Source of the DNA: Cylindrospermopsis raciborskii Cr2010
GTDB taxonomy: Bacteria > Cyanobacteriota > Cyanobacteriia > Cyanobacteriales > Nostocaceae
Length of the DNA: 32,000 nt
Direction: 5' to 3'
Assembly: GCF_003367075.2 (NCBI RefSeq)
Contig: NZ_CP065936.1
Location: forward strand, 2,370,001 to 2,402,000
Every line of letters starts with the position of its first letter. Positions within the stretch are counted from its first letter, which is position 1. Of this stretch, positions 1 through 32,000 are shown piece by piece. Made by a program: the position numbers and the translations under genes. Under the pieces are notes generated by a model. It saw nothing but the letters and a program-made list of their open reading frames with translations. It searched no databases and was not told the origin of the DNA.

Positions 1-282
1 TTCCGGTGATAAATATCCTTCTGACCAAAGAACGTGGGCACTAGCTAAGGTAGCATGACCGCACAGGGGAACTTCTGTGGTTGGCGTGAACCACCGTAAA
101 TTGAAACCGTCATTCTCTGGTAGCAAAAAAGCTGTTTCTGATAAATTCATTTCTTGAGCTACTTGCTGCATCCACTTATCAGATTCAGCATTGGTCAACA
201 CGCAAACCGCAGCAGGATTACCTTGAAATGGTTTGTTGGTAAAAGCGTCAACTTGGATAATTTTTTGGTTAGTGATTCTCAT
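1..282 (-). CDS. PhzF-family (phenazine-biosynthesis-like isomerase) protein, N-terminal 94 codons; the gene continues past the left window edge
   Basis: My own reverse-strand translation from the ATG (complement of 280-282) gives [94 protein letters not shown]. The VDAFT..F.GNPAAV, SETAF and [15 protein letters not shown] blocks are the N-terminal signature of PhzF/YddE-type proteins. It is absent from the ORF track because it is open at the window edge. Confidence 0.8.
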
Positions 283-295
283 GTTATTGTTATAT

Positions 296-411
296 TAAGT
301 AGGGAGGCACAATTATTTGTAGGATGGGTTAGTGGTAGGGTAACCCATGGGGGCGTTGGGTTTCGTTCCTCAACCCAACCTACGTTCATCTTATGTTTAA
401 TTCCACCCACC
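296..411. repeat. MITE-like dispersed repeat, copy A (116 bp)
   Basis: It aligns in the same orientation with 20057-20161 (taagtagggag.cacaattatttgtaggatgggtta...acccatg.gg..gttgggtttc.t..t.caacccaacctacgttcatcttat.tttaattccac.cacc). There are a few substitutions, and this copy has an extra 11 bp (gtggtagggta). Internal inverted repeats are GTAGGATGGGTT/AACCCAACCTAC and GTTGGGTT/AACCCAAC. It is intergenic, and the ORF-track ORF 154-414 running through it is spurious. Confidence 0.8.
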
Positions 412-454
412 TAGAAGCCATTAACCACAATAGATTCCGGATTTGCCCGAGGAT

Positions 455-1501
455 TTAAACAGCACCACTGTTTTTATTAAATAAAATGGATATAGTTTTA
501 ACAATTAATTGCAAATCGTAAACTAAACTCCAATTTTTCTGATACTGTAGGTCTAGACGAATAACATCCTCAAAATTGCGTACTTTGGAGCGACCATTTA
601 CTTGCCATTCCCCAGTCATCCCTGGTTTTACATCCAAGCGTTGCCATTCTGGCACTTCGTATAATTCCACTTCATCAGGGGTGGGTGGACGAGTACCAAC
701 TAAACTCATTTCCCCTTTTAACACGTTCCAAAATTGTGGCAGTTCATCCAAACTGGTACGACGCAAAAAACGTCCTACCTTAGTGATTCTAGGGTCATGA
801 TCATTTTTAAAAAATGCCCCAGCTACTTGATTTTTTACCTGGGACTTTTTAGCTTCCGCATCTACACACATGGAACGGAACTTCCAAATATAAAAACGTT
901 TACCCATCCACCCACAACGGATCTGTCTAAAAAAAATCGGACCTGGATCATTGATGCTGATGGCAATCCCAATGGGAATCAATAAACATGCTGTAATTAC
1001 TAACCCTACTAAAGACCCAACTATATCAATAATTCTTTTCATCCGAGACTTTACGCAAGGATGAGTTGCTGGTAGGTCTTCTAGTCTACAATTACTGCCA
1101 CGACTATTTCCGGAGTTAGTCAATTCTGAGGTTTTATTAGTTACAGAAGATTTAATTATAAATACCTGATCTAATCCCGTTAAATTCAGGACTGCCATCA
1201 CTTGTGGGGTCACATTATCAAGTATAAATTCTATCTCCTTTTCTTGAGCGGACTTAAAACTACTGACTAAAGCCCCCAGCCCACTACTATCCATAAAAGT
1301 TGTGTTATTCAAGTCTATCAATAGAACTTTAGAATCTAGGTTAGACTCAATTAGATCTCGGCAGGTCTTTTTAAAGCAAATGGCTTCATTTACGCTGAGA
1401 CGATTTGAAGCCTGGACTACCATCGTACCTTCCAGATAATGAACCGGAAGATCTATTTCTGCGAATTTTCCAGTCATGAAGCTATCAACTTGGGTTACCA
1501 T
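455..1501 (-). CDS. STAS (anti-sigma-factor-antagonist) domain fused to a polyprenyl-phosphate sugar phosphotransferase (Bac_transf/WbaP-type, EPS/O-antigen initiating enzyme)
   Basis: The N-terminal ~118 aa carry the SpoIIAA/STAS pattern (LLIDLNNTTFMDSSGLGALVS...VMAVLNLTGLDQVFII), including the DSSG phospho-serine motif. One TM helix follows (IIDIVGSLVGLVITACLLIPIGIAISI). The catalytic core is a bacterial sugar transferase (PGPIFFRQIRCG..GKRFYIWKFRSM...DPRITKVGRFLRRTSLDELPQFWNVLKGEMSLVGTRPP...KPGMTGEWQVNGRS). Confidence 0.85.
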   Translation of the reverse strand: MVTQVDSFMTGKFAEIDLPVHYLEGTMVVQASNRLSVNEAICFKKTCRDLIESNLDSKVLLIDLNNTTFMDSSGLGALVSSFKSAQEKEIEFILDNVTPQVMAVLNLTGLDQVFIIKSSVTNKTSELTNSGNSRGSNCRLEDLPATHPCVKSRMKRIIDIVGSLVGLVITACLLIPIGIAISINDPGPIFFRQIRCGWMGKRFYIWKFRSMCVDAEAKKSQVKNQVAGAFFKNDHDPRITKVGRFLRRTSLDELPQFWNVLKGEMSLVGTRPPTPDEVELYEVPEWQRLDVKPGMTGEWQVNGRSKVRNFEDVIRLDLQYQKNWSLVYDLQLIVKTISILFNKNSGAV

Positions 1502-1834
1502 CTACAGATTAAGCTAAGATTCCACCACGCTCACCCACCCGGAATGTTTAGTTTTAAGTAAAAATAAACATCTCCAGGGTAAATCTTTCCCACTGTTTAT
1601 CCCCTACCCAAGGGGTAGAGGTTCTCAACTAGTTTCAACTAATAATTATGTTTCTAAGGATAGATGCTAGTGGCTACTTTACGAATAGAAAACAGTTTAG
1701 ACTGTTTGCTCCTATGATAAATTTCCCTATATTGACGAAAAGTATCTTGCTTACCTTTTTTGGAAATGTCGATAAACTTTCATTTTTTCCACTAGAACAA
1801 CACAAAACTTTATATTTAGAAATAGGTAGTTGAA

Positions 1835-2476
1835 TTAGTAATTTTCATCTACATTGTTAGATCTAGATTTGGCTTTATTAGCACTACGTTTAAGAGCAGA
1901 AAGCCTAGCTTCGTAACGGTAACGCTGACGCTTACCTGGGGTAGTATCAATTAAGGTTTTAAGAGCACTTCCTAAACTTTTATAGGCATTAGGTAAAGTA
2001 TAACCAAATCGCGTAGCTAAATTAATAGCTTTTTCATCAGCATCAATTAACTCTTTTGTTTGCTTTGCGCCATTATTTTTTTGATATAGTCGCCAGCCAG
2101 AAACTCCACAAAGAGCTAAAGCTAAAACTAATAATAATCCATCCTGCACCCACAATTCACCTACAGCACCACCTAAACCAATAGCCAACGCAGCCATTTC
2201 CCACCCATCTTTAGGAATAGTATCATTTTGAATACGTCCCACCTCATGCCAAAATAGGAGGTTACGCTGGTCCATAGCTAAGGCATCCCACTTAATTAAA
2301 TCAATTTGAATCTCCACTTGGTCTTTACCAATTTCTTCAGAACGAATCAAAGGAGGACTGACTTCTGTTGTTCCTTCCACAATTACCCAACTTTGTAATT
2401 CTGGTGGAAGTAGACTCTTTAATCGTCTAAGTTCGCTCATTTCTGCCTTAGCAGAGGAAGTTGTGTATGATGTCAT
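1835..2476 (-). CDS. Conserved hypothetical membrane protein with two central hydrophobic helices and a basic C-terminus
   Basis: A 213-aa ORF with clean ATG start. Hydrophobic segments are WEMAALAIGLGGAVGELW and LLLVLALALCGVSGW. It resembles a cyanobacteria-restricted DUF family of ~200 aa (I recall DUF3318 but cannot verify that here). I recognised no catalytic motifs. Confidence 0.6.
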   Translation of the reverse strand: MTSYTTSSAKAEMSELRRLKSLLPPELQSWVIVEGTTEVSPPLIRSEEIGKDQVEIQIDLIKWDALAMDQRNLLFWHEVGRIQNDTIPKDGWEMAALAIGLGGAVGELWVQDGLLLVLALALCGVSGWRLYQKNNGAKQTKELIDADEKAINLATRFGYTLPNAYKSLGSALKTLIDTTPGKRQRYRYEARLSALKRSANKAKSRSNNVDENY

Positions 2477-2794
2477 AAAAATTCAAGCGATATCAGTTTG
2501 TTAATATTTACTAAAAAACGACTATGTGGACAGTCATGGTGGTATCATGACCCGGAAGAGAATTTGGAAACTCTACCACAACCATCTTAACTTGCTATGG
2601 ATATTTTTGAGAGAAAGTGAAGCAGTCGAATCCTATTGGTTTGAGGTTTGTTTGAAAACTTACATGATTGGAGCTAGTTAGAACATTAACTATTGGTTTA
2701 AAGAATGTGAGAATGGCTACAATTACTGTTTAAAACCCCAGACATCATCACATAGTGAAAATAATGGGGAGTAAAGGTTATATAGTTGAAACTA

Positions 2795-2824
2795 TTGACA
2801 GTAACTAAGAAAATTTACTATAAT
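2795..2824 (+). promoter_or_regulatory. Near-consensus sigma70-type promoter upstream of natF (TTGACA-N18-TATAAT)
   Basis: TTGACA lies at 2795-2800 and TATAAT at 2819-2824, about 43 nt upstream of the ATG at 2867. It falls inside the TTG-initiated N-terminal extension offered by the ORF track (2786), which argues for the 2867 start. Confidence 0.5.
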
Positions 2825-2866
2825 TCTCCCCGAGTTTATCCCGACATTTACCATTGTAGCAAAATT

Positions 2867-3922
2867 ATGGCAAAATCATTTTTGTTTTTAGCAGTTGCTC
2901 CTCTTATTTTCACCCTTTTAGGTTGCAATAGCAGTCCTACTAGCAGCACATCTACATCAACAGTACAACCACGCAATACTACTGGCAAAGTTAAAACCAA
3001 TCTCCGTTTAGTTTGTGGTGTTAGTGGTGAGTTACCTGGATTTAGCTTTGTGCAAACCGATAGTAAATATGCTGGTATTGATGTGGATGTTTGTCGTGCT
3101 GTTTCAGCTGCCTTATTTGACAATCCGGACAAAGTAGAGTTTCGTAATCTTAGTGCTAAAGAAAGATTCACTGCTTTACAAACTGGTGAAGTGGATTTAC
3201 TTAGCCGTAATACAACATGGACTTTTAGTCGTGACACTTCTATGGGTCTATATTTTTCACCCGTGGTACTATATGATGGTCAAGGGATCATGATCCGTAA
3301 AAATAGTGGCATTAATTCCTTAGCTGATTTAAAAAACAAAGCTATCTGCACCCAAACAGGTACAACCACAGAACAAAATTTAGCTGACCAAATGCGGAGG
3401 CGGGGCATTAGTTATAAACCCGTAGTTTTTGAAGATATTAACGTTACCTTTGCTACCTATTCGGAAGGTCGTTGTGATGCCATAACAGCTGATCGTTCAG
3501 CCTTAATTTCCCGACGTACTACCCTACCCAAACCTGAAGATAATATTGTTCTGAATGAATTACTTTCTTCAGAACCTTTAGCTCCTGCAGTTGCTCAGGG
3601 AGACCCCCAATGGCATAACATTGTTAAATGGAGTGTTTACGCTCTAATCAAGGCTGAAGAGTTAGGCATTAACTCTCAAAATATATCCCAATTTGCTAAT
3701 AGTAAGGATCCGGAAATTAAACGTTTTTTAGGCACAGAAGGTAACCTAGGTCAAGGTATAGGTTTAACCAATGATTTTGCCGCTCGAATAATTAAGCATG
3801 TTGGTAACTACGGGGAAATTTACGATCGCAATTTAGGGTCTAAAACCAAACTGAATCTCCCTCGTGGACAAAATGAACTTTATAGCAAAGGTGGCTTACT
3901 CTATTCTCCACCATTTCGTTAG
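2867..3922 (+). CDS. natF: Amino-acid ABC transporter substrate-binding lipoprotein, AapJ/NatF type (N-II neutral/acidic amino-acid system)
   Basis: From the ATG at 2867 the protein starts MAKSFLFLAVAPLIFTLLGCNSS, a lipoprotein signal with an LLGC lipobox. The body is a family-3 solute-binding protein similar to general L-amino-acid binding proteins (GVSGELPGFSF..GIDVDVCRAV..VDLLSRNTTWT). Two permease genes follow it. The symbol comes from synteny and family recollection of the Anabaena natFGH-bgtA system. Confidence 0.8.
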   Translation: MAKSFLFLAVAPLIFTLLGCNSSPTSSTSTSTVQPRNTTGKVKTNLRLVCGVSGELPGFSFVQTDSKYAGIDVDVCRAVSAALFDNPDKVEFRNLSAKERFTALQTGEVDLLSRNTTWTFSRDTSMGLYFSPVVLYDGQGIMIRKNSGINSLADLKNKAICTQTGTTTEQNLADQMRRRGISYKPVVFEDINVTFATYSEGRCDAITADRSALISRRTTLPKPEDNIVLNELLSSEPLAPAVAQGDPQWHNIVKWSVYALIKAEELGINSQNISQFANSKDPEIKRFLGTEGNLGQGIGLTNDFAARIIKHVGNYGEIYDRNLGSKTKLNLPRGQNELYSKGGLLYSPPFR

Positions 3923-3954
3923 TTCCCAACCAGTGATATTGGAGAAGATAACCA

Positions 3955-4896
3955 ATGACTAATTCCCAACCACCAATATGGCGTAATTATCGTTTTTGGC
4001 AAGTTGCCATACAGGTTTTAGCCATAATTCTAGCTTTTGGTGTAGTGAATATCCTGTGGAACAATGCCAGCCATAATTTACGACAGTTGGGTATTAGTTT
4101 GGGGTGGGATTTTCTTGGGCAACAAGCATCTTTTGACATTGGCGAAACCCTAGTTAAGTATCATCCCACAGACTCCTATGGGCGAGCTTTAGCTGTGGGA
4201 CTAGTTAATTCCTTGCGAGTAGCAACTTTAGGAATTTTGTTCGCTACGGTTGTGGGAATAACTGCTGGTATAGGGCGTTTATCTGATAATTGGTTAGTAA
4301 GAAATATCAGTTTAGTTTACGTGGAGATTTTTAGAAACACCCCTTTATTATTGCAGTTGTTATTTTGGTATTTTGGAGTTTTTCTATCTCTACCAAAACC
4401 AGAAAATAAAATTTCTCTTTTTGGTTTAGGTTACCTGAGTCAAAATGGCATAGATTTACCCGCCCTCACCTATGAGGGAGTTAACCTAACTCCAGAATTT
4501 TGTACCCTGTTATTAGGTCTGACATTTTACACCGGTGCTTTTATTGCAGAAATTGTCAGAGCGGGTATAAAGTCAGTCTCCCAGGGACAGCGAGAAGCGG
4601 GATTATCCCTAGGATTAAGACCTGGTTTGTTAATGAGGTTGATAATCTTTCCCCAGGCTTTAAAGCTGATTGTTCCCCCACTTACCAGTCAATATTTGAA
4701 TTTGATGAAAAATTCTAGTTTAGCGATCGCTATTGGTTATCCAGATATTTATTTTGTCGCTTCCACCACCTTTAACCAAACAGGAAAAGCTGTGGAAGTC
4801 ATGATTTTATTGATGATCACCTATTTAACTTTAAGCTTAACTATTTCTATAGTAATGAATTTAGTCAATCGCACTGTTCAAATTAAAGAAAGATAA
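3955..4896 (+). CDS. natG: Amino-acid ABC transporter permease (AapQ/NatG type)
   Basis: A 313-aa polytopic membrane protein with a His/Glu/Gln/Arg-type permease core (FRNTPLLLQLLFWYFG; EAA-like loop AEIVRAGIKSVSQGQREAGLSLGL). A GGAGAAG SD sits 8 nt upstream of the ATG. Confidence 0.85.
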   Translation: MTNSQPPIWRNYRFWQVAIQVLAIILAFGVVNILWNNASHNLRQLGISLGWDFLGQQASFDIGETLVKYHPTDSYGRALAVGLVNSLRVATLGILFATVVGITAGIGRLSDNWLVRNISLVYVEIFRNTPLLLQLLFWYFGVFLSLPKPENKISLFGLGYLSQNGIDLPALTYEGVNLTPEFCTLLLGLTFYTGAFIAEIVRAGIKSVSQGQREAGLSLGLRPGLLMRLIIFPQALKLIVPPLTSQYLNLMKNSSLAIAIGYPDIYFVASTTFNQTGKAVEVMILLMITYLTLSLTISIVMNLVNRTVQIKER

Positions 4897-4934
4897 TAAT
4901 CACTTTGCTCAAACTAGTTATGGATAACTAAATT

Positions 4935-5957
4935 ATGGATCAGCTAATTTGGCTTAGAAAAAATCTATTTAATAACTGGTACAATGGGGTATTAACTATA
5001 GTTTGTGTAATTGCTTTATTTTTCCTAGGTAAAGGCGTATTATTTTGGATATTTAATCAAGCCAAATGGCAAGTTGTCACGGTAAATATCCATTTATTTT
5101 TAGTTGGGAGATTCCCCCGGTCCTTATATTGGCGAATCTGGTTAGCTTTGGCAATCAATTCTATTATAGGGTTGATAACTTGGCATGGGTTGATGCAAAA
5201 ATATCATTTGCCTAAAAACCAATTGCTTCAAAAAGCTTATCAGTTAATTAGACCTCTGTTAGCACCTATATGGTTATTAACTTTTATCATTACTATTTGG
5301 TTACTTGGTGGCGGTTTTGGGTTACAATCTGTTCCTACAAATCTGTGGAATGGACTTTTATTAACCTTGTTAATGGCATTTGTTAGTATAGCACTTTCCT
5401 TTCCTCTGGGTGTACTATTAGCATTGGGAAGAAATAGTGAATTACCTGTAATTCGCTGGTTTTCTATTCTCTACATTGAGCTAGTTAGAGGTTTACCGCT
5501 CATAGGAATTTTGTTTATTGCCCAGGTGATGTTACCTCTGTTTCTACCTGCCGACTGGCGTTTAGACAGATTAGTTAGAGGTGTTGCAGGACTAGTTTTA
5601 TTTAGTGCTGCTTATATGGCAGAAAATGTGCGCGGGGGACTGCAATCCATACCTAAAGGACAATTTGAAGCAGCAAGAGCATTGGGTTTAAATACCTTTT
5701 TACTCCTGATATTGGTTGTATTACCTCAAGCTTTACGAGTGGTAATCCCTACAATTGTAGGACAGTTTATTGGTTTATTCAAGGATACCTCATTACTGTC
5801 CCTAGTGGGTTTAGTGGAATTAACCGGAATTGCCCGCTCTATTTTAGCACAACCACAATTTCTGGGTACATACATGGAGGTTTATATATTTATTGGCGCA
5901 GTGTATTGGCTATTTTGTTATTCCATGTCCCTAGCTGCACGTAGGTTAGAAACCTAG
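4935..5957 (+). CDS. natH: Amino-acid ABC transporter permease (AapM/NatH type)
   Basis: A 340-aa polytopic membrane protein with permease motifs (YIELVRGLPLIGILF; AENVRGGLQSIPKGQFEAARALGL). It is the third gene of the transporter operon. Confidence 0.85.
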   Translation: MDQLIWLRKNLFNNWYNGVLTIVCVIALFFLGKGVLFWIFNQAKWQVVTVNIHLFLVGRFPRSLYWRIWLALAINSIIGLITWHGLMQKYHLPKNQLLQKAYQLIRPLLAPIWLLTFIITIWLLGGGFGLQSVPTNLWNGLLLTLLMAFVSIALSFPLGVLLALGRNSELPVIRWFSILYIELVRGLPLIGILFIAQVMLPLFLPADWRLDRLVRGVAGLVLFSAAYMAENVRGGLQSIPKGQFEAARALGLNTFLLLILVVLPQALRVVIPTIVGQFIGLFKDTSLLSLVGLVELTGIARSILAQPQFLGTYMEVYIFIGAVYWLFCYSMSLAARRLET

Positions 5958-5964
5958 AATGGAA

Positions 5965-5996
5965 GTTCCCTGGATCTTCGTAAAAGACCCAGGGAA
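5965..5996. terminator. Perfect 9-bp stem hairpin between the convergent natH and phosphatase genes (possible bidirectional terminator)
   Basis: GTTCCCTGG (5965-5973) pairs with CCAGGGAAC (5988-5996) around a 14-nt loop. There is no clear U-tract on either side, so terminator function is uncertain. Confidence 0.35.
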
Positions 5997-7483
5997 CGCA
6001 CAACCAAGATTGCTCTAACTTAATTCGTAATTAAATGTTAGGACTAGCAAAAACAAAAGTTGCACTTGCAGCATTCACACCGTTAAGAGTAGCAACTAAC
6101 ACACCATTGATGCTGATGTTACTACCACTAAAGGTCAAGTCGCTTACAGATGTAGCAACCTGATTAGTAATGCCAATTACGTCAGTACCAATGGTGTAGT
6201 CAACAATTGTATTGGGGGTTTTCAACAAAGTGGGGTTATCAGTCAGAATCCAAAACTGATCTACACCAGCACCACCGGAGATTACATTACCTCCACCTTC
6301 ACCCACAAAGAACCGGTCATCACCATCACCACCTAAAGCACGACCATTCGCACCTAGGTGGAATGTGTCATTCCCAGTACCACCGGATATACGGTAGCCA
6401 CTGGCATCTGTGGCATAAAATATATCATTACCACTACCGCCAAAAATGCGATCGCTATTGTTGAGATATATTTCATCTCCACCACTACCGGTAAAGACGC
6501 TATTATTTCCGGCAATAGCAGAAGCTGCGGTAGAAGCATCCACCGTATCAGCGCCCGCACCAGTAAATACCAGGTCATTAATACCGTCAAAGGAGCTAGG
6601 ACTGGAGTTAGCACCCGCAACCAATACATCATTACCTGAAGTACCAGAAACTAATTTCACTTCCTGTTGGGTAGCAGCAAATTCTGGTGTTACACCGAAC
6701 AGAGTTTGATACATTAGATCATAAATTTGAGTATTATCTACAGTACCGGGTAGCTTATCAGCATTCATTCCGTAGGCCTTGGAAACAATACTACCAGGAA
6801 AATCAGGAGTTCCCACCCAAGCAATCCCAAAATTACCCATGGGTCCATCAATACTATTCTTAGCAGCAAAGGGAATCCAGGGTTCCGCAGCAGTACCAGT
6901 ACTACCTTTGGGACCATCCAAAAATGCCCGGTTATTGTTGGTAGTTGTCGGGTTAACTCCAATGAATGGTACTTCAGGTTGGCTATTAGCTAAATTCGGT
7001 TTATTAGCATCAAAGTTACCACTGGGACGGTTGTAAGGAGCAAATTGAAACACCTGCATCCCACCAGCATCACTGTCTGCTGCTGTTATTACCAGAGTAT
7101 TAGGGTCTTGTTTAACATAGTCCATAGCTACGCCTATAGCCGCATCAGCTCGGCGTAGAGCTTCTATGGTTCCTACCGCGTTGTTATTATTGGCAAAGTT
7201 ATCAGTTCCTTCCTCTTCTATGACCACAAAGAATCCCTGGGGGTCTTGACGAAGAATTTTTAATGATGCTGTTAACATTTCCGCCACTGTGGGAGCTGTA
7301 CTCACATACAGAGGTAAAGGACTGTTGGTGTTCAGTCCTAGAGACTCTTCCCGACGATCATCAAAGGTGTGGTTGGCGGCAAAAACCCCTAGGAGCTTGG
7401 TGTTAGCAGTAGCAGTAGCAACTGCTGCATTCATTTGCTCCTCCGTGTAAACCACGGTGTAGCCGAGGGATTTAGCCAGGTTA

Positions 7484-8530
7484 CAGCAGTTTTCATGTAA
7501 ATAAACCACAATGATTGAACCAATTAAGCGCATCCTCTGCTGTAATATAATTTACTGCACTTGTCATGGCCTCATTTAGGGCTTCTAATGTTCGTGCCTC
7601 CCGACTACGGAGAAATTGCTTTAATTTTGACCAACACAATTCTATCGGAGATAAGTCTGGAGAATAGGGGGGTAAAAACTTAACTTTTGCACCGACTGAT
7701 TCAATTGACAATCTCACGCGCTCGGCATAATGAACCTTTAAATTATCCATAACAACAATAGCCCCTTTCCATAATTGAGGTACTAAAACCTGATTTACAT
7801 AAGTGAGAAATACTTCTGTATTTGTGCTTCCCTCTACAGTCATTGCTGCCAGAATTCCATCCATATTTAAAGCCCCAATCAGAGAAATATTTTTGCCCTT
7901 GTTTCCTGGTACGCTACCAATTGCTCTTTGTCCATCTTGGCTTCTGGCAAACAACCTTGACATCCCTAAATTTATCCCCGATTCATCTAAAAACACTAAA
8001 TTTCTAATATCAACTGTATCTACCCAACGACGATAATCATGCCTTAATTCTTGAACACGTGGAGTCTCCTGTTCACTGGCATTTAGACTTTTTTTTATGA
8101 CGTAGACCCAACTTTTCTAAGGCTCGATGCATGGTTGTGATACTAACACTAGTGCCCGTCGTTTCTCTCAGGCGATCGCACAATTCTGAAAGTAGTAAAT
8201 CATTTTTCTCATCCAGCCAAGACTTGATCATGTTTAAATATTGGCCTGCAATTACAGGCTTTTCATATCCTCCACATTGCTTTGGCTCAACTTGCCCAGT
8301 TTCACGATAACGACGTACTAAATTTCTCACAAATGATAAGCTGACCTTGAATCTTTCTGCCAACTGGCGTTGAGATCCCTCTTGAGCAACCCATGCTACA
8401 ATCACGCGATTACGCAAATCTATTGAATAAGGTTTTGGCATATAATTTGACAGTACTTCTACTCTATTTTAGTTTATTACCCTTATTATAGCTTATCTTA
8501 TTTTGTAGTTTAACTACATGAAAATTGCTG
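7484..8530 (-). mobile_element. IS630-family insertion sequence (1047 bp) with ~30-bp imperfect terminal inverted repeats and TA target-site duplication
   Basis: The ends are CAGCAGTTTTCATGTAAATAAACCACAA (7484 onward, + strand) and, on the other strand from 8530, CAGCAATTTTCATGTAGTTAAACTACAA. TA flanks it at 7482-7483 and 8531-8532. It encodes an IS630-type transposase (HTH N-terminus; DDE motifs VFLDESG, MDNLKVH, YSPDLSPIE). Confidence 0.9.
7493..8441 (-). CDS. IS630-family transposase, in two frames joined at an A8 run (programmed frameshift or transcriptional slippage, or a frameshift mutation)
   Basis: OrfA (8073-8441) starts MPKPYSIDLRNRVI... and ends ...LGLRHKKKSKCQ*. The +1 frame stays open across the A8 run (T8 on the + strand at 8089-8096). 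It reads KKSLNASEQETPRVQELRHDYRRWVDTVDIRNLVFLDESGINLGMSR..., which is the normal contiguous IS630 transposase sequence leading into orfB (7493-7996). Confidence 0.85.
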
Positions 8531-10574
8531 TAATTAGGTTAATGGTTGGACGATCAGCTGCATCAGTGTATTCCGCATCAATGGCAGCAGTAACATGGAA
8601 ACCAGTAGTACCCTTGGGTAATAAATAAACCTCGCCCCCAGCCATGATTATTTGAGTACCAGAGCGAATCACCTGCTCCGCAATTTCCGCTGTTTTATCC
8701 CGAGCGCGAATATTGTCCCCATCTCGGTTGGTTGTAGCAGCTGCAAAAGCCGCAGTTCCAGGCTCACCAATGTGACCAGACTGAATTAGGGCTGTTGCTT
8801 TACCAGAGGCGATCGCCTCTTCTAGGATGGTGTAGCCAACTTTACCAGAAGCCGGGGTAACAATGGAATTATCTTCATTTAGTCCAAAGGACTCATTAAA
8901 CACCTTGACACCATTAGCATGGGTAACAGCTCCTGCATTAGAGGTTCCCGTGAGTTGGTTTTCCATGTGACCGAGGTAAACTCCAGCGTGGGACATTTTA
9001 TCCCAGTTGAGTCTGCCATCTGGTCCCAAATCAACGTTTCGCAGGGCCATGAAGTGAGAAGGGCTAGTACCATCCGGATGAATAAATATCACATTCCCCG
9101 TTGGTTTTGTAGCAGCAGGAGCGGCCAAGTTATTATCAGCAGGATTACGAGCCGTCAGTTCTTTTTCAAACAAGGTCTCGTACATCAACTCATAGATTTT
9201 GGTGTTATCTAAAGTGGGCGGTAACCTATCTGCATTTAGACCATGGGCTTTGGAGATAATGGAACCACTAAAATCAGGAAGACCCGCCCAAGCAACACCA
9301 AAGTTAAAAAGATCACCATCAGCATCGGGAGCGGACACAAATGGAGGACTAGCTACTCCTGTTCGACCATCCATTGGTACGTTTCGTGCTGAAGTGCTGT
9401 CAATGGGGTTATTGTTAATATTGCCTACATTACCAGTTCCCAGAGGATCACGGATTTGCAGACCACCGGCATCACTATCTGCAGCGGTAATAATCAGCGT
9501 ATTTTCATACTTTTTAACAAAGTCCATAGCCACCCCAATAGCCGCATCAGTACGACGCAGAGCTTCCAGGGTTCCAGAAGCATTGTTATTATTACCAAAG
9601 TTGTCTGTTCCTTCCTCTTCCAGAATGGTAATGGATCCCTTACTGAAGTTGGGATGACGTTCCATCAACTTTTGGGTTACATCCAACATCTCCCCAATGG
9701 TAGGAGCTGTTGGTGAATATAAGGGGAGGTTCTGTCCTGCTAATACTTCTTCAGCTCGGTCATTGAAAGTGTGAACGATTGCGAAAACACCTAATACCTT
9801 AGTCGGGGGTGTGGGTAGAGTAAGTAAAGAGTTAAGTTGGTCTTTGTTGTAAACAACCGTATAGCCCAGAGTTTTAGCTTTCTCTATCAGGTTTTCCGTG
9901 GGGCGCTGTAAAGAATTTGTACTTACAGCATCAAGCTGTGCCGCAGTACCATGAAATCCATTGGTTCCCACGGGTAATAGGTTTAATTCCCCACCACCCA
10001 TAATGAAATCCACACCGGAGTCAATTACCTGTTTAGCGATTTCTGCAGCTTGAGCCCGGGGTACTATGCGGGAACCATCAGGATTAACAATTTCCTTTGT
10101 TTTGGCGACAAAGGCCGCAGTTCCCGGTTCATAAATGGCACCAGATTGAACTAGAGCAGTTACCTTACCAGCATCCCGAGCTGCTTCTACAATGGTTTTA
10201 TTACTACCATCCAGAGAAACAATCGGAGTGTTTCCCGCTTCAAAACCAAAGGACTCTGCATAGGCCTTGGCTCCTGTTGCATGGGTGACTGCTCCTGAAT
10301 TGGAGGTTCCACCCAGTTGATCTTCCATGTGACCAAGATATACTCCGGTCTTTTCTAGGTTGTCCCAGTTTAATCTTCCATCAGGACCTTTGTCTAAAAA
10401 GCGAGCAAAAGCGAAGTGAGAAGGACTAGTTCCATCCGGGTGAATGAAAATAACGTGGTTTCCAGCCATATTTTTAGATCAACTCCTAATCAAATAGAGT
10501 CTAAAAGATTTAACCGAATAAATTTTTAACCCATATTTATCTTGATGAATTATTGTTAAATCGCGTTTATTTTT

Positions 10575-10604
10575 AGATTAAGAGTAAATGAACTAAAGGT
10601 TAAA
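10575..10604 (-). promoter_or_regulatory. Candidate Pho box (three 8-bp units at 11-bp spacing) upstream of the phosphatase gene
   Basis: Read on the minus strand: TTTAACCT (10604-10597), 3 nt, GTTCATTT (10593-10586), 3 nt, CTTAATCT (10582-10575). Units 1 and 3 fit the cyanobacterial PyTTAAPyPy(T/A) Pho-box unit, while the middle unit is weak. It lies 106-135 nt upstream of the ATG at 10469. Confidence 0.3.
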
Positions 10605-10744
10605 AAATAGCAACTCTCCTATAACCATAACATAAAGATGATATATATCATAGATAAAAGTCTATTAGAGTTGTTGGGAAATAATACTAATTGTTTAACC
10701 ATAAATCAGCTATAATTAGGTGAGATTAATGTAAAATATCAGGC

Positions 10745-11485
10745 ATGAAAACACCAAAGGCAGTTATTATTGCGGAAGACGTACATAAATGGTATGGTAA
10801 ATTCCATGTCCTTAAAGGGGTGAGTTTAAGAGTAGATCGAGGACAGGTAGTAGTCTTAATGGGCCCATCCGGGTCAGGAAAGTCAACCTTCATACGTACA
10901 TTTAATGCACTAGAAGCATATCAACAGGGGAGAATAATTATTGATGGTATTACCTTGAGTAGGGATTTAAAAAATATTGAGGCGATCCGCTCAGAAACAG
11001 GGATGGTGTTTCAACAGTTTAACTTATTTCCCCATTTAACCGTCTTACAAAACATCACACTAGCACCCATTTGGGTGCGTAAATTGCCAAAAGTTAAAGC
11101 AGAAGAATTGGCAATGCAGCTGTTAGAAAGAGTGGGAATTTTAGCTCAAGCTAATAAATATCCAGGACAATTATCTGGGGGACAACAACAACGGGTAGCC
11201 ATAGCGCGTGCGTTAGCCATGCAACCGAAAATTATGTTATTTGATGAACCGACATCCGCCCTGGATCCAGAAATGGTGCGGGAGGTTTTAGATGTGATGC
11301 GGAATCTTGCCCGGGAGGGAATGACCATGGTAGTGGTGACCCATGAAGTTGGTTTTGCTAGGGAAGTTGCTGACAGGGTGATTTTTATGGATGAAGGTTA
11401 TTTGGTCGAAGACACAACCCCGGATTTGTTTTTTACTGCACCTAAAGAGGAAAGAACGCGAAAGTTTTTATCACAAATTCTTTAG
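10745..11485 (+). CDS. bgtA: Amino-acid ABC transporter ATP-binding protein (AapP/GlnQ/BgtA type)
   Basis: It has Walker [11 protein letters not shown]-loop, signature [15 protein letters not shown], Walker [15 protein letters not shown] and H-loop VVVTHE. At 246 aa it has the typical polar-amino-acid ATPase length. It is the likely partner of natFGH, which lies 4.8 kb upstream. Confidence 0.85.
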
Positions 11486-11547
11486 AATACAGTAACCCAA
11501 TTCTCCGGTTTCTCTTCCTAACTTGTTTAGCAAGTTTTAGATGGGCA

Positions 11548-14139
11548 TCATTCCTGCTTACCAACTATCTTGGATTTGGCTTCTAAATTCTCCAGACGGC
11601 TTCTTAACTCCTGATTTTGTTGTTTGAGCTGGTCTAATTCTTCACGCATGTGACGGAGACTTTTTTCCGGTCCAATGTGCTTTTGAACTTTCGGAATTTC
11701 TTCCTGTGCATAGCGTCTGACCCTTCCATCAGAGGTTTGATCAGCTAGACTTTGTAAAATGCCAATTGCTTTTGGTGTTTCCATTTTTCCTAAGGCGGTG
11801 ATTACAGCGATTTGGGTTAAAAAGAATGTCTCCTTAGCTATTTCTCCTAATTGACCTAAAATTCGTTCTAGATTGGCTGAACTTTGACCTAGGGAAATTT
11901 TACCCAAAGCTCTAATAGCAGATAATCGCAATGCTTGAGAAACCCCTAGTTTGCTGTATTCCAAGACTAAATTTAAGGCAGCTTCTGATGTCTTAAATTG
12001 TGATAATCCAGCAATTGCACCACTTCTAACTATTTCATTCCAACCTGCTCTTGATTGTAAAACAGATGCCAATAAGTTAATTGTAGTGTCTTCATCAATG
12101 TTTTCATCTAGGTTAGTAGCACTAATTAATCCCAAACTTTGACAAGCTGCAGCTTCTACATAATAGCTTTGGTCTCCTTTTTCTACCAGCTCTTTCACAG
12201 CTTGATAACTAGAATAGGTTTTGATTTGAGATAGGGACTCAACCACCGCTAATCGCACAAAGGGACTGGTATCTCCCAACCCGGAAACTAAACTATCAAA
12301 GACCTGATCTAGTTTAACTTCTGCCAGGTTTTTGGCAACTTCTGCTCTCACCCCCCAAAAGGGATCGTTTTGTAAGGCGTTGGATAAAGCTTGTACAACC
12401 TCCCAACCACCTTTTTTGGCTAGTGCTTCTGCTGCATAAATACGAGAAACTGGATGGGGGTCACCTTCTAACTGGGCTTTTAGTTCCGGTAGGGGATATT
12501 CCAAAACTACAGTTTTTAAAAAATTATTGCCTACATCAAAACTGATAAAATCTGGTTTTTCTCCCAAAGGAAAGTAAAAACTTTGTTCTCTTTCATTAAT
12601 CCGCACGGTAAAGGTTTTCAGGGGGGATTTTTCTGCTCTATAACCAAAACCAATGGGAATCTTGAGATCAAATAAATCTCTTTCATCACTAGCTTGAGTT
12701 TGAGTTACTGTGAGTTTTGCTAGGTTAACATCTCCATCCCAAAAGTAAGTAATTTTAAAATCCGGATGACCACCACGATAAACGTATTGGTCAAATAAGA
12801 AACTTAAATTTCTCCCTGTCGCTTTTTCTATGGATCGCAATAAATCTATGGTTTCTACGGTTTGGTGGGCATAATCTTGAACAAAGGTGTGAATGGCTTG
12901 CCAAAATAGCTCTTCCCCTAGCTCTGCGCGAATCATGTGATAAACACAGGAACCTTTTTCGTAAATATGGCGATCATACAGTTCTATCGCTTCTCGGTAA
13001 ACATGAGTTACCATGGGACGACGATAACGATGACTGTCTTCATTTAAATAACTACGTGCTTCTAACAAGCGATAGTAGGCTGCTTCCTCCGGTCCGTATT
13101 CATGCTCTGTCCACATCACTTCTGAATAGGAGGCCATCCCTTCCTTAATCCAAGCATGAGACCAGTGTTTAATGACTAATAAGTCACCAAACCATTGATG
13201 CGCCAATTCATGGACAACTAAACTTTCTGTATTACGGTTGTCTAGGAGGGATCTTTCATCTAGCAAGCATCGATCTGTTAGCAGGGTGGTAGAAGTGTTT
13301 TCCATCCCCCCAAAAATGAAGTCATCCACGCACACTTGAGCATATTTGGGATAGGGGTAAATATAACCATAGCTTTGACTTAAAAATTCTACCATGCGAG
13401 GCGTTTTGCCTAAGCTGCGTTCAGCATCTGCTTCTCTCCCTTTCTCTACGTAATAACTGATAGTTTTATCTTGCCACCCCTGTTTTATCTCTGAAAAATC
13501 ACTGACAGCTAAGGTCATTAAATAGGTTGGATGTACTTGTTTTTGGACCCAGTGATAAATTTGATGATTTCCATCCTCTAATGTATCAATTAACTCACCA
13601 TTGGAAATTGCCATCAGAGGTTTGGGCACGCGAATACGAATTTCTGAGGTGGATAACTGTCCTGGATAATCAAAACAGGGAAACCAGTAACGGGAATCTT
13701 CGTCTTCACCTTGAGTCCATACCTGAGTTGGTTTATGGGGGTAGTATTTGTCCGGTTGGATAAAGTAAATTCCTCTTTGGGGCTTTTCTACTGAGTAGGC
13801 GATCGCCAGTAACAGCCTTTTGCCACACTGGGTAGCTTCAGACAAGTAAATATAAAGCTTTTTTCCATCATGTTCAAACTTCTGCTCAATTTCATTGATT
13901 AAGACAGATTTTATTTTCAGGTTGACAGCATCCAATACTAATCTATCAATGTGATTTCGTATTGGTAATAGACTAATGCTACAATCACCAAAACAAATTT
14001 GGTTGGAAATGTCTAAACTCAAATTCAGAAAAATATGCTCTACTTGTCCTGGCTTATCAGGATTATAATGTGGTTTAGCTCCTGGTAGTTCGAAAGATTT
14101 GTATCTTTTTTTGTCTGTATCAAAATGGAATTGCAACAT
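11548..14139 (-). CDS. M1-family zinc aminopeptidase (aminopeptidase N-like) with a C-terminal HEAT-repeat region
   Basis: It has the GGMEN exopeptidase motif and HELAHQWFGD followed by E 19 residues after the second His (HEXXH-X18-E). The C-terminal ~300 aa have HEAT/PBS-lyase-like repeats (DPFWGVRAEVAKNLAE, DTSPFVRLAVVESLSQ) and end in a short coiled coil. Confidence 0.9.
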   Translation of the reverse strand: MLQFHFDTDKKRYKSFELPGAKPHYNPDKPGQVEHIFLNLSLDISNQICFGDCSISLLPIRNHIDRLVLDAVNLKIKSVLINEIEQKFEHDGKKLYIYLSEATQCGKRLLLAIAYSVEKPQRGIYFIQPDKYYPHKPTQVWTQGEDEDSRYWFPCFDYPGQLSTSEIRIRVPKPLMAISNGELIDTLEDGNHQIYHWVQKQVHPTYLMTLAVSDFSEIKQGWQDKTISYYVEKGREADAERSLGKTPRMVEFLSQSYGYIYPYPKYAQVCVDDFIFGGMENTSTTLLTDRCLLDERSLLDNRNTESLVVHELAHQWFGDLLVIKHWSHAWIKEGMASYSEVMWTEHEYGPEEAAYYRLLEARSYLNEDSHRYRRPMVTHVYREAIELYDRHIYEKGSCVYHMIRAELGEELFWQAIHTFVQDYAHQTVETIDLLRSIEKATGRNLSFLFDQYVYRGGHPDFKITYFWDGDVNLAKLTVTQTQASDERDLFDLKIPIGFGYRAEKSPLKTFTVRINEREQSFYFPLGEKPDFISFDVGNNFLKTVVLEYPLPELKAQLEGDPHPVSRIYAAEALAKKGGWEVVQALSNALQNDPFWGVRAEVAKNLAEVKLDQVFDSLVSGLGDTSPFVRLAVVESLSQIKTYSSYQAVKELVEKGDQSYYVEAAACQSLGLISATNLDENIDEDTTINLLASVLQSRAGWNEIVRSGAIAGLSQFKTSEAALNLVLEYSKLGVSQALRLSAIRALGKISLGQSSANLERILGQLGEIAKETFFLTQIAVITALGKMETPKAIGILQSLADQTSDGRVRRYAQEEIPKVQKHIGPEKSLRHMREELDQLKQQNQELRSRLENLEAKSKIVGKQE

Positions 14140-14431
14140 TGTTTATTAATAGCCTTGTCATCCTGAACATTTTCTTCAACAGAATAGATAATGCACCCTG
14201 TTCAAAATTTAACTTGAGCAGTATGGTCTTTGGAATCTGATGATTACAAGCAATCCCCCCATTCTATCACCCAAGTTTCATATATTGGTATCATCTGATA
14301 TTGGGTAATTTGGAATCGTTAACAAAATTTTCCAAAATCATATCCAGATTATCATTAAGCAGATATTAATTAACTCCCAGAAACTTAGTAATGGACTTTG
14401 TTACTATTTAAGATATTTTCAACCCGAGAGG

Positions 14432-16066
14432 ATGATGACAATGGCTAAGAGTAAATCCAAGTTCCTAATTCCCGCTGTTGGCGCTACCATGGTGGTTGCA
14501 GGGAGCATAGCTACATATCTGTACCTAAATTCTTTTACAAGTGAAACTCCGTTAGAGAGTGCTAAATTAATTCCCAGCAACACTTTAATGGTAACCTACT
14601 TCAATACAGATCCACAACTCTGGAGTAAACTGGGTAAATTTGGCACTTCCCAAGCACGACAAATAGTAACTCAACGGTTACAGTCCGTCAATCAAAGTAT
14701 ATTTGAAAACAATATTTCCTATGAAAAGGATATCCAACCCTGGATTGGTGGTGTCACCCTTGCTGTATTACCATCAAACTCTAATGGGAATTTATCTACC
14801 TCAGCACCTAATCTACTAGTGGTTGGCATTAAGGATAAGTTTGGTGCCCTAAATTTTGCTAATAAATTAAGACAGCAAAAGACTCTCAAAACTGAGGAGT
14901 TCAACTACAAGGGGGAGAAAATTATTTCTAGTAATAACAAGGGTAAGTCTAGTTATCTTTGTTTGTTAAACAGTACATATATACTATTATCTGATCAAAA
15001 GGAAACTGTACAAAAAGCTATTGATACTTTTAAAGGTCAACCTTCCTTTGCAAATGCGGAAGCAAGTAAAATTATTCTTTCTCAAACAGTAGATGTAAAA
15101 AATAGTCTAGGTCAAATATATGTACCTGATTATGGTAAGATGATCAAGGAACTAAGTGCGTCAAGTCCGAATGCTGGACCATTACAACCACAAGTTTTGG
15201 AACAAATTAAGCGAGTAAAATCACTAGTAGCCAAGGTTGGGATTGATGATTGGGGACTCAGGTTTAAAGCGGTGGTAAATTTAGATCCTCAACTAAACAA
15301 GTTTGAGTATGAAAGCAGTTCTTCCAAAATACTGGAACTGGTTCCTGGAGATACTATTGGTTTGGTCACAGGGAAAAACATTAATCGCACCTGGCTAACT
15401 TTCTTAGACGAATCAAAAAATGATCCTCAAATTTGGCAAGGGATTCAACAAGTAAAACAACAATTCCAAAACAATGCTAATATTGACCTCAATAAAGACA
15501 TATTTAGCTGGATGGACGGGGAGTTTGCTTGGAGCGCAGTCAAGTCAAATCAAGGACTACTAGCTAATAGTGGGTTTGGTATAGCAATGGTCTTTGATAC
15601 GAGCGATCGCCCGACAGCGGAAACAACCTTAAAGAAACTAGATGACTTAGTCAGAAAGCAGTCATTAACAGTAGCAAAAAGGAACATTAACAATAAAAGC
15701 ATTACGGAGTGGGGGGTTCCGGGTGGAGGGATTTTATTTACCCATGGTTGGTCAGATCAAGATACCGTATTTATGGCGCTTGGGGGTGCGGTGGGGGAGA
15801 AACTGGCTGACAATAAGGGACAAACCATTGACAAAAGCAACAATTTTAAGTCTGTAATTAGTTCCCTAGAAAAACCCAACGGTGGTTATTTCTATCTGGA
15901 TATGGACAAAACCATCCCCATAATCAATAGTATATCAGGTCAACCCCTACCACCAGATACAACTGCCATTTTATCTTCAATTCGCGGTTTTGGGATGACC
16001 TTTCACAACCCCAATAAGTCCACCACTCAACTGGAAATGTTATTGGGATTGAAACCGAGTAGGTAG
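14432..16066 (+). CDS. Conserved hypothetical membrane-anchored or secreted protein (~540 aa, cyanobacterial DUF family)
   Basis: An N-terminal anchor or signal (KSKFLIPAVGATMVVAGSIATYLYL) is followed by a long soluble region with no catalytic motif I recognise. Its size and style match a cyanobacterial DUF I recall as DUF3352 (unverified). Three in-frame ATGs lie at 14432, 14435 and 14441. The GAGAGGA SD favours 14441. Confidence 0.65.
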   Translation: MMTMAKSKSKFLIPAVGATMVVAGSIATYLYLNSFTSETPLESAKLIPSNTLMVTYFNTDPQLWSKLGKFGTSQARQIVTQRLQSVNQSIFENNISYEKDIQPWIGGVTLAVLPSNSNGNLSTSAPNLLVVGIKDKFGALNFANKLRQQKTLKTEEFNYKGEKIISSNNKGKSSYLCLLNSTYILLSDQKETVQKAIDTFKGQPSFANAEASKIILSQTVDVKNSLGQIYVPDYGKMIKELSASSPNAGPLQPQVLEQIKRVKSLVAKVGIDDWGLRFKAVVNLDPQLNKFEYESSSSKILELVPGDTIGLVTGKNINRTWLTFLDESKNDPQIWQGIQQVKQQFQNNANIDLNKDIFSWMDGEFAWSAVKSNQGLLANSGFGIAMVFDTSDRPTAETTLKKLDDLVRKQSLTVAKRNINNKSITEWGVPGGGILFTHGWSDQDTVFMALGGAVGEKLADNKGQTIDKSNNFKSVISSLEKPNGGYFYLDMDKTIPIINSISGQPLPPDTTAILSSIRGFGMTFHNPNKSTTQLEMLLGLKPSR

Positions 16067-16111
16067 GAAGCATACAATCGTAAATCAACTGCTCATCATC
16101 TAACCATCCAC

Positions 16112-17035
16112 ATGACTACTGCTATCAAACCCGATTTAACTTCAAACTTGGTCAATAGGGTACTTTCCATTAAGCCCTTATTTGATTTTGCTAAACACCA
16201 AGCAAGAGAAATGATGATTAAACGGGCCCAAAAAATAGGTATAAATTGGCATCAAGAAGTGGAAAAGTTGCAAGCACGAGACTGGAGCAATGATCTGGCC
16301 CAAGTGCAAGATCCTCAACTTACCTATCCAGACTACTATCTTACCTCATTTCACGCATACGAAACGGGTAATATGAGTTGGCAAGCTGCTTTTGAGGTAG
16401 AATCTGCTGCTTATGCAGTTCATGCAAAGGTTTGGCCAGATTTTCTTCCTGACGGAGATGCCAAACTTAGACAAAGCTACCACCATATCCTGAAAACCTT
16501 GATCCCCGACACACCAAAGGATATTTTAGACCTAGGTTGCAGTGTGGGAATGAGTACCTTTGCTTTACAAGCAATTTATCCCCAAAGCCAAATTACGGGT
16601 TTGGACTTATCTCCCTATTTTTTAGCTGTTGCTAATTATCGTTCTCAAAAAAGTCCTCAATATCAAAATTCCATTAATTGGCTTCATGCAGCAGCGGAGT
16701 CTACAGGAATGCCAGATAATTCCTATGATCTGGTTTCTATTTTTCTAATGTGTCATGAATTACCCCAGTCTGCTACTCAAAAGATCTTTGTGGAAGCAAG
16801 ACGGGTTTTACGTCCAGGTGGTCATTTGACCATTATGGACATGAATCCCCAATCAGAGATTTACAAAAAAATGCCCACTTATGTTTTTACCTTGCTAAAA
16901 AGTACAGAACCCTATTTAGATGATTACTTTACCCTAGATATGGAGAAATCATTGATAGATGCTGGTTTTAAAACTCCAACTATGACTAGCAATAGTCCTA
17001 GGCACAGAACTGTTATTGCTCAAGTAATCAAGTAA
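16112..17035 (+). CDS. Class I SAM-dependent methyltransferase
   Basis: Motif I is ILDLGCSVGMST, with an acidic residue after beta-2 (ITGLDLS), and the motif post-I/II region is YDLVSIFLMCHELP...LRPGGHLTIMD. I cannot infer the substrate. Confidence 0.8.
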   Translation: MTTAIKPDLTSNLVNRVLSIKPLFDFAKHQAREMMIKRAQKIGINWHQEVEKLQARDWSNDLAQVQDPQLTYPDYYLTSFHAYETGNMSWQAAFEVESAAYAVHAKVWPDFLPDGDAKLRQSYHHILKTLIPDTPKDILDLGCSVGMSTFALQAIYPQSQITGLDLSPYFLAVANYRSQKSPQYQNSINWLHAAAESTGMPDNSYDLVSIFLMCHELPQSATQKIFVEARRVLRPGGHLTIMDMNPQSEIYKKMPTYVFTLLKSTEPYLDDYFTLDMEKSLIDAGFKTPTMTSNSPRHRTVIAQVIK

Positions 17036-17298
17036 TGACCCGCTCTGTGAACAACAACCCTCATATATGGATTACGGGGGATTTATTGACAGGTAAAAAA
17101 GTATCAAAGAACCCTGAAATAACCCCCGGATTCGAAGTAATCTCCCTATTAAATCCCTCTTTTCACCACTTCCAAAGGACTGCTCAGAAATATCCAGAGG
17201 ATGGGGGTAAAAAGGGGTATATCAATGTATCAACTTACCAGGTGTTTATATGACTACCAAATCAAAATCCTACTTAAACGCACTAAAAAACCCCGGAT

Positions 17299-19053
17299 AT
17301 GAAGAGTTTATTTGGTAATTTCCCCAATTTCCCCAACAGAGTCAAAAAAAATTCCCTTCTATTGCTACTATCAATGCTACTACCAACTTTTAGCATCGGT
17401 AGTTCCGCTACAGCAGCAGAAAAAATATATGTTAATTATTCCATTTTAGAAATTCCCATTCCAGTCCTTAGTTTGGAAAAATATACCAAAACGGGAGTGC
17501 TAGATAATGATTTATCAGTTTATCAAAACTCCCTCCAGCAGTTACAAGATTTAAAACAAATACTCTCCATAAAAATACGTATTGATCCTGCCACTACTAA
17601 ACAGTTTCTTCATACCTTACCAGGGGAGTTTATATTACAAAGATTGGCAAAACTAATAACTAATAAATCTGGGGAATCAACATCACAAATTGAAAATTTA
17701 CGCACTGCTATAGTTGCTGCATCAGCACAACCAGAGGGTTTAACATTATTGAACTTAGTGAAAAATTACCCTGGTTATAGTGTGAATATAGACCTAGACC
17801 ATGGTTTATATGTGGCTAAGAATTTAGAGCGGTTAATTAATAAAACAAATCAGGCGATCGCCATTATACAAGAGCAATCAAAAAAAGAAGCTGCTAATAT
17901 TCCCCAAGGGAATTTATCCGTTTTACCAGATTTGCAAAATCAAGGTAATTTCATAGTTAAAAAATCTGTCAAGAATTTTTTTGATACTAGTCGCAATCGG
18001 CAATTATTAACAGATATTTATATTCCAGAAAGTAATAATTTTCATCAGTCGATTCCAGTGATAATTATTTCCCATGGATTAGGTTTAGATAGTAGTAATT
18101 TTCGCTATTTAGCCAAACATCTAGCTTCTCATGGATTAGCTGTGGTTGTTCCCAATCATCCTGACGTGCTGCTCAAAAAAATTAATCTCACTAAATTAGA
18201 AGAAGCAAAAGAGCTGATTGATAGACCTCTTGATATAAAATATATCTTAGATGAACTAGAAAAAATTGACCGGATCCATATACCATTCCAGGGTAAATTG
18301 AATCTGCAACAGGTGGGAGTATTTGGACAATCTCTGGGAGGTTACACCGCCCTAGCATTAGCAGGAGCAAAAATTAACTTTCAGCAACTAAAAAAGGATT
18401 GTACTCCCAATGCACTGGGGGAAACCTGGAACATGTCCTTATTACTTCAATGTCGGGCCCTAGAATTGCCCAATAATTTCTTGACTGAACAACAAGTTAA
18501 GTTAAAATTGAAGTTGTACGGAGACTTGAACACTAATCTCAAAACTAATCTAAAACCAAATTTAACCCTTAATTTACGGGATGATAGAATAAAAGCAGTG
18601 ATTGCGGTTAACCCTTTAATCAGTTCTATATTTGGAGAGGATGGATTAAATGAAATTGCCACTCCAGTTATGTTAATTAGCAGCAGTCAAGACGCTGTCT
18701 CACCAGCGTTATATGAGCAAATTCTTCCTTTTTCCTGGTTAAATAAGGTTAATAAATTTCTGGTTATGCTGGTAGGTGGAACTCATTTTTCTAGCATTGG
18801 CAATAGTGAACCAGGAAGCGAGCAAATACTATTACCACGAGAATTAACCGGAGACACGGATCAGGCCCATACCTATATCAATACTTTAAGTTTGCCTTTC
18901 TTCCAAAGCTATGTATGGGGGAGACCACAATATCTCCCCTACCTCAATGCTGCTTATGCTCAAAAGATTTCTCGTCAGTCCTTGGGTTTAACTCTGATTC
19001 GGTTTTTAAAAACTCCCCAGTTATTACCTCTATTCAAGGAGCAACCAGAGTAG
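17299..19053 (+). CDS. Secreted alpha/beta hydrolase with an N-terminal DUF1400-like domain
   Basis: It has a signal-like N-terminus (LLLLLSMLLPTFSIGSSATAAE) and an AEKIYVNYSILEIPIPVLSLEKYTKTG... segment resembling the cyanobacterial DUF1400 module. The hydrolase core has HG (IISHGLG), the nucleophile elbow GQSLGG and a late GGTHFS. A low-complexity insert LKLKLYGDLNTNLKTNLKPNLTLNL is also present. Confidence 0.8.
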   Translation: MKSLFGNFPNFPNRVKKNSLLLLLSMLLPTFSIGSSATAAEKIYVNYSILEIPIPVLSLEKYTKTGVLDNDLSVYQNSLQQLQDLKQILSIKIRIDPATTKQFLHTLPGEFILQRLAKLITNKSGESTSQIENLRTAIVAASAQPEGLTLLNLVKNYPGYSVNIDLDHGLYVAKNLERLINKTNQAIAIIQEQSKKEAANIPQGNLSVLPDLQNQGNFIVKKSVKNFFDTSRNRQLLTDIYIPESNNFHQSIPVIIISHGLGLDSSNFRYLAKHLASHGLAVVVPNHPDVLLKKINLTKLEEAKELIDRPLDIKYILDELEKIDRIHIPFQGKLNLQQVGVFGQSLGGYTALALAGAKINFQQLKKDCTPNALGETWNMSLLLQCRALELPNNFLTEQQVKLKLKLYGDLNTNLKTNLKPNLTLNLRDDRIKAVIAVNPLISSIFGEDGLNEIATPVMLISSSQDAVSPALYEQILPFSWLNKVNKFLVMLVGGTHFSSIGNSEPGSEQILLPRELTGDTDQAHTYINTLSLPFFQSYVWGRPQYLPYLNAAYAQKISRQSLGLTLIRFLKTPQLLPLFKEQPE

Positions 19054-19116
19054 GGAAATAGAAAATATAATAAAGTATAATTTAGAAACTATAACTTAGA
19101 AATTACTAATTATTTC

Positions 19117-19992
19117 GTGGAAGGATTTCTCAATTTAAACAAACCTGATAACTGGACCTCTCATGACTGCGTAGCTAGGGTGAGAAAATTGCTTCGGTTA
19201 AAACGGGTAGGACATGCAGGAACTCTAGACCCAGCAGCTACGGGAGTATTACCCATTGCTCTTGGTAGGGCTACAAGACTGTTGCAATTTTTACCTGGCA
19301 ATAAAGCATATCAAGCTACGGTCCGCTTTGGGATCAGAACCACCACAGATGATTTACAAGGGGAAGTACTTACTTGTGAACCTTGTCCCCATTTAAATTT
19401 AACTGACATAGAAAGGGAAATTGGGCAATTTACCGGGTTAATTCAACAGATACCTCCCAGTTATAGCGCTATCCAAGTGGATGGTAAACGATTGTATGAT
19501 TTGGCACGACAGGGAGAAATCTTCCAAGCGCCAACGAGAACTGTACAAGTATTCAAAATAGATATTCTGGGTTGGCGTACTGGTGATTTTCCTGAATTGG
19601 ATTTAGTTATATGCTGCGGTACAGGTACTTATATTCGTGCGATCGCCCGGGATTTAGGGGTAGTGTTAAAAACAGGCGCGACTCTGGCTAAATTGACTAG
19701 AACTGAAAGTAGTGGTTTTGATTTAGAAAACAGTTTGAGTTTTTTAGACATAGAAAACCAATTACAGTCCCAGACATTTAAACCTATTGCTCCGGATACA
19801 CCATTAGAAAACTTGTCATTTATTAACCTGGAGGAAACAATTGCCAAAAAATGGTGTCAAGGACAAAAAGTGCCAGTAGAAGTTAGTTTAATGGATTTAG
19901 TTAGGGTTTACGGACAGCATAACAACTTTTTGGGAATTGGTAAAATAGAAAATGAGATTCTCATACCTCAAATGGTGTTTGAACCAGTATAA
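19117..19992 (+). CDS. truB: tRNA pseudouridine(55) synthase TruB
   Basis: It has a GTG start. The sequence [21 protein letters not shown]...[25 protein letters not shown] contains the catalytic Asp in the GTLDP motif, and the length (291 aa) is typical. Confidence 0.92.
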
Positions 19993-20056
19993 ACTTGCTA
20001 TTTCTTAGGATGGAAGAAACTCCACAATGGTTTTCCACCATCCCAAGTAAACCAAC

Positions 20057-20161
20057 TAAGTAGGGAGTCACAATTATTTGTAGGATGGGTTAACCCATGA
20101 GGATGTTGGGTTTCATACTTCAACCCAACCTACGTTCATCTTATATTTAATTCCACTCACC
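20057..20161. repeat. MITE-like dispersed repeat, copy B (105 bp)
   Basis: It is the same element as 296-411 in the same orientation, lacking the 11-bp segment. It contains the perfect palindrome ATGGGTTAACCCAT and the GTTGGGTT...AACCCAAC hairpin. It fills the gap between the convergent truB and TonB-dependent receptor genes. Confidence 0.8.
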
Positions 20162-20164
20162 GAC

Positions 20165-22216
20165 TTAAATATTAGCGTTGACACCCACTCTAAAAGTGAA
20201 ACCAGGACTGTAGATACGATTTACCTTTTCATACTGTTCACCCAAGAGATTTTCTAGGTAAAAAGTCAGTCCCACATTTTTACCCATGGGAATGCGACCA
20301 CTCAAATCTAAATTAACAAAACTAGGAGCAAAGTCTGTAGCTTGCTGACCAGCATTATTATTAGTAAACAAAGCACGACGAGTACCGCTATTATAAGTCA
20401 AATATAAATTAGCCCCCCAACCTTTGTTTTCATAACCCACACCACTTTGTAATAAAGAATAAGGAATCAAACCTAACTGTCTTCCCTTTTCTGTTCCTGT
20501 TTTAATTTGCGCATCAGTGTAAGTATAATTGACAAAACTAGACCAATTAGGAGCAAACCTATATTGTAAAACTCCCTCCAAACCATTGGTATTTACCAAC
20601 CCTACATTGTCCCATTGAGGTGGATTGGGAGCGGGACGAGGAGCAAGAGACAAGCGATTATCCAGACTACTGCCAAAATAGGTTAACTGGGCCAAGAAGT
20701 TCCTAGATATATTAAAATCAAACCCTGCGGTCCAAGTGGAACCAGTTTCTGGTTTTAAGTCAGGATTAGGATCCCAGTTATGGACTGTGTCAAAAACATA
20801 TAACTGGTCTAACCCCGGATTCCGTTGGGCTCCCCCCCAACTTCCTCGCACTGCAACTACGGGATTAATCGCATACTTTAAACCCACACTAGGATTTAAA
20901 TAACTGCCAAATTTGCTGTCAATATTTTGTCTTAAACCCAAATCAACTGAAAAATCATCGGTAATCTTCCAAGTATTGACTGCAAATAAAGCTGTGTTGA
21001 GAACACTTCTATCTTCCTTCTCATTTTTGGCAGCAAGTGCTGGGTTGGTACTAATAACATCTCCCTTTAAATCAGTATTTTTTAAATCTAACCCCCAGCG
21101 TAATTGATTATTGAGACTCAGTTTCCACTCATGATCTACCCTAGCAGTAATTTGTTTAGTATCTAGGATTCCTGTGCGATTGAATATTCCACCTGCACCT
21201 GTTGGTCCATAGGTACTAAAATAATCCTGGTTATAGCCAACGGTGGTGGTGAGATTAGAATCATTGTTTTGAGCTAATCGAGTTTTCCAGGATAATCCCA
21301 CATTTATAGCATCATGGTCTAATCTATCCCTTTGCAGGGGAAATCCAAAGTAAACTAAACCCCGACGACTGGCAATACTCTTCACATCTAAATTCAAAGA
21401 ATTTTTGGGGTTAACATCTAAAATCACACGACCAAAATAGGTACTAACCCCTGTATCAGCATTGAATAAAAAACCATCAGCAGGATTGCGATTAGCTGCT
21501 CCTTCGGGTACGGGATAACGGTTGTCTATGAAGAATCTTTCAAAGCTTAAATTGTATTTAACTCTGTCACCAGAACCGGAATAACTCAACTGTTGATTAT
21601 TAAAATTTAAAGAGCCAAATTCTACAGTACCAGTAAGTTTTGGCTTGGAAGAGCCTTCTTTAGTGATGATGTTAACCACGCCACCAAAAGCAGAGGAACC
21701 ATACAAAGAAGCAGCACCACCGCTATATAATTCAACTCTTTCAATGGATTCCACGGGAATACTATTTAAATCTGTAGCTCCATGATAGGTGCTAATATTA
21801 GTGTTAATTGGTCTGCCATTAATTAAAAATACAGATTGATCAATGGAAGCACCTCTATAGTATGTACCAGTGTGAATATCCGCTCCATGTCCTACATTAT
21901 TAATAGTAAAACCGGGCATTCTTTTTAAAACGTCAGCTACACTTGTCGCACCTTGCTTTTGAATCTCTTCTTTGTCAATAATATATGTGGGAGTAGATTC
22001 CGGTAGAACGTCTTTTTCTCCTATCACATCTACGGAAATATCTGAATCATCTTGCTCCGTTGGTAAACTACTACTTGTGATGGAAAATTCACTGGCGATC
22101 GCTCCGGGTGGGTTCCCATCTATTTCTAAAGCATGGGCCTTACCACCTACAAAAGCAGGAAAAACCACCAACAGATTCAATAAAAAAACCGGGAATAAAA
22201 CAAACCTACTTTTCAT
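20165..22216 (-). CDS. TonB-dependent outer-membrane receptor
   Basis: It has a signal peptide (MKSRFVLFPVFLLNLLVVFPAFVGGKAHA) and a plug domain (ATSVADVLKRMPGFTINN...RGASIDQSVFLINGRPIN...IERVELYSGGAASLYGSSAFGGVVNIITK). A long beta-barrel follows, with alternating-pattern strands through to the C-terminus. Confidence 0.88.
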   Translation of the reverse strand: MKSRFVLFPVFLLNLLVVFPAFVGGKAHALEIDGNPPGAIASEFSITSSSLPTEQDDSDISVDVIGEKDVLPESTPTYIIDKEEIQKQGATSVADVLKRMPGFTINNVGHGADIHTGTYYRGASIDQSVFLINGRPINTNISTYHGATDLNSIPVESIERVELYSGGAASLYGSSAFGGVVNIITKEGSSKPKLTGTVEFGSLNFNNQQLSYSGSGDRVKYNLSFERFFIDNRYPVPEGAANRNPADGFLFNADTGVSTYFGRVILDVNPKNSLNLDVKSIASRRGLVYFGFPLQRDRLDHDAINVGLSWKTRLAQNNDSNLTTTVGYNQDYFSTYGPTGAGGIFNRTGILDTKQITARVDHEWKLSLNNQLRWGLDLKNTDLKGDVISTNPALAAKNEKEDRSVLNTALFAVNTWKITDDFSVDLGLRQNIDSKFGSYLNPSVGLKYAINPVVAVRGSWGGAQRNPGLDQLYVFDTVHNWDPNPDLKPETGSTWTAGFDFNISRNFLAQLTYFGSSLDNRLSLAPRPAPNPPQWDNVGLVNTNGLEGVLQYRFAPNWSSFVNYTYTDAQIKTGTEKGRQLGLIPYSLLQSGVGYENKGWGANLYLTYNSGTRRALFTNNNAGQQATDFAPSFVNLDLSGRIPMGKNVGLTFYLENLLGEQYEKVNRIYSPGFTFRVGVNANI

Positions 22217-22375
22217 ATTTTTAACTCACACCTGATGTGGGTATTCTCTCCCCCAGTCAAAAAACTGTCAACAGACAGGTTGTCATACTAGGGTGTTCAT
22301 CGTGCAAATTTCTAATGCAGTCCATACCTGTCAATGATTACAGCCACCAAAGGAACGGTTTAAACGCAAAATAAC

Positions 22376-23257
22376 TTACTTATTCCAAGCTAATTTTGCT
22401 GCACCTGCCATACCTGCACTATTACCCAATTGTGCTTTTAAAATTTGTAAACCTATACGAGAACTTGGTAAAACCCGGGTTTCAATTTCCTCTTGCATTG
22501 CTGGTAAAAAATACTCAAAACTAGCACTAATACCACCACCAATAATAATTGCTTGGGGGGTAAGTACATATATTAAACTGGTTAAACCAATGCCCAAGTC
22601 CTTACCATATTCTTGCCAAAAAGTCAAGGACTGAATATCACCTTGTTGAGCTAATTTCCCTAGTATAGCTGGGTCCTTTCCTGTGCGACGAGAAATAGCA
22701 CCAATGGAGGTGTATTGTTCTAAAGAACCTTGATTACCACTATTACATAATGGGCCATTGGGATTAAGAGTAATTAGTCCTAGCTCCCCTGCTGCACCCT
22801 GATGACCAACAAATAGTTTACCATCCAAAATAATGGCTCCACCCACACCGGTTCCCAAGGTCAACAAGATCAAGTTTTGAAAATCACGCCCTGCACCCAA
22901 CCATGCTTCTCCTAACCCTGCACAGTTGGCATCATTGGCAAGAATTGTGGGTATTCCCGTACGGTTTTCTAACCATTCCGCTAAGGGTACATTGTCCCAT
23001 CCCTCAAGGTTGATGGCCACTTTGGCAACTCTCCCCGCTGCATCCACGGGGCCTGGAGTTCCTACCCCTAGGGCTAGGATTCTATCATTTTGCTTAATCA
23101 GGGAATTTATCCCCTCTAACATTGTAGATAATACAGCTTCTGGAGTCGCTGGTTTAGGAGTCTGTAATGTTATGCTTTGTAAGCGTTTACCATTAGGGTC
23201 AAATACGCCTGATTTTATGGATGTTCCACCCAGATCAATACCAATTACCAGTCCCAT
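22376..23257 (-). CDS. ROK-family sugar kinase (glucokinase-like)
   Basis: MGLVIGIDLGGTSIK carries the ATP-binding DxGGT motif, and GVGTPGPVD, NDANCAGLGE and the ROK signature region LTLGTGVGGAIILDGKLFVGHQGAAGELG are present. I prefer the ATG at 23257, which has GGAGGGAGGG just upstream, over the ORF-track start at 23296. Confidence 0.85.
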   Translation of the reverse strand: MGLVIGIDLGGTSIKSGVFDPNGKRLQSITLQTPKPATPEAVLSTMLEGINSLIKQNDRILALGVGTPGPVDAAGRVAKVAINLEGWDNVPLAEWLENRTGIPTILANDANCAGLGEAWLGAGRDFQNLILLTLGTGVGGAIILDGKLFVGHQGAAGELGLITLNPNGPLCNSGNQGSLEQYTSIGAISRRTGKDPAILGKLAQQGDIQSLTFWQEYGKDLGIGLTSLIYVLTPQAIIIGGGISASFEYFLPAMQEEIETRVLPSSRIGLQILKAQLGNSAGMAGAAKLAWNK

Positions 23258-23415
23258 AATTCCCTCCCTCCCCCCTAAGATAGATGTACTATTCACATGA
23301 ATGTGTCAGAAATAAGATTATAATACTAAATGTGAAGAAGTTGCACATACTGGACTACTTTTTATTGTGAATTTGTTTTTGATTTGTAACTCCTAATTTT
23401 GAGGAGGTGAAACCT

Positions 23416-24342
23416 ATGGAAAAAGATATCAGAATTGTGTCTTTAAGTCCCAGCGCTACTGAAATAGTAGCTACCCTGGGACTCCAAAATGCCATTGTTG
23501 GTCGCTCCCATGAGTGTGACTATCCCCCAGAAATAGCTGGTGTACCTATTTGTACCGAAGCCCGATTAAATGGTAATGGCAACAGTAGTACTATTCACGA
23601 TGAGGTAAGTAAAATTCTTCAGTCTGCTCTGGGCATTTATAAGATTAAATTAGATGTTCTAGAAAAATTAAAACCTACTCATATTATTACTCAAGCTCAA
23701 TGCAATGTTTGTGCGGTTACTTTGTCAGATGTGGAAAAAGCTGTGAAGGAACTTACCCATCTTTCACCTGACATTATTTCTTTACAACCTACCACCTTAG
23801 GAGATGTATGGGGTGATATTGAAAGAGTGGGTCAAACTTTTGGAGTGAATTCAATAAAAATACTAGAAAATTTAGAAGCAAGGGTAAAAATTTGCAATAG
23901 AAGAATAGGTGGACTTTCCCTGGGAGAAATGCCGACAGTTGCTTGTATTGAGTGGACTGACCCAGTGATGACTGCGGCAAATTGGATACCTGAGTTGGTA
24001 GATTTGGCGGGAGGAAAAATCTTGTTTACCGTTATGGGTAAACCCTCTACCCGCATTAACCGGGAAACTCTAGTTGCAACTAATCCAGATGTAATTATTT
24101 TTATGCCCTGTGGCTTTAATTTAGAAAGGACTCAACAGGAAGCTAAGTTATTGACTCAACATCCAGACTGGGGTAAACTCCATGCTGTCAAAACTGGAAG
24201 AGTATTTGTCACAGATGGCAACGCCTATTTTAATCGACCAGGACCACGATTGGTTGATTCTGTAGAGATTTTGGCAGAAATCCTACACCCGGATATTTTT
24301 GAATATGGTTATCAGGGCACTGGGTGGGAACTGGCCAATTAA
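23416..24342 (+). CDS. BtuF/FecB-like periplasmic-binding-protein-fold protein (cobalamin/siderophore-binding family) without an evident signal peptide
   Basis: MEKDIRIVSLSPSATEIVATLGL...IVGRSHECDYP...KPTHIITQ is the class III (helical-backbone) binding-protein pattern. A GAGGAGG SD at 23401-23407 sits 8 nt before the ATG at 23416, whereas the ORF-track GTG at 23407 overlaps the SD. There is no hydrophobic leader. Confidence 0.75.
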   Translation: MEKDIRIVSLSPSATEIVATLGLQNAIVGRSHECDYPPEIAGVPICTEARLNGNGNSSTIHDEVSKILQSALGIYKIKLDVLEKLKPTHIITQAQCNVCAVTLSDVEKAVKELTHLSPDIISLQPTTLGDVWGDIERVGQTFGVNSIKILENLEARVKICNRRIGGLSLGEMPTVACIEWTDPVMTAANWIPELVDLAGGKILFTVMGKPSTRINRETLVATNPDVIIFMPCGFNLERTQQEAKLLTQHPDWGKLHAVKTGRVFVTDGNAYFNRPGPRLVDSVEILAEILHPDIFEYGYQGTGWELAN

Positions 24343-24358
24343 CAACGGATAATAGGCC

Positions 24359-26629
24359 TTATGTTGGTGAGCTCTCCATTTCACCCACCCTCCGAATATT
24401 CAGAATGTCACTCATTTTTTTGATCTGCACAAACAAATGTTCTAATTGATTGCGATCGCGGACTTCAATACCAAGCTTCATCAATGCTGGTTGACCGGAG
24501 GTGGTCTTTACATCAGCGTGACGGACGTTGATACCTTGATCAGTGAGTCTAGATAGAACATCTTTTAAAATACCAACTCTATCCAGGGTCTCGATTTGAA
24601 TGGCCACGGGATATGTTTGGGGACGGTGGTGATGTTCCATAGCTGTATTCCACTGTACAGGTACGAACCGTTCATATTCTACCTGCTCTAAGTTATGACA
24701 GGATTGACGATGAATGGATATACCTCTTCCTCTAGTTACCACACCAATAATTGGTTCTCCCGGAATTGGTGTACAACATCCAGCTACATGATAAACCAAA
24801 CCTTCTACTCCTAAGATTGGCGAGTCAGTGGACTTGGACGTGGTGGGAAAGCTGTCCTTAAAAGTTTTAGGAGATAAATCTTTAGGTAAAAACGGAATTA
24901 TGTCAGCTACGGGCTGCTGTGACTTGATTATATCTCGCCAGCGATTTAAGACTAAATTTAAGGTAATTTCTCCATACCCCAAACCTGCTAATAAATCTTC
25001 CACATTGTGATAATTGCACTTTTCTGCTATGGTTTGCATGGGGTTAGATTTTAACAGGTGATCAAATCCGGTTTTGCCTAATTCTTTCTCTAATAATTCC
25101 TTACCTCTAGTAATATTCTCTTCCCTTCGGGAACGTTTGTACCATTGTTTAATTCGATATTTTGCTGCTGAAGTCCTGACAAAATTCAACCAGTCTAAAC
25201 TAGGATGACTATTCTTTTGAGTAATAATATCAACAATGTCCCCATTCTGTAGTCGGGTTGATAGGGGTACTATGCGCCCGTTTACCCTTGCTCCTGCGCA
25301 GTGGTTTCCCACTTCTGTGTGAATGCTATAGGCAAAGTCTATACTAGTAGAGCCTGGACTGAGAGCAACCACATCTCCTTTAGGGGTAAAAACATAAACA
25401 TCATCTTCAAATAAATTATCTTTAACACTGTCTAAATATTCTTGGGCATCTTTCAAATCACTTTGCCAGTCTAATAATTGCCGTAACCAGGCAAATTTTT
25501 CATCTGTCCCTGTAACTTGAGCTGTAGATCCACCTGTTTCCTTATACTTCCAGTGAGCTGCAATACCATATTCTGCTACATGGTGCATTTCCATTGTGCG
25601 GATTTGCACCTCTAGGGGACGACCAGTTAAACCAATTACACATGTATGTAAAGACTGATAACGATTAGGTTTAGGCAATCCAATGTAATCTTTAAATCTA
25701 CCGGGAATGGGACAAAAAGCATCATGCACTACTGCTAAAGCGCGATAACATTCCTCATTTGTTTCTACAATAATTCTTAATGCAGCCAAATCATAAATTT
25801 CATGAAATTCCTTTTGCTGACGCTGCATTTTCTGATAAATGCTATACAGGTGTTTAGGACGGCCACTAATATCCAAACATTTAATTCCCGCTTGTTCAAT
25901 TCTCTCCCGCAATACCTCCTTAGCTTTGTTTAATTTTTCTTCCCGTGCGGTTCTTTTTTCCGCCACGTGTTCTTGAATTTCTCGATAAGCATCCGGTTCC
26001 AAATATTTAAACGCTAAGTCTTCTAGTTCCCATTTAATGTGCCAAATACCCAACCGATTAGCTAGGGGGGCAAAAATGTCTCTAGTCTCCTGGGCACTGC
26101 GACGACGACTGGTTTCCGACATATACTGTAGAGTGCGCATATTGTGTAACCTGTCTGCCAATTTCACTACAATCACTCGGATATCCTGGGCCATGGATAA
26201 AAACATTCGCCGAAAATTTTCTGCTTGACTTTCGGTTTTGCTGGTGAAGTTAATTTTCGATAATTTAGTCACACCCTCCACCAATTGTCTGACTTCATGA
26301 CCAAATTTCTGTTCTATATCCTCAATTGTGACTTCTGTATCCTCAACTACATCATGTAGAAACCCAGCTGCTATCATAGTAGCACTACAACCTAAATCCC
26401 TTAACAAATCAGCTACTGCTATTGGGTGAGCTATATAGGGTTCTCCCGATTTTCTGTACTGTCCTTCATGTAGTTCATAAGCAAACTTTAAGGCACTGCA
26501 AATTAAATTGTTATCATTACGCCTTCGGTCATCCTCTCCTGAACCACTGTTGCTAGTGTTTTCTTGAAGGCATCTTTTTAGCCATTGAGGTAGGTTAATC
26601 TTTGTCAAAGGATCAATAAAGCTGGTCAT
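24359..26629 (-). CDS. spoT: Bifunctional (p)ppGpp synthetase/hydrolase, RelA/SpoT homologue
   Basis: It has an HD hydrolase domain (YIAHPIAVA...GFLHDVVEDT), a synthetase domain (GRPKHLYSIYQKM...DLAALRIIV...YQSLHT), TGS (VYVFTPKGDVVALSPGSTSIDFAY) and a C-terminal ACT-like domain. It is 756 aa. Confidence 0.93.
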   Translation of the reverse strand: MTSFIDPLTKINLPQWLKRCLQENTSNSGSGEDDRRRNDNNLICSALKFAYELHEGQYRKSGEPYIAHPIAVADLLRDLGCSATMIAAGFLHDVVEDTEVTIEDIEQKFGHEVRQLVEGVTKLSKINFTSKTESQAENFRRMFLSMAQDIRVIVVKLADRLHNMRTLQYMSETSRRRSAQETRDIFAPLANRLGIWHIKWELEDLAFKYLEPDAYREIQEHVAEKRTAREEKLNKAKEVLRERIEQAGIKCLDISGRPKHLYSIYQKMQRQQKEFHEIYDLAALRIIVETNEECYRALAVVHDAFCPIPGRFKDYIGLPKPNRYQSLHTCVIGLTGRPLEVQIRTMEMHHVAEYGIAAHWKYKETGGSTAQVTGTDEKFAWLRQLLDWQSDLKDAQEYLDSVKDNLFEDDVYVFTPKGDVVALSPGSTSIDFAYSIHTEVGNHCAGARVNGRIVPLSTRLQNGDIVDIITQKNSHPSLDWLNFVRTSAAKYRIKQWYKRSRREENITRGKELLEKELGKTGFDHLLKSNPMQTIAEKCNYHNVEDLLAGLGYGEITLNLVLNRWRDIIKSQQPVADIIPFLPKDLSPKTFKDSFPTTSKSTDSPILGVEGLVYHVAGCCTPIPGEPIIGVVTRGRGISIHRQSCHNLEQVEYERFVPVQWNTAMEHHHRPQTYPVAIQIETLDRVGILKDVLSRLTDQGINVRHADVKTTSGQPALMKLGIEVRDRNQLEHLFVQIKKMSDILNIRRVGEMESSPT

Positions 26630-26761
26630 AGGAATAGTGGGTTTTTTAGTGGGTTAATGCTTTTGGTATTTGGTTTCAAAACTGTGGATATAGTCTTGAA
26701 ACTGGGTGTTTTTGGCTGTAAATCGATTAAGAATCGAGTTCTGCCATCAATTTTTGCGATC

Positions 26762-27172
26762 ATGGCAGAACCTAGTAATCTGATTCTAGAAGATATAATT
26801 GTACTCCAGATTCAAGAAATAGAAGTCCTAATGTCCTTTAAATATCAAAAATATCAAGAATTGAAAACCTTGGTTGAGCTATTGTTGTCAGATGTTAACA
26901 AAGCCCATGTCTACGATCCCACCTGGAAATCCCTTTTGGGTGAGATCAGCGGTTTTTTTGCGCGAGAAATTGCCGTCTTTAGTGATTTGGAATCTCGTCA
27001 GCAGTCTTATCAAACAGAGATAAGTAAACAGATACGTTTATTAGAACTTGATATGATGTTTTTACAAAGTGCAAAACAGACACTAACTATAAAATCACGA
27101 TTGGAAAGTATTCAACAAAGAGCTGAAATTTTAATTAGATATTGTCAAAACATATTAGAAATAAGCTGTTAG
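26762..27172 (+). CDS. Hypothetical helical/coiled-coil protein (136 aa)
   Basis: The ORF is open from 26657, but the first 35 codons look non-genic, so I prefer the ATG at 26762 (MAEPSNLILEDIIVLQIQEIE...). The sequence is heptad-rich and I recognised no domain. Confidence 0.5.
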   Translation: MAEPSNLILEDIIVLQIQEIEVLMSFKYQKYQELKTLVELLLSDVNKAHVYDPTWKSLLGEISGFFAREIAVFSDLESRQQSYQTEISKQIRLLELDMMFLQSAKQTLTIKSRLESIQQRAEILIRYCQNILEISC

Positions 27173-27360
27173 TGATTAACCACCGGTTCACTATCATATA
27201 GGGAGAATGATAAGATAAATTTATATAAATGCTATCGTTTTTTGAATGGGAGTCACTAGACTTATTTCTAGACTACATCAACGATCTTAACCGATATGAC
27301 TCCAATATGAACACAGGATGAATGATTTAATTTACTAATATAAAATTTCCATGAAACCTC

Positions 27361-27390
27361 TTGCCATTTTCCTAAAACTAGTGATATATT
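27361..27390 (+). promoter_or_regulatory. Candidate sigma70-type promoter (TTGCCA-N18-TATATT) driving the small-RNA candidate
   Basis: TTGCCA lies at 27361-27366 and TATATT at 27385-27390. There is no ORF downstream before the terminator at 27421-27463. Confidence 0.4.
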
Positions 27391-27396
27391 CTATTT

Positions 27397-27463
27397 GTGT
27401 GTGAGGAGCAAAGTTCAAAAGGCGCTTAGGGTGGAAACACGGCAACACTCCTGGGCGCTTTTT
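27397..27463 (+). ncRNA. Candidate small RNA of about 67 nt, possibly Yfr2-family-like (carries an anti-Yfr1 motif)
   Basis: The predicted transcript starts about 7 nt after the -10 box and ends in a strong intrinsic terminator. Near its 5' end is GUGUGAGGAG (27399-27408), the exact complement of the CUCCUCACAC core of the conserved cyanobacterial Yfr1 motif. No start codon or ORF is present. Confidence 0.4.
27421..27463. terminator. Bidirectional intrinsic terminator
   Basis: GGCGCUUAGGG...CCUGGGCGCC-type stem: GCGCUUAGG (27422-27430) pairs with CCUGGGCGC (27450-27458), with two G-U pairs. TTTTT follows on the + strand (27459-27463). On the - strand CTTTTG follows, immediately downstream of the lipoate-ligase-like gene stop at 27476. 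Confidence 0.7.
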
Positions 27464-27475
27464 GATTGTGTAGCT

Positions 27476-28213
27476 TTAGTGGGGATCAGATGCCATAATT
27501 TCTTGCCACTCTTCCGGGGAAAGAGGTTCCTCTTCTAGAACCATATTAAAGACATCACAAGCAGCAGCAATCAAACTGGGAATAATAACTTCCTGAGTCA
27601 GACTCTTAGGGAGGCTAATGGGAAAAAAGGAACCTTCACCAAATATGGTCTCAAACAGCTCCTGATCCGGTTCCAAAACCATGGAGCCATGTTGGAGAAT
27701 GACCTTATCAGTTCGCAGTTGGGCGCTACCAATCAGTTTAGCACCATTTGATAGAATTAAATCTGCACCCGTTGCAGTGCCAAAGCAGTTGGGATTGTGA
27801 ATATAACCCCTTCCTGCTTGACCATAGCTTAATTGTACCCCAAGTGACCCCCATCCTTGAATCAGAAAGTCACAAATCTTGGTGTAAGATTGCAATCGGT
27901 TCCCGGTTATTCCTGATGTGATAACGGTATAGGTTAAATCACCTTGATGTAGAACCGCCCTACCACCACTGGGACGAGAGACCAAATCTATCTTCTCACC
28001 TTGCCAAATTAAGTCATGCCAAAATTCTGGGTATGTTTTTTGATGATGACCCAGGGAAATAGCTGGGGGAGACCAGGTATAAAACCTGAGAATTCCAGAG
28101 TATGTTTTTAAAGATTGGTGCTCATGCTGTTGTAGTAACCACCTGTCAACTGCCATTTGTATTTTACCAGGTGCTGGAAAACAGGGAATTAACCGCCAAA
28201 TTTGTTTGACCAC
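27476..28213 (-). CDS. Lipoate-protein ligase A / BPL-LplA-LipB family protein
   Basis: Family blocks are WRLIP......QMAVDRWLL, PAISLGHHQ, RPSGGRAVLH.GDLTY and the lysine motif GAKLIGSAQLR. I place the start at the GTG 28213 (MVKQIWRLIP), because the ORF-track extension to 28318 is Cys/Phe-rich junk that overlaps the divergent gene. The start remains uncertain; the ATG at 28156 is an alternative. Confidence 0.75.
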   Translation of the reverse strand: MVKQIWRLIPCFPAPGKIQMAVDRWLLQQHEHQSLKTYSGILRFYTWSPPAISLGHHQKTYPEFWHDLIWQGEKIDLVSRPSGGRAVLHQGDLTYTVITSGITGNRLQSYTKICDFLIQGWGSLGVQLSYGQAGRGYIHNPNCFGTATGADLILSNGAKLIGSAQLRTDKVILQHGSMVLEPDQELFETIFGEGSFFPISLPKSLTQEVIIPSLIAAACDVFNMVLEEEPLSPEEWQEIMASDPH

Positions 28214-28283
28214 AAAAAGTTGGAAAACTACTAAAACTACTATAGTATGGTAGATAGTAGAATTCTGAGCAAGGAAAAAACAG

Positions 28284-28859
28284 TTGCAAGAATCACAACA
28301 AAAAGCACCAACACACAAGATACCAAAAGAACCAACATTCTACTATTTTGCCTATGGTTCTTGCATGTGCCCGGTAGACCTAAAGCGATCGCTTGGTGAG
28401 AATGTCCATCCTTACGTAGTTGGACATGGCATACTAAAAGAATATAGACTGAGATTTTATGGCTACTCTCATTTACGTAAATGCGGAGTTTTAGATGTGG
28501 TACAAGATACTGCATCCCTGGTTAGGGGTGTGCTGTATGAACTACCTTGGAGGTTCAGCGAAAATTTGGATAAGAGAGAGGGGGTATGCCAGGAATTCTA
28601 TCGTCGTGAGATGGTCAAGATTCAGCACCAAGGTGAAATATACAAAAATGTTCGCACGTACGTCGTGGTAAATAAATTACTAGAGGAAATACCACCAAAT
28701 GATTGGTATTTTAATGTAGTATTAAGGGGTGCAATTACCTGTGGGTTACCAGAAGAATATTGCTGGCATTTGTTTGACAAAATGCACGGGTTACAACAGA
28801 AATCGCACCAAACCTCTAATATTAGTAAAAATAATTTTAAGAAGACCTGCAACTCCTGA
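28284..28859 (+). CDS. Gamma-glutamylcyclotransferase / AIG2-like family protein
   Basis: It has FYYFAYGSCMCPVDLKRSLG (the YGS.M motif) and GVLYELP with the conserved Glu. The only in-frame start upstream of the conserved block is the TTG at 28284, so the start is tentative. Confidence 0.7.
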   Translation: MQESQQKAPTHKIPKEPTFYYFAYGSCMCPVDLKRSLGENVHPYVVGHGILKEYRLRFYGYSHLRKCGVLDVVQDTASLVRGVLYELPWRFSENLDKREGVCQEFYRREMVKIQHQGEIYKNVRTYVVVNKLLEEIPPNDWYFNVVLRGAITCGLPEEYCWHLFDKMHGLQQKSHQTSNISKNNFKKTCNS

Positions 28860-28871
28860 ATCTAGTAATGG

Positions 28872-29468
28872 TTAGTCTAATTCCCGACGACCTTCTAGTG
28901 CTTTAGCCAATGTAATTTCATCAGCGTACTCTAAATCACCACCCATAGGTAAACCGAAAGCGATACGGGTTACCCTGGTAAATGGTTTAAGTAACCCAGC
29001 TATATACAGAGTTGTAGTTTCCCCCTCCACGCTAGGACTAATGGCCATAATTACCTCTTGGGGTTTTTGTTGACTAACCCGACGGACGAGAGCTTGTAAA
29101 GTCAACTGTTCAGGTCCAATACCATCCATAGGAGAAATTACCCCACCCAAGACGTGATACTTACCCCTATACTCGCGGGTTTTTTCCAGAGCAATCACAT
29201 CGCGGGAATCAGCAACCACACAAATGGTTTGACTATCTCGATGGGGATTGCGGCAAATTTCACATACGGGTTCTGCTGTGAGATGATAACAAACCTGACA
29301 TAAACCCACCTGTTTTTTGGCATCAATTAATGTTTGTGCAAGAGCCTCAATTTCTGACTCTGGACGCTTTAGGATATATAAAGCCAAGCGTTGGGCGGAC
29401 TTGGGCCCAACTCCGGGAAGGCGTTGTAATTGTTCAATTAATCGGGCTAAGGGGCGTGTATAAACCGT
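28872..29468 (-). CDS. recR: Recombination protein RecR; the conserved N-terminus lacks a canonical start codon (putative ACG start)
   Basis: It has the C4 zinc finger [19 protein letters not shown] and Toprim ([16 protein letters not shown]...). The frame extends upstream of the ORF-track TTG (29387) as [27 protein letters not shown], which is the RecR helix-hairpin-helix. There is no in-frame ATG, GTG or TTG between the stop at 29499-29501 and 29387. AGGAG (complement of 29476-29480) sits 7 nt before an in-frame ACG (29466-29468). Confidence 0.85.
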
Positions 29469-29618
29469 AAATTTTCTCCTGTGCTTACAAACGTAATTTT
29501 ATGGTAATCCTAATCAAGGTTAAAACTAAGTTTAGCAAAAAGCATCTGGAAATTACACCTTATACTATAATTAGGTGATACTAAAGCTTAGTAGATAAGG
29601 TAAACGGAAGTTAACACA

Positions 29619-32000
29619 ATGCACTACCTAACAGATCCTGCGGAAATCTACCAGCAAATTTCTCAGCTTGCTAAGTGTAAAAGTCTGTGGCTAGATACGG
29701 AAATCGCTGATTGGAATACTCCGTGTCCTAGGTTATCACTAATTCAGGTATTGGCTAACCCTACGGACTTAATCGGTGAGTTTGCTTATATTTTCGATGT
29801 CTTAGATAAGCCCGATATTTCCACATATTTTATTAGCCAAATTATGGTTGATGCCCAGATTCAAAAGGTGTTTCATAATGCAGATTTTGATTTGAAATAT
29901 TTAGGTAAAAACTCAGCTAAAAACGTTACTTGTACTTTTAAAGTAGCTAAAAAAATTGGACATAGAATTTTACAAACCACTAACTTAAAACTAAAAACTT
30001 TAGCTGTTGAACTGTGTCACTTTTCCGATGTGGATAAGGAAGGAGGAGCTAGTGATTGGGGAAAACGACCTCTGTGTGAAAAACAACTAAAGTATGCTGC
30101 TATGGATACGGTTTACCTCGCTGCTGTTCATCGTCGGTTAATGGAATTATCCGATCCTGATGCTGTCAGTAGTATTTTTAATAACAATTTTGATAATACT
30201 ACCCCCAATATCCTTCATGATATGGCAAACCCTGAATCAGAAAATTCTTCTTTGACTCCCACCAAACTAAGATTGGCTTTTGAGTGTCCTCGGATATTTT
30301 ATCTTAATCATCGTTTTAATAATAAATCTTTGTTTATTCCGGAAGGTTTGATTGGTGGTATTGGTAATGTTTTTCATAAATTGGCAGATGAATTTATCGA
30401 TTTATTGCTGAATGATGCCGAACTTACAACTCTATTTAATCCCCATCCTAACGAAATAAATTTGCAAGAGGTGGTGTTAGCGCTTCAGCAGTCATTTTAT
30501 AAAATTGTCTTTTTTCCCTATTCTCAAACCCAGGAAGAGAGCAAGTCTTTGGTATTACATCAAGTTTGGCTAGGATTAACAGGATTAATTAAAAAGTTCA
30601 CTGAGTTATTGATTAGCAATCGAAATTATTGCCATGCCAACTTACTTATTGCTAATACTTTTATGAGGGAGGATCGCGTTTTAGAACATGATTTTAATTT
30701 ACCAAATGGTAAAAGACAACTGATAAGAGGTAAATGTGATTGTTTGGTATTTGATTTTGCAACCAACCGGTTTTCTGTGATAGAGTTTAAAACTTATCAA
30801 CCAATAGATACATCAGCACAAGTGGCTCAGGTCGCCCTGTATAGCTATATATTATCTGAGAGAAAAAAAGTACCTGTTAATGTTGCTGTTTATTGCGTTC
30901 TACCTGAATTCAAGGAGTATAAATATACTGCCGAAGAGTTAGAAAATAATATTCACCAAGTCATACCTCATAAATTATTACAAATGCAAAATTGGTTGAC
31001 CTGGGAACCTCCCCAACCCAATCCACCTCCTATGACATCCCAGTCTCACTTATGTCAAATTTGCCCCGAAAAACAAAAGTGTCAGACTTTTTTTGCTCCC
31101 GACTTTGACAACTATTTTAATAACTGGGAGTTTAATCATCAGGATTCCCCAAATATTGAGGGTAAGAATTCCCCCCAAACAAGTAAAACTCAGAAAAATA
31201 ATCCCTTTAATCCCGATCAAATTGGGTTAGATTTGGTGAACACTTTGAAATCCTTTGGTATTGGTGTGGAGTATCAAGGTGCTATAGTAGGTCCGGCATT
31301 TGTAAGAGTGAAATTAAAACCTAATTTGGGTGTTAAAGTGAATTCTTTATTGAAATTATCTGATGATTTACGGGTGCAATTGGGACTAGAATGCCCACCC
31401 TTAATTGCATCACAAGCTGGCTATGTAAGTGTTGATTTACCCCGCAAAGACCGAGAAATTGCCAGATTTGAAGATTATATGCAAAAGAATTTTTTATCTG
31501 CGACTGCTAAGTTAAAAATTGCCCTTGGATTGAATATTGATGGGAAGTTAGTAGAAGCTGATTTGTCTGATCCTAATACCTGTCATTTTTTAGTTGGTGG
31601 AACCACCGGAAGTGGCAAAAGTGAGTTTTTAAGATCCTTGCTCCTAAGTTTGCTCTATCGACATTCTCCTGAACACTTGAAAATTGTTTTAGTAGACCCT
31701 AAAAGAGTCACTTTTCCTGAGTTTGAAACAATTCCCTGGTTGTATTCACCAGTCGTAAAAAATAGCGATCGCGCCATAGAGTTAATGAGTGAGTTAGTAG
31801 CAGAGATGGAATCCCGATACCAAAAATTTGAGCTGGCTAAATGTGCCAACATAACAGTTTATAATCAAAACTGTGCCCAGGTTTTACCACGTATAGTTTG
31901 TATATTTGATGAATATGCGGATTTCATGATAGAGAAAGAGACCCGAACTGCTTTAGAGCAGAGTATTAAACGTTTAGGAGCAATGGCAAGAGCAGCGGGA
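29619..32000 (+). CDS. Three-module fusion protein: DEDDy 3'-5' exonuclease, Cas4/RecB-like PD-(D/E)xK Fe-S nuclease and FtsK/SpoIIIE-family DNA translocase ATPase (partial, continues beyond the window)
   Basis: My own translation from the ATG at 29619 (an in-frame TAA lies at 29601-29603) gives 794 codons with no stop to the window end. Exonuclease motifs are LWLDTEIAD, VFHNADFDLKYL and KYAAMDTVY. Nuclease motifs are FECPRIFY, GKCDCLVFD, VIEFKTY, QVAQVALYSY and LCQICPEKQKC. FtsK motifs are GPAFVRVKLKPNLGVKV, GGTTGSGKSEF (Walker A), LVDPKRV, AEMESRY and IVCIFDEYADFM (Walker B). It is missing from the ORF track because it is open-ended. Confidence 0.85.
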   Translation, partial: MHYLTDPAEIYQQISQLAKCKSLWLDTEIADWNTPCPRLSLIQVLANPTDLIGEFAYIFDVLDKPDISTYFISQIMVDAQIQKVFHNADFDLKYLGKNSAKNVTCTFKVAKKIGHRILQTTNLKLKTLAVELCHFSDVDKEGGASDWGKRPLCEKQLKYAAMDTVYLAAVHRRLMELSDPDAVSSIFNNNFDNTTPNILHDMANPESENSSLTPTKLRLAFECPRIFYLNHRFNNKSLFIPEGLIGGIGNVFHKLADEFIDLLLNDAELTTLFNPHPNEINLQEVVLALQQSFYKIVFFPYSQTQEESKSLVLHQVWLGLTGLIKKFTELLISNRNYCHANLLIANTFMREDRVLEHDFNLPNGKRQLIRGKCDCLVFDFATNRFSVIEFKTYQPIDTSAQVAQVALYSYILSERKKVPVNVAVYCVLPEFKEYKYTAEELENNIHQVIPHKLLQMQNWLTWEPPQPNPPPMTSQSHLCQICPEKQKCQTFFAPDFDNYFNNWEFNHQDSPNIEGKNSPQTSKTQKNNPFNPDQIGLDLVNTLKSFGIGVEYQGAIVGPAFVRVKLKPNLGVKVNSLLKLSDDLRVQLGLECPPLIASQAGYVSVDLPRKDREIARFEDYMQKNFLSATAKLKIALGLNIDGKLVEADLSDPNTCHFLVGGTTGSGKSEFLRSLLLSLLYRHSPEHLKIVLVDPKRVTFPEFETIPWLYSPVVKNSDRAIELMSELVAEMESRYQKFELAKCANITVYNQNCAQVLPRIVCIFDEYADFMIEKETRTALEQSIKRLGAMARAAG

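Follow-up and report, generated by a model that had tools for sequence, protein, structure and literature searches.

An FtsK-type DNA translocase fused to two nucleases in Cylindrospermopsis raciborskii, a candidate effector of a three-component DNA-degrading system

Why would a bacterial DNA pump carry two different nucleases, and what would it act on? The question is raised by an open reading frame at the end of a 32,000-nucleotide stretch of Cylindrospermopsis raciborskii Cr2010 (contig NZ_CP065936.1, positions 2,370,001 to 2,402,000), referred to here as the window. The frame, first pointed out in a preliminary description made from the letters of the window, starts with an ATG at position 29619 of the forward strand and stays open to base 32000, giving 794 uninterrupted codons. 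The remaining 79 codons and the stop lie in the ~240 nt past the window end, and the full-length protein (P0001), which we call the effector, has 873 aa. A protein of the same length was called on three independent assemblies, one of which (L001) is 99.99% identical to window positions 24479-32000 and reaches 1273 bp further, and the 873-aa frame is unbroken in many C. raciborskii strains. The agreement of the three assemblies led us to reject an assembly or frameshift artefact, an objection that had been raised at the outset. The features of the locus are listed in Table 1.

Table 1. Coordinates of the effector gene, its predicted domains and motifs, and the adjoining spacer in the window.
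Feature	Position	Strand	Evidence or remark
recR/effector divergent spacer	29466..29618	.	lineage-specific upstream sequence
Effector gene, 5' 794/873 codons	29619..32000	+	DEDDy exonuclease + Cas4-like nuclease + FtsK alpha/beta translocase
DEDDy 3'-5' exonuclease domain, aa 2-175	29622..30143	+	DNA_pol_A_exo1 PF01612, E 2e-26, 93 bits vs cut-off 23.6
Cas4/AddB-like PD-(D/E)xK nuclease domain, aa 212-489	30252..31085	+	PDDEXK_1 PF12705, E 4e-11
Variable low-complexity linker between nuclease and motor, aa 490-522	31086..31184	+	poor alignment, length varies, dN/dS 0.47
FtsK alpha domain, aa 523-608	31185..31442	+	FtsK_alpha PF17854, E 9e-9; aligns to P. aeruginosa FtsK 2IUU
FtsK/SpoIIIE beta domain (RecA-like motor), aa 619 to window end	31473..32000	+	FtsK_SpoIIIE PF01580, E 5e-38
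Walker A GGTTGSGKS, aa 660-668	31596..31622	+	alignments
Walker B region IFDEYAD, aa 762-768	31902..31922	+	alignments

All Pfam matches of the effector lie above the curated cut-offs, and the same architecture of four domains was found in 120 of the 120 homologues listed. The anatomy of three modules proposed in the preliminary description was borne out, as profile searches support each module and the catalytic residues are intact in the alignments. In the DEDDy domain, which among solved structures is closest in sequence to NrnC, diDNase and RNase D, the ExoI (DxE), ExoII (Nx2[FY]D) and ExoIII (Yx3D) motifs are all present, with D26, E28, D91, Y159 and D163 invariant in 30 homologues. The earlier assignments of D26/E28 and Y159/D163 stand, but D89 had been taken for the ExoII aspartate and is glycine or serine in orthologues; the invariant residue is D91, at the canonical N-x2-[FY]-D position.

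The second nuclease had been read correctly as one of the Cas4/AddB type. It contains D374, E389-x-K391 and Q404-x3-Y408 together with four cysteines (C223 ... C479-x2-C482-x5-C488). D374, K391, Q404, Y408 and the four cysteines are invariant in cyanobacterial and non-cyanobacterial relatives, and E389 is nearly so across the same relatives, being replaced by aspartate in one cyanobacterial homologue. The cysteines, also recognised beforehand, fit the pattern of an Fe-S 'iron staple' and would hold a predicted cluster; the 1 + 3 pattern (C...Cx2Cx5C) agrees with the published description (PMC12094033). A CRISPR-associated Cas4 proper was rejected, since the domain reaches only 30.9 bits with the cas4 model TIGR00372 (cut-off 65) and there are no cas genes within the 32-kb window.

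For the motor, the PF01580 match improves to E 6e-45 on the full-length effector, where the beta domain is complete to about aa 850 and a TQRP motif occupies aa 801-804. Walker A and Walker B, intact as originally described, and the arginine-finger/sensor motif are invariant in the alignments. Recovery of the complete protein also settled what follows the motor: no Ftsk_gamma match was obtained on the 873 aa, and the protein ends about 25 aa past the beta domain. No hydrophobic or transmembrane segment was detected in the full-length effector (maximum 19-aa Kyte-Doolittle score of 1.07) and its N-terminus is the exonuclease, in keeping with the earlier remark that nucleases occupy the place of the N-terminal transmembrane helices. 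The AlphaFold2 model of the full effector has a pLDDT of 36, owing to a shallow 30-sequence alignment in which the homologues are all >=67% identical, and was left out of the fold search. The profile and alignment results confirmed the effector as a predicted soluble FtsK-type pump fused to two intact nucleases.

A survey of its occurrence showed the protein to be neither rare nor unannotated. A total of 820 protein clusters (E<=1e-10) and at least 260 species genomes contain relatives of the effector, and every source database labels the homologues "DNA translocase FtsK / cell division protein FtsK". With the cyanobacterial subset of a 13-sequence cross-phylum alignment as the query of the genome scan, the loci listed (80 of the at least 260 genomes) are all cyanobacterial and their named members are all filamentous. 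A word-indexed protein search with the non-cyanobacterial PDDEXK alignment gave no matches, and in phage records the nuclease modules were not found beyond generic DEDDy matches.

In its usual context the effector gene is the third gene after those of a small winged-helix-like protein and an Orc1/Cdc6-like AAA_16 ATPase. In each of the 81 related loci the AAA_16 gene ("Orc1-like AAA ATPase") immediately precedes the effector homologue in the same orientation; the gap is <=132 nt in 65 of them, with frequent overlaps of the start, and in 79 of the 81 the AAA_16 gene is itself preceded by the gene of the small protein (~280 aa). A self-contained machine for threading and degrading DNA, resembling HerA-NurA or AddAB, had been suggested from the window; the resemblance is reasonable, but the stand-alone character is not, since elsewhere the effector belongs to this conserved operon. 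The profile of the small protein gave weak matches only (MarR/HosA, E 0.02; Z-alpha, E 0.1). The AlphaFold model of the AAA_16 partner is confident only for aa 420-706 (the C-terminal 290 aa), which form an alpha/beta unit with a winged-helix-like end, and its Foldseek matches in the PDB (the MspJI and EcoT38I REases, ORC subunits and wHTH proteins) are all non-significant (E >= 0.03).

The operon is located between a glycosyltransferase gene and ileS, together with a conserved ParA-like gene, in Nostocales and some Oscillatoriales. Its tree roughly tracks taxonomy, and in heterocystous cyanobacteria the operon is passed on vertically, nearly always present and kept in synteny. Between species the AAA_16 protein is only 46-52% identical, whereas the effector is 83-91% and the neighbouring ParA 89-95% identical; judged by these identities, the AAA_16 partner is the hypervariable, allele-like component, and the rest of the operon is conserved and syntenic. 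A Myxococcota genome has a PDDEXK-FtsK gene without the exonuclease that is translationally coupled to homologues of the small protein (HMM E 8e-22) and of AAA_16 (E 5e-68), with Cas6, Cas2 and RT genes nearby. A trio that likewise lacks the exonuclease is carried by a conjugative megaplasmid in Pseudanabaena PCC 7367. Among relatives, the N-terminal module of the effector may be DEDDy, YbjN, DEDDy with a protein kinase, or missing, and some lineages have lost the PD-(D/E)xK catalytic residues. C. raciborskii itself has two types that have diverged to 69-74% identity, fragmented copies occur in R. brookii D9, CS-505 and other strains, and one C. raciborskii operon has an AAA_15/21 gene and a DUF3368 gene inserted. 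The hypervariable partner, the swapped modules and these types, fragments and insertions look like the signatures that are typical of conflict systems.

The database label suggests that the effector could be the cell-division FtsK of cyanobacteria, clearing and segregating DNA at the closing septum of filaments, with the nucleases cutting DNA that was not moved in time. The alpha and beta domains of the effector are homologous to those of the septal FtsK/SpoIIIE proteins of E. coli, P. aeruginosa and B. subtilis and share their Walker A, Walker B and TQRP sensor; like them, the effector is presumably a hexameric dsDNA pump. The motor, which matches the structure of P. aeruginosa FtsK (PDB 2IUU) with E 3.5e-55, is a genuine FtsK motor with both domains, canonical FtsK is generally absent from cyanobacterial chromosomes according to the literature, and the filamentous, incompletely separating hosts and the neighbouring ParA-like gene would fit such a role. 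Unlike septal FtsK, however, the effector has neither the N-terminal membrane domain and long linker that would tie it to the septum nor the gamma domain that reads KOPS, activates XerD and would give it directionality, and in their place are two N-terminal nucleases and an operon with an AAA_16 partner. The coupling to a hypervariable ATPase, the homologous trios on a conjugative plasmid and beside CRISPR genes, and the lack of the ParA-like gene in the Myxococcota, Pseudanabaena and C. raciborskii arrangements also speak against a division role, which we consider improbable. Studies of division in Anabaena take All7666 as FtsK and do not report an effector homologue. This literature and the distribution given above led us to reject the identity of the effector with the universal cyanobacterial FtsK, a point that the preliminary description had left to be checked.

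In C. raciborskii the arrangement is split. The partner genes are absent from the 32-kb window and are found intact at a separate locus of the same genome (shown in strain CHAB3438). The effector gene has moved from its two partners to a position beside recR; the partners escaped the preliminary description because this species keeps them at another locus. The divergent region of ~150 bp shared with recR, which had been offered as a functional hint, is real if the conserved N-terminus of recR is counted, but the hint itself does not hold. In a comparison with the closest sister genome, DNA homology extends no more than 12 bp upstream of the effector ATG, and recR is beside the effector homologue in none of the 81 related loci. 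The adjacency is a rearrangement specific to the C. raciborskii lineage and carries no functional information, and a functional linkage to recR was rejected on these grounds.

The separation might mean that the effector is a decaying remnant, an orphan without function that is heading for loss. The partners missing from the window, the fragmented copies in the strains named above and the reduced genomes of the C. raciborskii lineage would agree with decay. Against it, the 873-aa frame is intact in many strains, the catalytic residues are all retained, intact partner genes are present elsewhere in the same genomes, and dN/dS against the sister orthologue is 0.16 overall (exonuclease 0.19, PDDEXK 0.18 and motor 0.08, the linker having the highest value of the four regions). 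We therefore hold decay to be very improbable. The split effector is under purifying selection by this measure, which argues for a retained and functional protein.

Among known systems, the closest description was found in a comparative-genomics study by Krishnan, Burroughs, Iyer and Aravind (NAR 2024; PMC10853773), which predicted Orc/CDC6 + REase + HerA/FtsK "capture" systems as counter-invader systems, some with a fused 3'-5' exonuclease. As in those systems, an FtsK alpha domain and motor are joined to an active REase-fold nuclease with an optional fused 3'-5' exonuclease, and an Orc/CDC6-type AAA+ ATPase is encoded in the operon (unlinked in C. raciborskii). The systems of the paper also include a small, fast-evolving accessory protein with several wHTH domains, of which the ~280-aa protein, with its weak profile matches, is a possible counterpart. 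Counter-invader defence is proposed for both, in each case as a computational prediction. The ATPase of Krishnan et al. carries an inactive REase between the AAA+ core and a C-terminal wHTH; the REase matches of the partner studied here are the non-significant ones given above. Their systems lie in mobile neighbourhoods, whereas the effector operon is vertical, syntenic across Nostocales and split over two loci in C. raciborskii. The domain set of the effector appears to fit the class as the paper describes it, the family-level match being one to that description. The earlier statement that no characterised protein has this domain order thus holds for experiments, as our literature search found no experimental work on the Orc/CDC6 + REase + FtsK class or on the domain order of the effector, but not for the class itself, which was described computationally in 2024.

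The closest mechanistic analogue is HerA-NurA of archaeal end resection, where the nuclease is attached to an FtsK/HerA-superfamily motor and receives duplex DNA from it. The effector differs in that its motor belongs to the FtsK clade (it has the alpha domain) and not to the HerA clade, and in that its DEDDy and Cas4-like nucleases are fused in cis, NurA being a separate dimer; the DUF87/HerA match is below threshold (21 bits vs 23.2) and no NurA was detected. With AddAB, RecBCD and the Cas4 family the effector shares the D...ExK and QxxxY motifs, the 1 + 3 cysteine pattern and the logic of processive degradation driven by a motor, which is here a ring dsDNA translocase and not an SF1 helicase. 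We know of no Chi-type regulation of the effector. DndH/SspH similarly combine a captured FtsK-type ATPase with a nuclease and gave the best PADLOC matches (E 5e-45), but nothing outside the FtsK module is matched (aa 535-794 vs positions 1409-1680 of 1766). The other eight domains of DndH were not found in the effector, nor were Dnd/Ssp genes in the window or the related loci, and membership was rejected as the motor alone matches.

A rival explanation is a housekeeping role in filamentous cyanobacteria, in which the effector would replace RecBCD/AddAB in double-strand break processing and recombination. With the motor engaged at a DNA end, resection for RecA loading via RecFOR would fall to the Cas4-like (5'-3') and DEDDy (3'-5') nucleases. 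Most cyanobacteria lack RecBCD and AddAB, recBCD being absent from the larger-genome members including Anabaena sp. 90 (PMC12094033, PMC5101192). The homology of the Cas4-like domain to the AddB/RecB nuclease domains (PMC12094033), the precedent of HerA-NurA for resection by a motor of the FtsK/HerA class (PMC12977600), the vertical and near-ubiquitous operon, the strong purifying selection on all domains and the recR gene beside the effector in the window can all be counted for it. The recR neighbour, however, is the lineage-specific rearrangement described above; among the loci listed the family is confined to cyanobacteria, its relatives without the exonuclease being those of Myxococcota and of a conjugative plasmid, and it does not occur everywhere that RecBCD is missing. 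A hypervariable allele-like partner, swapped N-terminal modules and strain-level pseudogenisation would also be unexpected in a repair enzyme. We consider this role unlikely, though a better candidate than division or decay.

The explanation that we favour, and to which we give an even chance, is that the effector belongs to a system of three components by which a DNA pump is placed on target DNA and this DNA is degraded, probably as a defence against foreign DNA. FtsK is normally guided onto DNA by its gamma domain, which is missing from the effector, and the two partner proteins would therefore recognise the target and recruit or load the alpha/beta ring. The hexameric motor would then pump dsDNA at the expense of ATP, and the Cas4-like nuclease and the DEDDy 3'-5' exonuclease, with six copies of each around the channel, would cut and degrade the threaded DNA. 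The most likely role would be the destruction of phage, plasmid or other linear foreign DNA, by a functional analogue of the HerA-NurA and RecBCD-type "thread and shred" machines in a lineage largely without RecBCD and AddAB. In C. raciborskii the effector has moved away from its partners, landed by recR through rearrangement and, judging by the selection on it, remained functional.

Several observations count against defence or against this mechanism. The deeply conserved chromosomal neighbourhood and the taxonomy-like tree are more typical of a housekeeping gene than of a mobile defence island, the window holds only ordinary metabolic and housekeeping genes besides the effector, and the PADLOC system models gave no match beyond generic domain matches. 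In addition, FtsK moves duplex DNA without unwinding it, and the nucleases of the Cas4 family usually act on single strands. A bolder form of the favoured explanation, which we put forward tentatively and regard as somewhat doubtful, is that of an ancient and mostly vertical three-protein machine in which the hypervariable ATPase and a winged-helix adaptor replace gamma in choosing the DNA target and loading the ring and the two nucleases destroy both strands. It would represent a new mechanistic class of DNA-degrading immunity or genome surveillance in filamentous cyanobacteria and some other multicellular bacteria, and a ring-translocase counterpart of RecBCD in a phylum without RecBCD and AddAB. 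C. raciborskii would then show such an effector working while genetically unlinked from its loader.

The effector is thus a common gene of filamentous cyanobacteria, of a class predicted in 2024 and experimentally unstudied in the literature that we found. The system occurs in essentially every heterocyst-forming cyanobacterium, including the bloom-formers Cylindrospermopsis, Dolichospermum and Aphanizomenon and the models Anabaena and Nostoc. If the favoured explanation is correct, it would provide a compact and experimentally tractable case in which a dsDNA ring pump serves as a weapon and not for segregation, with the choice of target delegated to an Orc/Cdc6-like loader, and the widespread misannotation "cell division protein FtsK" would be corrected. 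The allele-like hypervariability of AAA_16 offers a concrete, testable hypothesis of specificity. The system could be one reason why transformation and the entry of phages and plasmids are hindered in these cyanobacteria, and could suggest how a phylum largely without RecBCD/AddAB handles linear DNA.

The FtsK-fusion gene at the end of the window (the effector) was found on translation to have a reading frame that stays open to the final base, and profile searches place all four of its Pfam domains above the curated cut-offs (see the table below), which bears out the three-module reading of the preliminary description. NCBIfam and PADLOC agree with Pfam, giving generic matches to FtsK, EssC, RNase D, Cas4 and the SspH FtsK module. 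The complete protein of 873 aa (P0001), differing from the window by one residue, was recovered in a homology search, and a contig (L001) that is 99.99% identical to window positions 24479-32000 runs on for 1273 bp and gives the C-terminus together with the downstream gene. The four-domain architecture is common to all of the best 120 homologues listed. A frameshift or assembly artefact is rejected for the long frame because the complete protein, the contig and the shared architecture of the homologues all match the window reading. Neither an Ftsk_gamma domain (Pfam search) nor a hydrophobic segment was found in the full-length effector.

Catalytic residues were checked in alignments of the effector with close and distant relatives. 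Exonuclease residues D26, E28, Y159 and D163 are located as first placed; D89, previously taken as the ExoII aspartate, is not the catalytic position, as it is glycine or serine in orthologues and the invariant residue is D91. The nearest solved relatives of this domain by sequence are NrnC, diDNase and RNase D. Residues D374, K391, Q404 and Y408 of the PD-(D/E)xK domain and cysteines C223, C479, C482 and C488 are invariant as proposed, including in relatives from other phyla with 17-26% identity, and E389 is nearly so. This layout is the 'iron staple' pattern of Cas4 and AddB (PMC12094033). With a score well short of the curated threshold for Cas4, the domain is Cas4-like, not Cas4. In some branches within the cyanobacteria the catalytic residues of the PD-(D/E)xK domain are lost and the cysteines retained. 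Codon 411 reads Ile in the window (YSYILSE) and Met in L001 and all 30 aligned homologues, the position being otherwise invariant; this reflects either a sequencing error or a difference of one base between strains. In the motor, the Walker A, Walker B and TQRP motifs are invariant, and the sequence match to the P. aeruginosa FtsK structure has an E-value of 3.5e-55. As judged from these profiles and alignments, the protein is shown to be a soluble FtsK motor, with neither gamma domain nor anchor, covalently joined to two nucleases that are predicted to be catalytically intact.

Coordinates of the effector, its domains and associated features
Feature	Sequence	Position	Strand	Remarks
Effector reading frame, from ATG	window	29619 to final base	+	794 codons
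DNA_pol_A_exo1	effector	aa 2-175		Pfam, E 2e-26
PDDEXK_1	effector	aa 212-489		Pfam, E 4e-11
FtsK_alpha	effector	aa 523-608		Pfam
FtsK_SpoIIIE	effector	aa 619-794		Pfam, E 5e-38
Walker A	effector	aa 660-668
Walker B	effector	aa 762-768
TQRP	effector	aa 801-804
Codon 411	window	30849-30851	+
recR helix-hairpin-helix segment	window	29388-29465	-	29 residues, N-terminal
First canonical recR start	window	29387	-	TTG
recR in Dendronalium	L042	17566-18180
Alkaline-phosphatase-like ORFs	window	6031-10469	-	651 and 500 aa
AAA_16 gene (example)	L004	7944-9971
ParA/MinD-family gene (example)	L004	12682-13566		294 aa
Insert in C. raciborskii CENA303	L086	3564-5391		444-aa SMC_N/AAA_15/AAA_21 gene with UPF0175 and 166-aa DUF3368 gene, between AAA_16 and effector
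Myxococcota MAG, region of the 547-aa gene and those after it	L092	10046-18049		547-aa gene overlaps 3' end of PDDEXK-FtsK gene
Pseudanabaena plasmid, trio and adjoining genes	L093	298-10058

The 90%-identity cluster of the effector consists of Cylindrospermopsis (Raphidiopsis) raciborskii strains, in which it is annotated as "DNA translocase FtsK", "cell division protein FtsK" or "PD-(D/E)XK nuclease family protein". A phyletic scan using one genome per species found a relative encoded in 260 genomes. The best 80 of these are all cyanobacteria, the named ones being filamentous and mostly Nostocales, plus Microseira, Argonema and Plectonema. A search across 1.8 billion cluster representatives found that the family core comprises the Cas4-like nuclease and FtsK alpha/beta, and that the N-terminus is variable, carrying the DEDDy exonuclease (as in the window gene), YbjN, DEDDy plus a protein kinase, or no module at all, the last being the case in Myxococcota and Candidatus Magnetomorum relatives.

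In Trichormus variabilis, genes for a 288-aa protein and a 675-aa AAA_16/AAA_22 ATPase lie tightly upstream of the orthologue, with a ParA-like gene after it. The AAA_16 gene is upstream on the same strand in all 81 related loci, at a gap of 132 nt or less in 65 of them and often with overlapping starts, and the small-protein gene was found in 79. An Orc/Cdc6-like ATPase and a protein that probably binds DNA are genetically coupled to the effector. In Nostocales, and in some Oscillatoriales, the block is flanked by a glycosyltransferase gene and ileS, and the effector tree roughly tracks taxonomy; because of this conserved neighbourhood and taxonomy-like tree, the operon is old and mainly vertically inherited within this clade. 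In 62 of the 81 loci the operon is followed by a gene for a ParA/MinD-family ATPase, with 77-95% identity between genera; the C. raciborskii, Myxococcota and Pseudanabaena arrangements lack this gene, which may be either a member of the system or merely syntenic. In Mastigocoleus testarum BC008 the whole locus occurs on two contigs (L061 and L063) with identical coordinates and identities, representing either a recent duplication or assembly redundancy.

The AAA_16 partner, compared as the gene upstream of the effector in the 81 loci, can fall to 46-52% identity between species where the effector is at 83-91% and the adjacent ParA at 89-95%. The divergence runs along its whole length and the sequences form discrete types. 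Allele-like hypervariability of the middle gene, set against an operon that is otherwise clock-like, is the pattern that diversifying selection on a sensor or specificity subunit would be expected to produce. The ATPase matches AAA_16 (in UniRef, "Orc1-like AAA ATPase domain") and, more weakly, AAA_22, NACHT, KAP and BrxC/D. Its AlphaFold model is confident only at aa 420-706, an alpha/beta unit followed by a winged-helix-like end, and its Foldseek matches to the restriction endonucleases MspJI and EcoT38I, ORC subunits and wHTH proteins are suggestive but below significance. For the small protein, profile matches to MarR/HosA winged-helix regulators (E 0.02) and Z-alpha (E 0.1) are weak; it is probably a DNA-binding protein.

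Neither partner gene was found within the 32-kb window. The effector has spoT, lplA, a GGACT-family gene and recR upstream and a TPR protein gene and psiE downstream, and the remaining window genes are of ordinary metabolism. Among these, small ORFs lie between two alkaline-phosphatase-like ORFs, the shorter of which contains RTX calcium-binding repeats. In C. raciborskii CHAB3438 an intact small gene and an AAA_16 gene of 706 aa occupy another locus of the same genome, and approximately 1350-1640 proteins separate the two accessions in C. curvispora GIHE-G1 and R. curvata NIES-932, whose genomes are complete. Therefore, the three-gene system is split between loci in C. raciborskii. A functional link to recR, suggested earlier from the divergent arrangement, is not upheld: in a comparison with the closest sister genome, whose protein is 89% identical, the DNA becomes homologous from 12 bp before the ATG and the TPR gene that follows the effector is inverted, and since rearrangement breakpoints hug the effector gene the adjacency to recR is accidental. 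The effector is under purifying selection despite the split, with an overall dN/dS of 0.16 (exonuclease 0.19, nuclease 0.18, motor 0.08). In recR itself, the conserved N-terminal helix-hairpin-helix segment lies upstream of the first canonical start, and no in-frame ATG, GTG or TTG was found between the preceding stop and this segment, the same being true in Dendronalium, which suggests that the start codon is non-canonical or that the start is systematically mis-set.

South American strains of C. raciborskii, and R. brookii D9, have a second, divergent effector type of 884-887 aa (69-74% identity). It is found in the linked arrangement, interrupted by one AAA_15/21 gene and one DUF3368 gene. 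Its effector is in fragments in several strains, including R. brookii D9, and strain CENA302 apparently carries ATPase genes of both types. Outside the clade of Nostocales and some Oscillatoriales, a Myxococcota MAG encodes a small-protein homologue (HMM E 8e-22) and an ATPase homologue (E 5e-68), and translational coupling joins both genes to a PDDEXK-FtsK gene that lacks the exonuclease. A 547-aa gene without a Pfam match, which may be a fourth component, overlaps the 3' end of this PDDEXK-FtsK gene; genes for a deaminase-like protein, Cas6, Cas2 and a reverse transcriptase come next. In Pseudanabaena sp. PCC 7367, an exonuclease-less trio on the conjugative megaplasmid pPSE7367.01 directly adjoins genes for a SWIM zinc-finger protein, a DEAD/DEAH helicase and an IS21 element.

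The only relevant paper found, Krishnan et al. 2024 (PMC10853773), describes operons with an Orc/CDC6 ATPase bearing an inserted inactive REase and a C-terminal wHTH, and an active REase with an FtsK-alpha/FtsK motor "captured" from cellular FtsK, sometimes with a multi-wHTH protein or a fused 3'-5' exonuclease; its authors propose a counter-invader role. The effector and its partners are compatible with these operons, although membership is not proven. No experimental study of the effector family was found in the literature: "FtsK" in Anabaena cell-division papers is All7666, and a 2020 review names HerA-like proteins and All7666 alone.

Since the motor has no targeting domain of its own, we infer that the partners would pick the DNA and then load or activate the effector ring. 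Orc/Cdc6 proteins are ring loaders in replication. The ring would pump duplex DNA, and six Cas4-like and six DEDDy nucleases would degrade it in the style of HerA-NurA. Defence against foreign DNA is considered the most likely role, at about an even chance, because of the hypervariable partner, module swapping, plasmid-borne and CRISPR-adjacent relatives, strain-level duplication and decay, and the published prediction. Vertical inheritance of the operon and the lack of RecBCD and AddAB in most cyanobacteria according to the literature favour a RecBCD-like role in repair or resection, which ranks next and is judged rather unlikely. The two roles do not exclude each other, as is seen with RecBCD itself. 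The initial interpretation holds in part: the fused-module anatomy stands, while the recR link does not, and the protein is no isolated oddity. The three-gene system is widespread, already noticed computationally and experimentally untouched, and the window protein is its displaced effector.
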